From: Clostridia bacterium | Lineage (GTDB): Bacteria > Bacillota > Clostridia > Oscillospirales > CAG-272 | Assembly: GCA_017483125.1 (NCBI GenBank) | Contig: JAFULU010000283.1 | Location: forward strand, 1 to 49,541 | DNA length: 49,541 bases | Direction: 5' to 3' | In this document: in pieces, positions 1 to 49,541 of the stretch | How positions within the stretch are numbered: position 1 is the first letter of the stretch | Layout of the letters: the number at the start of each line of letters is the position of its first letter | Notes under the pieces: generated by a model | What the model was told of the DNA's origin: nothing | Seen by the model: the letters and a program-made list of their open reading frames with translations, nothing else | Databases searched by the model: none | Program-made: the position numbers and the translations under genes

Positions 1-257
1 ACGGGCGGGGTGCGGTCCGAGACGATCTGGTCGATACAGGCATCCCCCAGATCCGCGGGGTCAATGCTCCCCAGGCTCATGATGTTCCAGAGGAAATCCC
101 CCTCGCTGACGCAGCCCAGGTAGCGTCCGTCCTTACTCACCACGGGAATGGCGGTGTAGCCGTGGCGACGGAGCTTTTCCATGCCATGGCGGAAGCTGCA
201 CCCCTCGGTGAGGTGTGCCACGTGACTTTTGGGAATCAGAAAAAAGGCGACATTCAT
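1..257 (-). CDS. CBS domain-containing protein (N-terminal part only; gene runs off the left edge)
   Basis: ATG at 257 preceded by AAGGAGG. Translation MNVAFFLIPKSHVAHLTEGCSFRHGMEKLRRHGYTAIPVVSKDGRYLGCVSEGDFLW looks like a CBS-pair N-terminus. Absent from the ORF track because it is truncated. Confidence 0.6.
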   Translation of the reverse strand, partial: MNVAFFLIPKSHVAHLTEGCSFRHGMEKLRRHGYTAIPVVSKDGRYLGCVSEGDFLWNIMSLGSIDPADLGDACIDQIVSDRTPP

Positions 258-326
258 GGGAAAGGCCCCTCCTTGGGCCGTTTGGGTGGAGTGGGTGGGT
301 GAAGGGTCTTGCGGGGGATCTACGGG

Positions 327-1394
327 TCAGCTGCCCGCTGTGTCGGTCTCAGCGGGGGTGTCCCCCTCGTTTACGTGGGTGTCGTCGTAGGTCATGACCT
401 TGGAGAACACCGAGCCCCCCAGCAGCATGGTGAGGGTGGTATCCTTGGGGTTGGCGTAGTAGTAGCCGTACTTGTCGGTCCCTCCCAGGGTCAGGGTGAA
501 GGTAAAGGCCTCGGTCACGCCGCTGACGGTCTTGGTGTAATCAACCTTCATGGTCGTGGTGTTCTGATCCAGACCGTACGCGGGGAAATCGGTAGTCTTG
601 ACGCTCATGCAGGTCAGGTAGTCCATGTCTCCCACCAGAAGCTCCAGACTCTTCACCAGATCGGCGGCCACGGTCACGGGGGCCTCCCCGTTGACCGAGC
701 GGGACCACACCGCCTGCCCCTCCCCGTCGATGCTGCGGGTAAGGGTGATCGTTCTGTCCCCTTGGGTCATGGTGAAGCCTGTGAGGGCCTCGGGCTTGAA
801 GGCGGGGAGGTCGTCGTGGTAGACCAGACTCTCCACCGACCGATCGAACTCGGTGAGGAACTCGCCGTCCAAGAGGTAGACGGTGGTCTTATCCCCGTTT
901 CTGTAGGCGCAGTAGGTACTATTATATGTGTTGAAGGCACCGATACAGAACGATTGCTCGCCGTAAACGCGGTCGGTAAAGGTGACGGTGCGGGCGGGGG
1001 CAGTCAGACCGTACTCGGAAAACTGCTCCTCGGTGACGTTTTGGAGGGTGTTGACCACTTGGATGCCGTAGAGGGTGGAGGAGTAGCCGTAGAAGGCGGA
1101 GGAGCCGAGAGGCACGGCGGGATCATCGTTCCAATGCCAGCTCTCCCCGTCCTCGGAGCGGGTGTAGATCCAGACCTCGGCCACCCCGTCCCCGTCCTTG
1201 TCGTAGGTGTAGGAGAGCTTGGTCAGGCCGTCCTCGGTGACCTGCAGGAAGGTGGCCTCCTCGGCTGTGGTCTCGGGAGCGGTGGTGTCCTCGGGGGTGT
1301 CCTCTTTGAAGACCAGCCCCGCCACGGCGTAGCCGATGCAGAGCAGGACCAGGATCCCCGCGAGGATCAGAATGGTGCGCAGCTTCTTATCCAT
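327..1394 (-). CDS. DUF4340-like membrane-anchored protein, last gene of the ABC/GldG operon
   Basis: 355-aa ORF with an N-terminal TM helix (ILILAGILVLLCIGYAVAGLVF). It sits 9 nt downstream of the GldG-like gene. The DUF4340 call rests on this conserved operon context and architecture, recalled from memory. Confidence 0.5.
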   Translation of the reverse strand: MDKKLRTILILAGILVLLCIGYAVAGLVFKEDTPEDTTAPETTAEEATFLQVTEDGLTKLSYTYDKDGDGVAEVWIYTRSEDGESWHWNDDPAVPLGSSAFYGYSSTLYGIQVVNTLQNVTEEQFSEYGLTAPARTVTFTDRVYGEQSFCIGAFNTYNSTYCAYRNGDKTTVYLLDGEFLTEFDRSVESLVYHDDLPAFKPEALTGFTMTQGDRTITLTRSIDGEGQAVWSRSVNGEAPVTVAADLVKSLELLVGDMDYLTCMSVKTTDFPAYGLDQNTTTMKVDYTKTVSGVTEAFTFTLTLGGTDKYGYYYANPKDTTLTMLLGGSVFSKVMTYDDTHVNEGDTPAETDTAGS

Positions 1395-1403
1395 AGGGCG
1401 ATC

Positions 1404-2987
1404 TTACCGTCTCTTTCTGCGGATCCAGATCACGATACCCACAACCAGAAGGGCCACGGGAAGCAGGATCACGGTAACGGCGAAGATGATGAGGGCGGCA
1501 CCGTCGGTGACCTCCAGAGACTCGGTCTGGAGGGACACGGGGGTGAGGTTCTCATAGGCCGAGGTGAAGCCCTCGTTCATGAGGCTCATGGTGGCGGCGT
1601 AGAAGTAGTAGTTCCCGCCCTTGCTGCCCTCGGCGGCGGTGTCGGTGAAGGCGTTGGCCGAGGCGAACCAGGTGAGGTTGGCGGTCTTGGTAGTGCCCTC
1701 GGCGGTGGTGACGCTCTTGGCGGCGGCCACGGCTACCTCCAGCTTGCCTGCCTCGGTGAGGTTGGTCGTTTTGTCCAGAGTCACGAGGACGGCCTTGTCC
1801 GAGGTGGTGAACAGGGGAGTGACGGTGACCCCCGCGGGCAGGGTAGCGGCCACACCGATGGCATGGCAGTTGGGAAGCTGGGGCTTGAAGCCGCCCGAGG
1901 TGACGTAGGCGGTGGCGGTATGCTGGGTGGAGACGGTGGGCACCAGAGTATACTGGCTACCCGAGATGAAGCTGGTGTCGCCCTCCTGCACCAGACCCTT
2001 CCTGGCGATCAGGCCGAAGGCGGCCACCACGCTGTTGAGGTTGGGGCAGGACTCGGCCACCTCGGGGGAGGTGTTGAGCATGAGGGAGCCGCCGCCATTC
2101 AGGTAGGCGGTGATGAGGGAGGCCTCGTGGGGAGTCAGATCTCTCTTGGGGGAGTAGAGCATGAGACAGCCCGCGTCCACGGGGATGCCTCCCGAGGTGG
2201 AGAGATCCAGAGGCTGGATATCCAGACCCATGGTTCCCAGCAGCTCCGAGAGGGACTCGGAGGGGGTGACGTCACCAAAGCCCGTCAGCAGGTAGCCGTG
2301 GGGGATGTACTCCCGGGTCACGTAGTCCAGAGCGGAGGTCAGTCGGGCCTCGGCGCAGAAGGAGTGGAAGGTATTGAACTGGGTGATGTCCTCCACGGTG
2401 TAGCCGCTCTGGGCCATCATGTAGGCAATCATGGTGCCGTACTGGGAGCAGGCCGAGGAGAGACCCGCGGCGGTCATGGGGCCCAGCAGCTCGGCGGGGA
2501 TGTACTGGGGGTACATCTGGTAGACCAGGGGGAACAGGAGGTTGGTGTAGTAGTAGAGATCCCCCGCGTCAATGACGGTGTGACGGCGGGCGGACTCCAC
2601 CACGAAGCTGTAGGGGGAGAGGGCAGAATCGGTGTACTTGGCGGTGAAGGTGGGCTCCTTCAGGGGATCCACGATCTGAACGGAAACGTGCTTCCCCGCC
2701 TCCTCGTAGCGGGAGAGGAGAAGACGGATCTGCTGATCCTCCACCCCGCCCTCGCAGAGCCAGTAGACCGTGACGTCCTCGTCCATGCCCGAGACGAACT
2801 TCTCGGACTCCTCCGAGATCTCGGTCAGGCCCAGGCCCGAGGTGTCGAATTGGGTGATCTTGGCGGGCAGGACACCCACCAGCAGGTTGGCGACGATGAG
2901 GAGCGCCAGGATGATGACGCCCATGATAAAGGAATAGGTGCCGATCTTGACAGACCGCATCATGCGGAACAGTGCGCTATTGCTCAT
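1404..2987 (-). CDS. GldG-family ABC-transporter auxiliary protein (ABC-type uncharacterized transport system)
   Basis: ORF 1404-3005. N-terminal and C-terminal TM helices flank a large extracytoplasmic domain, and it follows the ABC-2 permease. I prefer the ATG at 2987 (GGAGG 10 nt upstream) over the ATG at 3005. Confidence 0.65.
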   Translation of the reverse strand: MSNSALFRMMRSVKIGTYSFIMGVIILALLIVANLLVGVLPAKITQFDTSGLGLTEISEESEKFVSGMDEDVTVYWLCEGGVEDQQIRLLLSRYEEAGKHVSVQIVDPLKEPTFTAKYTDSALSPYSFVVESARRHTVIDAGDLYYYTNLLFPLVYQMYPQYIPAELLGPMTAAGLSSACSQYGTMIAYMMAQSGYTVEDITQFNTFHSFCAEARLTSALDYVTREYIPHGYLLTGFGDVTPSESLSELLGTMGLDIQPLDLSTSGGIPVDAGCLMLYSPKRDLTPHEASLITAYLNGGGSLMLNTSPEVAESCPNLNSVVAAFGLIARKGLVQEGDTSFISGSQYTLVPTVSTQHTATAYVTSGGFKPQLPNCHAIGVAATLPAGVTVTPLFTTSDKAVLVTLDKTTNLTEAGKLEVAVAAAKSVTTAEGTTKTANLTWFASANAFTDTAAEGSKGGNYYFYAATMSLMNEGFTSAYENLTPVSLQTESLEVTDGAALIIFAVTVILLPVALLVVGIVIWIRRKRR

Positions 2988-3008
2988 AGTGGTATACCTC
3001 CGCATGGA

Positions 3009-3875
3009 TTAGTCCCAGCGCTTCTTGTCCGCCGACTGGACCGTCAGGAAGACAAAGAGCACGGGGTAGGAAAGGAGCAGGATGAGAGACTGAACAGAGA
3101 AGGTGCCGAACTGGCAGAAGGCCGCGAAGTGGGCGAAGGGGGAGATGAACTGGAGCAGAGAGGGGAACAGACCCTCGAAGCTGCTTCGGGACAGGATGTA
3201 GATCACCGACAGGGGCACCACGGCCACGGCGGCGGTGATGGCGGTGACGTTGAGGTTATGGGTGGCCAGGAAGGCGATACCCGCCAGGAGGAGGGCCAGC
3301 ACCACGAAGCCGATGAAGGAGGCGATGGCGGTCAGGGGGATGACGTAGGACAGCCAAGGCGCGAAGAGCAGGACGGCCACGGCCAGAACTCCCAGCACGG
3401 CGGCGATCACCAGGTTATCGGTAAGGGAGGACAAGAACTGGCAGACCGCGATGAGGGCGGCACCCAGGATCAGGAAGAGGAGGATGGCGAGGTAGGCGAC
3501 CAGGTAATTGACGGGGCCGAAGGCACCCAGCACCAAGGGGTACACGCAGAGGATGACGCAGGGGATGGCGTAGACCGTCAGCATGGCGAGGTACTTCCCC
3601 AGCACCACCGAGGAGGTCTTCATGGGGAGGGAGAGGTAGAACATATCGGTCTTGTTGTGTCGGTCCTCGGCCATGGAACGCATACACAGGATGGGGATGA
3701 GGAGCAGGAGGGCGTACTGACTTCCCGACAGGGTCAGCTCAAACTCGGGGGCCCCGTCGTAGAGGTTGTTCTGGAACATCATGTAGCCCGTAAAGAGCAG
3801 GAGGATGGCCATGAACAGCCAGCCGTAGACGTTATTCATGTAGGCGCGCAGCTCGCGCTTATAGACGGCGGACAT
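3009..3875 (-). CDS. ABC-2 type transporter permease (GldF-like)
   Basis: 288-aa polytopic membrane protein. Its start codon overlaps the ATPase stop (TGATG overlap at 3875). Confidence 0.75.
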   Translation of the reverse strand: MSAVYKRELRAYMNNVYGWLFMAILLLFTGYMMFQNNLYDGAPEFELTLSGSQYALLLLIPILCMRSMAEDRHNKTDMFYLSLPMKTSSVVLGKYLAMLTVYAIPCVILCVYPLVLGAFGPVNYLVAYLAILLFLILGAALIAVCQFLSSLTDNLVIAAVLGVLAVAVLLFAPWLSYVIPLTAIASFIGFVVLALLLAGIAFLATHNLNVTAITAAVAVVPLSVIYILSRSSFEGLFPSLLQFISPFAHFAAFCQFGTFSVQSLILLLSYPVLFVFLTVQSADKKRWD

Positions 3876-4837
3876 CAGTCGTGTACCTCCTCACTCTTGG
3901 ATTTTTTGGCGGTCAGGGAGAGGAAGATCTCCTCCAGGGACTGCTCCACGGTCTCGGTGGAGAGGACGGCGTAGCGGCGCTCGGCCATGGCGAAGAAGAT
4001 CTCGTCCCGCAGATCGGTATCGGGAGCGGTGGTGACCTGCAGGGTGACGGTGCCGTCGGCCTCGCTCTCGGAGAGCTTGGTCACGGTGTTGACCCCCTCG
4101 ATGGACTTCAGCACCGCTCCGGCACCCGCCTCGTCGGCCTTGACCGTCATGCGGAGGGTGGTCTCGGGGTTCATGCGGGCCTCCAGCTCGGCCATATCGT
4201 CGTCGGCCACCACGTGACCCTCCGAGAGGATGATAACGTGGTCGCAGAGCTCGGCGATCTCGGACAGGATGTGGCTGGAGATGATGACGGTAAGCTTCTC
4301 TCCCAGCTTACGGACCAGAGCGCGGATCTCGGTGAGCTGCTGGGGGTCCAGGCCTACCGTAGGCTCGTCCAGAATGATGATGTCGGGGGATCCCAGCACC
4401 GCCTGGGCGATGCCCACGCGCTGGCGGTAGCCCTTGGAGAGGTTGCGGATGAGGCGGTCCTTCACCGACAGGATGTCGGTGACCTGCATGGCCTCCTTGA
4501 CCTGGCGGTCAATGAGGTCGTCCGACACCCCCTTGGCCTCGGCCACGAAGGTGAGGTACTCGGCGGGGGTCATATCGATGAACAGGGGGGGCTGCTCGGG
4601 GAGGTAGCCGATCTGGCGCTTGGCCTCGATGGGCTGGTCACAGATGTCGTAGCCGTTGATGAGGACGGTGCCCTCGGTGGGGGAGAGGCATCCCGTCATG
4701 ATGTTCATGGTGGTGGATTTCCCCGCGCCGTTGGGGCCCAGAAGCCCGTAGATACGGCCGTTGCGGATCTTGAAGCTGACGTTCTCCACGGCGGTCTTTT
4801 GGCCGTAGACCTTGGTCAGATTTTGTACTTCGATCAA
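3875..4837 (-). CDS. ABC transporter ATP-binding protein
   Basis: Walker A GPNGAGKST, signature LSKGYRQR, Walker B IIILDEPTVGLD. 320 aa. Confidence 0.9.
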   Translation of the reverse strand: MIEVQNLTKVYGQKTAVENVSFKIRNGRIYGLLGPNGAGKSTTMNIMTGCLSPTEGTVLINGYDICDQPIEAKRQIGYLPEQPPLFIDMTPAEYLTFVAEAKGVSDDLIDRQVKEAMQVTDILSVKDRLIRNLSKGYRQRVGIAQAVLGSPDIIILDEPTVGLDPQQLTEIRALVRKLGEKLTVIISSHILSEIAELCDHVIILSEGHVVADDDMAELEARMNPETTLRMTVKADEAGAGAVLKSIEGVNTVTKLSESEADGTVTLQVTTAPDTDLRDEIFFAMAERRYAVLSTETVEQSLEEIFLSLTAKKSKSEEVHD

Positions 4838-4901
4838 GTGCTTGTCCTCCGTTTGGATGGATTTTGAGCCGCCGCGTATAGCGATGGCTACAGTTACTTA
4901 T

Positions 4902-4930
4902 ATTATATAACAGAAACACGGGAGTGTCAA
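4902..4930 (-). promoter_or_regulatory. sigma-A type promoter for the ABC/GldG/DUF4340 operon
   Basis: Minus strand reads TTGACA-17 nt-TATAAT (ttgaca ctcccgtgtttctgtta tataat), about 65 nt upstream of the ATPase ATG. Confidence 0.7.
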
Positions 4931-5044
4931 GGGGATGGGACTCTTTTCGTCACCCTGCGAAAAAAGTTTACAGGCTATGACCGTTTGGGGAGCATCAGGC
5001 GCACTCAAAATTTCGTAAACTTTTGTTAAATCCCTGTTCACGCA

Positions 5045-5073
5045 TTGACAAAACCGTTAATTTGTGATATAAT
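5045..5073 (+). promoter_or_regulatory. sigma-A type promoter for the glgBCDA operon
   Basis: TTGACA (5045-5050), 17-nt spacer, TATAAT (5068-5073) with a TGa extended -10. It lies 40 nt upstream of the glgB ATG. Confidence 0.75.
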
Positions 5074-5113
5074 CACAATGTACAGTTATATTTACTGAAA
5101 GGATTCGGGACAA

Positions 5114-7141
5114 ATGCCAACAAAATCGGTCAAAATCACCGAAACGTCTACCTCCATCCGCGAAGCCCTCAGCACCGAGGCGGCTCCCGACACCCTCCGC
5201 GAGACCCCTCTCTCCCCCGAGGCCGAGGCCCTGCTTCCCCACCGCCGCGAGCTGGACGAGTTCCTCTTCCACGAGGGTACCGCCCGCCACGCCTACACCT
5301 ATCTGGGCGCTCACGCCGAGGTGGGCGAGGACGGGGCAGAGCGGGTGATCTTCCGCGTCTGGGCTCCCCATGCCAAGGGGGTATCGGTCGTGGGCTCCTT
5401 CACCGACTGGGATCAGGGCATCCCCATGACCCGCGCCACCCAAAGCGGCATCTTCATGCTGGTTCTTGAGGGAGACAAGGTGCCCGACGGCTCTGTCTAT
5501 AAGTACCGCGTCACCGCCGCCGACGGGCGGGTGCTCCTCCACGCCGACCCCTACGGCCGTGCCATGGAGTGTCCCCCCGAGACCGCCACCCGTTTCTTCC
5601 GCGAGAAGCCCTTCAAGTGGCACGACCGCGGTTGGCTCCGTCAACGCGCCAAGCGCAAGAAGGACGGCCGCAAGTACCCCATGAACATCTACGAGGTCCA
5701 CGCGGGCTCCTGGAAATACGGAGCCGACGGCAAGCCTCTTTCCTACCGCCGGCTGGCGGACGAGCTGGCCCCCTACCTCAAGCAGATGGGCTTTACCCAC
5801 GTGGAGCTGCTCCCCGTCATGGAGCATCCCTTCGGAGGCTCCTGGGGCTACCAGGTCTGCGGCTACTACGCCCCCACCGCCCGCTACGGCGACCCCGACG
5901 ATTTCCGCGCCTTCGTGGACATCATGCACAACGCGGGGCTGGGTGTCATTCTGGACTGGGTCCCCGCCCACTTCCCCAAGGATGCCCACGGCCTGTACCG
6001 CTTTGACGGACAACCTCTTTATGAGTATGAGGACCCCACCAGGCAGGAGAACCGCGGCTGGGGCACCTGCTGCTTCGATGTGGGCAAGAAGGAGGTCATC
6101 TCCTTCCTCATGTCCAACGCCTACTACTGGGTGGAGGAGTTCCACGCCGACGGTCTCCGTGTGGATGCCGTGGCCTCCATGCTCTACCTCAACTACGACC
6201 GCCAGCCCGGAGAGTGGCACCCCAACAAGAACGGCGGCTATCAGAACCTGGAGGCGGTGGCCTTCTTCCGCACCCTCAACGAGGGCCTGCGCGAGGATCA
6301 CCCCGACATCATGACCATCGCCGAGGAGTCCACCATGTGGCCCCACATCACCGACTTTTCCGAGGAGGGCCTGGGCTTCACCTACAAGTGGAACATGGGC
6401 TGGATGAACGACACCCTGCGCTACGTCAAGGAGGATCCCATCTTCCGCAAGCACCACCACGGCCATCTGACCCACATCCCCTCCTACGCCTTCATCGAGA
6501 ACTACGTCCTCCCCATCTCCCACGACGAGGTGGTGCATCTGAAAAAGTCCTTTTTGGACAAGATGCCCGGGGACTACTGGCGGAAGTTCGCGGGGGACCG
6601 CGTCTTCGCCGCCTGGATGATGACCCACCCCGGAGCCAAGCTCTGGTTCATGGGCTGTGAGATCGGCCAGTTCGCCGAGTGGAGCGAGATGCGCCAGCTG
6701 GACTGGCATCTTTTGGACTACGAATACCACGCCAAGCTCCAGCACTACTATGCCGCTCTGAATAATCTCTACCTCTCCACCCCCGCCCTGTGGGACGAGT
6801 TCACCGACACCCCCGAAAAGTCCTTTGAGTGGCTGGAGAAGCACGATGCCGACCGCTCTCTCATCGCCTTCCGACGGGTCTCCCGTGAGGGCAAGGACGT
6901 CACCGTCGTATTGAACTTCACCCCCATGACCCATGTGGATCATCGCATGAACGTCCCCCTGCCCGGAAAGTACCGCGAGATCTTCAACTCCGATGCGCAG
7001 GAGTTCGGCGGTAGCGGGGTCCTCAACACGGGTGTGCTGGAGGCCTTCCCCGTGGAGGGCAACTTCCTGCACATGGTGCGGATGAACGTACCGCCCTTGG
7101 GATGCGTGATACTGGAAAGAATTGACGAGGACGGCGAGTAA
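5114..7141 (+). CDS. glgB: 1,4-alpha-glucan branching enzyme
   Basis: 675 aa. GH13 signatures DWVPAHF, GLRVDAV, AEEST and SHDEVVH. The N-terminal CBM48-like region is typical of GlgB. Confidence 0.92.
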   Translation: MPTKSVKITETSTSIREALSTEAAPDTLRETPLSPEAEALLPHRRELDEFLFHEGTARHAYTYLGAHAEVGEDGAERVIFRVWAPHAKGVSVVGSFTDWDQGIPMTRATQSGIFMLVLEGDKVPDGSVYKYRVTAADGRVLLHADPYGRAMECPPETATRFFREKPFKWHDRGWLRQRAKRKKDGRKYPMNIYEVHAGSWKYGADGKPLSYRRLADELAPYLKQMGFTHVELLPVMEHPFGGSWGYQVCGYYAPTARYGDPDDFRAFVDIMHNAGLGVILDWVPAHFPKDAHGLYRFDGQPLYEYEDPTRQENRGWGTCCFDVGKKEVISFLMSNAYYWVEEFHADGLRVDAVASMLYLNYDRQPGEWHPNKNGGYQNLEAVAFFRTLNEGLREDHPDIMTIAEESTMWPHITDFSEEGLGFTYKWNMGWMNDTLRYVKEDPIFRKHHHGHLTHIPSYAFIENYVLPISHDEVVHLKKSFLDKMPGDYWRKFAGDRVFAAWMMTHPGAKLWFMGCEIGQFAEWSEMRQLDWHLLDYEYHAKLQHYYAALNNLYLSTPALWDEFTDTPEKSFEWLEKHDADRSLIAFRRVSREGKDVTVVLNFTPMTHVDHRMNVPLPGKYREIFNSDAQEFGGSGVLNTGVLEAFPVEGNFLHMVRMNVPPLGCVILERIDEDGE

Positions 7142-7146
7142 CCTTC

Positions 7147-7246
7147 AGATACAAGTTACAAGATACAAAGATACAAGATAGACAGAAGCCATAGCATATC
7201 TTGTATCTTGTATCTGCCGAGCCTGCTCGGCCGTATCTTGTATCTC
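7147..7246. repeat. B-type palindromic heptamer-array element, (GATACAA)n
   Basis: Left arm AGATACAAGTTACAAGATACAAAGATACAAGATA (7147-7180). Complementary arm ATATCTTGTATCTTGTATCT (7196-7215). GC hairpin GCCGAGCCTGCTCGGC (7216-7231), then CGTATCTTGTATCTC. Confidence 0.85.
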
Positions 7247-7317
7247 AAAAGTCCCCAAGGGGTTGAAAATATGTAAAATTATGCGGTTTATCCGCGATCA
7301 TAAAAGGAGGCACCAAC

Positions 7318-8502
7318 ATGATCTTCAGAAAGAAAGAGTGCGTGGCGATGCTGCTGGCCGGCGGTCAGGGCTCCCGTCTTTACGCTCTCACCAAGAAAGT
7401 CGCCAAGCCCGCCGTGCGCTTTGGCGGCAAGTACCGCATCATCGATTTCCCGCTGTCCAACTGCGTGAACTCGGGCATCGACACCGTGGGCGTGCTGACC
7501 CAGTACCAGCCCCTTGTGCTCAACGAGTACATCGGTAACGGACTCCCCTGGGATCTGGACCGCTCCTTTGGCGGAGTCAAGATCCTGCCCCCCTACCAGG
7601 GTCAGAAGAGCGCCGACTGGTACAAGGGTACCGCCAACGCCATCTACCAGAACCTGGCCTTCATCAACCGCTACGACGCCGACTACGTCTTGATCCTCTC
7701 GGGCGACCACATCTACAAGATGGACTACGACAAGATGCTGGACTTCCACAAGGCCAAGGGCGCCGACTGCACCATCGCCGTCATCGACGTGCCCATCGAG
7801 GAGGCCAGCCGCTTCGGTATCATGAGCACCAATCCCGACGGCTCCATCTACAAGTTCTCCGAGAAGCCCAAGAACCCCGACAGCACCAACGCGTCCATGG
7901 GTATCTACATCTTCAACCGCAAGAAGCTCTGCGACTACCTCATCGCCGACGAGGCGGATCCCAACTCCTCCAACGACTTCGGTAAGAACATCATCCCCAA
8001 TATGCTGGCCGCAGGCGAGAAGATGTTCGCTTACCCCTTCGAGGGATACTGGAAGGACGTCGGAACCATCTCCTCTCTGTGGGAGGCCAACATGGATCTG
8101 CTGGGAGATCAGCCCGTTCTGGATCTGTCGGGCAACGACTGGCGCATCTTCGCCCGTCACTCCGCCTCGGCTCCCCAGTTCGTGGGAGCTCGCGCGTCCA
8201 TTGAGAACTGCTACATAACCGAGGGCTGTGAGATCTACGGCACCGTCAAGAATTCGGTGATCGGTCCCGGCGTCAAGGTCATGGCAGGCGCGCACGTAGA
8301 GGACTGCGTCCTCATGGGTGACTGCGTGATCGAGGCGGGCGCTACAGTCCAGTACGCCATCATTGACTCCGACGTCACCGTCGGCGCGGGCGCCACCGTG
8401 GGCGCTCCCAGAAGCACGGGTGCCGAGATCGCCGTGGTCGGCGAGGGCATTACCATCGCGGCAGGCGCTACGGTTGAGCCCGGCGCCATGCTGTCTGAGT
8501 AA
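7318..8502 (+). CDS. glgC: glucose-1-phosphate adenylyltransferase
   Basis: 394 aa. N-terminal LAGGQGSRL nucleotidyl-transferase motif, [10 protein letters not shown], and a C-terminal left-handed beta-helix region. AAAGGAGG RBS. Confidence 0.92.
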
Positions 8503-8516
8503 AGGAGGACACGAAC

Positions 8517-9650
8517 ATGACCGCAGCAGGATTGATTTTCGCCAATATCCACGACCAGAGCATCCCCGAGCTGACTCGTGTACGCTCCATGGCCTCTGTG
8601 CCCTTCGGTTGCCGCTACCGCCTCATTGACTTCACCCTGTCCAACATGGTGAATTCCGGCATCAACCGCATCGGCCTCATCACCCACCACAACTATCAGT
8701 CCCTTCTCGACCACATCGGTACGGGTAAGGACTGGGATCTGGCCCGCCGCTCGGGCGGTATCAAGCTGATCCCCCCCTACATCACCGCCTACGATCAGGG
8801 CACCCGCATCAAGTCCCCCAGCCACCGTCTGGAGGCTCTCTTTGGTGCCAAGGACTTCATCGCCCGCTGCAACGAGGACTACTTCGTGCTGTCCGACTGC
8901 GACATCATCTGCAACATTGATCTGTCCGAGGTCATCGAGGCTCACGCCGCGTCGGGTGCCGACATCACCTTCGTCACCAAGCGGATGGACGCCGCCGCCA
9001 TGCATCTGGCCGAGCAGGTCTCCATCATCGCCGCTGACGAGGACGGTAAGGTCACCGACTTTACCCGCGCCCAGCCCACCGAGGGTATGGTGAACCTCTA
9101 CACCAACATCATGGTGGTCAGCCGCGAGTACCTGCTCACCATCCTGGCCGCCGCCTCCGCCCACGGCTACCGCTCCTTCTTCGCCGACGTCATCGTTCCC
9201 TCCCTGGGCACCGCCAACTTCCGCGCCTACGAGTACGACGGCTGGTACGCCTACATCGGCTCCCTGGAGGGCTACTTCGCCTCCTCCATGGATATGCTGA
9301 CCCAGGAGGCCCGCGAGGGTCTGTTCGCCGTCAAGAACCGCCCCGTGCTGACCAAGGTCCGCAACTCGGCTCCCACCAAGTACAAGGAGGGCGCCGACGT
9401 CAAGAACTCCTTCATCGCCGACGGCTGTGTCATCGAGGGCACGGTGGAGAACTCCATCCTGTTCCGCGGCGTTAAGGTGGGTAAGGGCACCGTGGTCAAG
9501 AACTCCATCCTCATGCAGGACACCTACACCGGCTCTGACGTCACCCTGAACTGCGTCATCACCGACAAGGACGTCACCATCCGCGACGGCCGCCACCTGT
9601 CGGGTCACAAGACCATGCCCTTCTACGTGGGCAAGGGCGGCAGCGTCTGA
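8517..9650 (+). CDS. glgD: glucose-1-phosphate adenylyltransferase regulatory subunit GlgD
   Basis: 377-aa GlgC paralogue that lacks the GGxGxRL motif (FANIHDQSIPELT instead). It sits immediately downstream of glgC, as in Firmicutes glgCD pairs. Confidence 0.85.
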   Translation: MTAAGLIFANIHDQSIPELTRVRSMASVPFGCRYRLIDFTLSNMVNSGINRIGLITHHNYQSLLDHIGTGKDWDLARRSGGIKLIPPYITAYDQGTRIKSPSHRLEALFGAKDFIARCNEDYFVLSDCDIICNIDLSEVIEAHAASGADITFVTKRMDAAAMHLAEQVSIIAADEDGKVTDFTRAQPTEGMVNLYTNIMVVSREYLLTILAAASAHGYRSFFADVIVPSLGTANFRAYEYDGWYAYIGSLEGYFASSMDMLTQEAREGLFAVKNRPVLTKVRNSAPTKYKEGADVKNSFIADGCVIEGTVENSILFRGVKVGKGTVVKNSILMQDTYTGSDVTLNCVITDKDVTIRDGRHLSGHKTMPFYVGKGGSV

Positions 9651-9656
9651 TAGCTC

Positions 9657-9888
9657 GCCATTCCCCGCGCAAACTGCGCGGGGAATGGCTAAATGCAAAA
9701 TGCAAAGTGCAAAATGCAAAATCAAGGAACGAGAGAACAACTGCGCAGGGCTTAACGGAAACCATGTTATTCTTTTGGGGAACAATACTTTTTGGGATAT
9801 TATCCCACAAAATATTACCATAAAATCGGCTTTCGCGTCAGCGAAAGGCTTCCACAATTTTGCATTTTGCATTTTGCCTTTTGCAGTT
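9657..9888. repeat. A-type palindromic heptamer-array element, (AATGCAA)n, preceded by a 14-bp GC hairpin
   Basis: Hairpin GCCATTCCCCGCGC-AAACT-GCGCGGGGAATGGC (9657-9689). Array AAATGCAAAATGCAAAGTGCAAAATGCAAAAT (9691-9722). Unique core. Inverse array ATTTTGCATTTTGCATTTTGCCTTTTGCAG (about 9857-9888). The core is homologous to that of 45278-45531 in the opposite orientation. Confidence 0.85.
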
Positions 9889-9920
9889 TCATACCATTTC
9901 ATTTTTCGGAGGATACATAT

Positions 9921-11387
9921 ATGTCTGAACAGCTTTCCCCCAAGAAGATCCTCTTCGTCGGCGCCGAGGTCATGCCCTTCGCCGCTACGGGCGGTCTTGG
10001 CGACGTCATGGGCTCCTTGCCCGCCGCTCTCCGCGCCAAGTACGGTGAGGACGCCGACGTCCGCGTGATCTGCCCTCTGTACGACAAGATCCCCGCCGCC
10101 ACCGTGGAGGCCATGAAGACCGAGGCCGTCTTCAACCTTCAGCTTTCGTGGCGCAACCAGTACTGCGGTATCCGCTCGCTGGTGAAGGACAACGTCACCT
10201 TCTACTTCGTGGACAACGAGTACTACTTCAAGAGAGGTGCTCTGTACGGTCACTTTGACGACGGCGAGCGCTACGCCTACTTCTGCCGCGCCGTGTTGGA
10301 GATGATGGAGAAGCTGGATTACTACCCCGACATTCTCCACGCCAACGACTGGCAGTCGGCTCTGTCAGTGGTCTACCTCAAGACCGAGTTCGGCTACCGC
10401 AACGAGAAGTACGCCGCCATCAAGACGGTGTTCACCATCCACAACATTGAGTATCAGGGTCAGTACGACTTCGCCGCCCTGCAGGACGTCTTCGGCATCG
10501 GTGCCGAGCACTACACCCTCATGGCCTACGACGGCTGTATCAACCTGGCCAAGGCCGCCGTGGAGTGCGCCGACCGCGTCACCACCGTGTCGCCCACCTA
10601 CGCCCAGGAGATCATGACCCCCACCTACTCCCACCGCCTCCACTTCATCCTGGCCCGCCACAGCCGCAAGGTCAGCGGTATCCTGAACGGCATTGACCAG
10701 GTCTACTACAACCCCGCCGCCGACAAGGAGATCCCCTTTGAGTTCACCGCCGAGGACACCACGGGCAAGACCCGTGACAAGCTGGCCTTCCAGAAGGAGT
10801 ACGGTCTTCCCGAGGACGCCGACGCCCCCATCATGGCGGTCATCTCCCGCCTCGCCGCCCACAAGGGCGTGGACATCATCGCGGGTATGCTCCGTCACGT
10901 GCTGGAGATCCACCCCAAGGCACAGTTCGTGGTGCTGGGTACGGGCGAGGGACAGTACGAGAGCTACTTCCGTCAGCTGGAGCGTGACTTCCCCGAGAGA
11001 GTCCGCGCCTTCATCACCTACAACCGCGCCCTGTCCAAGAAGATCTACGCCGCCGCTGACATCTTCCTCATGCCCTCCAAGTCCGAGCCCTGCGGTCTGT
11101 CCCAGATGATTGCCTGCCGCTACGGTACTGTCCCCGTGGTGCGTGAGACGGGCGGTCTGTACGACTCCATCAAGCCCTACTACGAGGACTGCAACGGTGC
11201 CCACGGCAACGGCTTCACCTTCGCCAACTACGAGGCCTCCGAGCTGGAGGAGCGCACCTGCGCCGCGCTGGAGCTGTATGAGCGCGAGCCCGAGAAGTTC
11301 GCCGCTCTGCGGTATCGCGCCCTGACCTCTGATTTCTCTTGGGATGCTTCGGCTGAGAAGTATATGGAGATGTATCAGAATATGTAA
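9921..11387 (+). CDS. glgA: glycogen synthase (ADP-glucose type)
   Basis: MSEQLSPKKILFVGAEVMPFAATGGLGDV is the canonical GlgA N-terminus (KxGGL motif). The ORF-track start at 9792 would translate the repeat element. The ATG at 9921 has GGAGGA upstream. Confidence 0.92.
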   Translation: MSEQLSPKKILFVGAEVMPFAATGGLGDVMGSLPAALRAKYGEDADVRVICPLYDKIPAATVEAMKTEAVFNLQLSWRNQYCGIRSLVKDNVTFYFVDNEYYFKRGALYGHFDDGERYAYFCRAVLEMMEKLDYYPDILHANDWQSALSVVYLKTEFGYRNEKYAAIKTVFTIHNIEYQGQYDFAALQDVFGIGAEHYTLMAYDGCINLAKAAVECADRVTTVSPTYAQEIMTPTYSHRLHFILARHSRKVSGILNGIDQVYYNPAADKEIPFEFTAEDTTGKTRDKLAFQKEYGLPEDADAPIMAVISRLAAHKGVDIIAGMLRHVLEIHPKAQFVVLGTGEGQYESYFRQLERDFPERVRAFITYNRALSKKIYAAADIFLMPSKSEPCGLSQMIACRYGTVPVVRETGGLYDSIKPYYEDCNGAHGNGFTFANYEASELEERTCAALELYEREPEKFAALRYRALTSDFSWDASAEKYMEMYQNM

Positions 11388-11399
11388 AGGAGATCCGAC

Positions 11400-12137
11400 A
11401 TGGATGTTCCATATGAGATCCGCAGGTTTCTTGCAGGTGAGACCGATATCGTCACCTTCCGCGAGTTGTACGACACCGATCCCGCCATCAATGATTTCCT
11501 GCAAGATCTGGTGGATGAGATCATCCGCTCGGGAGCGGAGTTTCCCGTCGTCAGGTACTACAACGAAGCGGGCGAGCTGAAGCATCAGAACCCGAACCTG
11601 CACTATTTCGCCCACCCCGTGGATGATCCGAGCTACCGGTACGGCAGCCGTTTGTACGAATCCGTGCGCACGTATCTGACCGAGGAATTCCGTATGCTGA
11701 CCCACAACGTCCGCACCGCCTCCGGGGCTTGGGAATTCTATCAGGGCATCTATGACCTGTTCGCCCTCTACGATACCACCGTCCCCTACCGCGATGAGGC
11801 TTACGAGGCCGCATTTGTCTTCGCGCTGGACGCCATTCCCGAATATTTGTCGGGCGGGGAATCCGAGATGTACATTCAGGAGCATATCATTCCCCGCTTC
11901 CCCGACACCATGCCCAAGGGCAAGCGGATCAAAGCCATCCGAGCCGCCATCAAGGAGGAATTCAAGTCTGAAAAGGGGTATCCCTGCTGGCTTCAGTCCT
12001 CCGAGTGGCCGTTGGGCAAGGACGGCAAGCCCGCCACCTACATCGGCAAGAAAAAGCTCCACGGCGGCGAGGCCGCTCGCTTCTCCTTCCGCGACGAAAG
12101 TGACGGAAGCATCATAGAAGTGGAGCAGTTCTATTAA
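11400..12137 (+). CDS. hypothetical protein (245 aa), no family recognised
   Basis: ORF starts 13 nt after glgA with RBS AAAGGAGA. It is acidic and cytoplasmic. I recognise no diagnostic motif. Confidence 0.5.
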   Translation: MDVPYEIRRFLAGETDIVTFRELYDTDPAINDFLQDLVDEIIRSGAEFPVVRYYNEAGELKHQNPNLHYFAHPVDDPSYRYGSRLYESVRTYLTEEFRMLTHNVRTASGAWEFYQGIYDLFALYDTTVPYRDEAYEAAFVFALDAIPEYLSGGESEMYIQEHIIPRFPDTMPKGKRIKAIRAAIKEEFKSEKGYPCWLQSSEWPLGKDGKPATYIGKKKLHGGEAARFSFRDESDGSIIEVEQFY

Positions 12138-12148
12138 ACCAAGGAAAC

Positions 12149-12185
12149 GAAGCGCTCAGCGGATAGTTGGGCGCTTTCTTTCATA
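12149..12185 (+). terminator. possible intrinsic terminator after the 11400-12137 gene
   Basis: AAGCGC...GCGCTT 6-bp stem with a long loop, followed by TTTCTTTC. Weak. Confidence 0.4.
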
Positions 12186-12250
12186 TATGCCCCGATCCGT
12201 GGCGGGAATGCGCCGATCGGGTGGTAGCATTCCACCGTTTTTTCATGTAT

Positions 12251-12450
12251 AATCAATGCAAAGTCTATAGGCGATTGCAAAATGCTTCAAATTTGGGTTT
12301 GTCGGGCTGTTTATTGGAGTGTCTTTTACCCCTCATCCGTCGCCCGCCGCACTTGCTGGGCGACGGATGAGGGGGCGGGTGCGGTTCTCATCCTGCTACA
12401 CCGATAAATCGCAATTCTCCGCAATTATGCAATCACCCAAATGCAAGATC
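12251..12450. repeat. degenerate member of the palindromic element family, with a perfect 17-bp GC stem
   Basis: Degenerate AATGCAA-like units (12254-12285). Terminal motif TTCAAATTTGGGTTTGTCGG (12286-12305). Stem CCCCTCATCCGTCGCCC (12329-12345) pairs with GGGCGACGGATGAGGGG (12358-12374). Inverse-like end CGATAAATCGCAATT...CCCAAATGCAAG (about 12403-12447). Confidence 0.6.
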
Positions 12451-12471
12451 TTTCAAAGGAGAACCCACACC

Positions 12472-12993
12472 ATGCTGATCTCACACAATATCGCCGTTTA
12501 CCGCAAGAGGGCCGGTATGTCCCAGGAAGACCTGGCCGAGCGGCTCCACGTCTCCCGCCAGACCGTTTCCAAATGGGAAACGGGGCAGTCCGCGCCCGAC
12601 CCCGAGACCGTCGTACAGCTTTCCCGCCTTTTCGGGATCACCACCGACCGTCTGCTCACGGAAGAGGCCCCCGCGCCGTTCCCCGAAGCACCGCCCTCCC
12701 CCGCGGAGGCTCCGCCCGTGACCAAAGCTCCCCTTTTGGACGCCCACGTGTTAGGGCGGTACGTCTTTTTGGGCATCCTGTTTCTGGGAGGCGTTCTCCT
12801 GCTGTTCATCCAACTGCTGTGCGCGCGTTGGGGGCTTTGGTTCGCAGACTGGTTCGATCTTCTGGTCTCGCTACTGATCGTACTGCTGTTGGTGGTTCCC
12901 CCGCTGGCGGTGGGGATCGGGTACGTTACGGCCAAGTGCCGCGGGGCGGTCTTACGGAGGAGGAACAGGCGGAAGGATAAAAACGAGCGGTAA
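12472..12993 (+). CDS. membrane-anchored XRE-family (HTH_3) transcriptional regulator
   Basis: MLISHNIAVYRKRAGMSQEDLAERLHVSRQTVSKWETGQSAP is a Cro/C1 HTH. A Pro/Ala linker and two C-terminal TM helices follow. AAAGGAG lies 10 nt upstream of the ATG at 12472. The ORF-track start at 12319 would read through the repeat hairpin. Confidence 0.8.
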   Translation: MLISHNIAVYRKRAGMSQEDLAERLHVSRQTVSKWETGQSAPDPETVVQLSRLFGITTDRLLTEEAPAPFPEAPPSPAEAPPVTKAPLLDAHVLGRYVFLGILFLGGVLLLFIQLLCARWGLWFADWFDLLVSLLIVLLLVVPPLAVGIGYVTAKCRGAVLRRRNRRKDKNER

Positions 12994-12996
12994 AGA

Positions 12997-13029
12997 AAAA
13001 CCTACCGACGAAAAATCGGTAGGTTTTCT
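12997..13029. terminator. bidirectional intrinsic terminator between the convergent XRE gene and GH13 gene
   Basis: CCTACCGA-CGAAAAA-TCGGTAGG stem-loop flanked by an A-run upstream and a T-run downstream, so it works on both strands. Confidence 0.85.
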
Positions 13030-13045
13030 GTATTCAGAAACAAAT

Positions 13046-14998
13046 TCAGCGCAAAACGCAGAAGCTATCCTCCCCCAGCGTCAGCACGCCGTCGGCGTAG
13101 GATACCTCGCCGCAGGAGTAGGCGATCTTCCCTGCCGTTTGGACGGGGACGGTCACCTCGCCCTCGCCGCGGTGGACGGCGATCACCACGCGGTCGCTTC
13201 CGTCTTGGGCTGCTCTCTCATAGGCGATATGGGTCTCGCCGTGGTGGAGGATCTTAAAGTCGCCGCCGTGGAAGGCTTTGGACTTGCGGAGGTCACCCAG
13301 GGCGCGGTAGTGGGTCAGCAGATCGGCGCGGGTGGGGTTATTCAGATCGTGCCAGGGGAAGGGGAAGCGGCAGAAGGGGTCGTGGTAGCCCTCCATGCCC
13401 ACCTCGTCGCCGTAGTAGACCGAGGGGATGCCGAAGACGGTGAACTGCAAAGTGGAAGCCAGCTTCAAAAGGCGGGCGGCCTTCTCTCGCTTTGCGGGGG
13501 AGAGGCGGGCGGTGGCTAATTCTTCGTTGGGGCGGTCGTAGTCCTCCCAATCGGAGCCGAGGACGGTCAGGATACGCTCGGTATCGTGGGTGCCGATGAG
13601 GTTCATGAGGGAATCCGACACGCTCCTGGGGTAGGAGGCGTAGAGCTCGGTGAGGGTGTGGTAGAGCATCTCGGCGTCACCGTCGCGGATGAAGGCCAGG
13701 ATGCCGGATCGGACGGGGTAGTTCATGACGCTGTCCAGCTGCTTACCCTGAAGGTAACGGCGGCGGTTGCCGTAGGCCACCTTATCGGCGGCGTTCTCCC
13801 AGACCTCTCCGATAATGACGGCGGGGCCGTCCTTGCGGTCTGCCGAAGCGTTCTTCACCGACACCCGCAGCTCGTCCAGAAACTCGTCGCATAGCTCGTC
13901 GGCCACGTCCAGACGCCAACCGCCGATGCCCTTTTTCACATAGTGGGCGCAGACGCCGTTCTCCCCTGTGAAGTAGCGGCGGCAGGCCTCGGTGCTATGG
14001 TTGAGCTTGGGGAGGATGGGGATGCCCCACCAGGATTCGTACTCGTCGGGGAATTTTCGGAAGCAGAACCACTTGTTGTAGGGAGAGTCCTCGGCCTGCA
14101 CCGCGCCGACGGTGGGGTAGAGGCCGTAGCGGTTGAAGTAGCGGCTATCGTCGCCCGTGTGGTTGAAGACGCCGTCCAGGACGATCTTCATGCCGTATTC
14201 GTTCGCCTTGGCGATGAGGTGATCCAGCGCGGGCTCGCCGCCAAATCCCCCGTCCACGGTCATATAATCACCCGTGTCGTATTTATGGTTGGAGTAGGCC
14301 TCGAAGATGGGGCTGAGGTAGATGACCTTGACACCGAGGGTGGCCAGGTAGTCCAGCTTTTCCGCCACGCCCCAGAGGTTGCCGCCGAAGTGGATATGGT
14401 TGGTGAGGTGGGCACCGGGGTAGGCGGGGTACTGGGGGATGCCTCCCTCCCAGTCGGGGTTGATCTCGGGGGCGCGAATGCCTGTACGGCGGTGGGTCTC
14501 GCCCTCACCGCGGCAGAAGCGATCCACGAAAACGTGGTACATGACCCCCTCCCCGAACCAGGCGGGGGCGGTATAGTCGGCCTCGTAGACCAGCATACGG
14601 AAGGCCGCGCCGTCCCGCTGAACGAGGTCGAAGTCCACGTTGTTGATGCTGTCGGTGAAGAGGGTATCGGCGTTGCGGACGAAAAGCAGACGGTAGTAGA
14701 ACAGGCCCGAGGGAGCTTTCCCGCAGAGGGCAGAGGTGTTCAGGGTCAGCTCGTAAGTGTCGGTGAGGGTATCCATGTCCTCGAAGACGAACTCAAAGGG
14801 AGTATCCTTGGCGGTACAACCGTCGCGGTTGAGGCGCAGGACCACAGCGGAGGCACCGAGGGTGCGGGGGCAGGTGACCACAAGGCGGACGGTCTCGCCC
14901 AAGGGGTGCGCCCCGAGGTGGGTGACGTCGCGGCCGTCGGCGGTGTATTTGCGGAAGGTGACGGTAGCGGGGGCGTCGAGGGGGAGTCTGGGAAGCAT
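13046..14998 (-). CDS. GH13 alpha-amylase family glycoside hydrolase (neopullulanase/cyclomaltodextrinase-like)
   Basis: Conserved GH13 regions DGVFNHTG, GWRLDVADE, EVWE and GTHDTER. I chose the ATG at 14998 (MLPRLPLD); the TTG at 15034 lies inside the repeat motif. Confidence 0.85.
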   Translation of the reverse strand: MLPRLPLDAPATVTFRKYTADGRDVTHLGAHPLGETVRLVVTCPRTLGASAVVLRLNRDGCTAKDTPFEFVFEDMDTLTDTYELTLNTSALCGKAPSGLFYYRLLFVRNADTLFTDSINNVDFDLVQRDGAAFRMLVYEADYTAPAWFGEGVMYHVFVDRFCRGEGETHRRTGIRAPEINPDWEGGIPQYPAYPGAHLTNHIHFGGNLWGVAEKLDYLATLGVKVIYLSPIFEAYSNHKYDTGDYMTVDGGFGGEPALDHLIAKANEYGMKIVLDGVFNHTGDDSRYFNRYGLYPTVGAVQAEDSPYNKWFCFRKFPDEYESWWGIPILPKLNHSTEACRRYFTGENGVCAHYVKKGIGGWRLDVADELCDEFLDELRVSVKNASADRKDGPAVIIGEVWENAADKVAYGNRRRYLQGKQLDSVMNYPVRSGILAFIRDGDAEMLYHTLTELYASYPRSVSDSLMNLIGTHDTERILTVLGSDWEDYDRPNEELATARLSPAKREKAARLLKLASTLQFTVFGIPSVYYGDEVGMEGYHDPFCRFPFPWHDLNNPTRADLLTHYRALGDLRKSKAFHGGDFKILHHGETHIAYERAAQDGSDRVVIAVHRGEGEVTVPVQTAGKIAYSCGEVSYADGVLTLGEDSFCVLR

Positions 14999-15029
14999 AT
15001 CGAAAGGTTCCTTTCGGTGGAGTGGGAGA

Positions 15030-15166
15030 TTCAAATTTGGGTTTATCGAAGAGATACAAGATACGGAGATACAAGATACAAGATATAGAACGGCTGTTGC
15101 CGTAAGGATATTTCATATCTTGTATCGGCCGAGCTTGCTCGGCGTGTATCTTGTAACTTGTATCTC
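15030..15166. repeat. terminal 19-mer plus B-type (GATACAA)n palindromic element
   Basis: TTCAAATTTGGGTTTATCG (15030-15048). Arm GAGATACAAGATACGGAGATACAAGATACAAGATAT (15051-15086). Inverse arm ATATCTTGTATC (15115-15126). GC hairpin GGCCGAGCTTGCTCGGC (15127-15143). Then GTGTATCTTGTAACTTGTATCTC (15144-15166). Confidence 0.85.
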
Positions 15167-15204
15167 GCAGTAAAACTGCAATTTCCAGTTATTCCAATGC
15201 CGAT

Positions 15205-15233
15205 ATTATACCACAAAACCCATATTCTGTCAA
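15205..15233 (-). promoter_or_regulatory. sigma-A type promoter for the GH13 gene
   Basis: Minus strand reads TTGACA-gaatatgggttttgtgg-TATAAT (17-nt spacer, TGg extended -10). This places the whole 15030-15166 repeat inside a roughly 200-nt 5' leader. Confidence 0.7.
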
Positions 15234-15254
15234 CAAAATCCCCGAAAATCACGC

Positions 15255-15287
15255 AAGGGTGGCGCACCTGTACGGTGAACCACCCTT
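15255..15287 (-). terminator. probable glgP terminator hairpin
   Basis: AAGGGTGG...CCACCCTT 8-bp stem 12 nt after the glgP stop. The U-tract on the glgP strand is short (ATTTTC). Confidence 0.5.
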
Positions 15288-15298
15288 TTGTATGGGAT

Positions 15299-17728
15299 TT
15301 AGTGAATGGGCTTGATGTGCCAGAAGCGGTCGGCGTACTCACGGATGGAGCGGTCGGCGGCGAAATGGCCGGATGCGGCGGTGTTGAGCAGGGCCATGCG
15401 GGTCCACTTGGCGCGGTCGCTGTAGGCCTTGATGCAGGCCTCGTGAGCCAGGCGGTAGGACTCGAAGTCAGCCAGGCACATATAGGGGTCGGCCACGCCC
15501 TGACCGTTCAGGAGGTAGGTGGTGATGTCCGCGAAGGACTCGCCGCCAAAGCCGATGTTCAGAGCGGCCATGATGCGGCCCAGACGGTTGTTGTTGCTGT
15601 AGAACTCGGCAGAACGGTAGCCGCGGAGCCAGAGCTGCTCCACCTCGGCGGCGGTGAGGCCGAAGATGAACATATTCTCCTCGCCCACGGCGGCCTGCAT
15701 CTCCACGTTGGCACCGTCCAAAGTACCGAGAGTGATGGCACCGTTCATCATGAGCTTCATACAGCCCGTACCGCTGGCCTCCTTGCCCGCCAGAGAGATC
15801 TGCTCCGAGATGTCGGCGGAGGGAACCAGGATCTCGGCGGTGGAGACGTCGTAGTTCTCTAAGAACACCACGTTCAGCTTCTCGCGGATGCGGGGAGAGG
15901 CGTTGATCTCCTTCTGGAGCATACACAGAAGCTGGATGATGCGCTTGGCCATCTGGTAGCCGGGAGCGGCCTTGGCACCGAAGATGAAGGTCTGGGGACG
16001 GATATCCAGATCGGGGTTATCCTTGAGATCCAGATACATACCGATGATGTTCAGGGCGTTCAGCAGCTGGCGCTTGTACTCGTGGAGGCGCTTGATCTGG
16101 ACGTCGAAGACGGCGTGGGTATCCAGACGGATGCCTGCCTTGCGGTAGAGGTGGTTGGAGAAGTTCTCCTTGTTCTCATGCTTGATGGCACGGAAGCGCT
16201 CCAGCACCTCGGGGTCGTCGGCGAACTTGGCGAACTCGGCAAGCTCCACGGGGTTCTTGCGGTAGCCCGTGCCGATGGTCTCGTCCAGAAGACCTGCCAG
16301 CTCGGGGTTGGAGTAGCACAGCCAGCGGCGGTGGGCGATACCGTTGGTGACGTTATCGAAGCGGCCGGGGTACATACGGTAGAAGTCCTTGAAGACGCTG
16401 TCCTTCAGGATGGTGGAGTGGAGCTTGGACACGCCGTTGACCGAATGGGAGCCGATGACCGCCAGGTTGGCCATGCGGACCTGGCCGTAGCCGATGATGG
16501 CCATCTTGGAGAGACGGGGCCAGTTGCCGGGGAAGACCTGCCATGCCTCACGGCTGAAGCGCTCGTTGATCTCCTTGATGATGGCATAGATGCGGGGGAG
16601 CTTCAGGCGGAAGAGGTCCTCGTTCCAGGTCTCCAGAGCCTCGGGCATGACGGTGTGGTTGGTGTAGGAGCAGATCTCCTTGACCATATCCCAGGCGCGG
16701 TCCCAGGGATAGAAGTACTCGTCCACCAGGATACGCATGAGCTCGGGGATGCAGAGGGTGGGGTGGGTGTCGTTGAGGTGGATAGCCACCTTATCGGCCA
16801 GATTGTCCAGGGTACCGTAGACCGCCATGTGGTCGCGGATGATGGACTGGACCGAGGCGGAGCAGAGGAAGTACTGCTGGGTCAGGCGCAAAAGCTTACC
16901 CTCGGTGTGGTTGTCGGCGGGGTAGAGCACCTTGGAGATGGCGTCGGCGTTGGTGGCCTCCTCCATGGCGCGGGCGTACTGGCCCTGGGAGAACAGGCCC
17001 ATGTTGAAGTTCTGGATGCTTCTGGCCTTCCAGAGACGGAGACGGGACACGCCCTCGGAATCGGCGCCCGAGATCATCATGTCGTAGGGCACGGCCTCCA
17101 GCTCCTCGGCGTCCTCGTAGATGACCTCCATGCGGCCATCGGGCTTCCACTCCTCGCGGATGCGGCCGCCGAAGCGGACCTTGAAGACGCGGTCGGTACG
17201 GGGCACCAGCCAGACGTCACCGCCGGGGAGCCAGACGTCGGGGAGCTCCACCTGGATGCCGTCCACGATCTTCTGCTTGAAAAGACCGTACTCGTAGCAG
17301 AGGGAGAAGCCGGTGGCGGGGTAGTCCAGGGAGGACAGGGAGTCCATGAAGCAGGCGGCGAGACGGCCCAGACCGCCGTTGCCCAGACCCGCGTCGGGCT
17401 CGCACTCGTAGAGGTCGTCCAGGGTATAGCCCATGGCGGACAGGGCCTCGGTGTACTCCTTGTCAAGGCCCAGGTTGCAGACGTTGGTCTTCAGGGAGCG
17501 GCCCAGCAAAAACTCCATGCACATATAGTAGACGCGCTTGCCCCCTGCCTGGTTGACCTTCTTCTTGAAGGAGCCGCGCTTCTCGGTGAGAATGTCGCGG
17601 ATGGTCATGGCGGTAGCCTTGTACATCTGGTCCTTGGAGGCCTCGGCGGCGGTGCAGCCGAAGAAACGGGAGAGCTTGATCTCAAGATTTTCCTTGATTT
17701 CGGCCGCGGTAGGTTTGCAGTTGGTCAT
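15299..17728 (-). CDS. glgP: glycogen/maltodextrin phosphorylase
   Basis: 809 aa. GT35 hallmarks include the pyridoxal-phosphate region EASGTGCMKLMMNG (the K is the PLP lysine) and YYMCMEFLLGR. Confidence 0.93.
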   Translation of the reverse strand: MTNCKPTAAEIKENLEIKLSRFFGCTAAEASKDQMYKATAMTIRDILTEKRGSFKKKVNQAGGKRVYYMCMEFLLGRSLKTNVCNLGLDKEYTEALSAMGYTLDDLYECEPDAGLGNGGLGRLAACFMDSLSSLDYPATGFSLCYEYGLFKQKIVDGIQVELPDVWLPGGDVWLVPRTDRVFKVRFGGRIREEWKPDGRMEVIYEDAEELEAVPYDMMISGADSEGVSRLRLWKARSIQNFNMGLFSQGQYARAMEEATNADAISKVLYPADNHTEGKLLRLTQQYFLCSASVQSIIRDHMAVYGTLDNLADKVAIHLNDTHPTLCIPELMRILVDEYFYPWDRAWDMVKEICSYTNHTVMPEALETWNEDLFRLKLPRIYAIIKEINERFSREAWQVFPGNWPRLSKMAIIGYGQVRMANLAVIGSHSVNGVSKLHSTILKDSVFKDFYRMYPGRFDNVTNGIAHRRWLCYSNPELAGLLDETIGTGYRKNPVELAEFAKFADDPEVLERFRAIKHENKENFSNHLYRKAGIRLDTHAVFDVQIKRLHEYKRQLLNALNIIGMYLDLKDNPDLDIRPQTFIFGAKAAPGYQMAKRIIQLLCMLQKEINASPRIREKLNVVFLENYDVSTAEILVPSADISEQISLAGKEASGTGCMKLMMNGAITLGTLDGANVEMQAAVGEENMFIFGLTAAEVEQLWLRGYRSAEFYSNNNRLGRIMAALNIGFGGESFADITTYLLNGQGVADPYMCLADFESYRLAHEACIKAYSDRAKWTRMALLNTAASGHFAADRSIREYADRFWHIKPIH

Positions 17729-17814
17729 ATCAGTATTCTCTTTCTTTGTTTGGTTTCGGGGATACGGTTAGTATTTGTATGCGGGGGGAATATTAAACAT
17801 GAATGAGGAAAAGG

Positions 17815-18000
17815 CTTCAAATGGGAGGTTAGAAGTAATAGTGAAAAGTGAAGAAGTGAGGTGCAAAACCTTCGGTTTTGTCCATTTTATATGATTTAAT
17901 GCAGGAAACCGAAGGTTTCCAACCACACCTATACACTCTTCATTTTTGCCTATTACTTGAATTGCAGTTTGCCGGTCGCAGACCGAAAATGCAATTTACA
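17815..18000. repeat. palindromic element, divergent family member
   Basis: End CTTCAAATGGGAGGTTA (17815-17831). Inverted arms AAGTAATAGTGAAAAGTGAAGAAGTG (17833-17858) and CACTCTTCATTTTTGCCTATTACTT (17934-17958). Mutually complementary core hairpins lie at 17865-17879 and 17904-17920. Right end CGGTCGCAGACCGAAAATGCAATTTACAG (17973-18001) overlaps the stop codon at 17996-17998. Confidence 0.7.
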
Positions 18001-18739
18001 GCACCTTGGCTAAGAAGGTCTTGAGGCGGTCGCTCTTGGGGTTGTCGAACAGCTCGTCGGGCGTCCCCTCCTCGATGATGCGGCCGTCGGCCATGAAGAT
18101 GACGCGGGAGCCGACCTCGCGGGCAAAGCCCATCTCGTGGGTGACCACGATCATGGTCATGCCGTCGTGGGCCAGGGACTTCATGACCTCCAGGACCTCG
18201 CCCACCATCTCGGGGTCGAGGGCGGAGGTAGGCTCGTCGAAGAGCATGACGTCGGGCTGCATACACAGGGCGCGGACGATGGCCACGCGCTGCTTCTGAC
18301 CACCCGAGAGCTGGCTGGGATAGGCACCCGCTCTGTCGGCCAGGCCTACCTTCTCCAGAAGCTCCATGGCCAGGGACTCGGCCTCCTCGCGGGACTTCTT
18401 CAGAAGCTTCATGGGAGCGATGGTCATGTTGCGGAGGATGGTCATGTGGGGGAAGAGGTTGAAGTGCTGGAAGACCATGCCCATCTTTTGGCGATGAAGG
18501 TCCACGTTGGCACCCTTGGCCAGGATGTTATGGCCGTCCACATAGATCTCGCCGCCCGTGGGGATCTCCAAGAGGTTCAGGGAGCGGAGGAAGGTGGACT
18601 TACCGCTGCCCGAGGGGCCGATGACCACCACTACCTCGCCGTGATTGATGACGGCATCCACGCCGTCCAGGGCCTTGATCTTGTCGCCCTTGTAATACTT
18701 CTTGAGTCCGCTGACGCGGATGATCTCATTAGCGCTCAT
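17996..18739 (-). CDS. polar amino-acid ABC transporter ATP-binding protein (GlnQ-like)
   Basis: Walker [10 protein letters not shown], signature LSGGQKQR, Walker [13 protein letters not shown]. 247 aa. Its start overlaps the permease stop by 11 nt. Confidence 0.92.
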
Positions 18740-19472
18740 TCTTTCGCAGACTCCTTTCCAGAACTCCCACCAGGGCAGTCAGCACCACGACCAACACAAG
18801 GTAGATCAGGGCCACCGCAATGAGGGGCATGAAGGCCGAGAAGGTACGGCCGCGGATGAGGTCGCCCGCCTTGGTCAGATCCATGACGCCCACGTAGCCC
18901 GCGATGGAGGTCTCCTTGAGGAGGACGATGAACTCGTTACACAGGGTGGGGAGCACGCTCTTGAAGACCTGGGGGATGATGATGTAGATCATGGTCCGGA
19001 CGTAGTTGAAGCCCAGGGAGCGTCCCGCCTCGAACTGGCCGTTGTCGATGGACATGATACCGCCGCGCAAAATCTCGGCCACGTAGGCACCCGAGTTGAT
19101 ACCGAAGGCGATGGTGGCGATGAGGATGTCGTTGCGGGAGGAGGCGAAGATGATGAAGTACATGATGAGCAGCTGGACCATGACGGGGGTACCGCGGATG
19201 ACGGTGAGGTACAGCTTGCAGATGCCGTTGATAAAGGTGAAGAGGTAGTAGCCGAAGCCCTTGTGGAGGGCCATGGCCTCGCGGTTCTTGTCGTAGGAGG
19301 AGCGGACCGCCGCCACCACGACGCCCAGCACCACGCCCAGAAGCAGGGCAAAGAGGGTGATGACCAGGGTATTGCGCAGACCCTGCACCAGCCACTTCCA
19401 CATGGCACCGTCAATGAAATTCAATCGGAAGTCTGCCGCCAGATCGGCAAACCATGCTTGTATGCTTTCCAA
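18729..19472 (-). CDS. polar amino-acid ABC transporter permease (HisM/GlnP family)
   Basis: ORF 18729-19505 begins with a TTG that has no RBS. I prefer the in-frame TTG at 19472, preceded by AAGGGGA. Multi-TM with the EAA-like loop ([22 protein letters not shown]). Confidence 0.8.
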
Positions 19473-19502
19473 AGCTTGTTCCCCTTTCGTATTTTGGGTG
19501 TG

Positions 19503-19546
19503 CAAGAAAACAGAGGGAGGAGAGGGAGTACGAGACCCCTCTCCTC
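19503..19546 (-). terminator. intra-operon hairpin/attenuator between the binding-protein and permease genes
   Basis: On the minus strand, GAGGAGAGGG-10-nt loop-CCCTCTCCTC is followed by CCTCTGTTTTCTT. Confidence 0.5.
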
Positions 19547-19572
19547 TCGGTTACGGTTGCAAGCAGTGGCGA

Positions 19573-20421
19573 TTACTGTGCGCCGCCGTCCTTGGGGATG
19601 TACTTGTTGATGATACCGTCGATGGTACCGTCAGCCTTCAGCTCGTCCAGAGCCTTGTTGATCTTGTCCAGCAGCTCGGTGTTGCCCTTGTCCACGCAGA
19701 TGGCGTAGTCCTCAACGGCGTACTCGTTGTCGCCGGCCAGGATGTGGATGCCCTCATTGGCGGCCACGAAGGACTTGGCGGGCTCGTTGTCGATGATGAC
19801 GCAGTCGACCTTACCGCTCTTCAGGGCGGCGACGGCCTCGGCACCGGTCTTGTAGCGGATGACACGGTCGGTCTTGATGGACTCGTCCTCGTTGAGGTCG
19901 TTGAAGCCCCAATCCTTAATGGCGGAGGAGGAGTAGATGTCACCGGTGGTGTCCTGCTGGACGCCGATCTTGATGTCGGGGTTCTTCAGGGAGACGGGGT
20001 CACCGTTCTCGTCGAAGTTCCAGAGGTCGTCCAGGGTGGCGATGGGGGAACCGTCGTTGACGATGATGACCTGGATACCGGTGGCGTAGGTGTTGGAGAA
20101 GTCCATGGACTCCTTACGCTTATCGGTGACGGTGATACCGGCCATACCCATGTCGTACTTGCCCTCGGCCACACCGGTCAGGACGGCACCGAAGTCCACG
20201 TCCACGATCTCCAGCTTCATACCCAGCTTGTCGGCGATGGCGGCGGCGATCTCGGCGTCGATACCGACGATCTTGTCACCGTCCTTGTACTCGTAGGGAG
20301 GGAATGCGGCGTTGGTAGCCATAACCAGAGTGTTCTCGTCCTTCTTGTCGCAGGAAGCGAACAGGCAGACGGCACTCACCAGCATACAAAGAGCCATGAG
20401 AACCGCAATCAGCTTTTTCAT
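19573..20421 (-). CDS. amino-acid ABC transporter substrate-binding lipoprotein
   Basis: MKKLIAVLMALCMLVSAVCLFASC contains a lipobox. SBP_bac_3-like body. GAAGGAGA lies 7 nt upstream of the ATG at 20421. Confidence 0.88.
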   Translation of the reverse strand: MKKLIAVLMALCMLVSAVCLFASCDKKDENTLVMATNAAFPPYEYKDGDKIVGIDAEIAAAIADKLGMKLEIVDVDFGAVLTGVAEGKYDMGMAGITVTDKRKESMDFSNTYATGIQVIIVNDGSPIATLDDLWNFDENGDPVSLKNPDIKIGVQQDTTGDIYSSSAIKDWGFNDLNEDESIKTDRVIRYKTGAEAVAALKSGKVDCVIIDNEPAKSFVAANEGIHILAGDNEYAVEDYAICVDKGNTELLDKINKALDELKADGTIDGIINKYIPKDGGAQ

Positions 20422-20471
20422 GATAAGAATCTCCTTCATAATGAATATTGTGCATAAAAATGCGTGGTACT

Positions 20472-20500
20472 ATTATAGCACAAACCCTCTTTTTTTGCAA
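20472..20500 (-). promoter_or_regulatory. sigma-A type promoter for the amino-acid ABC operon
   Basis: Minus strand reads TTGCAA-aaaaagagggtttgtgc-TATAAT (17-nt spacer, TGc extended -10). Confidence 0.65.
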
Positions 20501-20516
20501 TTGTCAATATAAACCA

Positions 20517-20545
20517 AAGGAGCGAAAACTTTTTCGCCCCTTTTG
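20517..20545 (-). terminator. intrinsic terminator after the ARH-fusion gene
   Basis: Minus strand reads GGGGCGAAAA-AG-TTTTCGCTCC followed by TTTGGTTTAT. Confidence 0.7.
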
Positions 20546-20611
20546 TGTCATATGTTACAAATATTCAATTATGCACACGGATATGCAAAAATCAGTTTTT
20601 TGCGTTATCCA

Positions 20612-22582
20612 TCAAGGCTTCTTGAAGCACAGGGGATTGACCGAGCCGTAGTGGGTGATGTGGGTGGCGCAGGTGGCTCCCTCGGAGAAGATGAGGTTGT
20701 ATTTGGCATCGGCGTTGACCCTTGTGAGACGGAGAACCACGGTATTGACACCCTCGCGGATGTGAATATTCTGCACGTGGACGTTCTCGGCGTCCCAGGT
20801 GTCGCAGGTGTCCCGCTCGCAGACCAGCTGGCCGTTGATATACAGGGCGAAGGGGGACGAGTGACCCATCTGGACGCAGACCGTCTCCTCTGCGGGGGAG
20901 ATCAGCTGACGGACGAGATAGCAGACCGAGGGGGCGGAGAAGCCGTAGATATCGTCAAGGCGGAAGCTGTCCTCTCGTTGGGAGAAGATGGTCTCCTCGT
21001 ACTTGGTATCGGCGGCGGGGTCCAGGGGGGCGTACAGCTCCTCGGCGGAGAGGTAGGGGGTAGTGGTATCCGCCGCCATATTGAGGTGGAAGCGGCGGAC
21101 GATGTCGGTGGAGTCCCCCTTGTAGCGGTAGCCCGCGGTCATGAGGTGCCAGTAGTTGGGGACCTTTTGGAGCTTTTCGGTGGTGCAAACGGGGTCGGTG
21201 CGCCAGATGGGGCCGATGGCCTTCCAGGGGGTGGCTCCGCAGAGACCGAAGGTGTAGGTGTAGGCTTTCCCGTTCAGGGTATATTCGACGGTATAGAGAT
21301 TGGTTTCGGGCAGCACGGGCAGATCGGCGGGAAGAGTCACGGTCAGGGAAAGCTCGGCCATCTCGGTTCGATCCAGCGCGGTCTCCCCGCAGACGTCCAG
21401 ACAGAGACCCTTGACACGGTAGGCAAGGCGGTAGTCCTCGGTCGTGGAATTGCCGAAGCAGAGGGCAAGGGTCTTGGTCTCACCCAGGGCGATGGAGCAG
21501 TCGGGGCGGCCGTCGGAGAAGGCGGGGTACTCCACCCACACCGCCACGGGGTCGGGGGTCTCATAGCTGTAGGTCTTGACCTCACCGCCCTCGATGAGGT
21601 CGGGGTTCCAGCTCTTGCCCAGGAGGGCGATATCCTCGGAGAAATCGAAGACGCTGTCGCTGCGGCGGTCGGACTTGACCCCCAGCACGAACTTGATGTC
21701 CCCCCAGCCGTACTCGGCCTGCAGAGACTTCGCGCCGCGGATAATGCCGATGACCGCTCCCGCGGTGGCGCAGGTGCAGTCGGTGTCAAAGCCGCAATTG
21801 AGGGCGTCCATGCCCGTCTTGATCTCGTCCAGGTTGCCCTTTAGGAGGGCGGTCAGGGTGATGCCGATGTTCTGGAAGAGGTTGGTGCAGTCGGGGTGGC
21901 CGTACTTGTGGAGGATCTTGCGGAGGATGCGCTTGACGTCGTCGTACTGACGGCACCAGGCCACGGTGTCGGTGACCAGTCGGTAGAACTTACTGTCGGG
22001 CTTGACCACCGACAGGCCTACGTTGATGAGATCGTAGAGGTCGCAGGTGGTCTCGTCCACCCCGAAGGCGGCGGATTCCAGAGCGGCGAAGAACCGCTCG
22101 CCCTGCACCGAGTCGCCCCAGTGATCCAGCACGCCGTCGCGGGTGGCGAATTCGGCGGCCTTCCACGGATCGAGGGGGGCGAGGCAGGCCCAGATCTCGG
22201 AGCGGATGGGACAGCCCATGCCGCTGATGTAGAAGTCATTGGAGAACGCACCCGAGGCGGGGGCGTGGATGCCGCGGGTCCAGTTCTTGCGCATGACGGC
22301 GTACTCGCCGGGGGAGTAGTCGCAGTAGTTTACGAAGCGGTGGAGGAGCTGATCCGAGGTGAAGTCGGGGCCGTACTGCTCGGCCACGTCCAGCCACAGG
22401 ACTTGCAGGTCGAGATCATCGTTGGGGAGCATGGTATTGACCATCTCGGGCTTGAAGGGCAGCTCCAGGGGCATCTTGATGCCCTCGTAGGGCGCGCCCA
22501 GGGTACCGATGACGGTCTTGCCGAGGAAGCAACCGTAGATCTTGTCGAGGTAGGTGGAATAGGACAGCTTTCGTTGATTCAT
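20612..22582 (-). CDS. ADP-ribosylglycohydrolase-family protein fused to a roughly 320-aa C-terminal beta-sandwich-like region
   Basis: The N-terminal ~330 aa match the ARH/DraG fold pattern (YGCFLGKTVIGTLGAPYEG, DDLDLQ, and the DTDCTCATAGAVIG metal-site motif). The C-terminal half (…FALYINGQLV…VVLRLTRVNADAKYNLIF) resembles carbohydrate-enzyme accessory domains, recalled from memory. Confidence 0.75.
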   Translation of the reverse strand: MNQRKLSYSTYLDKIYGCFLGKTVIGTLGAPYEGIKMPLELPFKPEMVNTMLPNDDLDLQVLWLDVAEQYGPDFTSDQLLHRFVNYCDYSPGEYAVMRKNWTRGIHAPASGAFSNDFYISGMGCPIRSEIWACLAPLDPWKAAEFATRDGVLDHWGDSVQGERFFAALESAAFGVDETTCDLYDLINVGLSVVKPDSKFYRLVTDTVAWCRQYDDVKRILRKILHKYGHPDCTNLFQNIGITLTALLKGNLDEIKTGMDALNCGFDTDCTCATAGAVIGIIRGAKSLQAEYGWGDIKFVLGVKSDRRSDSVFDFSEDIALLGKSWNPDLIEGGEVKTYSYETPDPVAVWVEYPAFSDGRPDCSIALGETKTLALCFGNSTTEDYRLAYRVKGLCLDVCGETALDRTEMAELSLTVTLPADLPVLPETNLYTVEYTLNGKAYTYTFGLCGATPWKAIGPIWRTDPVCTTEKLQKVPNYWHLMTAGYRYKGDSTDIVRRFHLNMAADTTTPYLSAEELYAPLDPAADTKYEETIFSQREDSFRLDDIYGFSAPSVCYLVRQLISPAEETVCVQMGHSSPFALYINGQLVCERDTCDTWDAENVHVQNIHIREGVNTVVLRLTRVNADAKYNLIFSEGATCATHITHYGSVNPLCFKKP

Positions 22583-22594
22583 GATCGTATCCTT

Positions 22595-23521
22595 TCAGGT
22601 GTTCTTTTTGGGTTTCAGGAAATCCAAGAAGGATCTTTTTTGGGGCTTCTCCTCCGCTCTCGCCAGGGTGATGGCCTCGATGAGGGAGGTGTCCGCATTG
22701 GAGTTGGGAACATTGACCGAGAAGAAGATGCTGCTGTTGCACCGGCGGGGGACCATGATCGGTCTTCGGTCGCGGCCGATGATCTGAAAATCCCGCTTTT
22801 TGAAGTAGAACAAGCTGCTCTCGCAAAAGAAGAAGCCGTTTCCGTCCTCGCTATGGGCCCAGCCCACCGAGGAAAGCTCCTCCATGGTGGGGCACTCGTC
22901 AAAGATCTTGCCGTACAGCTGGAAAATGATCCAATGGTCGGCCACCTCGGGGACCACCTTGGACCGGTAGGAGATGTCGTCCTTGGCCTTCCGCATCACG
23001 ACGTATTTGCCGTCGCAGGCCTTGAAGAAGGCCTCGTCGAAGTGGGTCTTTTTTCCGTACATTTCGGGGATATAGGGCTTGTCGGCAGTTTTCAGCCGAA
23101 AGGCCACCACGTCCCCCACCTCGAAGACCGACTCCAGGTTCAGCTTGATCCGGATCTTCTTTTTCTCCCCTTGGGGGGACAGGAGCTTTTCGCGGAACTC
23201 GGCCAGCGCCTTTTTTCGTTTCTGTAGGGTCTTTTCATCCTCCGCCCACAGCTCCAGGCCGAAGTCCTCGTCGATCATTTGGACGGCGCGGTCGCGGACG
23301 TCGTCGGTGAGGATGCCCTTGCGCCACATGAAATCCGCCAGAGAGTAGTAGTAGTTGCACCACTCCTCCTCGTCGGACTCGCGGCAGATGTGGGTGCGGA
23401 CGTAGGCGTCCAGCTTCTCCAGGGCGGTCTCCACGTCGTAGTAGTAGAAGGCGGCCTGGTATTCGTATTTCAGGTCTTGGGCGGTATCGTTGCCCGTGAT
23501 GCTGACGTTCCATGCGCCCAT
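22595..23521 (-). CDS. hypothetical protein with a DUF4259-like N-terminus
   Basis: ATG at 23521 with AAAGGAG upstream. MGAWNVSITGNDTAQDL resembles the MGAWG..DND.A.D start of DUF4259 proteins (from memory, unverified). Its stop lies 12 nt before the ARH gene start and overlaps that gene's RBS. Confidence 0.45.
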   Translation of the reverse strand: MGAWNVSITGNDTAQDLKYEYQAAFYYYDVETALEKLDAYVRTHICRESDEEEWCNYYYSLADFMWRKGILTDDVRDRAVQMIDEDFGLELWAEDEKTLQKRKKALAEFREKLLSPQGEKKKIRIKLNLESVFEVGDVVAFRLKTADKPYIPEMYGKKTHFDEAFFKACDGKYVVMRKAKDDISYRSKVVPEVADHWIIFQLYGKIFDECPTMEELSSVGWAHSEDGNGFFFCESSLFYFKKRDFQIIGRDRRPIMVPRRCNSSIFFSVNVPNSNADTSLIEAITLARAEEKPQKRSFLDFLKPKKNT

Positions 23522-23546
23522 GGGAGGCTCCTTTCGGGAATGCAAA

Positions 23547-23581
23547 ATTTAAAATGCAAAATGCAAGATCAAGAAACGGGG
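23547..23581. repeat. truncated A-type heptamer array
   Basis: GAATGCAAAATTTAAAATGCAAAATGCAAGATCAAGAAACGGGG parallels the left arm plus core start of the 9691-9735 copy (…AAATGCAAAATCAAGGAACGAGAG). There is no matching inverse arm. Confidence 0.6.
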
Positions 23582-23582
23582 G

Positions 23583-23930
23583 TTAAATTTGGGTTTATCG
23601 GTGGGTTTGCTACCCGTAGCGAATCGCGAATTACTATGTACGCGTTCTCCCTCACCCGCCTGCGGGTGGGAGCTCCCTCCCGGAGGGAGCCTTGGGGCGC
23701 GGGGCAAAATCACTTATCGGGCAACAGATTTCCGCGGGGCAAGGTATGAGGCCCCCTCCGGGAGGGGTAGCGAAGCGGCAACGCGGTAGTGAATGGCCGC
23801 CTGTGGCGGGCAGAGCCGCGTTGTGACCGACCCGCAGGGAGACCTCCCGCGAAGCGGTGGGGGAGCCTGCGTACATCGGGACCATGATATTCTTTCGGTT
23901 TTTCAAACCAACCGCTAAATGGCAATTTAC
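23583..23930. repeat. 348-bp TIR-bounded element with a GC-rich, multiply nested hairpin core (candidate structured RNA or MITE)
   Basis: Left end TTAAATTTGGGTTTATCGGTGGGTTTG. Right end CAAACCAACCGCTAAATGGCAATTTAC (23904-23930) is its imperfect inverse. A long-range stem pairs 23636-23659 with 23854-23876, and several helices nest inside. Confidence 0.6.
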
Positions 23931-23937
23931 AGGTTTC

Positions 23938-25887
23938 TCACTCGTACATCGCCAGCATCTTATCCAAGTGCTTGAGGAACTGGGCGGGTCTGGCCTTGAT
24001 GAAGGTCTCGATGCGCTGGGCGGCCTTGCGCCAGCTGCGGGCGTCCGAGATCATGCTGTGGCTGTAACCCGACCAGCGGTCGATGTGGTCGCCCATGATG
24101 GGGTAGGCTTGATCGTAGGCGGTTTGGTAGAGGTCCATCAGGTAGGCGTTGGCCTCCTCGGAGGCGAGGGTGCGGCAGAGCTCGGCGAAGTCGGCGCGGA
24201 AGGCGTCGTCCCGCATGAGGAAGGCGAAAAGGCCCTGGAGGTAGAGGGCGTCGTTGTACTGCTGTCGGTCGCCGTAGCCCTCCACGTAGTTGGAGAGCAC
24301 CCACTCGAACATATCCACCGTGGGGGTTGTCTCGATCTCGGGGAGGGGCGCGCCCTTATCGTAGCGGTTCATGGTGAAGTCCATGTCGCGGGTGGCGAAG
24401 CGCCATTTGCCATCAGTGATGGCGATACCGTCCATGGGAGCACCCGTATACCGCCAGACACGGATGTTGTTGTGGGGCCAGTCGGTGTTCACGAGGTAGC
24501 AGGCGGCGGCCATGTATTCCAGGGCGTTGCGGAGATCCAGCTTGGATTCCACCTCGGCGAAGATCTTGCGGTACTCGGCCTCCGAGGCGTTCACAGCCCC
24601 CGCGGCCTTCTTGCAGAGGGCGATCCAGTCCTTCATCTCCTTCTGGGCGGCGGCCTCGGAGTCGGTCTCGTAGAAGAACCAGGAGCCGCAGAAGCGGCAT
24701 TCTCCCGCGTTTCTGTGATCTCCGCAGGCGCGGGTGGTATCCAGCTCGGACTTCACCACCACCACGTCGTTGTCGTCCACGCCGTAGAGCCGCTTGATGT
24801 AGTCCTCGTTCTGGTTCTCGCGGAGCTCCAGGATGCCGTAGTACTCGCCGTTGAGGTAGACCACGGCGAAGTGTGCGTAGGACATCTGGACGTTCGGGGC
24901 GTACTTGGCGATGAATTCGTTGGCGATGCCGTCGCGGAGGAGGGTGGGGCGGTCGGGGTCGGCGGCGGTGGAAAGGAGGGCGTCGTTACCGCCGTTGCGG
25001 AGGATGAGGCCGTCGTACTTGTCCAGCACCTTCCCCGCGTTCTTACCCGCGATGACGGTGCGCTCGGGGAAGAAGGGGTAGGTGAAGGTGCCCAGACCCA
25101 CGTAGGGCTCCTCACCGAAGTAGCCGTCTTTGCGGGCGATGATCTTGAAGGATTTCTGGGACAGGGCGCGGGAGGAGCCGCCGAAGAGGCGAAGACCCAC
25201 GTCCTGGGAGATGATACGGGTGCCGTCGGGGGCCAGGATCTCGGCGTGGGCGGCCCGCTCCACCTTGGCGTGGACGTCGCGGTACATGGCCTTGAGATCG
25301 TCCTCGTCGCAGGTGAGCATGACGGTGTAGTGGAGGCCCGCCTCGGCTTTGGCGGAGATATAGGTGTGGGTGATGACCTGGCCCGTCAGCTTGCCGTCGG
25401 CGTCAAAGCAGGCGGCGCGGATGGTCATGCCCTCCCCCTTGTCGGCGGCGATCTTAATGGCTTCCTTATACTCGGTGGAGCGCTTGGTGGGGACGGATCC
25501 GTCGGTGGTGTAGCGGACGGTATAGCCCTCGGGGGCGGTGATCTCCACGGTCTTGGCGCGGGCGGTGTAGAGACCGCCTACCTCCGAGAAGGTGGGGTAG
25601 ACCTCCGCCAGAGGGGAGCCGTCACCGATGAGGGAATCGGGGGCCTCGGGGGTGGAGGGCTTGTCGGTCTCGGCAGGATCGGTGGGAGCCTCGGGATCGG
25701 CGGGAGTGGTACCGTCGGGGAGGGTCAGATCGCCGCCGTTTTCGGGGGCTTGGGTCGTTGCGTCGGCGGGGTCTGTATCGGAGGGGCCATGGGTCTTGTC
25801 ACAGGCGGTCAGCCCCGCTGTACCCAAAAGAAGGAGCGCCAGCAGGAGGGCGGCGGCGCGGGTAGTAAGATTTCTCGGATGATTCAT
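23938..25887 (-). CDS. CotH kinase-family lipoprotein with an N-terminal chitobiase/Fn3-like domain
   Basis: Lipobox LTAC. CotH-type motifs LRLFGGSSRALSQKSFKI, LILRNGGND and YLNGEYYGILELRENQNEDY. 649 aa. Confidence 0.7.
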   Translation of the reverse strand: MNHPRNLTTRAAALLLALLLLGTAGLTACDKTHGPSDTDPADATTQAPENGGDLTLPDGTTPADPEAPTDPAETDKPSTPEAPDSLIGDGSPLAEVYPTFSEVGGLYTARAKTVEITAPEGYTVRYTTDGSVPTKRSTEYKEAIKIAADKGEGMTIRAACFDADGKLTGQVITHTYISAKAEAGLHYTVMLTCDEDDLKAMYRDVHAKVERAAHAEILAPDGTRIISQDVGLRLFGGSSRALSQKSFKIIARKDGYFGEEPYVGLGTFTYPFFPERTVIAGKNAGKVLDKYDGLILRNGGNDALLSTAADPDRPTLLRDGIANEFIAKYAPNVQMSYAHFAVVYLNGEYYGILELRENQNEDYIKRLYGVDDNDVVVVKSELDTTRACGDHRNAGECRFCGSWFFYETDSEAAAQKEMKDWIALCKKAAGAVNASEAEYRKIFAEVESKLDLRNALEYMAAACYLVNTDWPHNNIRVWRYTGAPMDGIAITDGKWRFATRDMDFTMNRYDKGAPLPEIETTPTVDMFEWVLSNYVEGYGDRQQYNDALYLQGLFAFLMRDDAFRADFAELCRTLASEEANAYLMDLYQTAYDQAYPIMGDHIDRWSGYSHSMISDARSWRKAAQRIETFIKARPAQFLKHLDKMLAMYE

Positions 25888-26003
25888 GGTGGAGTCTTAC
25901 CTTTCCACATAGATTTTCAGTTTATTATACCACATATACGCGGTCATTTTGGTGACGGAATTGAAAACATTTAGAAAACATGATAAAAAATAGGGCATTT
26001 TGA

Positions 26004-26032
26004 TTGACTTTTTTGGAAAAATATCTTATAAT
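26004..26032 (+). promoter_or_regulatory. sigma-A type promoter for the DUF5722-like gene
   Basis: TTGACT-tttttggaaaaatatct-TATAAT with a 17-nt spacer. The leader contains GATGGTG...CACCATC, which could pair across the RBS. Confidence 0.65.
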
Positions 26033-26077
26033 GATGGTGGCAGACCATGCCAATACTGAAAAAGGACGGACACCATC

Positions 26078-27565
26078 ATGACTGTAAGCCGTGTTATCGC
26101 GATCATCGCGACCGCCGATACCATCCGTATTCTTGTTGATTCCCCCATCCCCGCCGACGCCGAGGTGAAGGTCTTTGCCTTCTCCCCCATTCTGGCCGAG
26201 GAGGTGGAGCCTCTGACCGCCCTGACCCCCGCTGTGGAGGGCGATACCCTGACCGTCCCCCGCTTCGCCTGCGGCCGTGACGGCGTGTGCCTGTCCTACG
26301 GCGTGCAAATCGACGACGAGCTGCTGGAGGGCAAGCAGTACGTGGAAGCCATCACCGCATCCCGGCGGGATTTCCCCTACCCTGTGGTGGACACCAAGAA
26401 GGGCCTGCAGGTGGTGGACTACAAGGACGCCAAGGAGCTGGGGGTGCGCCATTCCGCCATCAACGTCAACGAGGGCGATTTCCTCATGCCCGCCTACGAG
26501 GAGGGCAACACCATTGAGTTCGAGCACGACGGGCGGGTGTTCTACTTCCGCAAGTCCCACGTGGAGAGGATGGACGAGACCTTCGTGGGCCTGACCGAGA
26601 TCGGCTGTGTGATCTCCTTCATCCTGCTCAATTCCCCCCACTGGCGGTGCGACATTGACCCCGCCTTCTGGGAGGTCATCAAGCACCCCGCCTACACGGG
26701 GAAGCGTGAGGACGGCACGGGTCTGATCTCGGCCTTCAACCTGGTCACCGAGGAGGGTCTGGCGTACTACCGCGCCTTCATCGCCTTCCTCACCGACCGC
26801 TACACCCGTGAGGACAAGGCATACGGTCGGGTCGTGGGCATGATCGTGAGCAACGAGGTAGACGCGGGCTACATCTGGGCCAACTCGGGCGAGATGACCC
26901 TGGAGGAGTACGTGACCGAGTACGCCACGGCTCTCCGCGTCACCTGGCAGACCGCCGCCTCCATCTACGCCCATATGCGGGTCTTCGTCTCCATCGACCA
27001 CTTCTGGACCGCCGCCATGGACGAAAGCCAGCCTCTGCGCTACTACAAGACCCGTGATATGCTGGTCTTCCTCAACCAGCTGGCCACCGAGCAGGGACAG
27101 ATCCCCTGGCACATCGCCCACCATCCCTACCCCGAGGATCTCAACTACCCCGACTTCTGGAACGACAAGCTGGCCACTCCCGACGACGACGCCCCCATCA
27201 TCACCTTCAAGAACCTGGAGGTACTGGCGCGGTTCATCCACCGTCCCGAGTTCCTGCTGAACGGTGAGCGCCGCCGCATCATCCTGTCGGAGCAGGGCTT
27301 TAACTCCCATTGGACCCCCGAGAGCGAGATCCTCCAGGCCTGTGCCTACGGAAGAGCCTACCGCAAGATCATGGAGATCCCCGAAATTGACTCCTTCATT
27401 CTTCACTCCCACCATGACAACGCCTTCGAGTTCGGTCTGAACCTGGGTCTGTGGCGGAGAAAGAAGGAGGGTCACGGCATGGAGGCTCCCAAGCCCATGT
27501 ACTACGTGTTCAAGGCCATTGATCAAAAGGATGAGAAGGGCGTGTATCACTGGGAGAGATACTGA
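26078..27565 (+). CDS. putative glycoside-hydrolase-like TIM-barrel protein (DUF5722-like)
   Basis: 495-aa cytoplasmic protein. The family assignment is from memory of similar Clostridia proteins (…VSNEVD…, …LSEQGF…), not from a search. Confidence 0.4.
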   Translation: MTVSRVIAIIATADTIRILVDSPIPADAEVKVFAFSPILAEEVEPLTALTPAVEGDTLTVPRFACGRDGVCLSYGVQIDDELLEGKQYVEAITASRRDFPYPVVDTKKGLQVVDYKDAKELGVRHSAINVNEGDFLMPAYEEGNTIEFEHDGRVFYFRKSHVERMDETFVGLTEIGCVISFILLNSPHWRCDIDPAFWEVIKHPAYTGKREDGTGLISAFNLVTEEGLAYYRAFIAFLTDRYTREDKAYGRVVGMIVSNEVDAGYIWANSGEMTLEEYVTEYATALRVTWQTAASIYAHMRVFVSIDHFWTAAMDESQPLRYYKTRDMLVFLNQLATEQGQIPWHIAHHPYPEDLNYPDFWNDKLATPDDDAPIITFKNLEVLARFIHRPEFLLNGERRRIILSEQGFNSHWTPESEILQACAYGRAYRKIMEIPEIDSFILHSHHDNAFEFGLNLGLWRRKKEGHGMEAPKPMYYVFKAIDQKDEKGVYHWERY

Positions 27566-27567
27566 CA

Positions 27568-27645
27568 AAGATACAAGATACAAAGATACAAGATAACGCA
27601 CGCCGCCGCTCTCTATCTTGTATCTTGTATCTCGTATCTTGTAAC
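27568..27645. repeat. B-type (GATACAA)n palindromic element
   Basis: AAAGATACAAGATACAAAGATACAAGATA (27568-27596), a 18-nt GC-rich loop, then ATCTTGTATCTTGTATCTCGTATCTTGTAAC (27615-27645). It starts 3 nt after the stop codon. Confidence 0.85.
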
Positions 27646-27704
27646 TCATACTTCCCCCTCCCCCCGCATAGGATATACCAATTATCCACACGGAGGTCAC
27701 GGGT

Positions 27705-28241
27705 ATGTTCATTTACTCCTTCAAAGCCAGCAGTATCAAGTTCTTCGGCATCCTCTGCGTTGCCATGGCCGCCCTCATCACCCTCATCGCCTTTGTCCCC
27801 GCCTACGCGGGGGGAGACACCCAAAAGCCCAACGCAAACGGCGGGCTGGCGGTGGACGCTCCCGAGGCCGAGTCGGGGGTGACGGTGTCGGTGCGCTACG
27901 ACAAGGTCAAGACCGCTGACGACGCGGCGAGATTCCTCTCCCAGTTCGGCTGGGTGGTGGACGCGGGGTCGGTGGAGACCCGCGAGGTCACGATTCCCGC
28001 CCAGTTTGACAAGGTCTTCGCGGGCTACAACGAGCTGCAGAAGGCCCAGGGGCTGGATCTGTCCAAGTACAAGAAGAAGACGGTGACCCGCTACACCTTC
28101 ACGGTGACCGATTATCCCGACTACGAGGGGACGGTCTACGCCAACGTCTTGGTCTACCGCGGCCGTGTCATCGGCGGGGACATCTGCTCGGCGGACGTAA
28201 ATGGGTTCATCCACGGGTTTGAGAAGCCCGCGGAGGAGTGA
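27705..28241 (+). CDS. DUF4830-like membrane-anchored protein
   Basis: 178 aa with an N-terminal TM helix. The YNELQKAQGLDLSKYKKKTVTRYTF segment and the position next to cdd are typical of DUF4830 proteins (from memory). Confidence 0.5.
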   Translation: MFIYSFKASSIKFFGILCVAMAALITLIAFVPAYAGGDTQKPNANGGLAVDAPEAESGVTVSVRYDKVKTADDAARFLSQFGWVVDAGSVETREVTIPAQFDKVFAGYNELQKAQGLDLSKYKKKTVTRYTFTVTDYPDYEGTVYANVLVYRGRVIGGDICSADVNGFIHGFEKPAEE

Positions 28242-28301
28242 TTTTCTACCCATCGTTTACTTTTCAACGATTCGTTTATATTCCAAGACTGGAGAAAGCA
28301 C

Positions 28302-28718
28302 ATGACTGATCAGAAAGAGCTGTACGCCTCCCTCATGGCCTCGGCCGTGGCCGCGCGGGAATATTCCTACTCCCCCTACTCGGGCTACCGCGTAGGGGCG
28401 GCTCTCTTGGGGGCCGACGGGAAGGTCTACACGGGCTGTAACATTGAGAACGCGGGCTACACCCCCACCAACTGCGCCGAGCGGACGGCGGTCTTCAAGG
28501 CGGTCAGCGAGGGAGTGCGGGAGTTTACCGCCATCGCCGTGGTGGGTGGCTCGGGGGAGACTCTGGACGCCGCCTGTACCCCCTGCGGGGTATGCCGTCA
28601 GGTGCTGGCGGAGTTCTGCGAGCCCGGGATGCCCGTGATTTTGGGGACACCCGAGGAGATGCGGGTGATGACCTTGGGGGAGCTATTGCCCTTTGCGTTT
28701 ACCAAGAAGAATTTGTAA
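28302..28718 (+). CDS. cdd: cytidine deaminase
   Basis: 138 aa with zinc-binding motifs CAERTA and CTPCGVCRQ. Confidence 0.92.
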   Translation: MTDQKELYASLMASAVAAREYSYSPYSGYRVGAALLGADGKVYTGCNIENAGYTPTNCAERTAVFKAVSEGVREFTAIAVVGGSGETLDAACTPCGVCRQVLAEFCEPGMPVILGTPEEMRVMTLGELLPFAFTKKNL

Positions 28719-28733
28719 AAGAAAGGAACCACC

Positions 28734-30035
28734 ATGCGCCCATACGACGTAATCAAGAAAAAGCGGGACGGTCAGGCCCTGACCGACACCGAGATACGGG
28801 AGTTCATCGCGGGCTACGTGTCGGGGGAGATCCCCGACTACCAGGCCGCCGCCTTTTGCATGGCGGTCTATTTCCGGGGCATGACCCCCGAAGAGACCGC
28901 CTCCCTCACCATGGCCATCCGTGACTCGGGGGACACCCTCCACTTCGAGGGCATCCGGGGCCTGCGGGTGGACAAGCACTCCACCGGCGGCGTGGGGGAC
29001 AAGACCAGCCTGGCGGTGGCCCCCATCGTGGCCGCTCTGGGGGTCAAGGTGGCCAAAATGAGCGGGCGCGGGTTGGGTCATACCGGCGGTACCGTGGACA
29101 AGCTGGAGGCCATCGAGGGCTTCCGTACGAATCTGACCACCGCCGAGTTTGAGGCCATCGTCAATGAGGTGGGCATCGCCATCGTGGGGCAGAGCGCGGA
29201 TCTGGCTCCCGCGGACAAGCTCCTCTACGCCCTCCGCGACGTGACCGCTACCGTGGATTCTCTGCCCCTCATCGCCTCCTCCATCATGGGCAAGAAGCTG
29301 GCCGCCGACGATGACTGCATTCTTTTGGACGTCAAGACGGGCAGCGGGGCGTTCATGAAGTCCGAGGAAGACAGCCGCGCTCTGGCCGAGGCCATGGTGG
29401 ACATTGGCAAGCGGGCGGGCAAGCGGGTCCGCGCTCTGATCACGGATATGGACAGGCCCCTGGGTAACGCCATCGGCAATTCCCTGGAGGTCATCGAGGC
29501 CATCGAGACCCTGAACGGCCGAGGTCCCGCAGACTTCACCGAGTTGTGCGTGGCGTTGGCTACCCATATGCTGGTGATCTCGGATCGGGGTACGGTGGAG
29601 GAGTGCGAGGCAAACGTCCGCCGCGTCATGGCCGACGGGTCGGCTCTGGATACCTTCGCCGCTATGGTGAAGGCCCAGGGCGGCGATCCCGCGTGGATCT
29701 ACCATCCCGAGAAGTTCCCCTCCGCGCCCTATTCCCGTGAGGTTCTCGCCCCCGCCGACGGCTACATCGTCTCGGTGGATTGCGAGGGCTACGGCACCGC
29801 CGCCCTGCTTCTGGGGGCAGGGCGCAACCGCAAGGAGGACGTCATTGACCCTGCGGCGGGGATCCTGCTCCACGCGAAAACGGGGGACGCGGTCAAGTCT
29901 GGTCAGCCCATCGCCACCCTGTACGCCTCCCGCGAGGAGCTTTTGGACGGAGCCGAAGCCAAGCTGTTGACCTCCACGGTGATCGGTGAGACCAAGCCCA
30001 CGGCGCGGCCCTTGATCGTCGGAGTGGTGGAGTAA
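28734..30035 (+). CDS. pdp: pyrimidine-nucleoside (thymidine) phosphorylase
   Basis: 433 aa. MRPYDVIKKKRDG…, HSTGGVGDKTSL and SGRGLGHTGGTVDKLE are canonical motifs. Confidence 0.92.
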   Translation: MRPYDVIKKKRDGQALTDTEIREFIAGYVSGEIPDYQAAAFCMAVYFRGMTPEETASLTMAIRDSGDTLHFEGIRGLRVDKHSTGGVGDKTSLAVAPIVAALGVKVAKMSGRGLGHTGGTVDKLEAIEGFRTNLTTAEFEAIVNEVGIAIVGQSADLAPADKLLYALRDVTATVDSLPLIASSIMGKKLAADDDCILLDVKTGSGAFMKSEEDSRALAEAMVDIGKRAGKRVRALITDMDRPLGNAIGNSLEVIEAIETLNGRGPADFTELCVALATHMLVISDRGTVEECEANVRRVMADGSALDTFAAMVKAQGGDPAWIYHPEKFPSAPYSREVLAPADGYIVSVDCEGYGTAALLLGAGRNRKEDVIDPAAGILLHAKTGDAVKSGQPIATLYASREELLDGAEAKLLTSTVIGETKPTARPLIVGVVE

Positions 30036-30057
30036 CCCACAAACACACATAGTTTAC

Positions 30058-30099
30058 GGGCGGTTTTTCTGCTACGGTGGGGGACCGCCCCTGTTTTTC
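30058..30099 (+). terminator. intrinsic terminator after pdp
   Basis: GGGCGGT…ACCGCCC stem followed by CTGTTTTT. Confidence 0.6.
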
Positions 30100-30116
30100 A
30101 AGAGAAAGGATGTTAC

Positions 30117-30875
30117 ATGGCTTCTTGGATGATCCATTTCCGCGTGGCCCAGACCATGCTGGACAGGGGGGCTTTAGGGGAGTGTCCCGAGAGGGCACCA
30201 GCCGAGGCCTTCGTCATGGGGAACATTGCCCCCGACAGCGGAGTGCCCACTCCCGAGGGCGGGTACAGCCCCGACAAGAACACCTCCCACTTCATGCGCC
30301 GCTTTGAGGGTGTGCCCGCGGGGCAGAATCCCGAGCGGTGCGATCCCCATCTCTTCGCGCGGGAGTGGCTGATCCCCGCTCCGGATCGGGGAGACGAGGT
30401 GGCGGCGGCCTTCTATCTGGGGTATCTCTGCCATCTGGTCACCGACAACGGCTGGGTGCGGGACTTCATCTACCCCGCCAAGGTGCGCTTCGCCCATCTG
30501 CGCTTGGTGGACGGGGCGGAGACCCCCGAGGGGGTGGCGCGGTTCTACGCCTTCCTCAAAAGGGATTGGTATGATATGGATTTTCTGTACCTGCGCCGTC
30601 GGCCCGATCTGCCCGCGTACCGCCTGTTTCTGGACGCGCCGCGATTTGACAATGATTTTCTTCCCTTCTTTCCCGCCGATGCCTTCGAGGTCAGAAGGAG
30701 TGAGATCGAGGCCTTCTACCGCAAGGGAGTTGCCGCGGTGGAGGAGAGATCGGTCTACATCAGCGAGGATGAGGCCGAGGCCTTCATTGAGCGGGTCGCC
30801 GACGAGGTACTGGGAGATTTCGGGGATCTTTTCGGTGACTTTTGTTCAAAATTAACATCCTATTCACAGATTTAG
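30117..30875 (+). CDS. hypothetical protein, possibly zinc-dependent phospholipase C / metal-hydrolase-like
   Basis: 252 aa. The N-terminal SWMIHFRVA and later CHLVTDNGW His/Asp motifs are suggestive only. Confidence 0.3.
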   Translation: MASWMIHFRVAQTMLDRGALGECPERAPAEAFVMGNIAPDSGVPTPEGGYSPDKNTSHFMRRFEGVPAGQNPERCDPHLFAREWLIPAPDRGDEVAAAFYLGYLCHLVTDNGWVRDFIYPAKVRFAHLRLVDGAETPEGVARFYAFLKRDWYDMDFLYLRRRPDLPAYRLFLDAPRFDNDFLPFFPADAFEVRRSEIEAFYRKGVAAVEERSVYISEDEAEAFIERVADEVLGDFGDLFGDFCSKLTSYSQI

Positions 30876-30953
30876 GTCGGTTTCATGGTACAATTAGGAC
30901 AATCCGCCACCCCTCCCATGGGGTGGATAAAAAACGAAAAGGACTTGACGATT

Positions 30954-32876
30954 ATGAAAAAGCTTTTGATCGCTCTTCTGCTGGTGCTGTCCTGCGTGCT
31001 CCTGTTCGCCTGCGTTCAGGATGATCCCGCTACCGACACCACCGCCCCCTCTGACGGGGCCACCGACGCGCCCACCGACGCTCCCACCGATACCCCCACC
31101 GAGGCTCCTACCGAGCCCGATGCCGAGGAGACCACCCCCGAGGTCAGCGAGGATACCACCGCCGAAGCAGAGGTGCCCGCCGAGCCCTCCCCCGTGGTGC
31201 TCTACCAGCTGGTCCCCGAGAAGAACAGCCTGATGCAGTCCTACGTCATCAAGACCTCGGGTGGCAAGCTCATCGTCATTGACGGCGGTATTGACGGCGA
31301 GGGCCGCGACCGTGATCCCTACATGCCCGCCGCTCTCCGCGCCATCGCGGGTGTGGACGAGGGCGAGTACTTTGAGGTGGAGGCCTGGTTCCTCTCCCAC
31401 GGCCACAAGGACCATATCTACGAGCTGTCCAAGATGCTGAAGGAGTACTCCGCCGAGTCCAACTACAAGATCAACAACATCTACTTCGACTTCCCCGAGT
31501 TCGGCAGTGAGGAGTACCCCACCGCCAACGCCGACATGGAGTTCTCCCAGATCAAGGAGAACCTCAACAAGTACGGTGAGGTCATCGGGGCTACGGTCAA
31601 GGACGGCTCCACCTACTACGACGACATCAACGGCGCCGTCATCAACAGCGAGTCGGTGGCCAAGGGCCTGTCCTTTGAGATCGACGGCGTGAAGATCGAC
31701 GTCCTCCAGACCTGGGATCCCGCCGACGGCTTCAGCAACATCAACGACACCTCTCTGGTTCTTCGCTTCCACATCGGTGAGCAGACCGTCCTGTTCCTGA
31801 ACGACCTGGGCGTCAACGGCGGCCGCCGTCTGCTGGCTACCTACGGGGATCAGCTGAAGTGCGACATGGTTCAGATGGCCCACCACGGCCAGGCGGGCGT
31901 GAATAAGGACGTGTACGACGCCATCGACGCTGACGTCCACCTGTGGCCCACCCCCATCTGGGTGTGGAACAACTCCAATGGTATCTACCAGATCGACGAC
32001 GTCCGCCAGTGGCTGTACGGTGAGACCTTCCTCACCTCCAGCGAGTACGATATCGTCTCCTGTCTGTACAAGAAGTACCCCGCCAGAAGCACCCAGGTCG
32101 CCGCTTGGGACAGGGTGTTGGACTACATGAAGATCGAGTTCCCCTATATCGTCCCCGAGCGTCCCGAGCCCGAAACCGAGCCTGAGACCGAGCCCGAGAC
32201 CGAGATCATCGAGCCCGTGGATCACGATTACGTGAGCGACGGCCTGGTGGCCTACTACAGCGGTACCCAGTCCACCCGCGGCGGCCACGACAAGGATTCC
32301 GCTGTCTGGCAGGATCTGGTGGGCGGTCACGACATGGCCATCACCAAGAATGACGACAACTACTTCTCCGACACGGGCCTGCGAGCCAAGGGCGTCAAGC
32401 ACAACTTCCCCGCCGCCATCGTGGACACCGTCAACGGCCAGGCCTTCACCATTGAGATCCTGCTGGGTGATTTCGTGTCGGTGGGCAACGAGTTCAACAC
32501 CTTCATCAACGGCTCGGGTGACGAGATCGCCCTGTTCCGCCGCAATTCCGTGGACGAGCTGGAGCTGAAGTTCCAGATCAATGCGGGTGTGCGCATCAAG
32601 GTCAAGGACTGCCTGAACCTGCTGCAGAACAGTCTGATCACCATCACCTACACCCAGAACGACGTGGTCCGCCTGTACGTCAACGGCGAGCAGGTGGGTG
32701 AGACCCCCACCATCAACGGCTCCCTGGGCGCGTCGGATCTCTTCATCGGACACAACGCCCAGAACAAGATGTTCGACACCACCTACCGTGCCGTCCGATT
32801 CTACGATCGCGCGCTGACTCCTGAGGAGGTCGCGGCGAATGCGGCAGTGGATGGGTACGGAGCTGACGCGGAGTGA
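30954..32876 (+). CDS. lipoprotein with an MBL-fold metallo-hydrolase domain and a C-terminal LamG/concanavalin-like domain
   Basis: MKKLLIALLLVLSCVLLFAC contains a lipobox. HxHxDH motif SHGHKDH. EPETEPETEPETE linker. The C-terminal region (…LFIGHNAQNKMFDTTYRAVRFYDRALTPEEV) is typical of LamG_3 domains. Confidence 0.7.
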   Translation: MKKLLIALLLVLSCVLLFACVQDDPATDTTAPSDGATDAPTDAPTDTPTEAPTEPDAEETTPEVSEDTTAEAEVPAEPSPVVLYQLVPEKNSLMQSYVIKTSGGKLIVIDGGIDGEGRDRDPYMPAALRAIAGVDEGEYFEVEAWFLSHGHKDHIYELSKMLKEYSAESNYKINNIYFDFPEFGSEEYPTANADMEFSQIKENLNKYGEVIGATVKDGSTYYDDINGAVINSESVAKGLSFEIDGVKIDVLQTWDPADGFSNINDTSLVLRFHIGEQTVLFLNDLGVNGGRRLLATYGDQLKCDMVQMAHHGQAGVNKDVYDAIDADVHLWPTPIWVWNNSNGIYQIDDVRQWLYGETFLTSSEYDIVSCLYKKYPARSTQVAAWDRVLDYMKIEFPYIVPERPEPETEPETEPETEIIEPVDHDYVSDGLVAYYSGTQSTRGGHDKDSAVWQDLVGGHDMAITKNDDNYFSDTGLRAKGVKHNFPAAIVDTVNGQAFTIEILLGDFVSVGNEFNTFINGSGDEIALFRRNSVDELELKFQINAGVRIKVKDCLNLLQNSLITITYTQNDVVRLYVNGEQVGETPTINGSLGASDLFIGHNAQNKMFDTTYRAVRFYDRALTPEEVAANAAVDGYGADAE

Positions 32877-32915
32877 GGCTTCGCGCCGTAGCGGAATATA
32901 CCCGTATATAAGGAT

Positions 32916-32953
32916 CGCCCCCGACGCTGGGTTTGCGTTGGGGGCGGTTTTTG
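32916..32953 (+). terminator. intrinsic terminator
   Basis: CGCCCCCGACGC-TGGGTTT-GCGTTGGGGGCG followed by GTTTTTGTC. Confidence 0.8.
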
Positions 32954-33065
32954 TCATGAAAAATCTTATGACTGTGCCATGTATTCCGTGTCGGTCTGAT
33001 CCTTGACTTTTCTCTCGGGGTATGCTATACTATTAACAGAATCCAACGAAAGGGAATACGACAGC

Positions 33066-33746
33066 ATGAAAACCGTTTTTGAAACTCACTTACATTTTTC
33101 GCCCAATTGGATCATGATGATCGTTTCCATCGTATACATTCTATTCGGAATAAGATTATTGAAAAAAAGATTGGAGAAATACCGGTCCCGGGCACAATTG
33201 ATTTGCCCGATCCTGTTTATAAGTATTGGCGGCATCGGCTTGATCCTGTTTATTTTCCTGTTTATCCGTCAAATGCCCACCCCTTTGTTCTTTTCTGCGG
33301 TGCCTTTCCTGCTGCTCCTTCCGCTCATTGGTTTTTTGAACTTTGATAAGGCTGAACCCATATCGGAATTTGTAAAGCCGATCGGTCTATTCATTTTTGT
33401 CACCATATTCTGTATGATAACCTCTTTGGCCGCCTGCTTCCTTATGAGCGACCTGATTCAAAAAGCACAAATTGAACGGTTCGTCTATGACACGTATCAA
33501 GAAGGTAACGCTCTTGCAGTCGAAGGTGCGATTCAGGATTTTCATCCAATGCCGGAAACGCTACACGATACCGAATCCTTCACAGTAGATGGTATTACAT
33601 TCTACTATAGTAACCATAAAGAGTCCTTTTATTACAGTACATGCGCATTTGACGGCGGATACATCACACGGAATGGCCAGATGGTGAAAATTTGGTACGT
33701 CGAAGTGGATGGATACAACTATATCGTGCGTATCGACTTATTATAG
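33066..33746 (+). CDS. hypothetical polytopic membrane protein in an AT-rich islet
   Basis: ATG at 33066. About four TM helices, then a soluble C-terminal domain. GC is clearly lower than the flanks: sampled 60-nt lines give 17/60 and 29/60 G+C. Confidence 0.55.
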   Translation: MKTVFETHLHFSPNWIMMIVSIVYILFGIRLLKKRLEKYRSRAQLICPILFISIGGIGLILFIFLFIRQMPTPLFFSAVPFLLLLPLIGFLNFDKAEPISEFVKPIGLFIFVTIFCMITSLAACFLMSDLIQKAQIERFVYDTYQEGNALAVEGAIQDFHPMPETLHDTESFTVDGITFYYSNHKESFYYSTCAFDGGYITRNGQMVKIWYVEVDGYNYIVRIDLL

Positions 33747-33753
33747 AAAATGA

Positions 33754-33798
33754 AAAGCACCACAGGGAGTCCAATACTCTCTGTGATGCTTTCTTGTT
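33754..33798. terminator. bidirectional terminator between the membrane-protein gene and metA
   Basis: AAAGCACCACAGGGAG…CTCTCTGTGATGCTTT imperfect stem with T-runs on both strands. Confidence 0.7.
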
Positions 33799-34716
33799 TT
33801 ACTGAATATCCTTCACATCATAAGGCGTAGTCTGATAAACATAATAATTCAGCCAATTGGAATAGAACAGATTCGCGCAGGACCTCCACCGCACGATAGG
33901 CTCCCTCTCGGGATCATCGTCGGGGAAATAGTGGGCGGGGGGCTCGATGGGGAGTCCCGCTTTCTTGTCGCGGAGGTACTCGTTCTTCAGGGTGTCGGCG
34001 TCGTACTCCGAGTGGCCCATGACGTAGACCTGCTTGCCTCTTGCGGTCATGGCGCAGAAGACCCCTGCCTCCTTGGAGCTGGCGACGATGCGCAGCTCGG
34101 GGATGGCCTCCATGTCCTCGCGCTTGGTGGTGGTGTGGCGGGAATGGGGGACGTTGAAGACGTCGTCGTAGCCGCGGAAGAGCATGGAGCGGTTGTAGTC
34201 CAGCTTATGCTCGTAGACACCGAAGAGCTTCTTTTCCAGGGGGTACTTGGGGATGCCGTAGTGGTAGTAGAGTCCCGCCTGGGCGCCCCAGCAGATGTGG
34301 AGGGTGGAGGTGACGTGGGTCTTGCTCCACTCCATGATCTCGCAGAGCTCGGGCCAGTAGTCCACCTCCTCAAAGGGGATCTGCTCCACGGGGGCTCCCG
34401 TGATGATCATGCCGTCGTACTTTCTGTCCCTCACCTCGTCAAAGGTCTTGTAGAAGGCCAGCATATGCTCCTGGGAGGTGTGGCTGGACTTATGGGTGGC
34501 GGTCTGGAGCAGCTCCAGCTCCACCTGGAGGGGGGTATTGCCGATGAGACGGGCGATCTGGGTCTCGGTCTCGATCTTCTTGGGCATGAGGTTGAGCATG
34601 AGGATATTCAGGGGGCGGATATCCTGGGTGATGGCGCGGGTCTCGGTCATGACGAAGATGTTCTCGTTGAGAAGGGTATCCGTCGCGGGGAGAAGATTGG
34701 GAATTTTGATGGGCAT
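33799..34716 (-). CDS. metA: homoserine O-acyltransferase (MetA family)
   Basis: [11 protein letters not shown]…[15 protein letters not shown]…HICWGAQAG are canonical MetA motifs. 305 aa. Confidence 0.92.
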
Positions 34717-34792
34717 GGTGACAGTCCTTTTCGTTTCGTATTCTGGGGAAAAGGCTAATGTATATTGCCTTTATGAAAAGTTTTTGGAGATT

Positions 34793-34824
34793 CTTAAGAA
34801 CCTTTTTGTAAAAAGGTTCTTAAG
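34793..34824. promoter_or_regulatory. perfect 32-bp palindrome (15-bp arms) between metY and metA; operator or terminator-like
   Basis: CTTAAGAACCTTTTT-GT-AAAAAGGTTCTTAAG. There is no adjacent U-tract on either strand. It lies 77 nt upstream of the metA ATG. Confidence 0.45.
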
Positions 34825-34860
34825 CGGGGGTCAGGGGCAGAGCCCCTCGTTCTCCCGCTC

Positions 34861-36135
34861 TTATGCTCGCAGAGCCTGATCCAGATCGGCCAGGATGTCC
34901 TCGATGTTCTCGATGCCGATGGAGAGGCGGACCTGCTCGGGCTTGACTCCGCAGGCGTTGAGCTGCTCCTCGGTGAGCTGGCGGTGGGTGGTGGAGGCGG
35001 GATGGAGGGCGCAGGAGCGGGCGTCGGCCACGTGGACCACGATGTTCAGGAGCTTGAGGTTATCCAGGAACTTGGTGGCGGCGGCGCGGCCTCCCTTGAT
35101 ACCCACGGAAATGACGCCGCAGGCACCCTTGGGCAGGTACTTCTTGGCCAGGTCGTACTGGGAGTTGCCGGGGAGCAGGGGGTAGTCCACCCAATCCACG
35201 CACTCGTGGTTCTGGAGGAACTCGGCCACGGCCAGGGCGTTGGCGCAGTGGCGCTCCATGCGGAGGGCCAGGGTCTCCAGGCCGAGGTTGAGCAGGAAGG
35301 CGGCCATGGGGGACATGGTGTTGCCCATGTCGCGGAGCATCTGGACTCTTGCCTTGGTGACGTAGGCGGCGGGGCCGAAGGACTCGGTGTAGACCACGCC
35401 GTGGTAGGAGTCGTCGGGGGTGGTCAGCTCGGGGTAGCGACCGCCTACAGACCAGTCGAACTTACCGCTGTCCACGATACAGCCGCCCACCACGGTGGCG
35501 TGGCCGTCCATGTACTTGGTGGTGGAGTGGGTGACGATGTCACAGCCGTACTCAAAGGGACGGCAGAGGACGGGGGTGGCGAAGGTGTTGTCCACCACCA
35601 GGGGCATATTATGCTTGTGCGCCAGCTTGGCGTATCTTTCGATATCAAAGACCACCAGGGCGGGGTTGGCCACGGTCTCGCCGAAGAGCAGGCGGGTGTT
35701 CTCGTCCATCATGGCCTCGATTTCCTCGTCGGTCATGTCGGGGGTGGCGAAGCGCACCTCAATGCCCATCTTCTTCAGGGTGACGGCGAAGAGGTTGACG
35801 GTGCCGCCGTAGATGGAGGCCAGGGAGATGATGTTCTGGCCCGCGGAGGTGATGTTCAGCACGGCGGTGAGGTTAGCGGCCTGGCCCGAGGAGACCAGCA
35901 TGGCACCCACGCCGCCCTCCATCTCGGCGATCTTGGCTTCGACACAGGCGAGGGTGGGGTTGGAGATGCGGGAGTACATATGGCCGTCAGCCTTCAGGTC
36001 GAAGAGGTCGCCCAGATGATCGGCGGAGTCGTACTTGTAGGTGGTGCTCTGGTAGATGGGCAGGGTGCGGGGCTCGCTGTTGCCGGGCTTGTAGCCGCCC
36101 TGTACGCAGATGGTATCAAGCTTGTAGTTGGACAT
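34861..36135 (-). CDS. metY: O-acetylhomoserine aminocarboxypropyltransferase (sulfhydrylase)
   Basis: 424 aa of the Cys/Met-metabolism PLP family (HSTTKYMDGH contains the PLP lysine). The N-terminus (…ICVQGGYKPGNSEPR…) is typical of MetY. Confidence 0.88.
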   Translation of the reverse strand: MSNYKLDTICVQGGYKPGNSEPRTLPIYQSTTYKYDSADHLGDLFDLKADGHMYSRISNPTLACVEAKIAEMEGGVGAMLVSSGQAANLTAVLNITSAGQNIISLASIYGGTVNLFAVTLKKMGIEVRFATPDMTDEEIEAMMDENTRLLFGETVANPALVVFDIERYAKLAHKHNMPLVVDNTFATPVLCRPFEYGCDIVTHSTTKYMDGHATVVGGCIVDSGKFDWSVGGRYPELTTPDDSYHGVVYTESFGPAAYVTKARVQMLRDMGNTMSPMAAFLLNLGLETLALRMERHCANALAVAEFLQNHECVDWVDYPLLPGNSQYDLAKKYLPKGACGVISVGIKGGRAAATKFLDNLKLLNIVVHVADARSCALHPASTTHRQLTEEQLNACGVKPEQVRLSIGIENIEDILADLDQALRA

Positions 36136-36177
36136 GGTATTTATCTCCTATTTTTGATGGAATTCGGTTTTGGGGTA

Positions 36178-37644
36178 TCAATCGTCCCAGCCGCGGAGCT
36201 TACCGCACTTGTGGAACACGCGGTCGCCTTGGGTCTTGACCCCCTCGGCGGTGAGGGTGGTGAGGGAAAGGCAACCCGCGAAGCAGGAATTGGGAAGGTG
36301 GTGCACGGTATCGGGGAGGGTGACGGTGGCCAGGGAGAGGCAGTTCATGAAGGTCTGCATTCCCAGCTTGGTCAGGCTCTTACCCCCCGTGAAGCTCCGC
36401 ATACGGATGCAACCGTGGAAGGCATCGTCACCGATCTCGGTCACGCTGTCGGGGAGGGTCATGGCGGTCAGCCGCTCACAGCCGTAGAAGGCGCGGCGGC
36501 CAATGGTGATCACCCCCTCGGGGAGGTGGATCTCACGGATCGAGGCGCACTCAAAGAAGGCGTTGGCGGGGATGGCGGTACAGCCCTCGGCAACCGTCAC
36601 GGTGATGAGGGTGGCGGGGAGGTAACCCGCGGTGAAGGTGTAGTGGGACGCGCCGAAAAGGTAGCCCAAATAGGCGGTGGACTCGGCGGGGTGGGTGGCA
36701 TCGCCGTTTTCAATGGCTTCCTTCTCCTCCTCGGTGAGGGGATAGTCAGGGGTACAGCCTCCCACGAAGGGGATGGTCAGGCTCTCCAGCTTACCGCAGC
36801 CTTCCAGCATACCCGCGCCCATATAGGTGACGGTGGCGGGGAGGGTGAGGCTCAACAGCTTGGCACAGCCCGCGAGGGCCCGCTCTCCCACGGTGGTGAG
36901 AGCCGTATGGACGGTGGGGATATAGGTCAGATTCTGACAGCCGTAGAAGGCGAAGTCACCGATCTCGGTGAGGGTCTCGGGGAGGGCGACGGCCTCCAGG
37001 CCTCGGCAGGCGTAGAAGGCGTAGTCGGGGACGGTCTCCCCTGCGGTGAGCACCAGGGTGGAGAGGGTGGCGGGGACGAAGCCGCCGTTGGTCTCGTGGG
37101 AGGTGGCACCGAAAAGGGCACCGAAGTAGGGGGCCTCCTCGCAGATGTAGACGGGAGTCTTCATGGAGGTGAGGCTTTGACAGCCCTCGAAGGCGGACTT
37201 ACCGATGGACTTGACGCTGTCGGGGATCAGGATGGCCTTGAGGTTACCCTTGCCCTTGAAGGCGTTCTCGGCAATGGCGGTGACGGGCTTGTCCTCAATG
37301 GTATCGGGGATGACCAGGATCAGCTCGCCGCCGTTGTAGCCCGTGACGGTGACGCCGTCCTCGGTGACCTCGTAGGTGAAGTCCGAGGCGGGGGCGGGGG
37401 AATTGTCCTCGGCAAGCTTATCCAGACGCTCGGCGTACTCGGCCGTATCGGTAGGGGTACGGTCATCGGTGAGGTCGGGGATGGTGACGGGGGGGAGGGT
37501 GACGGCCTCCTGGGTGTCGCTGTCCTCGGGGGTGTCCACCGAGGGGGTGTTGAAGCAGGCGGTGAGACTCAGAAGCAGGGTCAGGGCCAGCATGGCGGCC
37601 ACCGCCGAGCCGAAGCGGAAGGCGGCTTGGGGATGCTTTTTCAT
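36178..37644 (-). CDS. BspA-type leucine-rich-repeat lipoprotein
   Basis: MKKHPQ…LLLSLTAC contains a lipobox. Repeated …IPxxVTxIGxxAFxxCxxL… modules (LRR_5 type). ATG at 37644 with AAAGGAGGA upstream. Confidence 0.8.
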   Translation of the reverse strand: MKKHPQAAFRFGSAVAAMLALTLLLSLTACFNTPSVDTPEDSDTQEAVTLPPVTIPDLTDDRTPTDTAEYAERLDKLAEDNSPAPASDFTYEVTEDGVTVTGYNGGELILVIPDTIEDKPVTAIAENAFKGKGNLKAILIPDSVKSIGKSAFEGCQSLTSMKTPVYICEEAPYFGALFGATSHETNGGFVPATLSTLVLTAGETVPDYAFYACRGLEAVALPETLTEIGDFAFYGCQNLTYIPTVHTALTTVGERALAGCAKLLSLTLPATVTYMGAGMLEGCGKLESLTIPFVGGCTPDYPLTEEEKEAIENGDATHPAESTAYLGYLFGASHYTFTAGYLPATLITVTVAEGCTAIPANAFFECASIREIHLPEGVITIGRRAFYGCERLTAMTLPDSVTEIGDDAFHGCIRMRSFTGGKSLTKLGMQTFMNCLSLATVTLPDTVHHLPNSCFAGCLSLTTLTAEGVKTQGDRVFHKCGKLRGWDD

Positions 37645-37728
37645 GGTTTTTCCTCCTTTTGGAGTGTATGGGTGATACGGATCCGCCACCCTTGGAGGTG
37701 GGTTTCCGTCGAATGACTATTCCTTATT

Positions 37729-37757
37729 AGTATAGCACAAAATCGGTTGAAATGCAA
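37729..37757 (-). promoter_or_regulatory. sigma-A type promoter for the LRR lipoprotein gene (and possibly metY)
   Basis: Minus strand reads TTGCAT-ttcaaccgattttgtgc-TATACT (17-nt spacer, TGc extended -10). Confidence 0.6.
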
Positions 37758-37788
37758 GGGGTTTTCGGTTCTTGAACGAAATTTCGTG

Positions 37789-37818
37789 CAAAAAACCGCC
37801 ACCCTTTCGGATGGCGGT
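37789..37818 (-). terminator. intrinsic terminator ending the large-LRR operon
   Basis: Minus strand reads ACCGCCA-TCCGAAAGGG-TGGCGGT followed by TTTTTTG. Confidence 0.85.
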
Positions 37819-37836
37819 CGGGTCGTATGGGGGTGA

Positions 37837-38142
37837 TCAGTCAAACTCCACCTTGGGAAGCTCAATGGTGCCACCCTCGGCGGTATCTTCATCGGCAGAC
37901 TCGGCCGTGGACTCCTCGGGACGGTCCTGCGGGGTGTCGGCTGTGGTTTCGGTCACATCGATCTCTCCATCGGCAGGTGCGGAGGTCTCGGTATCCGCTC
38001 CGTCATGGGTAGCCGTCGAGGCATCCGACTCCACAGAGGTTGTGACCGCCTCATCTACCGAGGGGACGTCTTGACGGTCGCAAGCGCAGAGAAACGTCAG
38101 AAGCAGGCATAGAATCGCCGCTCCGAGCAAGACCTTACGCAT
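37837..38142 (-). CDS. small, highly acidic putative lipoprotein
   Basis: MRKVLLGAAILCLLLTFLCAC signal, followed by a D/E/T-rich tail. The ATG at 38142 overlaps the stop of the upstream 46-aa ORF (ATGCGTAA), which supports this start over the ORF-track start at 38190. Confidence 0.6.
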   Translation of the reverse strand: MRKVLLGAAILCLLLTFLCACDRQDVPSVDEAVTTSVESDASTATHDGADTETSAPADGEIDVTETTADTPQDRPEESTAESADEDTAEGGTIELPKVEFD

Positions 38143-38275
38143 TATCGAAGTTGTCGTCTTCTCCATCGAATTCATCCCCGCTGTATGCAATATTCTCGTT
38201 CACACGAAGAGCAAGAAGATCGGCTTCGGGCTTCACGTAGGGGCGACGTTCGGTTTGATTCAGATTCTTTTCCAT
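38135..38275 (-). CDS. unannotated 46-aa ORF (MEKNLNQTERRPYVKPEADLLALRVNENIAYSGDEFDGEDDNFDNA)
   Basis: AAGGAG lies 7 nt upstream of the ATG at 38275, immediately after the large LRR gene stop. Its stop overlaps the next gene's start. It is below the ORF-track length cutoff. Confidence 0.5.
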   Translation of the reverse strand: MEKNLNQTERRPYVKPEADLLALRVNENIAYSGDEFDGEDDNFDNA

Positions 38276-38286
38276 GATATACTCCT

Positions 38287-41200
38287 TTACTGTTCTTGTT
38301 TGTAGGCAATGGCAGAGCGGCCGTAGGCGTAGAGGGCTCTGACCAGCGCGGCCATTTCGGTATTCTCGCTGTTCTGCTTGGCGTAGACGTAGGACCTCAC
38401 GCTATAGGTCAGGGTCTGGATCACCTCACCATCCACCGAAAGCTCGGCGGTGAATACCTTGTCGAACTCGGTGGCGTAGATGGGATCGGTGTAGAGGATG
38501 TAGGTGTCCGTCGTATCCTCCACGAGAGTCAGAGCCGCGGCGGTATAGGTTTTACCGTTCACGGTCAGAGTTACGCCCGTAAGGTCAGCGGCCTTGACCT
38601 TGAAGTAGAGGCGGTTAACGTGGCCGAAGCGTACGCCCGCGGAGGTGAAGCGAATGTCATCGCGGGTCTTGTCCGACAGGGTAAAGTCGGTGTCGGTCAC
38701 GGCCTCCCACTCGGAGGGAGCGGCCGCGAAGCCCTCGCTGACGGGGGTGTCCACGTTGAAGCCGGTGTAGTCCTGGGCGGCGTCGCCGTAGACCAGGAGG
38801 TCGGCCAGGAGGGTGGCCAGGGCCTTGTTATCGGGGTTGGCGGCCAGGGCGTCGTCGCAGTACTGACGGACGGAGTAGGACGCCTTGGCATCCACCACCA
38901 GCTCGGTGCCATCCTCCAAGGTCAGAATCAGCTCGGCCTTGATATTCTCACCCATGCACTGGGGAGCGATGCCCGTCAGGGAGAAGACGTACTCGCCCTC
39001 GGTCTCGGCGGGCACACCCGTGACGTACTCGGTCTTGCCGCGATAGGTGAAGCGCATGGCGGGAGTGCCGTAGGAGGGGTCGGCCTTGGCGTAGTAGTTC
39101 ATGGTAAGGGAGGTGCCCAGGGTGAGGGAGGCGGAGGTGAGGTCGAAGTAGTCATCCAAAAAGTGGAATGTAGCGCAAAGCAGTTCGTCATTTTCTTCGG
39201 ATATAGTCACTCTTCGCCACTCGTTTTTAGTGGCACCAAAATGAACATCAGTAAGGCTTTCACATCCCGCAAAAGCATAGGGTTCAATACTCGTCACGCT
39301 ATGAGGAATCGTAATGCTAGTCAAACTACTGCAATTGTTGAACGTGTAATGGTTAATACTTTTTAGTCCTTTAGGTATGGTAACGCTTGCCAAACTACTA
39401 CAATTTCTAAATGCACTAATCCCGATATACTTTACCCCATCAGGAATCACAATATCTGTCAAACTCTCACAATCACAGAACGCAGAATCGCCAATACTGG
39501 TCACACTTTTCGGAATAGTGATGGTTTCTAAGCTTCCGCAACCGTTGAATGTGGACTCTCCAATGTTTGTCACTCCTTCGGGAATAGTAAAACTCTTCAG
39601 ATTTACGCAACCGCTGAAAGCAGTATCACCAATACTCTTCACGCCTGCAGGAATGACGATGCTCGTCAATTCCTTACAAGCCAAAAAAGCCTTGCTTCCG
39701 ATACTTATCACACTTTCGGGAATGACAATACTCGTCATTTTTTCACGAGCATAGAATGCATAATCACCAATGTTTGTTACGCTTCCATCCACCGGAATAG
39801 TACTGTTATAGCAACCGGCAACTAGCGTTTTGCTTGCTGTCTCAATCAAGCAATTGCCAGCACTGTGGTAGACTGGATTTCCTTCCGCAACTGTAATTTG
39901 ACTCAAATTAGAACAACCCAAAGCATAACTGCTAATGTACACCACTTCTTTGGGAATATGGATTTTTGTTAGATTACGGCAAGCCTGAAATGCATAATCA
40001 CCTATGCTTATCACGCACTCGGGAATAGATATACTCGATAAATAATAACACCCGTAAAAAGCATAGTCACCGATATGTATCACGCTCCCATCCTTAGGAA
40101 TGATACTATTTCTACAACCTGCAATTATTGTTTTGGAAGTTGTATCAATCAGACAATTTCCACGACTGTAATATCTAATATTACCATCCGCAACCGTAAT
40201 CTGTCTTAAGTTGTAACAAAAACCAAACGCAGAATTACCGATGCTATTGACATTTTGGGGAATATATATGCTTGTGACTTTCACACAACTCTCAAATGCG
40301 CCTTCTCCAATGCTCGTCACATTTTCAGGAATATTAATGCTTGTTAAACCACGGCAGCAGTTGAATGCGTAATCACCAATGCTCGTCACATTTTCGGGAA
40401 TGGTAAAACTCGTTAAGCCATAGCAATCAGCAAGTAAATGATCTTCAATTCTCGTTAAGCCAGTTGGAAGATGGACGGTGCGGAGACTCTTGCACCCCGA
40501 AAATGCGGAACTGCCAATTTTTGTCACACTTTCAGGAATACCAATATACGTCAAACTTTCGCAACTTGAGAATGCACCCGCACCAATGCTCGTCACTCCT
40601 TCGGGAATATGAATGCTTTTCAGATTTCTGCATATCCAAAATGTGCAATCATCAATCTTCGTTACATTTTCGGGAATAACAACACTCACCAAACTGCTGC
40701 AATTGTAGAATGCATACATTCCAATATTCGTAACGCTTTGAGGGATCGAAATATTCGTTAGGCTATCACAATCGAAGAATGCCCAATCAGCTATGCCAAC
40801 CGTATCCTGACGAAATACCGCTTCAGTAATACCCGACACATAACCGACTACCCATTTATCCACATATTTTAACCCATTGTAAGTTTCAATCACCTTTGAA
40901 CATCCCTTAAACGCATCCTTCCCCATACTTATCACGCTATCTGGAATAACAACGCATATCAAATTATTGCAATCAGAGAATACTCCTGCACCGATACTTG
41001 TCACACCTTCTGGAATCGTGATGCTCGTGAGGCTACTGCAATTGTAGATTGCATAATTGCTAATGCTCGTTACGCTGTTGGGAATCGTGATGCTCGTGAG
41101 GCTACTGCGGTAAGAGAATGCAGCATAACCAATGCTCGTCACCGCATCCCCCTCCGGGCTCGTCGGCGGGATATTCACCACGGTATCGGTACAGCTCCCG

Positions 41201-41379
41201 ATCCCGCTAACATAGCAAGTCCCGTCGCCGTTGGAGGTGAATTCCAACCCCTCCGAATAAACAGGCTCCTCCGCGCTCGCCATCACCGCGCCGATCAATG
41301 CGATCAACGCGATCAACGCCCCACAGATGCCCAGCCGCAAAAGCTGTTTCAATCGGACGTCTTTACTCTTTTTCGTCAT
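38287..41379 (-). CDS. large secreted BspA-type leucine-rich-repeat protein (about 1030 aa) with a non-LRR C-terminal region
   Basis: MTKKSKDVRLKQLL…IGAVMASA signal peptide. About 25 LRR_5 modules, then a roughly 290-aa GC-rich C-terminal region. ATG at 41379 with AGGAGG 9 nt upstream. Confidence 0.8.
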   Translation of the reverse strand: MTKKSKDVRLKQLLRLGICGALIALIALIGAVMASAEEPVYSEGLEFTSNGDGTCYVSGIGSCTDTVVNIPPTSPEGDAVTSIGYAAFSYRSSLTSITIPNSVTSISNYAIYNCSSLTSITIPEGVTSIGAGVFSDCNNLICVVIPDSVISMGKDAFKGCSKVIETYNGLKYVDKWVVGYVSGITEAVFRQDTVGIADWAFFDCDSLTNISIPQSVTNIGMYAFYNCSSLVSVVIPENVTKIDDCTFWICRNLKSIHIPEGVTSIGAGAFSSCESLTYIGIPESVTKIGSSAFSGCKSLRTVHLPTGLTRIEDHLLADCYGLTSFTIPENVTSIGDYAFNCCRGLTSINIPENVTSIGEGAFESCVKVTSIYIPQNVNSIGNSAFGFCYNLRQITVADGNIRYYSRGNCLIDTTSKTIIAGCRNSIIPKDGSVIHIGDYAFYGCYYLSSISIPECVISIGDYAFQACRNLTKIHIPKEVVYISSYALGCSNLSQITVAEGNPVYHSAGNCLIETASKTLVAGCYNSTIPVDGSVTNIGDYAFYAREKMTSIVIPESVISIGSKAFLACKELTSIVIPAGVKSIGDTAFSGCVNLKSFTIPEGVTNIGESTFNGCGSLETITIPKSVTSIGDSAFCDCESLTDIVIPDGVKYIGISAFRNCSSLASVTIPKGLKSINHYTFNNCSSLTSITIPHSVTSIEPYAFAGCESLTDVHFGATKNEWRRVTISEENDELLCATFHFLDDYFDLTSASLTLGTSLTMNYYAKADPSYGTPAMRFTYRGKTEYVTGVPAETEGEYVFSLTGIAPQCMGENIKAELILTLEDGTELVVDAKASYSVRQYCDDALAANPDNKALATLLADLLVYGDAAQDYTGFNVDTPVSEGFAAAPSEWEAVTDTDFTLSDKTRDDIRFTSAGVRFGHVNRLYFKVKAADLTGVTLTVNGKTYTAAALTLVEDTTDTYILYTDPIYATEFDKVFTAELSVDGEVIQTLTYSVRSYVYAKQNSENTEMAALVRALYAYGRSAIAYKQEQ

Positions 41380-41415
41380 TACTGTCAACCTCCTATGATA
41401 AAATTTGACAATCTT

Positions 41416-41444
41416 ATTATAGTACACTTTTACACTAAAGTCAA
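41416..41444 (-). promoter_or_regulatory. sigma-A type promoter for the large LRR operon
   Basis: Minus strand reads TTGACT-ttagtgtaaaagtgtac-TATAAT with a 17-nt spacer. It sits back-to-back with the XRE gene upstream region. Confidence 0.7.
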
Positions 41445-41501
41445 TAGGAATAGTAAATATTTGATATAATGAATTATAACCAAATTTTCGTAGGAGTTTT
41501 T

Positions 41502-41720
41502 ATGCACTACACCAAACGCCTCCGCGACCTCCGCGAGGATCACGACAAAACCCAACAGCAGATCGCCGACGTCCTCGGCACCTCCCAGACCATGTACGCC
41601 CGCTACGAACGCGGGGCCAACGAGCTGCCCATCCGCCATCTGCTGACCCTCTGCGGCTACTACGGTGTCTCCGCCGATTACATACTCGGCCGCACCGACA
41701 ACCCCAAGACGAACAGATAA
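41502..41720 (+). CDS. small XRE-family HTH transcriptional regulator (72 aa)
   Basis: MHYTKRLRDLREDHDKTQQQIADVLGTSQTMYARYERGANELPIRHLLTLCGYYGVSADYILGRTD is a Cro/C1-type HTH. TAGGAG RBS before the ATG at 41502. Confidence 0.85.
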   Translation: MHYTKRLRDLREDHDKTQQQIADVLGTSQTMYARYERGANELPIRHLLTLCGYYGVSADYILGRTDNPKTNR

Positions 41721-41758
41721 CCGCCCGTGTCACGGTCACGCAGGCGGTTTTTGTTTTG
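41719..41758 (+). terminator. intrinsic terminator after the XRE gene
   Basis: AACCGCC…GGCGGTT followed by TTTTGTTTT. Confidence 0.7.
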
Positions 41759-41764
41759 CCCAAT

Positions 41765-41814
41765 ATCAAAAAAGCACGCAGACTCTCCTTTCGGAAAACC
41801 TGCGTGCTTTTCAG
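41765..41814 (-). terminator. strong hairpin terminator, probably ending the rny transcript (works on both strands)
   Basis: AAAGCACGCAG-18 nt-CTGCGTGCTTT flanked by A- and T-runs. It lies about 190 nt downstream of the rny stop. Confidence 0.7.
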
Positions 41815-42002
41815 TTCGCTTTATACCAAACCGCTTTTGGGGTACTTGTGTGGAGTACTGCCTTAGCGGCGATCATGGACAGGGGGGTTTTATGTTCACT
41901 GTATGGAAACCGCATTTGGCTGTGCGGACAACAGCACCCGTATCTGTAATACGATAAAGCTGGTCCCTCCGGGGGACTGGGTGATTCCGTGGGCCGCTTT
42001 GA

Positions 42003-43553
42003 TTACTTGGCGTAATCGGTGGCGCGGCTCTCGCGGATAAGGTTGATCTTGATCTGGCCGGGGTACTTGACCTCTTCCTGGATCTTCTGGGCCATCTGAC
42101 GGGCGATGAGGGGCATATCCTCGTCGTGGACCGTATCGGGCTTGACCATCACGCGCAGCTCGCGGCCGGCCTGAATGGCAAATGCTTTCTCGATGCCTGT
42201 GAAGCCCTCGGCGATCTCCTCCAGCTTCTCCAGACGCTTGATGTAGTTCTCCATGTCCTCGCGGCGTGCACCGGGACGGGCGGCCGAAATGGCGTCGGCG
42301 GCCTGAACCAGAACGGCAATGACGGTCTGGGGCTCTACGTCTCCGTGGTGGGCCTCGATGGCGTGCACCACGTCACGGCCCTCCTTGTACTTCTTGGCGG
42401 CATTGACGCCGATCTGCACGTGAGAGCCCTCCACGTCGTAGGGGAAAGCCTTACCGATGTCGTGCAGAAGTCCTGCTCTGCGAGCAAGGACGGGATCCAC
42501 GCCCAGCTCCTCCGCCATGATACCGGCCAGGATGGCCACCTCGATGGAGTGCTGGAGTACGTTCTGACCGTAGCTCGTGCGGTAGCGCAGACGGCCCAAG
42601 AGACGAACCAGATCAGGGTTAATGCCATGGATGTTGACTTCAAAGGTTGCGCGCTCGCCCGCCTGCTTGATGGCGGCGTCCACGTCCTTCTTGGCCTTCT
42701 CCACCATCTCCTCAATGCGGGTAGGATGGATACGGCCGTCCGAAATGAGCTTCTCCAGAGCCAGTCTCGCCACCTCGCGGCGGATGGGGTCGAAGCCCGA
42801 AATGGTGATGACCTCGGGGGTATCGTCAATGATGAGCTCCACGCCCGTCAGGGTCTCCAGCTTCTGGATGTTGCGTCCCTCGCGGCCGATGATGCGGCCC
42901 TTCATCTCCTCGCTGGGCAGTGCCACAGAGGAAATGGTGGACTCGGCAACGAAATCACCCGCGCAACGCTGAATGGCCAGAGCCATGATGCGGCAGGCCT
43001 TATCGTCGGCCTCCTCACGGTACTGCTCCTCCAGCTCGGCAATGCGCTGTGCCTGCTCGTGGCGGATCTCCTCCTCCAGCTCGGACACCAGCTCTGCCTT
43101 GGCCTGCTCGGCGGTATAGCCCGAAACCTTCTCCAGCATGAGCTTCTGCTCCTCCAGAGCGGCGTCGATCTGCTCTCTGACTACGTCGCAGTCCTTGAGC
43201 TTCTTGTCCAGCTGCTCGTTCTTCTTGTCCAGTTGCTCGCTCTTCTTGTCCAGATTCTCTTCCTTCTTGGAGAGGCGGGACTCGGTGCGGGACACCTCGG
43301 CGCGGCGCTCCTTGATCTCCTGCTCCATGTCGTTCTTCTGGCGCATGATCTCTTCCTTGGCAGAGAGAAGAGCTTCCTTCTTCAGGGTCTCGGCCTGCTT
43401 GGTGCCTTCCTCGACCAGCTCCTTCGCCTTCTGCTCGGCGGTGCCGATCTTGGCCTCGGCCACGTGCTTGCGGTAGAGAATACCCACCAGAGCACCCACA
43501 GCCAGACAGACGATACCGACGATCACCACGATCAGAATTTCAATCGGTTCCAT
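42003..43553 (-). CDS. rny: ribonuclease Y
   Basis: N-terminal TM helix ([27 protein letters not shown]), coiled-coil region, KH domain ([11 protein letters not shown]) and HD domain (LLHDIGK). ATG at 43553 with AAAAGGAGGTG upstream. Confidence 0.93.
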
Positions 43554-43631
43554 GTTTATACACCTCCTTTTCCTAAAAAATAAAATCAGAAGCCCCGCCC
43601 GTTCCGTAAAAGGCAGGCAGGGCCACATAAT

Positions 43632-43660
43632 ATTATACACAAAATTCGTTAAATTGTCAA
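43632..43660 (-). promoter_or_regulatory. sigma-A type promoter for rny
   Basis: Minus strand reads TTGACA-atttaacgaattttgtg-TATAAT with a 17-nt spacer. Confidence 0.7.
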
Positions 43661-43743
43661 GGGATTTTATGGTCTTACGGTACTAAACCGAGACAAATTT
43701 ATGAAATTTTATGCAAAGATTGGGAACAGAACCGTGATTTTCA

Positions 43744-45240
43744 TCAAGCCAGCGCGCGAAGGGTCTCGCAAACCAACCTGTAGGTGCGCTCCACCGAGGG
43801 GATGGAGAGCATCTCGCGGGGGGTATGGATGTCCCGCATATCGGGGCCCACCGAAATGATGTCCATCTCCCCCAGCTTATCGCAGAGGATGCCGCACTCC
43901 AGACCTGCGTGAATGACCTCGATGCGGGGGGTTACGCCATAGATACCCTCGCTGACGCGGGTCCAGAGGTCGCGGAGGGGAGAGACGGGGGCGTAGTCCC
44001 AGCCGGGATAGCGGGCGCGGTGGGTAGCCTCACCACCCAAAACGGCGGCCAGAGCCGTCAGCTCCCGCTGGGAGTCGTCCAGATGGCCGTTCGAGGCGGA
44101 GCGGGTGGACATGGAGAATTTGACCGCGGTGGGCTTCCCCTCCCCGTCGGTGAGGGTCTTGATAATACCCAGGTTGCGGGAGTGCGCCACCAGGCCCTTT
44201 ACGTGGGCGGACATGGACAGGACGCCGTCGCGGACGAGGGTCAAAAGGGACAGGACGGCGTGGGTTGTCTTGTCGTCCATGGACAGGACGGGGGGATCGG
44301 GCAGGATCTCGGCGGTACAGGTGAAGGACTTATCGGCGGGGATCATGTTGGGCTCGGAGCGGAGCTTTTCGGCCTCGGCGGTCACAGCGCGGGCGAAATC
44401 CTCGGCGTGGGCGGTGTCGCGGAGGTCCACCGTCACGGTGCAGTCGCGGGGAATGGCGTTGTCCTTACCGCCGCCGCTCACCGAGATCAAGGAGAAATCG
44501 TAGGGCTCGGTCAGGGCGGAGAGGATGCGGCCCATAGCCTTGATGGCGTTGGTGTGTCCCTCGTGGATCTCCACCCCGGAATGCCCTCCCGTAAAGCCGT
44601 CCAGAGTCACCCTCACGGCCACGCCTTCAGCACTCTCGCAGGTCACAGGGAGGGTAATATCGGTGCGCATACCGCCCGAGCAGCCCGCGGTGAGGACACC
44701 CTCGGCCTCGCTGTCCAGGTTGATCATGGTATGTGCGGTAGCTTCCATAGCCACAGGATCAAAGGCCCACGCGCCCTCCAGGCCCGTCTCCTCGGAGACG
44801 GTGAAGAGGCACTCAATGGCGGGATGAGGCTGGGGGGGATTATCCAGGATGGCCAGCATCATGGCCACGGCGATGCCGTCGTCACCGCCCAGGGTGGTGT
44901 CGGTGGCGGAGATCCAGCCCTCGGCATCGACCTTGAGCTTCAGACCGTCGGTGGCGAAGTTATGGGTGGAGTCGGCGGTCTTCTCACCTACCATATCGGT
45001 GTGGCCCTGGAGTATGACGGCGGGAGCGGACTCATGACCTTCACTGGCGGGGAGCTTGATGAAGACGTTGTGGACGGCGTCGCGGTAGCAGGACAGACCG
45101 CGGGCCTTGGCGAAGGCCTCGATATAGTCGGCGATGGCGCGCTCGTCTCCCGATACGTGGGGGATGGCACAGATGTCCTCGAAGAAGGAGAGGACGGACG
45201 CGGGCTCGTAGCCCGAGAGGATGCGGGTGGTGGTTGACAT
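43744..45240 (-). CDS. pepD: aminoacyl-histidine dipeptidase (M20C, PepD-like)
   Basis: 498 aa. The N-terminus (…FEDICAIPHVSGDERAIADYI…) and the LQGHTDMV and GGDDGIAVA motifs are typical of PepD. Confidence 0.8.
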   Translation of the reverse strand: MSTTTRILSGYEPASVLSFFEDICAIPHVSGDERAIADYIEAFAKARGLSCYRDAVHNVFIKLPASEGHESAPAVILQGHTDMVGEKTADSTHNFATDGLKLKVDAEGWISATDTTLGGDDGIAVAMMLAILDNPPQPHPAIECLFTVSEETGLEGAWAFDPVAMEATAHTMINLDSEAEGVLTAGCSGGMRTDITLPVTCESAEGVAVRVTLDGFTGGHSGVEIHEGHTNAIKAMGRILSALTEPYDFSLISVSGGGKDNAIPRDCTVTVDLRDTAHAEDFARAVTAEAEKLRSEPNMIPADKSFTCTAEILPDPPVLSMDDKTTHAVLSLLTLVRDGVLSMSAHVKGLVAHSRNLGIIKTLTDGEGKPTAVKFSMSTRSASNGHLDDSQRELTALAAVLGGEATHRARYPGWDYAPVSPLRDLWTRVSEGIYGVTPRIEVIHAGLECGILCDKLGEMDIISVGPDMRDIHTPREMLSIPSVERTYRLVCETLRALA

Positions 45241-45277
45241 AGGGTTACTCCTTTATGATGTATGGGGTGGGAGAAAT

Positions 45278-45531
45278 TTCAAATTTGGGTTTATCGGGTA
45301 GTTTGAGAATGCAAAATGCAAAATGTAAAATGCAAAATGAATGAAGCCTTTTGCTTACGCAAAAGCCAATCTTTATGGTAAAGTTTGTAATTCAAAAACC
45401 GAAAAGTCAGTGTCCCCTATAGGATAATCATTTCTGTGTAGGACACGTCACCCCGTCTCTCGTTCTCTGATTTTGCATTTTGAATTTTGCATTTTGCATT
45501 TCGGGCGCAGCCCGACAGACCCCAATTTGAA
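45278..45531. repeat. complete A-type element: TIRs, inverted (AATGCAA)n arrays and a unique core
   Basis: TTCAAATTTGGGTTTATCGGG (45278-45298) against CCCGACAGACCCCAATTTGAA (45511-45531). Arrays at 45307-45343 and 45469-45501. Core hairpin at 45346-45367. Confidence 0.85.
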
Positions 45532-45540
45532 AAATTCAAT

Positions 45541-45586
45541 CAAAAACACAAAGAGGAAAGAAACTCCCATAGCTCCTTTCCTCTCC
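45541..45586 (-). terminator. intrinsic terminator after mreB
   Basis: Minus strand reads AGAGGAAAG-15 nt-CTTTCCTCT followed by TTGTGTTTTT. Confidence 0.75.
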
Positions 45587-45595
45587 TTGTTTGGT

Positions 45596-46624
45596 TTAAG
45601 AATTGACTCTGGACGGCAGAGTGATCACGCCCTCGGGCATACCGCCGAGGTAGGGCAGAAGGCTTCCCGCGCCCAGGACGGTACTGCTGATGGGCTTCTT
45701 GGCCACATAGGCGGGAATGCCCGTGACCCGCTCAATGAGCTTATCCAGTCCGCGGAGGAGGCTTCCGCCGCCCGTCAGGACCATGCCCTTCTGCAGGATG
45801 TCACCCACCAGCTCGGGGGGCGTCTGCTCCACAACCGAGCAGATGGAGTCCAGGATGGCGGTGATGGGCTCGTACAGGGCTTCGATCATCTCGCGGGAGC
45901 TGATGAGGACCTCTCGCTGGGTTCCCTCGGTGAGGGAGCGGCCCGTGACCTTCATGTAGCCCGTCTTTTTATGCTCGTACACGTCGCCGATGTTGATCTT
46001 GATGTCCTCGGCGGTGCGCTCCCCGATGAGGATGTTGTAGCGGCGGCGGAGGTAGCTTTGAATGGCCTCGTCAAACTTGTCGCCGCCCACGGGGATGGAG
46101 TCCGCCACCACCACGCCGCCCATGGAGAGCACCGCGATGTCGCTGACGCCGCCGCCGATGTTGACCACCATACTGCCCACGGGGGACTTGATGTCCAGTC
46201 CCGCGCCGATGGCTGCGGCCTTGGGCTCCTCGATGAGGTAGGTCCGTCTGGCCCCCGCCTCACGGGAGGCTTCCATGATCGCCCGCATCTCCACCTCGGT
46301 AATGCCCGTGGGTACGCAGATGAGCACGCGGGGAGGGATCCACACCTTACCGCAGGCGCGGCGGATGAAGTAGCGCAGCATCTGGAGGGTGACCTCGTAC
46401 TGGCTGACGGTGCCGTTCTTCATGGGGCGCAGGGCGTCGATGTGGTCGGGGGTACGCCCCAGCATCTCCATGGCGTCCTGACCCACCTTGACCACGCGGT
46501 CGGTGGAAACGTCAATGGCCACCACAGAGGGCTCCTTGAGGACGATGCCCTGTCCTTGGACGTAGACCAGCACAGAGGCTGTTCCGAAATCTATGGCGAT
46601 ATCCCGCGTAAATTTCTCGAACAC
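45596..46624 (-). CDS. mreB: rod shape-determining protein MreB
   Basis: The actin-like ATPase N-terminus begins at FEKFTRDIAIDFGTASVLVY. There is no ATG; GTG at 46624 has GAGGTG 6 nt upstream and gives a 342-aa product. The ORF-track start at 46783 is an upstream read-through. Confidence 0.88.
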   Translation of the reverse strand: MFEKFTRDIAIDFGTASVLVYVQGQGIVLKEPSVVAIDVSTDRVVKVGQDAMEMLGRTPDHIDALRPMKNGTVSQYEVTLQMLRYFIRRACGKVWIPPRVLICVPTGITEVEMRAIMEASREAGARRTYLIEEPKAAAIGAGLDIKSPVGSMVVNIGGGVSDIAVLSMGGVVVADSIPVGGDKFDEAIQSYLRRRYNILIGERTAEDIKINIGDVYEHKKTGYMKVTGRSLTEGTQREVLISSREMIEALYEPITAILDSICSVVEQTPPELVGDILQKGMVLTGGGSLLRGLDKLIERVTGIPAYVAKKPISSTVLGAGSLLPYLGGMPEGVITLPSRVNS

Positions 46625-46688
46625 CGTACTCACCTCGCTTTCTGTGTTCGGGGATACCGAAACAGTATCCCAACGTATATCTTGTGAT

Positions 46689-46717
46689 AGTATAGCACAA
46701 AACAGCCTGTCTGTCAA
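46689..46717 (-). promoter_or_regulatory. sigma-A type promoter for mreB
   Basis: Minus strand reads TTGACA-gacaggctgttttgtgc-TATACT (17-nt spacer, TGc extended -10). Confidence 0.7.
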
Positions 46718-46789
46718 GGGGTTTTGCGATTTTTGGGGTTCGCGGAGGGAAAGCAGCCGAAAGAAGTGGCCATCTCCGCGCAAAAGGAG

Positions 46790-49060
46790 TCACGCCCGCC
46801 TCAGCCGCGCGGCCAGTCCCGTATATCGCAGGGTCTGGCGATTATTGTCCACCATGGTACGGATGACGTCCTCTCTCCCCACAAGGATCACCATGCGGCG
46901 GGCACGGGTGACCGCGGTGTAGAGGAGGTTGCGGATGAGGAGCAGGGGGGGCGCGTTGTACATGGGGACAATGACAAAGGGGTACTCCGAGCCCTGGCTC
47001 TTATGGACGGTGACCGCCCAGGCGTGCTCCAGCTCGTCCAGCATATCTCCCGTATAGGTGGCCTCCTTGTCGTCGAAGGACACCACCATTTCCTCCTCGG
47101 CGGGGTCGATGAAGATCACGGTGCCGATGTCGCCGTTGAAGACACCGCTCCCCGCGGTCTGATCCATGCCGTTGCCGCTCTCCCATTGAATGTCGTAGTT
47201 ATTCTTGGTCTGCATGACCCGATCCCCCACACGGAAGGTGGTCTCGCGGAACTTCAGCTCCTTTTTGCCCTTGGCAGGGGGATTCAGCTCACTCTGAAGA
47301 CGGCGGTTGAGGTTTTCGGTGCCCGCCTCACCCTTGCGGGAGGGGGTGATGATCTGGATGCCCCCCTCGGTGGCCTTGCCGTAGGCGCGGGGCAGGCGGG
47401 TCGAGCAGAGCTCCACCACGGTATCCGCGATCTCACGGTCGTAGCGGCGGGGGAGGAAGAAGAAATCGTTGTTCTTGACGGTCAGGTCGGGGTAGGTGCC
47501 CTCGTTGATGGCGTGGGCGTTGGTGACGATGAGGGACTCGCGAGCCTGGCGGAAGATCTCGGTGAGGCGCACCGTGGCGAAGCGGCCGCTGTCGATGAGG
47601 TCGTTGAGCACCCGTCCCGCCCCCACCGAGGGAAGCTGGTCGGCATCCCCGATGAGGATGAGCCGCGCCCCGGGCTTGACCGCCTTGCAGAGGGAGCACA
47701 TGAGGGCGTTGTCCACCATAGAAGCCTCGTCCACGATGACCACGGCCTCCTCCAGAAGCTCCTGCTCGTTACGGCGGAAGTGGCCGTGACCCGATCCCTC
47801 CTCGAACTCCATTTCCAGGAGGCGGTGGATGGTCTTGGCCTCGGTGGAGGTGGACTCGGAGAGCCGCTTGGCCGCCCGTCCCGTGGGGGCGCAGAGGGCC
47901 ACCGACATATCCATGGAGCGGAAGATATGGAGCAGAGCGTGGACCACGGTGGTCTTACCCGTACCCGGGCCGCCCGTCAGCAGCATAACGCCGTGGGACA
48001 GGGCGTCGATAATGGCCTGCTTCTGGCCGCGGGCGTAGGACACCCCCTGATCCCGCTCCTCGCGGTCAATGAAGGCGTTGACATCCCCCGCGTCCACGGC
48101 GGGGCAGAGCTTGTCCAACAGCACCAGCTTATCGGCGATATACTTTTCCTGCCCGTCGGCGGCCTTATCGTAGATCAGCTCGCTCCCCTCGAAGCGGTGG
48201 GAGATCAGGGCACCGCTGTCCAGCAGGATGTTCATGGCCTCCTTCACCCGCTCGGGGTCGGCGCGGAGGAGCTGGGCGGCGGCCTCGGTGAGCTTTTCGC
48301 GGGGGAGGCAGACGTGGCCGTTGCGGGAGGCGTTGGAGGTGAGAAGGTACTTGACACCGCTCATGACCCGCTCCTCGCTCCGGGGATCCAGCCCCAGGGA
48401 CATGGCCATCTGGTCGGCCCGCTCAAAGCCGACGCCCTCCACCTCGTCGCAGAGGCGGTAGGGGTTCTCCTTGGCCACGTCCACGGCCGAGGAGCCGAAC
48501 TGCTTGTAGATCTTCACCGTCATGGCCGCGCCGAAGTAGTCGCGGAAGAACATCATGGCCGAGCGGATGCCCGACTTGGCCCGAAAATCCTCCGAGATCT
48601 CGTTTGCCTTCTTGCGGGAGATGCCGGGGACATCGGCCAGCCACTCGGGGTGGTTCTCCATGACGTCCAGGGTCTCGTCCCCGAAGCAGGAGACGATGCG
48701 CTCGGCCAGCTTGGGGCCCACTCCCTTGACGGTGCGGGAGGAAAGGTAGCGGAGGATGGCGGTGGAGTCGGCGGGCAGGTCCCGTTCGTACTGCTCCACC
48801 TTGAACTGGCGGCCGTACTTGGGGTTATGGACCCAGTTGCCCCACAGAATGAGGCTGTCTCCGTCCCCGATGTAGGGCATGGTGCCGCAGGCGGTGACGA
48901 TATCGTCCTCCAGACCGAAGTCCAGAACCGTATAGCCGTTGTCCTCGTTGGCGTAGATGATATGCTCCACGGTGCCCTTGAGCTTGGTCAGGCCGTCCTT
49001 GGAGGGGGTCGCGTCGGGGAGATCCATGGTGAGGTTGGGGGTGTAGGGGGTATCGGACAT
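46790..49060 (-). CDS. recD2: ATP-dependent RecD2-like SF1 DNA helicase
   Basis: Walker A LLTGGPGTGKTT, IVDEASMVD (motif II), LILIGDADQLPSVGAG, and a C-terminal TVHKSQGSE. ATG at 49060 with AAAGGAGG upstream. Confidence 0.88.
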   Translation of the reverse strand: MSDTPYTPNLTMDLPDATPSKDGLTKLKGTVEHIIYANEDNGYTVLDFGLEDDIVTACGTMPYIGDGDSLILWGNWVHNPKYGRQFKVEQYERDLPADSTAILRYLSSRTVKGVGPKLAERIVSCFGDETLDVMENHPEWLADVPGISRKKANEISEDFRAKSGIRSAMMFFRDYFGAAMTVKIYKQFGSSAVDVAKENPYRLCDEVEGVGFERADQMAMSLGLDPRSEERVMSGVKYLLTSNASRNGHVCLPREKLTEAAAQLLRADPERVKEAMNILLDSGALISHRFEGSELIYDKAADGQEKYIADKLVLLDKLCPAVDAGDVNAFIDREERDQGVSYARGQKQAIIDALSHGVMLLTGGPGTGKTTVVHALLHIFRSMDMSVALCAPTGRAAKRLSESTSTEAKTIHRLLEMEFEEGSGHGHFRRNEQELLEEAVVIVDEASMVDNALMCSLCKAVKPGARLILIGDADQLPSVGAGRVLNDLIDSGRFATVRLTEIFRQARESLIVTNAHAINEGTYPDLTVKNNDFFFLPRRYDREIADTVVELCSTRLPRAYGKATEGGIQIITPSRKGEAGTENLNRRLQSELNPPAKGKKELKFRETTFRVGDRVMQTKNNYDIQWESGNGMDQTAGSGVFNGDIGTVIFIDPAEEEMVVSFDDKEATYTGDMLDELEHAWAVTVHKSQGSEYPFVIVPMYNAPPLLLIRNLLYTAVTRARRMVILVGREDVIRTMVDNNRQTLRYTGLAARLRRA

Positions 49061-49098
49061 GGCGGTGCCTCCTTTCTGTGAAATGGGGGATCGGGGGA

Positions 49099-49428
49099 TC
49101 AAGGGGTGGGTGGTTGGTCGGACAAGCAGACCGCCACGCCGTATTTCTCAATGACCTCGGCATACTCGTCGGAGTCCCTCATGCCCCCCTCCCACAGGGG
49201 ACGGGGCACAGCCAGTACCACCCGCTTACCCCGACCCAGCAGGGCACGGCGGGCCTCGCAGAGGAGGATATCCAGCTCGGCGGGGGAGATGGGGTGGGTG
49301 AGGATGACAGCGGTGCCCAGCTCACGGGGGGTGAGGAGGCACTCAAAAAGGGCGTGGAGGATGCCGTAAAAGCCGATGACCGACAGGGCGGCCACGGTGA
49401 CTTGGAGTAGGGTTTCTTTCGCGCTCAT
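49099..49428 (-). CDS. hypothetical small membrane-associated protein (109 aa)
   Basis: ORF with GGAGG 7 nt upstream and one N-terminal hydrophobic helix. No family recognised. Confidence 0.45.
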   Translation of the reverse strand: MSAKETLLQVTVAALSVIGFYGILHALFECLLTPRELGTAVILTHPISPAELDILLCEARRALLGRGKRVVLAVPRPLWEGGMRDSDEYAEVIEKYGVAVCLSDQPPTP

Positions 49429-49493
49429 AGCTGACCTCCGAGGATGGTTTCGGTAATCAGTATATGAGGGGGATGGGGGCGGGGTGAGAGGGG

Positions 49494-49541
49494 TTCAAAT
49501 TTGGGTTTATCGGTCTGTGACCGAAATGCAAAATGCAAAAT
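49494..49541. repeat. left end of another A-type element, cut by the window edge
   Basis: TTCAAATTTGGGTTTATCGG, then hairpin CGGTC-TGT-GACCG (49511-49523), then AAATGCAAAATGCAAAAT running to the last base. Confidence 0.8.

Follow-up and report, generated by a model that had tools for sequence, protein, structure and literature searches.

A gene-less inverted-heptamer element between glgB and glgC of a gut Clostridia bacterium and its probable descent from cassettes around a four-helix-bundle protein gene

Among the abundant intergenic tandem repeats of bacteria are the STRR heptamers of cyanobacteria. Tandem repeats of heptamers are overrepresented in the intergenic regions of bacteria for a reason that is not known (PMC4692102), and the origin of the intervening sequences of ribosomal RNA, as well as the role of the protein S23p, have been open questions since the 1990s (PMC4990558). 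In Coxiella burnetii, the 23S intervening sequence (helix 45) has an S23p open reading frame (ORF) in a loop closed by a 28-bp stem of terminal inverted repeats (Warrier et al. 2016, PMC4990558). This stem contains two to three tandem GACAGAT heptamers, the number of which varies between strains, and RNase III cuts it where the first repeat begins; the S23p ORF is decaying in the course of reductive evolution, and a pentameric ring structure of the Xanthomonas protein is cited in the same study (PMC4990558). Genes of the family PF05635 have also been noted within cas operons (PMC3936711). Xanthomonas campestris and X. axonopodis carry GGGAATC heptamer arrays in convergent intergenic pairs, with 70–75 per genome (Rehm et al. 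2015, PMC4692102). TAACTGA heptamers of the Beggiatoaceae are nearly all direct repeats, with 169 direct sets and one indirect set (MacGregor 2015, PMC4679880).

Here we analyzed a window of 49,541 nt, that is, the whole stretch of DNA under study, from a 3.5-Mb, 58.5% G+C, 98.9%-complete metagenome-assembled genome (G000). The window contains a 100-base element between glgB and glgC, two genes whose identities were taken from Pfam hits to identical genes of strain contigs. The element starts 6 nt past the glgB stop codon (7139–7141) and ends 71 nt ahead of the glgC start (7318). Its left arm is made up of AGATAC AAGTTAC AAGATAC AAAGATAC AAGATA and includes a GTTAC variant unit as well as an irregular 8-nt unit, while the 15-nt loop was unchanged in two strain contigs (L180 and L182). 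All strings quoted in an earlier note on this DNA were located at 7147–7246 and 15051–15166, and the module order of the glgB element was indeed repeated in the second element, including the hairpin at 15128–15143, as the note had claimed. The features are collected in Table 1.

Table 1 Features of the element after glgB and of its two siblings in the window
Feature	Position	Strand	Sequence or remark
Left arm, 34 nt	7147–7180	+	AGATACAAGTTACAAGATACAAAGATACAAGATA; five GATAC-type cores
Loop, 15 nt	7181–7195	+	GACAGAAGCCATAGC
Right arm, inner part	7196–7215	+	ATATCTTGTATCTTGTATCT; complementary to 7161–7180
GC side hairpin, 16 nt	7216–7231	+	GCCGAGCCTGCTCGGC = GCCGAG-CCTG-CTCGGC; branches off the main stem, giving a three-way junction
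Right arm, outer part	7232–7246	+	CGTATCTTGTATCTC; pairs with 7147–7158
Outer 19-mer	15030–15048	+	TTCAAATTTGGGTTTATCG; imperfect partner at 15167–15186
Second GATACAA element	15051–15166	+	left arm 15051–15086; 28-nt loop 15087–15114; right arm with GC hairpin 15128–15143
Third GATACAA element	27565–27647	+	without GC hairpin

Within the window, GATACAAGATA was matched 18 times with at most one mismatch, compared with 0.2 matches expected, and none of 100 shuffles reached 18; all of these matches were confined to the three loci of the GATACAA type. The outermost unit of the third element, GAGATAC, is part of the final codons of the DUF5722 gene upstream. In folding predictions, either strand, whether RNA or single-stranded DNA, formed a stem of about 34 bp from which the GC hairpin branched off, with energies of –44 to –51 kcal/mol and z-scores of about –7 to –9. 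A scan of the whole window against Rfam gave no match at the gathering score.

A census of exact period-7 runs in G000 revealed five families, namely AAAATGC (termed A-type; 113 exact runs), AAGATAC (44), AATTACG (22), AATAATG (14) and AAGAGTG (5), and the AAAATGC, AATTACG, AATAATG and AAGAGTG families exhibited the same inverted-array design and polarity as GATACAA. We counted 45 GATACAA clusters. The polarity GATACAA…TTGTATC was observed in 43 of them, the other two were one-armed (C36:12661 and C38:3172), and none was reversed; in the AAAATGC family, 42 of 51 clusters followed the same polarity rule. GATACAA arrays are not confined to the three loci that were known to the earlier note, since they occupy 45 loci in G000 and, of 29 genomes of the genus, 19 contain them. 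Parsing of the 45 loci led to two types of arm. The first reads GATAC aa GATAC (gga, aga, tga, ga or the hairpin) GATAC aa GATAC aa GATAT, and the second GATAC aa GTTAC aa GATAC (aaa or the hairpin) GATAC aa GATAT. Five cores were present in 47 of 90 arms, many of these copies being interrelated. About 18 GATACAA copies, and A-type copies as well, were wrapped by the inverted 19-mer TTCAAATTTGGGTTTATCG. GATACAA copies commonly start 3–31 nt past the upstream stop codon and, according to a crude self-trained gene caller, lie between tandem (27), convergent (5) or divergent (3) neighbors. As in Xanthomonas, the arrays form intergenic convergent pairs, their length differs between relatives while the type is kept, and they constitute a descriptive class defined without a mechanism. 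The G-rich Xanthomonas units, however, were investigated for their ability to form quadruplexes; the study named no gene family associated with them and reported neither an embedded GC hairpin nor the replacement of one family by another at the same site. With the TAACTGA repeats the present arrays share abundance as intergenic tandem heptamers, often near start codons, whereas here the arrays are, as a rule, paired in inverted orientation with a fixed polarity.

The GC side hairpin was always situated at the irregular linker and kept a single orientation with respect to the heptamer; it occurred in either of the arms, and one copy had it doubled. GCCGAG-loop-CTCGGC with CAAG/CTTG-like loops occurred in 24 genomic copies, of which 21–23 lay within GATACAA arrays, and the remaining GCCGAG…CTCGGC palindromes of G000 were chance occurrences within genes. 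This near-exclusive association ruled out the hairpin as an independent mobile module and assigned it to the GATACAA family. A reading of the earlier note in which the hairpin is a standard part of the palindromic design was not supported: the hairpin is specific to the GATACAA family, and even among the GATACAA copies 22 of 45 lack it.

These counts also bear on the possibility that the element is a terminator or attenuator between glgB and glgC, in which the GC hairpin with the U-rich GUAUCUUGUAUCU would stop or pause the polymerase and the long stem would act as the alternative structure. A terminator-like scan indeed picked 7216–7231 with its tail, and the position of the element so close behind the glgB stop codon would fit. 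However, the GC hairpin followed by CGTATCTTGT gave one match compared with 0.6 expected in shuffles, and in 5 of 13 co-directional contexts the hairpin resided in the 5′ arm and the U-rich tail was absent. Moreover, the hairpin is missing from nearly half of the copies and, in strain contig L180, from the glgB site itself, and convergent gene pairs were not enriched. We consider a terminator function rather implausible, in line with the earlier note, which had seen no canonical intrinsic terminator: the whole element is followed by CAAAAGTCCCC, and a weakly U-rich tail is seen only behind the inner GC hairpin.

Genes of the family PF05635 were found in 22 of the 29 genomes of the genus, all of them metagenome-assembled and possibly incomplete, and the top-scoring ones were framed by inverted heptamers specific to the lineage. 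The framing heptamer was GATACAA in G011 (intact gene) and G005 (one TAA stop), GTGACAA in G044, AAAATGC in G000, G015 and G011, AATAATG in G043 and AATTGAA in G023; for GCATTCT (G017) and AGTGAAG (G041), an array was detected downstream of the gene only. G000 has five PF05635 genes, and the best match, C67:3181-3489, lies exactly between AAAATGC and GCATTTT arrays. Its cassette has inner sequences in common with a gene-less A-type copy of the window (9691–9889). The cassette proteins correspond to TIGR02436 (“four helix bundle protein”, E about 1e-33); PF05635/TIGR02436 is the family of S23p, the 23S rRNA intervening-sequence protein. The solved relatives 2rld and 2gsc (XCC0516) have five chains each in the PDB.

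The GATACAA cassette is best seen in G011 (contig C39), where an intact 116-aa ORF is preceded by an array 10 nt ahead of the ATG and followed by another directly past the stop codon. The same cassette in G005 (contig C70) contains a pseudogene with one TAA stop; it exhibits a hairpin (GCCGAGCAAGCTCGGC) at the linker of the left arm, GTTAC units on the outer side of the right arm and a GATAT-AG inner end. Gene-bearing relatives displayed the same array polarity relative to the ORF as the gene-less loci. In G000, no gene-sized cargo was found between GATACAA arms, the sole case in this genome being the A-type C67 gene, and the GATACAA-type gene was absent from this assembly; among the genomes of the genus, proteins at least 78% identical were present only in G011, G005 (as pseudogene) and G044. 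In these three genomes the gene was always located at purH–purD. Since gene-less arrays are abundant in ten genomes and the gene is present in three, their amplification does not visibly depend on the cognate gene.

Direct comparison connected the glgB element to this cassette. When the ORF was removed from the G005 cassette (L197), the remaining sequence matched the reverse complement of window 7142–7252 at 90 of 103 aligned positions, with an alignment score of 108.5 compared with 66.5 in the other orientation, and the left arm at 7147–7180 was the counterpart of the downstream arm of the cassette. Furthermore, the minus strand of the loop at 7181–7195 resembled the cassette leader with the start codon and the first three codons (ATATGCTATGGCTTCTGTCTATC versus ATATAGTACGGCTTATGTCTATC in L197; 19 of 23 positions, gapless and in register), suggesting that the glgB loop may have arisen by deletion between TATC repeats. 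Loops of the subclass with the 19-mer matched nucleotides 162–183 of the ORF at 17 of 21 positions, and none of 60 shuffles was as good. The loop matches are short, comprising 15–21 nt of non-array sequence, and many other loops had no match; as putative remnants of ORF or leader they are suggestive only. In the GATACAA lineage the ORF was lost in most copies, the gene-less copies number about 45 per genome and the side branch formed by the GC hairpin is specific to this lineage. We consider it likely that the glgB element is a gene-less fold-back derivative of an inverted-heptamer cassette around a PF05635/TIGR02436 gene of about 116 codons, with an own heptamer in each lineage, and that its transcript would be processed by RNase III.

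The full-length relatives resemble the ORF-bearing 23S intervening sequences of Coxiella and Leptospira in that they encode the same protein family, carry the ORF in the loop of a long stem built from terminal inverted repeats and contain tandem heptamers in strain-variable number; as in Coxiella, the ORF is prone to decay (here by the TAA stop in G005). Unlike in Coxiella, the elements described here reside between protein-coding genes and not in rRNA, the copy after glgB is devoid of an ORF, there are about 45 gene-less copies per genome, and the arms consist purely of heptamer arrays, with a GC side hairpin that is specific to the family. Cleavage by RNase III was shown for Coxiella, and here we infer it. 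New are the amplified gene-less family that is tied to a gene-bearing relative, the family-specific side hairpin and the measured replacement of repeat families at the same sites. In the literature we found no paper linking gene-less heptamer hairpins to PF05635 cassettes.

The association of PF05635 genes with period-7 arrays recurred in a metagenomic sample of close relatives. We used an alignment of the proteins of the genus as the query for a metagenome scan and kept the 80 closest of 588 relatives, a sample that is biased to close relatives; 66 of these best 80 were usable, with at least 120 nt available on both sides. A period-7 array was present within 300 nt in 59 of the 66 loci, and in 31 (47%) an inverted pair framed the gene, the heptamer being a different one in each case. 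No framing pair of period 5, 6 or 8–11 was detected at the same 66 loci. In the control set of G000 genes, 7–9% had any array nearby and one of 2234 was framed, presumably the C67 gene itself. The arrays at the metagenomic genes comprised 3–5 units, downstream arrays reaching 5.1 at most, and A made up 44% and C 9% of the upstream-arm heptamers when read on the sense strand. The earlier note had argued that the use of unrelated 7-mers in one palindromic design pointed to a mechanism that generates or selects such inverted arrays. A common cause of the design, as opposed to chance, was supported by the enclosed PF05635 gene lineages and by the 31 framing pairs at period 7 as opposed to none at the other periods: different 7-mers occur in one architecture because each gene lineage has its own heptamer.

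Its further view that the heptamers do not look like one drifting sequence family was not supported in this wording. The distance between heptamers was 0.6 at 75–90% protein identity, 1.5 at 65–75% and about 2.8 below (Mantel p = 0.0035). At the purH–purD site, G011 and G005 have GATACAA arms, whereas the arms of G044 consist of GTGACAA apart from one relic GATACAA unit, and its protein is 78% identical. As the arms at this site differ together with the protein, the heptamers do drift in concert, in both arms and with the enclosed gene.

Such concerted change would also be expected if the arrays were double-stranded DNA operators, the heptads of which bind an oligomerizing protein (of the ribbon-helix-helix type, exemplified by the repressor omega of pSM19035, or a four-helix-bundle pentamer) and act on transcription or chromosome structure and not as RNA. 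The strict 7-bp period, the fixed inward polarity, the presence of about five units per arm and the fact that three heptads amount to about two helical turns are consistent with this idea. We nonetheless regard it as improbable. There was no regulon-like pattern, the copies being situated between unrelated genes and mostly within co-directional pairs; the arms always formed inverted repeats in which changes on one side are compensated on the other, an indication that hairpins form; and the only relative that was tested works as an RNA stem (PMC4990558).

Descent from a gene-bearing cassette also had to be weighed against known classes of mobile palindromes. MITEs and REP/REPIN elements with their RAYT proteins (PMC3116915) are, like the GATACAA copies, short, non-coding, palindromic and multi-copy, and they derive from or depend on a gene-bearing relative. 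Unlike in these classes, the enclosed gene is no known transposase, and no target-site duplication, no RAYT and no movement were observed. An assignment as MITE was rejected, given that the enclosed gene encodes a four-helix-bundle protein, that no target duplication was seen and that the GATACAA arm pairs in G000 enclose no gene. In a mechanism of the REP/REPIN type, the hairpins would be single-strand DNA substrates copied by a RAYT (IS200/IS605-like Y1) transposase. The dispersed, intergenic and palindromic nature of the elements, with repeats in about 28% of the spacers that are 40 nt or longer, and their occasional nesting (L183) would agree with such copying. However, Y1_Tnp (PF01797) had no match in the 98.9%-complete G000, while 6 of 14 control genomes did match; the GTAG-type tag was absent; the stems consist of tandem heptamers rather than one imperfect palindrome; and the cognate gene codes for a four-helix-bundle protein and not for a transposase. 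This explanation is largely refuted, and we regard it as extremely unlikely. A search of G000 for PDDEXK_3 (PF13366) was negative as well.

For the cassette-derived element after glgB, the following course of events can be proposed. Upon transcription of glgB–glgC the arms are predicted to pair, giving the stem of about 34 bp with the side hairpin. RNase III, whose gene (rnc) is present in G000, probably cuts the stem as it does in the Coxiella intervening sequence, and by the same analogy this cleavage would part the glgB and glgC messages and leave each with a structured end. The pentameric four-helix-bundle protein may recognize arrays of up to five heptads. The antisense fold was slightly more stable than the sense fold (35 versus 12 cases), which gives no indication that selection has favored the strongest hairpin in the host transcript. 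No orientation bias relative to the host genes was observed for the GATACAA copies, with the hairpin in the 3′ arm in 8 cases and in the 5′ arm in 5, and with 10 copies in the same and 13 in the opposite orientation relative to the cassette template.

A bolder version of the proposed protein function, which we think unlikely, holds that the pentamer reads five tandem heptads in a sequence-specific manner on single-stranded nucleic acid, each lineage co-evolving with its own heptamer, and that the universal A-rich-first polarity on both strands would stem from a telomere-like process in which repeats are added to both 3′ ends where a spacer has broken. If this were true, the cassettes and their gene-less offspring would represent a new kind of mobile element, and bacterial heptamer repeats in general as well as rRNA intervening sequences would be accounted for. 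The genus joins the questions of heptamer repeats and of rRNA intervening sequences in one comparable set, consisting of an intact GATACAA-armed gene in G011, its pseudogene counterpart at that site in G005, a sister in G044 whose arms have drifted, and dozens of ORF-less copies. This set supplies pairs of a protein with its own heptamer and predicts that such operon hairpins are RNA processing sites.

The 18-mer GATACAAGATACAAGATA, searched with at most one mismatch, was abundant in ten of the 29 genomes of the genus and not found in ten others; in an even sample of 301 genomes across the order, it was detected only in G000 and one genome of a sister genus. GATACAA arrays from Acidobacteriota, Gammaproteobacteria and Dehalococcoidia fall among the degenerate NNNNCAA heptads. 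A single gene-bearing cross-phylum pair (L124) framed a 124-aa four-helix-bundle ORF; its protein is far from the G011 protein, and transfer across phyla is therefore not claimed. One fold-back contig (L066), probably an assembly artefact, was discarded.

In the glgB–glgC spacer, the element was kept in G005 and G010 with one or two point changes and an unchanged number of units, and other species of the genus had different hairpin repeats or short spacers. Among strain contigs with an identical GlgC, array length was variable. In L180, the GC hairpin and two units were missing, corresponding to a 30-nt indel between GTATCT repeats. Another contig had one unit fewer and a different upstream gene, but may be a chimera because its coverage is only 2x. 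Three further contigs carried GC-rich mini-hairpins in place of the GATACAA element, and one contig of this GC-rich type contained an additional 82-nt nested insert. The element at 27565–27647 was the same in three further strain contigs, except for one T-to-C change in one of them, and at this locus G005 has a CATATCGAG-type array instead.

To measure turnover between species, we paired 25 orthologous sites of G000 and G005, with flank identities mostly of 88–98% and a few lower. The GATACAA element was retained at seven of them, with an altered number of units at three (C273, C274 and C36_2886), and at C273 and C274 both arms lengthened together. Such changes, together with the one-armed arrays in G000, would be compatible with independent simple-sequence repeats that arise in place by slipped-strand mispairing and snap-back synthesis and resemble the cassette by convergence. 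This view is disfavored, and we consider it very unlikely, as the copies share the position of GTTAC, the irregular linkers, the GATAT-AG inner end, the GC hairpin and the loop sequences of their subfamilies, and the gene-bearing cassette has the same non-repeat features. Within a family of cassette-derived copies, unit slippage and deletions between short repeats nevertheless do take place.

At 15 of the 25 sites, the GATACAA element was swapped for another repeat family, namely GC-rich hairpins with or without the 19-mer, CATATCGAG arrays with a small hairpin, or elements of the AAAATGC or AATTCGT type; of the remaining sites, one was nearly empty and two had inserted genes. Occupancy of the same spot is far from independent, because dispersed repeats are present in only about 28% of the G000 spacers of at least 40 nt. 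Either only a part of the spacers tolerates inserts, or the resident elements themselves attract newcomers. No target-site duplication was found at the boundaries inspected (purH–purD, glgB–glgC and the G000–G005 sites), nor did the 25 G000–G005 sites and the strain contigs of the glgC and 27565 loci contain a clean pair of a filled and an empty site among near-identical strains. Spacers in these gut Clostridia change their occupant far faster than the flanking genes diverge, a turnover that is relevant to annotation, strain typing and assembly breaks in metagenome-assembled genomes. The purH–purD spacer, for instance, measures 15–25 nt in five outgroup species and harbors a dozen different inserts in the repeat-rich clade.

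Arm polarity was assessed in 37 heptamer-armed PF05635 loci, 31 from metagenomes (among L223–L302) and six from the genus. On the sense strand of the gene, the upstream heptamers contained 44% A and just 9% C, meaning that the A-rich arm precedes the other whichever DNA strand is read. Four of the five gene-less heptamer families of G000, the genome holding the window, share this polarity. When RNA folds were compared for 51 G000 heptamer elements located between co-directional genes, the antisense strand (relative to the flanking genes) was more stable in 35 cases and the sense strand in 12 (Wilcoxon p = 0.007). Alignment to the cassette revealed no orientation bias of the G000 heptamer elements.

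At its start, the outer 19-mer partner (…GTATCTC ACCGATAAACTGCAATTTG) is similar to the right-arm flank of the gene-bearing cassettes L195 and L197 (…GTATCT ACCTGCGATAAAAGGAG), and the 19-mer frame may thus stem from a cassette flank. In the third GATACAA element, the outermost unit, GAGATAC, falls within the final codons (Arg-Tyr) of the DUF5722 gene. Since the same residues are written CGTTAT in the related genome G005, the arm of this element extends into the gene via synonymous codons.

Coordinates of the features discussed (window unless a G000 contig, C, is named)
Feature	Position	Remark
Small hairpin GCGGTTTATCCGC	7283-7297	immediately 5' of the glgC ribosome-binding site
Outer 19-mer partner	15167-15186	
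DUF5722 gene, final codons	27551-27564	
Cytidine deaminase gene	28302-28718	
purH-purD spacer	C11:4560-4985	loci L309-L335
GATACAA arms bearing two GC hairpins	C40:6576	
Further PF05635 gene	C287:3995-4250	among L191-L194
Further PF05635 gene	C49:1386-1640	among L191-L194
Further PF05635 gene	C29:9588-9840	among L191-L194
Further PF05635 gene	C153	among L191-L194

The four other PF05635 genes of G000 are preceded, rather than framed, by palindromes located 5' of the genes; every unit of these palindromes is roughly 21 nt long and combines a short motif (GTGAAG, GTGATG or GTGAAAT) with a variable mini-hairpin. Sites occupied by GATACAA elements in G000 carry similar CATATCGAG-plus-hairpin arrays in G005, and the two-hairpin arms on C40 look like an intermediate form. 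The purH-purD spacer, only 15–25 nt long in five species, proved to be a hot spot for inserts: its occupants in other species comprised four-helix-bundle cassettes of two kinds, a small AT-rich membrane ORF, motif-plus-hairpin arrays, GC/AT hairpin composites and a 1.2-kb gene.

In four loci from Dehalococcoidia and Acidobacteriota (L079, L105, L120 and L123), GATACAA units stand at the head of longer inverted arms that are made up of degenerate NNNNCAA heptads (e.g., GATACAA TAATCAA GAAACAA TAACCAA), with 100–130 nt of cargo between the arms. A Patescibacteria contig (L066, JAHJJO010000063.1) carried a 1252-aa ORF that reads identically on the two strands about a central point and is thus a fold-back contig, probably an assembly artefact.

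In another contig (L182, ENA ERZ25021427, 2x coverage), the cytidine deaminase gene was directly connected with a GATACAA element and glgC, reflecting either a rearrangement via repeat copies or an assembly chimera. Across the genus, the sequence upstream of the small glgC hairpin was entirely swapped out, while the hairpin itself was retained with compensating changes (GCGGTTCTACCGC, GCGAATCCCTCGGATTCGC, GGCGGCAAAGCCGCC).

Follow-up and report, generated by a model that had tools for sequence, protein, structure and literature searches.

A heptamer-array palindromic repeat in the glgD-glgA spacer of a gut Clostridia bacterium, and the apparent preservation of pairing across its family

Introduction

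Several described families of small repeats resemble the element that we analyze here, and each also differs from it. The Correia elements (NEMIS), which are MITEs of Neisseria, are small, non-coding, and intergenic, have long inverted ends, and occur in many copies whose presence varies between relatives (PMC2649163, PMC10969869); all of these properties are shared by our element. Correia elements are also co-transcribed with their neighbors as hairpins, which holds for the present element by prediction only, and they bind RNase III, by which they are either cleaved or protected (PMC2649163, PMC10969869). However, Correia elements end in a fixed inverted repeat of 26 nt and have a TA duplication along with an IHF site (PMC2649163, PMC10969869), whereas our element has tandem 7-base arrays with a variable number of units and at least four unit sequences, shows no duplication, and belongs to an unrelated lineage (gut Clostridia).

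The REP/BIME/REPIN palindromes associated with RAYT (Y1) are likewise intergenic and kept for their structure; they carry a short motif beside a hairpin, form inverted doublets, and host other insertions (PMC3116915, PMC3333891, PMC3733652). The inverted doublet of a REPIN has its counterpart in a second type of the present repeat, the AATTCGT-type, which has two inverted end modules; furthermore, in sister species GTAG-type REP-like palindromes occupy the same spacer that our element occupies in the genome studied here. The differences are that our element is AT-rich and lacks the GTAG/CGTC tag, that no Y1 gene is found in five genomes, and that heptamer arrays are not a REP feature.

The pneumococcal BOX elements are similar in that they are built from modules, among them internal tandem units whose number varies, and form a stable hairpin, and SPRITE elements are similar in being terminator-like; neither has a known mobilizing enzyme, and both occur in clusters and inserted into each other (PMC10969869). 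However, the internal unit of BOX is ~45 nt long, in contrast to the 7-nt terminal array described here, and the sequences are unrelated. As outlined for the Chunjie MITE of Geobacter uraniireducens, a small repeat can reside within an operon and leave the gene order intact (PMC2516098, cited in PMC10969869); in the same outline, Chunjie has ordinary terminal inverted repeats with direct repeats and is a recent insertion (PMC2516098, cited in PMC10969869), whereas the copy described here is old and is found in several species.

Finally, intergenic arrays of directly repeated heptamers have been described: TAACTGA in Beggiatoaceae, cyanobacteria, and Bacteroidetes (PMC4679880), GGGAATC in Xanthomonas, and GGGGAYT in Nostoc (PMC4692102). 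These are short, non-coding 7-base arrays that lie near start or stop codons in distant phyla, and four units are preferred in our arrays, too. However, they are single direct arrays that have been read as G-quadruplex or leader motifs (PMC4679880, PMC4692102), whereas the arrays of our element are inverted pairs that surround a core and can form a hairpin. A literature search did not find the array sequence in print, and a recent review of MITEs describes no element with heptamer arrays.

Here, we describe a copy of this element that is located between glgD and glgA, that is, inside the glycogen synthesis genes of an uncultured Clostridia bacterium, and we compare it with its relatives within the genome and between species. 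The window is the 49,541-nt stretch of DNA that contains it. The genome to which the window belongs (G000) comprises 3.5 Mb in 384 contigs, has 58% G+C, and is 98.9% complete; our own codon-model calls give a map of 2605 genes (~83% coding).

Results

An intercistronic element behind glgD

The window encodes glgB (5114-7141), glgC (7318-8502), glgD (8517-9650), and glgA (9921-11387), each identified by an NCBIfam match; the spacer between glgD and glgA has a length of 270 nt (9651-9920). Directly after the glgD stop codon, the + strand has a GC hairpin (9657-9689) with a perfect 15-bp stem, a 3-nt loop, and a folding energy of ~-32 kcal/mol. The initial annotation of this DNA had described a 14-bp hairpin without a U-tract: the stem is one pair longer, and the T-tract is indeed missing, the next sequence being CTAAATGC. 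We rejected the GC hairpin as a part of the repeat family described below; it is specific to this locus, with a single occurrence in the genome, and is found at the glg locus alone. It is kept in five species, with one compensatory change (T:A to A:T, that is, U:A to A:U) in one of these (G013).

No terminator is predicted on the + strand between 9550 and 10000, where no GC-rich stem is followed by the immediate U-tract of an intrinsic terminator, and no promoter-like (sigma-70) site is predicted in the spacer on either strand. Because the spacer has neither a predicted promoter nor a predicted terminator, it is plausible that the element is transcribed within the glg mRNA. On the minus strand of the spacer, the core hairpin of the element is the sole terminator-like site that was scored.

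The spacer ends with a T-rich leader (9889-9920, + strand) that contains the glgA RBS, GGAGG (9908-9912), ahead of the ATG at 9921; the leader is 83% identical among orthologs, and the RBS is invariant. In four of four orthologs, RNAalifold predicts that the GGAG of this RBS is paired with UUCC (9893-9896 region; it lies within CATTCCATTTC in the orthologs); this helix has only 4 bp and may be a chance pairing. We also considered a 531-aa ORF that starts at TTG 9792, crosses the right half of the element, and continues in frame into glgA. This ORF was rejected as the gene because the GlgA profile begins at residue 9 of the 488-aa protein, because a conserved GGAGG site precedes ATG 9921 by 9 nt, and because the lengths of orthologous spacers differ by non-multiples of 3.

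Between the GC hairpin and the leader, positions 9690-9888 are a genuine copy (~199 nt) of a genome-wide repeat with the organization (AAATGCA)n, a ~134-nt core, and (TGCATTT)n; all of the sequences quoted in the initial annotation are present at their positions. On the + strand, the left arm (9690-9722) contains ~4.5 units of AAATGCA, including one unit with an A-to-G variant; the variable left core (9723-9815) begins with ATCAAGGAACG and includes a local palindrome (9784-9816); and a TACCAT motif (9816-9821) marks the conserved start of the end module. The core hairpin (9828-9849; GG-CTTTCGC-GTCA-GCGAAAG-GC) has a 7-bp stem (CTTTCGC at 9830-9836 and GCGAAAG at 9841-9847) and a 4-nt loop; the pair 9834:9843, which covaries in the family, is the C:G variant in this copy. 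The right arm (9857-9888) is an inverse array, (ATTTTGC)n, with two variant units, and pairs with 9690-9722. The arms have a length of 39 nt and are 85% complementary; the whole element is predicted to fold with ~-70 kcal/mol as RNA from either strand, with a duplex of ~33 bp.

A 17-mer of the array has 16 matches in the window (0 expected from 100 shuffles). The copy with which the initial annotation had compared the glg copy (45308-45500, and 45279-45530 with its outer motifs) is a long (L-type) copy on the minus strand; it has outer 19-nt end motifs, TCAAATTTGGGTTTATCGG, and the T:A stem CTTTTGC/GCAAAAG instead of CTTTCGC/GCGAAAG, so the reported opposite orientation and stem difference are both confirmed. 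That annotation had also named a result that would undermine its interpretation, namely, that the two copies are recent duplicates with random differences. We find this scarcely credible: the copies do share ancestry, and nothing more, but they are only ~74% identical and belong to different subfamilies, the glg copy is older than the split of at least four species, and the stem positions vary almost only pairwise.

The window also contains a single A-type left array followed by the first 15 nt of a core (23539-23600), abutting the RBS of a minus-strand gene; the array is cut off by another repeat that begins with the 19-nt end motif, and the same arrangement is found on two other contigs of the genome (C232 and C95).

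Copies elsewhere in the genome

The genome contains 135 arrays. Forty-four pairs of arrays make up complete copies, the cores of which measure 114-196 nt; another 45 arrays are single, 31 of these at contig ends, where the assembly breaks; all of the complete copies are intergenic even though ~83% of the genome is coding. The number of units per array shows a strong preference for about four (four units in 86 arrays, three in 35, two in 13, and five in one). Four types of heptamer are found: AAAATGC (95 arrays, 44 inverted pairs), AATTACG (20 arrays, seven pairs), AAGATAC (29 arrays, two pairs), and AATAATG (nine arrays, two pairs); for the last three, inverted partners were seen in few copies. 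Six copies that are 91-98% identical, with unrelated flanks, constitute a younger sub-lineage.

The copies have two forms: the long (L-type) copies are framed by the outer 19-nt inverted motif TCAAATTTGGGTTTATCGG, and the short copies (e.g., the glg copy) end with the arrays. There are 510 occurrences of the 19-nt motif in the genome, and it encloses many unrelated internal sequences as well. Ten units with a length of 39-41 nt (e.g., C309:3402-3442) contain nothing but the two outer end motifs, back to back (TCAAATTTGGGTTTATCGCTCTGCGATAAACCCAAATTTGA); such units may represent empty frames or footprints. Within the core, conservation is confined to an end module, in which TACCAT is followed, after 6-9 nt, by a hairpin (7-10 bp, loop of 3-4 nt) and then by a T-rich linker and the array. 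The module is common to the A-type and AATTCGT-type elements, which have different array units; in both, TACCAT is located 6-9 nt before the hairpin.

The configuration of the genes that flank the copies is near random ((+,+) in seven cases, (-,-) in seven, divergent in six, and convergent in four). The hairpin side of the short copies faces a start codon 16 times and a stop codon seven times; after removal of orthologs, the counts are ~10 and 6, and the difference is not significant. Where the flanking genes are co-directional, many short copies take up the entire gap, at a distance of 0-41 nt from the stop codon and 18-55 nt from the next start codon. A long copy (C221:4082-4316) lies between a consensus TTGACA-17-TATAAT promoter and the RBS of the downstream gene; its ortholog (L102, G011:C28) has a 20-nt leader in place of the element. 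Because the C221 copy lies between a promoter and an RBS, copies are tolerated inside transcripts.

This placement bears on the proposal, in our opinion a very unlikely one, that the end module is a small bidirectional unit resembling an intrinsic terminator (A-rich tract, hairpin, T-rich tract; cf. the pneumococcal SPRITE), the hairpin being kept for termination. The core hairpin does have ATAAAAT upstream and the T-rich linker and array downstream, the minus strand scored as terminator-like (CTTTCGCTGACGCGAAAG then CCGATTTTAT), the stem is conserved and the loop is free, and the same arrays flank GC-rich hairpins in distant phyla. However, the stem is short and weak (predicted at -9 to -12.5 kcal/mol), the U-tract on the sense strand of the glg copy is poor and nothing is called on the + strand, and copies of both orientations are found in 5' leaders and in the gaps that separate co-directional genes, where efficient terminators would not be tolerated.

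We also attach very little probability to a DNA-level module for protein binding or promoter activity, in which the arrays would provide iterated sites or outward TTGCAT -35 boxes, with TACCAT as a -10 box, for the neighboring genes. Copies located no more than 60 nt from start codons are compatible with such a module, as is the copy that fills a divergent intergenic region (C188:26907-27164, 17 and 19 nt from the two start codons), the core of which contains a good extended -10 promoter (TTGCGG-17-TGGTACAAT) where other copies have TACCAT. However, neither strand of the glg spacer has a promoter-like site, the consensus has no -35 box at the right spacing from TACCAT, and the copies show no orientation bias; also, if half-sites were tolerated independently, mixed T..G and C..A stems would be predicted, and these are rare.

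Paired positions across copies and species

In 51 distinct aligned copies, the pair in the core hairpin that corresponds to 9834:9843 is U:A in 33, C:G in 13, U:G in four, and other in one; that is, only five copies have an unpaired or wobble intermediate, and the compensatory C:G/T:A change noticed in the initial annotation from two copies is real. In a covariation check over the aligned copies, none of 500 column shuffles reached the observed covariation score or the observed count of double-changed cells, shifted pairings of the hairpin had far lower scores, and the stem positions vary almost only in pairs. Additional double changes are found elsewhere in the hairpin. In a second pair, a G.G mismatch is replaced by T:A in five copies; a hairpin variant, GTC..GAC, contains further double changes; and a third stem variant, ACATTTTGCC/GGCAAAATGT, which is present with both ATTTTGC and ATTACGA arrays, has two extra double changes relative to the common stem (G:C to A:T and C:G to A:T). 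The arms of the family are 95% paired across 1,622 positions. These alignments show that the family preserves the pairing ability of the arms and the small hairpin rather than their exact sequence.

The C:G pair is confined to short copies without the outer 19-nt motif (11 S-type copies and 0 of 32 L-type copies), and in a tree constructed from the rest of the core it is located mostly in one clade, with a few T:A copies nested. Because of this restriction, the number of independent switches between C:G and T:A is small, perhaps two to four. The covariation at this pair is real, though it is largely a marker of the older short subfamily.

The initial annotation had interpreted the changed pair as evidence for selection on structure, in RNA or in single-stranded DNA. 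The alignments support conservation of pairing at the level of the family; the cited pair itself represents few independent events and does not separate RNA from single-stranded DNA, a cruciform, or conversion. Mismatches in the arms show no wobble bias (10 G:T vs 12 A:C), and no orientation bias of the copies relative to genes was found; for these reasons RNA is not favored over DNA as the level at which pairing matters. The strand-symmetric results fit a DNA-level constraint, that is, hairpin or cruciform intermediates, inversion of and conversion between the arms, or conversion from other copies. Nevertheless, because the element is palindromic, a T-rich array is always upstream of the adjacent start codon in either orientation of the core, so these results are still compatible with a role in RNA.

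The arrangement of GC hairpin plus element occurs at the same glg site in related species; it is intact in G000, G011, G010, and G013 and disrupted in G015. In the four intact copies, the mean identity is 95% for the left array and 80% for the right array, and all 14 bases of the core hairpin stem are invariant; the loop is different in each (GTCA, AACA, CCAA, and CAGA), and the mean identity of the left core is 45%. For comparison, the 4-fold degenerate sites of the flanking glgD and glgA are 66-86% identical. Judged against these sites, the paired parts of the glg copy are held above the neutral level but the unpaired core is not; this is unexpected for a dead selfish insert and points to host-level selection or continuing conversion. 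The consensus fold that RNAalifold predicts from the four spacers contains the long arm helix as well as both hairpins (GC and core); within the arms, one A:U pair is replaced by G:C in G011 and by G:U in G013.

In another proposal, the glg copy would be a domesticated cis-acting RNA, transcribed inside glgBCDA, in which the arm duplex and hairpin serve as an intercistronic processing, stabilizing, or attenuating signal (e.g., by RNase III cleavage) that uncouples glgBCD from glgA, with the pairing kept by host-level selection; we give this a lower but real chance. The arrays and stem that exceed the 4-fold sites in four species as the rest of the core drifts, and the compensatory changes within the orthologous glg copies themselves, are as this proposal predicts. 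It would also accommodate the retention of some stem-loop directly after glgD in every lineage, the short copies that often span an entire co-directional gap, the symmetry that places a T-rich array just upstream of the adjacent start codon in any orientation of the core, and the presence of an RNase III gene in the genome; cleavage or protection of Correia elements by RNase III provides a precedent (PMC2649163, PMC10969869). However, an excess of G:U pairs is seen on neither strand, no Rfam family matches (the best match has 25 bits vs a threshold of 55, so all are far below threshold), and sister species lack the element at the glg site.

The spacers of these sister species differ widely. 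In the comparison of the window with L068-L083, the A-type element plus GC hairpin is found in five species, a spacer of 72 nt in two, and a spacer of 10 nt in two; in nine species, GTAGGG...CCCTAC REP-like palindromes are located behind two other types of hairpin. The glgD-glgA spacer is, then, a hot spot for differing content. When a tree is built from the flanking 830 nt, the two main types of spacer do not separate but are interleaved, so the vertical history is uncertain; this pattern suggests replacement or recombination at the glg site rather than a single gain. The 747-nt spacer of G015 (L071, contig C4) contains an A-type element that is split by an insertion; the insertion includes a GTAGGGGAGGGG REP-like pair and a small, hydrophobic-looking ORF.

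Class, turnover, and reach of the family

Between matching element ends in G000, we found no transposase that belongs to the element; the assembly has 384 contigs, so its absence is not proven. An IS30-family parent was considered and rejected. A 1331-bp unit (C3:99-1429) that is bounded by the 19-nt motif encodes an HTH_38 + rve transposase; however, this gene is a nested insertion and not the parent, because it has inverted repeats of its own (CAAGTGCAACA) and interrupts a GCCTTCCCC-type repeat. The inserted transposase has 334 aa, its DNA has 46% G+C, and it resides inside a GCCTTCCCC..GGGGAAGG-type repeat with 19-nt end motifs; it is the sole copy in the genome. Mobilization by a RAYT/Y1 enzyme was also rejected, PF01797 having no match in five genomes that are all element-rich (G000, G011, G013, G043, and G016), as was a link to phage, the exact array being absent from viral contigs. 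Neither short nor long copies are flanked by a visible target-site duplication, and none is seen when filled sites are compared with empty ones; for short copies, no clean insertion boundary was seen either.

In several respects the element resembles a MITE: it is small and non-coding, has many dispersed copies with terminal inverted repeats (to which the long copies add the 19-nt outer inverted repeat), and is polymorphic in presence between relatives; a target-site duplication and a parent IS with matching ends are not found. As a REP or REPIN it would have a GTAG/CGTC tag at the foot of a 20-40-nt GC-rich palindrome and a cognate RAYT gene; neither is found, and instead TACCAT is separated by 6-9 nt from a stem that is AT-rich and has 7-10 bp. 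Overall, we class the element as an undescribed MITE/REP-like structured repeat that lacks two defining features of MITEs and two of REPs.

Within one genus (uncultured fecal 'Eubacteriales/Clostridia' MAGs), the element is matched in 11 of 24 sampled species; it is found in none of 16 other families of the order. Empty orthologous sites were identified for the copies on C23, C67, and C100 as well as for the C46, C221, and C360 loci. Sites that are filled in two species can differ in content. At one orthologous site (L031 vs C121), one species has an A-type element and the other a GATACAA-type element. At another (G000:C46:2195-2443 vs L108, G011:C25), both species have an A-type element, with different cores in opposite orientations; the same site in G042, G043, and G017 has short unrelated spacers, that of G043 resembling a remnant of the end motif. 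At a third (G000:C360:2224-2472 vs L109, G005:C102), the two species have flanks with 96-99% identity and the same outer 19-nt frames, but the internal cassette is wholly different, with the heptamer hairpin in G000 and a GCCTTCCCC-type sequence in G005; this site is empty in G016 (L103, G016:C430). Overall, the copies of the family are dispersed and strictly confined to intergenic DNA, their occurrence among species is patchy, and they vary in presence, orientation, and content at fixed sites.

The array is not restricted to this genus. An exact 26-mer of the array occurs on long contigs from Acidobacteriota, Planctomycetota, Bacteroidota, Verrucomicrobiota, a Psychromonas genome, and some archaea (the chance expectation for one 26-mer in 596 Gb is ~3e-4). 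In at least seven of 16 loci from distant phyla, the inverse array is found within 27-131 nt, on the other side of a host-like, GC-rich core. Loci in which (AAATGCA)n...(TGCATTT)n surround short GC-rich cores include L001, L025, L042, L043, L055, L062, and L003; the taxa with inverted arrays are Acidobacteriota, Pirellulales, Vicinamibacterales, Bacteroidales, and a Psychromonas genome. Two of the archaeal loci (L011 and L046) differ in that the array is seemingly within a small ORF.

The occurrence of the same heptad palindrome in distant phyla is unexplained by a genus-level selfish element. One proposal that would cover it is that inverted heptad arrays are a cross-phylum structured class, with folded arms that are recognized by shared machinery; in these gut bacteria, the arrays would be exchanged as cassettes at fixed intergenic and operon sites through recombination, without an element-encoded transposase, and fixed copies such as that at glg would be kept by the host as intercistronic signals. 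We consider this broader proposal doubtful and offer it as a speculation.

Discussion

We hold, with confidence that is about evenly balanced, that the glg copy is an old, fixed short form of a lineage-restricted family of non-coding palindromic repeats, the pairing of which is kept because the family spreads or turns over by way of folded DNA, with any effect on glgA as a by-product. According to this explanation, spread or turnover would proceed through a DNA hairpin or cruciform, so that copies able to pair would be retained; conversion from arm to arm, and from other copies, may also contribute to the pairing. The arrival of the glg copy between glgD and glgA would predate the divergence of at least five species. 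If the element is read through in the operon transcript, it would form a ~33-bp hairpin (-70 kcal/mol) just ahead of the glgA RBS, and this duplex would be a plausible substrate for the RNase III that is encoded in the genome. Any resulting effect on the expression of glgA would be a by-product and not the reason that the structure is conserved; our best guess is that the glg copy is a tolerated, co-transcribed hairpin.

If the pairing is kept for a reason, the family would represent a new kind of structured repeat in abundant, uncultured gut Clostridia. The copies are located inside operons and in the 5' leaders of ordinary metabolic genes, here those for glycogen synthesis, so they could tune expression. 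The family also poses a mechanistic question, namely, how small palindromic repeats spread, and are swapped at fixed sites, without a recognizable transposase. The glg locus is a practical test case for these questions: the element is old and is found in several species, the flanking genes are well understood, and natural 'alleles' with and without the element are available.

Follow-up and report, generated by a model that had tools for sequence, protein, structure and literature searches.

The 348-bp hairpin-rich region that separates a CotH gene from a 308-aa gene in the window (the whole stretch of 49,541 nucleotides analysed here) is very probably made up of two repeat elements, one nested in the other and both non-coding and non-autonomous, and is not a dedicated RNA gene. 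The outer layer, called the host element below, is one copy of a ~270-bp repeat that occupies 23584-23767 plus 23847-23929, and a 79-nt structured module is nested within it. The composite is closest to the MITE, REPIN/BIME and NIME repeats, and the ~270-bp repeat element is undescribed. The original prediction had left the choice between a structured RNA and a composite mobile element. The second half of that proposal holds, with a ~270-bp repeat bounded by terminal inverted repeats, a 79-nt repeat nested in it and an insert that is polymorphic at the same locus. A single 348-nt structured RNA gene, on the other hand, was rejected, as it has no Rfam match, occurs in dozens of copies in unrelated contexts and lies at sites whose orthologues freely swap the interior for unrelated sequence. 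Part of the RNA idea survives for the 79-nt module, which may act as RNA or as single-stranded DNA and whose inner hairpins have a strand-specific structure supported by covariation.

The spacer that holds the 348 bp is bounded by the CotH stop codon (23938) and the ATG of the 308-aa gene (23521), both genes being read from the minus strand (Table 1). The CotH gene has a Pfam match, and its neighbour, labelled "DUF4259-like" in the original prediction, belongs to no Pfam family. The region had also been described as the longest ORF-free stretch in the window; with crude gene calls it is one of the longest gaps, not the longest. Elsewhere in the window, 3.8 kb (38191-42002) were left uncalled by a GC3-based gene caller. 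Between the element and the ATG of the downstream gene, a leader of 62 nt has, at 23528-23582, (AATGCAA)-type heptamers (TGCAAAATTTAAAATGCAAAATGCAAG), which are the building block of another interior family, and the contig depth at these positions is 100-400 times the flank depth in all metagenomes.

Table 1. Features of the composite element and its flanking genes (positions in the window)
Feature	Position	Strand	Evidence or remarks
Whole composite: ~270-bp hairpin repeat (host) and nested 79-nt module	23584..23929	+	Own-genome BLAST, family alignment
Conserved terminus, TAAATTTGGGTTTATCGG(TGGGTTTG)	23584..23609	+	Beside downstream gene start; logo of 420 genome copies
Host left arm and centre	23610..23767	+	Hairpins CCCGCCTGCGGGTGGG, GCTCCCT-CCCGG-AGGGAGC, CCCCTCC-GG-GAGGGG
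Nested structured module, 79 nt	23768..23846	+	Polymorphic locus, repeat copies, covariation, covariance model
P1	23778-23787 with 23815-23824	+	Module stem
P2	23794-23801 with 23805-23812	+	Module stem
Invariant internal loop	AGTGAA (23788-23793) and GA (23813-23814)	+	Module
Host right arm, diverged inverse of left arm (CCGCGAAGCGGTGGGGGAG...)	23847..23903	+	Family alignment
Degenerate partner terminus, minus-strand reading TAAATTGCCATTTAGCGGTTGGTTTG	23904..23929	-	20/27 match with left end
Upstream flank: CotH kinase-family gene	23938..25887	-	Pfam CotH E = 1.2e-28; stop 8 nt from element
Downstream flank: 308-aa gene, no Pfam family	22595..23521	-	ORF list and Pfam scan; ATG 62 nt from conserved terminus

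All 13 of the 13 motifs quoted in the original prediction are present where it had placed them. The end motifs (23583, 23904) are imperfect inverted repeats, as proposed, and the two motifs of the long-range helix lie at 23636 and 23854, with GCTCCCTCCCGGAGGGAGC at 23672, the internal near-repeats at 23697 and 23732, and CCCCTCCGGGAGGGG at 23753. The pair CAACGCGG/CCGCGTTG at 23779/23816 encloses GCCGCC-TGT-GGCGGG at 23796, and these inner hairpins are the two stems of the module. One further proposed pairing, of CCTGCGGGT (23659) with ACCCGCAGG (23830), is not an ancestral helix and is accidental, since host sequence pairs there with the inserted module. Folding of the 348 bp gave -171 kcal/mol on the plus strand (z = -2.05 against dinucleotide shuffles) and -159 kcal/mol on the minus strand (z = -3.85), and neither a sigma-70-like promoter nor an intrinsic terminator was detected in the region. 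The Rfam scan suggested at the outset returned 0 matches at the gathering score in the whole window (Rfam 15), and relaxing the E-value threshold to 10 added chance-level matches only; the sole near-match is a riboswitch (16 bits), which contains a k-turn. A T:G apposition in the outer helix had been taken as a sign that the plus strand is the RNA. This argument fails at the family level because A.C is as frequent as G.T between the arms, the two kinds of inter-arm mismatch being balanced in 10 of the 10 largest interior families.

The two layers were separated by their distribution in the genome itself, a 3.5-Mb MAG of 384 contigs. When the 348 bp were used as a BLAST query against it, bases 3-185 and 262-348 matched at least 15 other loci at 79-95% identity, and bases ~182-262 matched a set of loci distinct from these. 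The genome contains at least 12 full copies of the ~270-bp repeat, and alignment of the window copy with 11 full copies of the family revealed one clean insertion, in the right arm. The left arm and centre (23610..23767) are 79-95% identical to copies at C67:27414, C152:2569, C356:10072 and others, and a variant of the partner terminus, AAATTGCNGTTT, recurs in these closest copies on contigs C67, C152 and C356. In this 270-bp family the conserved terminus lies beside the downstream gene start in eight of nine co-directional contexts, the copies listed for this bias being those on C67, C152, C356, C140, C214, C305 and C88 and that of the window; the bias is absent from the wider superfamily of elements that share the terminus.

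That superfamily is restricted to the genus and defined only by its terminal inverted motif of ~18-24 nt. A logo of 420 genome copies reads TT|CAAATTKGGGTTTRTCGG..G.T, with no conservation of the flanks beyond it. When up to 3 mismatches are allowed, the terminus CAAATTTGGGTTTGTCGG is found 427 times in the genome and once in controls that were reversed or complemented (overall, about 390-430 termini and 0-1 in controls). There are 163 paired elements, mostly of 210-300 bp and including two composites of ~349 bp, and 146 unpaired termini that run into contig ends, from which it follows that the repeats fragment the assembly. About 21 unrelated, hairpin-forming interior clusters share the 18-mer terminus, among them inverted heptamer arrays, inverted pairs of GTAGGG-hairpins and CCTTCCCC...GGGGAAGG...GATGAGG modules. 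There are also bare palindromes of 37-39 bp that consist of two termini only (CAAATTTGGGTTTATCGC-TCT-GCGATAAACCCAAATTTG; e.g., C59:9927-9965, C102:104-140 and C112:2979-3017), and these are the end hairpins of larger GTGAAAT-heptamer elements. A genome-wide polarity of the conserved terminus toward start codons was considered and dropped, as 206 termini face gene starts and 182 face stops. No flanking direct repeat of 2-10 bp was found in 161 paired elements: flanks matching over 4-10 bp occurred in none of them, and matches of 1-3 bp were at the shuffled expectation, although a duplication could be hidden in the outermost 8 bases, CAAATTTG, which are palindromic. Positions 1-8 of the terminus are as conserved as the remainder (1.1-1.9 bits).

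The lineage consists of uncultured Eubacteriales/Clostridia of ruminant and other animal guts, and the count of the 18-mer across the species of the genus is bimodal, with 118-389 copies in nine species and 0-14 in the others; 0 copies were found in 16 other families of the order. A scan of viral contigs yielded one ordinary element copy in a GC-rich contig and otherwise unrelated chance matches. A Chi-like role for GAAGCGG was dropped because the k-mer skew, which mostly reflects codon usage, says nothing on this point, and literature string searches for the element and module motifs returned nothing relevant.

The behaviour of these elements over evolutionary time is best seen at orthologous sites. 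A comparison with relatives, which the original prediction had proposed for the CotH spacer, turned up unrelated interiors between unchanged junctions in related species and short, element-free spacers in more distant ones. At the CotH locus, two spacers (L010 and L011) have the same two junctions as the window, GAAACCTG|TAAATTGCNGTTTA... and ...AAACCCAAATTTR|ACCCCGTTTCTTG, around interiors that are unrelated, and two others (L009 and L012) agree in another left junction but differ in their interiors as well. The spacer of L015 is a bare version of 56 bp, L017 has an inverted pair of GTAGGG-hairpins with decayed ends, and in L013 and L016 neither the element nor the 308-aa gene is present at this locus. 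The joined flanks of nine further loci of the 270-bp family were searched across the genus, and 34 regions were fetched. At six of these loci, relatives with flanks that are 85-98% identical had unrelated interiors of 132-580 bp ending at the same positions, and more distant relatives had spacers of 9-50 bp with no element. At one of the tested loci (locus 5), where the flanks are 98% identical, the 270 bp seen here correspond to an unrelated 172 bp in the genome G005. Occupied sites are thus re-used with new interiors. Interior modules without 18-mer ends were also seen (L017 and L053-L056).

The 79-nt module is a separate mobile unit, polymorphic and site-specific, as the locus exists without it and near-identical copies of it are found at the same position in diverged hosts. 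It is inserted between GGGAGGGG and CTCCCGCG of the host right arm, a target that can be written as GGGAGGGG^GCTCCCGCGAAGCGG. In public contigs anchored in the unique 3' end of the CotH gene, the same locus is found with GCT replacing 23768-23846 (a joint of 23767 to 23847). This module-free allele was seen in the DNA runs X16 and X9 as well as in the RNA-library (metatranscriptome) runs X23 and X24, and run X9 holds both alleles, so the difference is a DNA polymorphism and not splicing. Copies of the module average 97.7% identity, compared with 76% for the 45-nt host flanks. In the close relatives G005 and G010, copies that are 96-100% identical to that of the window occupy the same position in hosts of the 270-bp family, next to 45-nt flanks that are 69-86% identical, and where the module sits in hosts of other types, it stands in place of three bases at a similar G-rich junction. 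There are eight copies in this genome, and the module occurs in 17 of the 26 genomes of the genus, including those of species nearly without the 18-mer.

Covariation analysis, which had likewise been suggested, supports a conserved structure for this 79-nt module. In an alignment of 32 distinct copies with 21 predicted pairs, 96% of the cells are paired and ten pairs have compensatory double changes. Changes on both sides of a pair amount to 52 cells, compared with 14 ± 3.6 in column shuffles, where none of 500 reached the observed value, and with 1-4 cells in slid-partner controls. The unpaired parts GGGUAGCGAAGCGG, the asymmetric loop AGUGAA(UG)/(CA)GA and GUGACCGAGCCGCAGCGAGAC are near-invariant, the single-stranded segments UAGCGAAGCGG, AGUGAAUG/CAGAG and GUGACCGAGCCGCAGCGAGAC are invariant, and two G.U pairs that close P1 are near-invariant on one strand only. 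With its closing pairs, GG-UAGUGAAUG/CAGAG-CC, the loop may resemble a k-turn, that is to say a three-base bulge and then tandem G.A/A.G. Of 151 genomes sampled from the order, 34 contain the module according to a covariance model (R1), with 1-15 copies each, and these represent 22 of 97 genera; the conservation of the module reaches at least 12 families, and no Rfam family covers it in eight loci from other genera. In this genus its orientation to the flanking genes is mostly antisense (23 anti/anti vs 4 same/same), in other genera it is mostly sense, and no constant neighbouring gene was found across 12 loci in the latter. A second subfamily in other genera (L121, L122, L124, L131 and L125) keeps the core GG-NAGUGAAUGAC...GUCAGAG-CC with a different, tRNA T-arm-like closing stem, GGGATTCGAAC...GGTCGAATCCC, and adjoins the same ~390-aa gene in three related genomes.

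These properties of the module raise the question of whether it, rather than the 348 bp in their entirety, functions first of all as a structured RNA whose multi-copy spread is secondary, namely a k-turn-like protein-binding hairpin that acts within a transcript or as a small RNA. The strong covariation of its stems, the invariant single-stranded segments, the high sequence conservation across at least 12 families and the one-strandedness of the G.U pairs at both ends of P1 all speak for such a role, as do its presence in RNA-library contigs and the fact that its only Rfam near-match is the k-turn-containing riboswitch. The same contigs, however, carry no strand information and could reflect DNA carry-over, the orientation to flanking genes changes from antisense in this genus to sense elsewhere, and no neighbouring gene is conserved. 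Together with the presence or absence of the module at one locus between strains, and its fixed site inside other repeats, this renders a primary RNA function unlikely, although it is the foremost of the alternatives and the conservation pattern of the module would fit a functional RNA equally well. Far harder to credit is the idea of an inverton, in which the entire region would flip to switch a promoter of the downstream gene. Inverted repeats do enclose the region, which is intergenic and lies upstream of a gene, but no sigma-70-like promoter was detected in it, eight DNA runs contained no strand-switch joints, and the elements number in the hundreds and lie downstream of genes as often as upstream (182 stop-facing vs 206 start-facing termini). 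Since the interior is nearly palindromic, an inversion would change little, and we regard this reading as extremely improbable.

For the host element, two other explanations were weighed, and both are judged to be quite improbable. Terminal inverted repeats, small size, lack of an ORF and high copy number are the textbook pattern of a MITE, and the host could be a classical one, with many interiors under one end motif, whose DDE transposase is missing from the draft assembly and whose target duplication is hidden in the palindromic CAAATTTG. The 146 unpaired termini at contig ends lend this some credit, as they imply that multi-copy sequence is badly assembled. Against it, no duplication is present outside the ends in the 161 elements, the conservation of end positions 1-8 fits element sequence better than target sequence, no pair of termini 0.8-3 kb apart has its own transposase, and the exact re-use of junctions across species is not expected for a low-specificity TT/AA target. 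That same re-use, seen with unrelated interiors at seven loci across species, is what would be predicted if interiors were exchanged as cassettes, a mode suggested for the dRS3 repeats in the NIMEs of Neisseria, in which one short inverted motif flanks interiors of more than 100 families and the involvement of a recombinase has been put forward (PMC1797815). The lack of target duplication and the existence of bare 37-39-bp terminus-terminus palindromes also agree with exchange of this kind. No recombinase is linked to the elements, however, which are single units and not arrays; public contigs at this locus contain no inverted or recombined joints, and interiors are also found without termini (L017 and L053-L056).

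The nested composite of two non-autonomous repeats would depend on enzymes that act from elsewhere, and candidates were sought in the genome and across the genus. No autonomous element with these termini was found in the draft assembly of 384 contigs, in which 146 termini lie at contig ends, and among the terminus pairs spaced by 0.8-3 kb none has a transposase that belongs to it. A transposase lies within only one long pair, at C3:100-1428, and is the 334-aa enzyme of an IS30-family insertion sequence with the ends TCAAGTGCAACA, located inside a CCTTCCCCAGCGGGGAAGG-type repeat element. This insertion sequence was rejected as a parent on account of its single copy, its different ends and its own position within a repeat. 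IS200-type Y1 genes (PF01797) were also set aside, being absent from this genome at E <= 1e-3 and uncorrelated with 18-mer copy number across the genus, where the IS200-like TnpA genes have no associated module or terminus. A diverged RAYT-like HUH gene, missed by PF01797 at E <= 1e-3, is nonetheless present in a single copy at C175:14537-15118; its product has 194 aa and the motifs PDHIHGI and SFFDEVIR. Two copies of the REP GTAGGGAGCGACGCCCTCGTCGCTCC, inverted to each other, lie in frame within this gene (about 14696-14725 and 14911-14937). This REP differs from the host element and the 18-mer and is also one interior family of the 18-mer-bounded elements. RAYT-like genes occur in 15 of 26 genomes of the genus and are unrelated to 18-mer abundance. 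No enzyme in these searches could be linked to either layer. Inspection of the ORFs next to the viral-contig 18-mer, made without a Pfam scan, revealed no linked recombinase.

We infer that mobilisation takes place in trans by a non-DDE route. Both layers would be copied by enzymes encoded elsewhere, either through recognition of single-stranded-DNA hairpins, in a REP/REPIN-like manner involving HUH/RAYT proteins, or through site-specific recombination at the termini. Such a route is favoured by the lack of target-site duplication, the hairpin-dominated architecture, the GTAG-hairpin (REP-like) modules and the RAYT-like HUH gene. An occupied site is probably a preferred substrate for replacement, so that related species keep identical junctions while swapping the interiors. 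RNA-library contigs cover the region, albeit with no strand information and with DNA carry-over possible, and the element, which would be co-transcribed with its neighbours, is probably a passive passenger in read-through transcripts. A bolder proposal, which we put forward tentatively and regard as doubtful in its entirety, is that the module is an undescribed, order-wide class of small structured mobile elements and that the 18-mer termini are at the same time the "landing pad" of a cassette-exchange system. The k-turn-like loop and the flanking single strands of the module might in that case be the core, for recognition or for catalysis, with which it inserts itself site-specifically into hairpin repeats, by way of a protein or in a nucleic-acid-guided or ribozyme-like step. 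Cassette exchange at the 18-mer would rewrite intergenic hairpins at fixed chromosomal sites in a manner distinct from both DDE transposition and the classical spread of REPINs.

Whatever the enzymes, the elements account for a large share of the intergenic DNA of the genus, about 200 per 3.5 Mb, and they break assemblies and give rise to spurious ORFs and spurious "structured RNA" predictions. After a site has been colonised, its junctions stay exactly the same as the interiors are replaced between species, even between flanks that are 98% identical. This points to a targeted exchange mechanism for which, the NIME hypothesis aside, we know of no bacterial precedent that has been worked out. 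Covarying stems and invariant loops, as combined in the module, are commonly accepted as proving a functional RNA, yet the module behaves like a site-specific insertion. Identification of its recogniser would yield a new RNA motif or else a new class of small mobile elements.

Among known systems, REPINs are familiar mainly from Proteobacteria, and there is much in the present elements that recalls them. Like REP, REPIN and BIME repeats, the elements are intergenic, hairpin-forming and non-autonomous, are present in hundreds of copies, lack target duplication and combine modules as mosaics. Several interior families are true inverted pairs of GTAGGG-hairpins, the genome has a single-copy RAYT-like gene that carries one of these REPs, and the 79-nt module itself begins with GGTAGCG and repeats GGTAGYGAAK. 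REP, REPIN and BIME repeats are mobilised by RAYT (HUH Y1) transposases (PMC3116915, PMC3337134), whereas the RAYT-like genes here do not track 18-mer abundance. Moreover, GTAG is absent from the 18-mer terminus that unites the elements, and this terminus is not palindromic. The host element of the window lacks the unit of GTAG plus an imperfect palindrome, which other interior families and, in part, the 79-nt module (GGTAGCG..., GGTAGTG...) do have, and it is not a REP doublet.

The IS200/IS605 elements share with those described here the lack of duplication, seamless presence or absence, hairpin dependence and, in the case of the 79-nt module, a strand-specific structure, but their ends are not inverted repeats, in contrast to the inverted ends seen here. 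Bacterial MITEs such as the Correia elements, RUP and ERIC (reviewed in PMC3184786) resemble the present elements in their size of 100-350 bp, terminal inverted repeats, lack of an ORF, long hairpins and intergenic location near genes, and nested insertions are known among them; they differ in that the elements here have neither a target-site duplication nor a cognate IS, that ~21 unrelated interiors share one end, and that replacement is exact at fixed junctions. In the NIMEs, 20-bp dRS3 inverted repeats (consensus ATTCCCN8GGGAAT) flank more than 100 families of 50-150-bp RS elements in tandem arrays of the form motif-RS-motif-RS (PMC1797815). There, as in the 21 clusters found here, one short conserved inverted motif frames many unrelated interiors, the loci are dynamic between strains and recombination at the motif has been proposed. 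The dRS3 repeats nevertheless form long arrays and are unrelated in sequence, whereas the elements of this gut Clostridia genus are single units with inverted ends and with interiors that are long palindromes.

Follow-up and report, generated by a model that had tools for sequence, protein, structure and literature searches.

The window analyzed here is a 49,541-nt contig (JAFULU010000283.1) of a Clostridia bacterium. Its genes are ordinary and include glgB-glgC-glgD-glgA, an amylase, a glycogen phosphorylase, ABC transporters, RecD2, MreB, and RNase Y. The feature under study occupies positions 45278–45531, in a spacer between two minus-strand genes: MreB (PF06723), whose stop lies at 45596, and an M20 dipeptidase, whose start at 45240 is preceded by an AAGGAG ribosome-binding site (RBS). 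A hairpin resembling an intrinsic terminator of mreB lies outside the element at 45550–45586 on the minus strand. The 254-nt unit itself contains no real ORF.

The unit is sequentially composed of a terminal motif, a left arm, a core, a right arm, and an inverted terminal motif. The left terminal motif, M1 (TTCAAATTTGGGTTTATCGGG, 45278–45298, plus strand), forms the dipeptidase-proximal end, 37 nt from the start codon. The right one, M1' (CCCGACAGACCCCAATTTGAA, 45511–45531, plus strand), is an inverted M1 variant at the mreB-proximal end. Together they make up a 22-nt outer inverted repeat (45277–45298/45511–45532) that is 86% complementary. The left arm (45308–45342, plus strand) is a tandem AATGCAA array of 4.6 units at 45308–45339. 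The right arm (45463–45501, plus strand) is its inverse, an ATTTTGC array, likewise of 4.6 units, at 45470–45501. The two inverted arrays pair as 38-nt arms, 87% complementary, with 117 nt between them.

The core of about 120 nt (45343–45469) is 74–80% identical to other copies and carries its own hairpin, GCCTTTTGC-TTAC-GCAAAAGCC, at 45346–45367, conserved in all six aligned cassettes. On the minus, gene-sense strand, the hairpin reads GGCTTTTGC-GTAA-GCAAAAGGC. The box TTACCATAAA (45372–45381, minus strand) lies directly upstream of it in gene orientation. Apart from box, hairpin, a CTTTTCGG motif, and a CCTATAGGGG motif, the core is poorly conserved.

Folded as DNA, the unit reaches −51.6 kcal/mol (z = −6.6), a value equaled by none of 200 shuffled sequences. 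The whole mreB–dipeptidase spacer folds as RNA to −116.4 kcal/mol (z = −7.1), again with no shuffle equaling it. The inverted termini, inverted heptamer arrays, core hairpin, and long-hairpin fold proposed in a preliminary description of this DNA are thus all present, the last with a z of about −7 against shuffled sequence. Two heptamers are strongly enriched in the window. The 14-mer AATGCAAAATGCAA, allowing up to two mismatches, occurs 17 times against 0.13 expected, and a second heptamer, AGATACA, occurs 17 times against 0.10 expected.

A conserved outer frame in uncultured Clostridia

The M1 motif, TTCAAATTTGGGTTTRTCG, is present in the window five times in one orientation and once inverted. 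A scan with the exact pattern against one genome per species returned more than 111 matches, and those listed come from about 20 species of uncultured Clostridia. The metagenome-assembled genomes (MAGs) bearing M1 are labeled Eubacteriales, Clostridia, Oscillospiraceae, or Candidatus Avispirillum, and were sampled from goat, sheep, deer, and other guts. Many of the listed matches lie at contig ends.

The retrieved loci contain 122 M1 copies. The outer edge of the motif is sharp and the outer flanks are unique, whereas the inner side runs on as GnnnGTT and then diverges completely. The flank profile holds no conserved target motif and is flat except for a T at −1 in 48% of copies. An inverted partner, M1' (CGAYAAAC[CT][CG]CAATTTGAA), accompanies 38–41 M1 copies at a distance of 143–548 nt. 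The complete M1/M1' elements measure 143–548 nt, and all 39 of them fold, with energies of approximately −0.4 to −0.6 kcal/mol per nt.

A SigD-type or other −10 element was also considered for M1 and dropped by eye, because its R position is not constant and no relationship links the genes downstream.

Among the matches listed, about 20 species carry these elements, scattered over loci unrelated to one another. With more than 111 M1 matches and no coding partner found nearby, the earlier view of a multi-copy, non-coding, intergenic repeat holds.

Interchangeable interiors and the AATGCAA cassette

The sequences enclosed by the frame are mutually unrelated yet always palindromic. The most frequent arrays belong to the families AAGATAC (27), AAAATGC (11), and AATAATG (9), arranged as inverted pairs of about 4.6 units each. 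Further families, including AATGCGT and AATTCAC, occur inside other frames, each with a family-specific core. Across 0.7 Mb there are 76 arrays of period 7, against 24 of period 8 and 25 of period 10, and 68 period-7 arrays have at least 2.5 units, most of them in inverted pairs. In L077, the frame encloses a 209-nt foldback of stacked GC hairpins. The AGATACA elements have in common their loop sequences and an inserted GCCGAGC..GCTCGGC hairpin. Their copies at different loci are 92–95% identical, and some, leaving L104 aside, come from different MAG assemblies.

Seven full AATGCAA cassettes were identified: 9691–9889 and 45308–45501 in the window, 5508–5747 in the related scaffold L001, and one each in L031, L104, L159, and L173. 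They are mutually 74–85% identical. A search of metagenomes with the pattern TACCATA-N20-50-TTTGCATTTTGCA was over-permissive; of its 120 loci, the relevant ones are L159, L173, L217, and a variant, L165. In an alignment of six cassettes, which leaves out the L001 copy with its degenerate box, the sequence TACCATA is invariant and is followed by a hairpin of 7–9 bp. One copy (W45506rc) shows a two-sided compensatory change in this hairpin. In L031 the hairpin is retained with a changed and register-shifted stem, as read by eye.

Three of the cassettes (9691–9889, L104, and L159) have no M1 frame. The unit at 45278–45531 is therefore an AATGCAA cassette nested in an M1/M1' frame, two separable layers, and not the archetype of its family that it was first taken for: the cassette is found without these termini, and the termini hold many unrelated interiors.

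Other elements in the window

Elements of this kind occur about once per 5–6 kb of the window, and their plus-strand coordinates are given here. The second full AATGCAA cassette, the frameless one at 9691–9889, lies between glgD and glgA, with its box, hairpin, and array pointing to the RBS and ATG (9921) of glgA. In four other contigs the glgD–glgA spacer has the same length and the same core orientation, the sole difference being two SNPs in the window's right array. At 49494–49541, an M1 copy and an AATGCAA array are cut by the end of the window. The complete copy is found at 5508–5747 of L001, a 78-kb gut metagenome scaffold (ENA ERZ28654221) that is 99.94% identical to the window over 15.8 kb; its core is inverted relative to the frame. 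A single AATGCAA array followed by an M1 copy and GC hairpins, either a composite or a fragment, occupies 23539–23601. The array portion (23539–23566) abuts the RBS of a minus-strand gene starting at 23521.

Three elements carry AGATACA arrays. The one at 15030–15184 is a foldback framed by M1 and M1' that follows a perfect promoter in the alpha-amylase 5' region. Two are frameless: 7147–7245, between glgB and glgC, carries an inserted GCCGAGCCTGCTCGGC hairpin, and 27565–27647 directly follows a stop codon. The 181-nt foldback at 17815–17995, directly after the stop codon of an ABC ATPase gene, has AGTGAAG-like arms and degenerate M1-like ends. Finally, the element at 12286–12419 consists of M1, a GC-rich hairpin, and an M1'-like end, with no heptamer array.

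The related copies listed in the preliminary description therefore exist, but they do not form one family. Three are of the AATGCAA type (9691–9889, 23539–23566, and 49494 to the end) and three of the AGATACA type (7147, 15030, and 27568), while 17815 is AGTGAAG-like and 12286 pairs M1 with a GC hairpin. Half belong to other heptamer families, alike in architecture and not in sequence.

Position relative to genes

The elements are found immediately before ribosome-binding sites or immediately behind stop codons. For 50 of 118 M1 ends, an RBS and start codon leading away from the element lie at a distance of 10–49 nt. Where elements are complete, a gene start is faced 13 times by the exact-M1 end and 3 times by the M1' end. 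Frameless arrays also abut ribosome-binding sites (9691, 23539, L104, and L159), and elements are present between cistrons of the glg cluster as well. Short intergenic spacers may by themselves account for part of this closeness to start codons. At the amylase locus, the element is placed in the 5'UTR by its position between a perfect TTGACA-17-TATAAT promoter and the RBS. A sigma-70 promoter just outside M1' was found for only 1 of 38 elements.

The mRNA-sense strand does not fold more stably than the antisense strand; the mean difference is +4.4 kcal/mol (p = 0.044), in the opposite direction. Strand asymmetry thus lends no support to a role at the RNA level.

An alternative reading makes the AATGCAA cassette primarily a host cis-regulatory module, with mobility secondary. 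The box would then be a −10 element, the hairpin a stabilizer of the 5' transcript end, and the UUUUGCA array together with M1 an unstructured leader. In six of the seven full cassettes, box, hairpin, and array are indeed directed toward the following gene's RBS and ATG, with the hairpin located where the transcript would begin. Arrays or M1 stop 10–49 nt short of start codons. TACCATA is invariant, and by our own reading of the copies, the hexamer overlapping it varies in a TAnAAT-like manner, the pattern expected of a −10. Judged from sequence, the box could be a putative −10-like element. TAACTGA heptamers near start codons have also been proposed as post-transcriptional sites in Beggiatoaceae (PMC4679880). 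However, the box has no consistent −35, and consensus scans detect no promoter either in the 9691 copy or, on the gene strand, within the core at 45308. The L001 cassette at 5508 and the second allele of the mreB locus hold the core reversed before a gene of the same kind. The genes downstream have no function in common, and two of the four mreB-locus alleles lack the cassette altogether. A primarily regulatory cassette is thus considered unlikely.

Turnover between strains

Contigs encoding an identical MreB protein, including two NCBI MAG assemblies, were compared at the mreB locus. The mreB–dipeptidase spacer exists in four alleles with M1' and M1 at the same positions, between flanks that are 98.6% identical over 3.5 kb. 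The 355-nt allele of the window and L257 contains the AATGCAA cassette described above. The 351-nt allele (L250, L253, and L255) contains another AATGCAA cassette in the opposite orientation, 80% identical; L258 has the same sequence, and its contig ends inside the element. The 244-nt allele (L251) holds an AGATACA foldback together with that family's own M1' variant. This foldback is 92–95% identical to copies at other loci, some of them in other MAG assemblies. The 200-nt allele (L254 and L256) contains only about 60 nt of GC hairpin.

Similar variation is seen elsewhere. The amylase 5' region has three alleles, one of which is a frameless AATGCAA-type cassette in a conspecific strain. M1 is common and the interior different in the orthologous pairs L031/L070, L035/L053, L111/L047, and window/L013; M1' was confirmed as common in L031/L070, L035/L053, and window/L013. 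Among contigs encoding an identical neighboring protein, the 17815–17995 site is filled in three and empty in five, and the element is also absent from the related species L013. Elements are thus gained, lost, and replaced whole at fixed positions among strains about 1.4% apart. The comparison of filled and empty sites proposed in the preliminary description, where identical occupancy throughout would have spoken against mobility, instead reveals hypervariable occupancy.

A simple inversion of the core in situ was considered for the mreB locus and rejected, as the flipped allele is only 80% identical.

Four alleles at identical frame positions, two of them with the same cassette family in opposite orientations, are what would be expected if M1 and M1' were sites of a dedicated site-specific recombination. 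Such a system, an inverton or a "non-coding integron," would swap or invert non-coding cassettes and produce programmed strain or phase variation of downstream genes. The sharp, conserved ends with variable yet always palindromic interiors and the lack of target-site duplications fit this idea as well. However, no segment was found in both orientations at one locus in the contigs compared: at 80% identity, the opposite mreB–dipeptidase cassettes are different copies and not a flip. The glgD–glgA cassette has one orientation in five samples, no recombinase gene adjoins any copy, and cassettes are also found frameless. Dedicated recombination at M1/M1' is accordingly judged improbable.

Target sites and candidate enzymes

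No consistent target-site duplication was detected in 38 complete elements, tested for k = 2–5 against shuffled pairings. Matching 2-mers numbered 6 against 2.0 expected, with no matching 3-mers, one 4-mer, and one 5-mer. The insertion at 17815–17995, mapped exactly against the empty alleles, has no duplication either.

ORFs of at least 150 amino acids were clustered over 117 sequences (116 related loci and the window), and recurrent or M1-enclosed ORFs were searched against Pfam, which returned ordinary genes only. Neither the window, nor the 116 related loci (about 0.7 Mb), nor the stretches separating distant M1 pairs yielded a transposase or recombinase, in line with the earlier finding of no transposase or integrase in the window. 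Recombinase domains are likewise absent from the scanned window ORFs and from the record for genes called in L001, and no RAYT gene is present among the loci examined. The outer end of M1 is TTCAAATTT, and neither it nor the flank profile contains a GTAG/CGTC tag.

The window gave no Rfam match at gathering score, and a permissive scan yielded only sub-threshold miRNA-hairpin noise. A tRNA scan of the window was also negative. BLAST of the unit against plasmids and phages produced only chance-level hits (E = 0.2–0.9). Full-text literature searching with the motif strings turned up no paper in which these sequences appear, consistent with the family having gone unrecognized in the preliminary description.

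The elements resemble MITEs in being small, non-coding, and dispersed, with terminal inverted repeats and presence/absence polymorphism, and resemble REPINs in that an inverted doublet forms one long hairpin as the unit. The MITE/REP-like reading proposed earlier is therefore upheld for the inverted ends, the dispersed non-coding copies, and the polymorphism. A consistent target-site duplication was not found, and strict MITE status is therefore not supported.

Comparison with known repeat systems

Intergenic heptamer arrays have been described in Xanthomonas (GGGAATC) and Nostoc (GGGGA(C/T)T), with heptanucleotide repeats of Calothrix cited in the same work (Rehm et al. 2015, PMC4692102). Like the arrays described here, they consist of tandem 7-nt units with a mode of about four, are about 90% intergenic, and vary in length and sequence between close relatives (PMC4692102). 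Xanthomonas genomes also contain 70–75 convergent array pairs each that are able to form stem-loops (PMC4692102). Unlike the present elements, the Xanthomonas and Nostoc arrays are closest to the end of the upstream gene (28 nt on average), and no conserved core, M1-type frame, or whole-unit replacement has been reported for them (PMC4692102). They are also G-rich and have been studied as quadruplex formers, whereas there are no G runs in AATGCAA, AGATACA, or AATAATG. Of the phenomena described so far, the Xanthomonas arrays come closest.

BIMEs are modular mosaics, and most work on REPIN/RAYT systems concerns Pseudomonas and enterobacteria; the host here belongs to the Clostridia. As in REPINs, two inverted repeats make up one long hairpin as the replicative unit (Bertels and Rainey 2011, PMC3116915; PMC3337134). 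REPINs are also non-autonomous and intergenic, lack terminal duplications, and persist at their loci in many copies (PMC3116915; PMC3337134). REPs are palindromes of 20–40 nt with a GTAG/CGTC tag (PMC3733652), whereas M1 starts with TTCAAA and has no tag. The elements further differ from REPINs in their tandem-heptamer arms and in the lack of a RAYT gene in the loci examined.

In Neisseria, Correia repeat enclosed elements are defined by a 26-bp repeat and duplicate a TA target. They are similar to the present elements in being small, bounded by inverted repeats, gene-adjacent, and co-transcribed, with a conserved core (PMC2649163). Correia elements can create promoters at their ends, their hairpin is bound or cleaved by RNase III, and their presence differs between strains (PMC2649163). 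However, they constitute one sequence family, whereas many interiors share one frame here. The ends differ, no sequence similarity is seen, and no consistent duplication accompanies the present elements.

The pneumococcal BOX elements, intergenic repeats of a Firmicute, enclose a variable number of tandem boxB units between boxA and boxC and form stable RNA structures (PMC3049150). In contrast to the heptamers, boxB measures about 45 nt and does not form a pair of inverted arrays, unrelated families do not swap interiors, and the sequences are dissimilar. The TAACTGA repeats of Beggiatoaceae, cyanobacteria, and Bacteroidetes are, like the AATGCAA arrays, short runs (2–6) of heptamers within a few nucleotides of start codons; the genes concerned are functionally unrelated, and a post-transcriptional role has been proposed (PMC4679880). 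These repeats are a different heptamer, direct with one indirect case in 170, and without foldback, core, or frame (PMC4679880). No sequence match to Xanthomonas arrays, REPINs, Correia elements, BOX, or TAACTGA repeats was found. The Foldback (FB) transposons of Drosophila possess long terminal inverted repeats composed of short tandem repeats and form snap-back hairpins. They are eukaryotic and kilobase-sized with 10–31-bp units, and the resemblance is an architectural analogy only, with no evolutionary link.

Origin and spread of the elements

The most probable explanation, held with some reserve, is that the elements constitute a lineage-specific superfamily of non-autonomous, non-coding foldback repeats (MITE/REPIN/BIME-like) with heptamer arms in uncultured gut Clostridia. 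A member would consist of an outer M1/M1' frame and an interchangeable palindromic interior cassette, here made up of arms of approximately 33 nt, each with 4.6 heptamer units, flanking a core that carries the TACCATA box and hairpin. Spread would proceed by copy-and-paste through a trans-acting enzyme that recognizes the M1 ends or the folded DNA. A candidate is a transposase or an HUH/RAYT-like protein encoded elsewhere. Replacement at the same site would best be explained by ectopic gene conversion or template switching that uses the shared ends as anchors, or else by insertion targeted to the ends. The flanks have no common target motif, and end variants travel with the interior.

Two further observations weigh against this superfamily model. 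The 74–85% identity among cassettes indicates a greater age than that of a typical MITE burst. In addition, the same exact site is reoccupied by different members, unlike ordinary MITE behavior.

Co-transcription of the elements is predicted from their location in 5'UTRs and intercistronic spacers. By analogy with Correia elements (PMC2649163), stems of roughly 30 bp, once transcribed, would likely be substrates of double-strand-specific RNases or barriers to them. Such stems probably act on mRNA, either through RNase processing or through effects on stability or translation. A role of the palindrome at the DNA level, in propagation, is at least as likely as one in RNA.

The 7-bp periodicity, the recurrence of about 4.6 units per arm in array after array, and the location of arrays next to gene starts could also suggest operator-like sites for a protein that reads 7-bp heptads, with convergent arrays looping or occluding the core. 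The omega repressor of pSM19035, which binds 7-bp heptads, provides a parallel. However, at least six unrelated heptamers occur in one architecture and would need as many proteins. Complementarity of the arms is conserved and the heptad sequence is not, and many frames contain GC hairpins without heptads. An operator function is therefore very improbable. It is scarcely credible that the arrays arose by local polymerase slippage and resemble one another by convergence, with the unit not a dispersed element: although many bacteria have an excess of heptameric simple sequence repeats, for which slippage has been put forward (PMC4692102), unrelated loci have a non-repetitive core, box, and hairpin in common, and AGATACA elements share loop sequences and the inserted GCCGAGC..GCTCGGC hairpin, with copies at different loci 92–95% identical.

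Implications

The feature is real and previously undescribed in the literature searched, although Xanthomonas is already known to carry inverted heptamer arrays with some four units. What goes beyond the routine is the two-layer design, the presence of several heptamer families in one frame, and multi-allelic replacement at fixed sites. The superfamily is a dense repeat system of gut Clostridia represented by MAGs only, with no counterpart in Rfam or in the plasmid and phage collections and papers searched. M1 repeats probably break assemblies, since many contigs end at M1. Heptamer arrays are over-represented in bacteria, and several families with one architecture and a common frame offer a tractable way to study their origin and spread.

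Conspecific strains differ at these sites, with four alleles before one housekeeping gene, so the elements can serve directly as markers of strains. They could plausibly also make the expression of glycogen-metabolism, cell-shape, and peptidase genes differ from strain to strain. A bolder proposal, for which the odds appear low, is that M1 and M1' are fixed anchors of a "non-coding cassette exchange" in the 5'UTRs and spacers of core genes, carried out by a dedicated enzyme. If so, each strain would possess its own set of leader hairpins, giving rise to heritable and reversible variation in expression.

Longer ends and interior modules

The elements are framed by a conserved 19-nt end motif (M1) and its inverted variant partner (M1'). 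In a subset of copies, further common modules, GGCGATTGCAAAATGC or TGTAACnnTTCAGCCGnC, adjoin M1 on its outer side, as at positions 12251–12285 and 12420–12445 of the window, in the related genome and metagenome contig loci L008, L049, L051, L096, and L108, and in the 3148 region of L038. As these modules are also present, inverted, at the far side of the element, subfamilies with longer ends exist. A GC-rich interior module (...CCCTCTCACCGCTTCGCGGAGCTCCCCCAGAGGGGGAGCC...) recurs within many M1 frames, including the window at 23600–23860 and loci L012, L018, L043, L051, L099, and L115, and represents a further putative dispersed hairpin family.

A short variant is found in the metagenome contig L165 (55% GC) at approximately 7400–7560. 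It comprises inverted AAGTGCA arrays and a core of about 45 nt containing the TACCATA box, followed by an RBS and an ATG. This contig was retrieved by a TACCATA pattern search, and its box is thus not independent evidence.

The α-amylase locus and other features of the window

On the minus strand, the α-amylase gene is preceded at 15205–15233 by a perfect, TG-extended σ70 promoter (TTGACA-17 nt-TATAAT). The entire M1-bounded element (15030–15184) is placed between this promoter and the RBS. The promoter is kept in L013 and L242, two loci compared with the window, but the content of the 5'UTR differs among all three.

Elsewhere, the window contains two low-GC islands, at 33000–33800 and 39200–41000, with 37–45% GC versus about 62% in the remainder. 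The second encodes large LRR_5-repeat proteins. Both islands may have been horizontally acquired. In addition, the RNase Y gene contains an in-frame 21-nt tandem repeat (43200–43269; 3.3 copies, 85% matches), which is probably a coiled-coil repeat.

Assembly breaks, possible recombination, and possible spread

Contigs of independent assemblies end at M1, a few nucleotides from it, or within a heptamer array (L002, L004, L005, and many loci from the M1 scan). It is probable that such repeats systematically contribute to MAG fragmentation in the host lineage.

L031 (1–141) and L070 (4433–4573) belong to MAGs assigned to different species. The M1-side flank of their element is 99–100% identical, whereas the opposite side is only 86% identical and the interiors differ. 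Either the element apparently coincides with a recombination breakpoint, or the binning of the MAGs is chimeric.

AGATACA elements in M1 frames at unrelated loci share 92–95% identity (L251:3590–3738 compared with L053, L007, L046, and L104, of which L007, L046, and L053 belong to other MAG assemblies). The host flanks of the compared pairs share 80–93%. This is a hint that the M1-framed AGATACA family has spread recently or moved horizontally.
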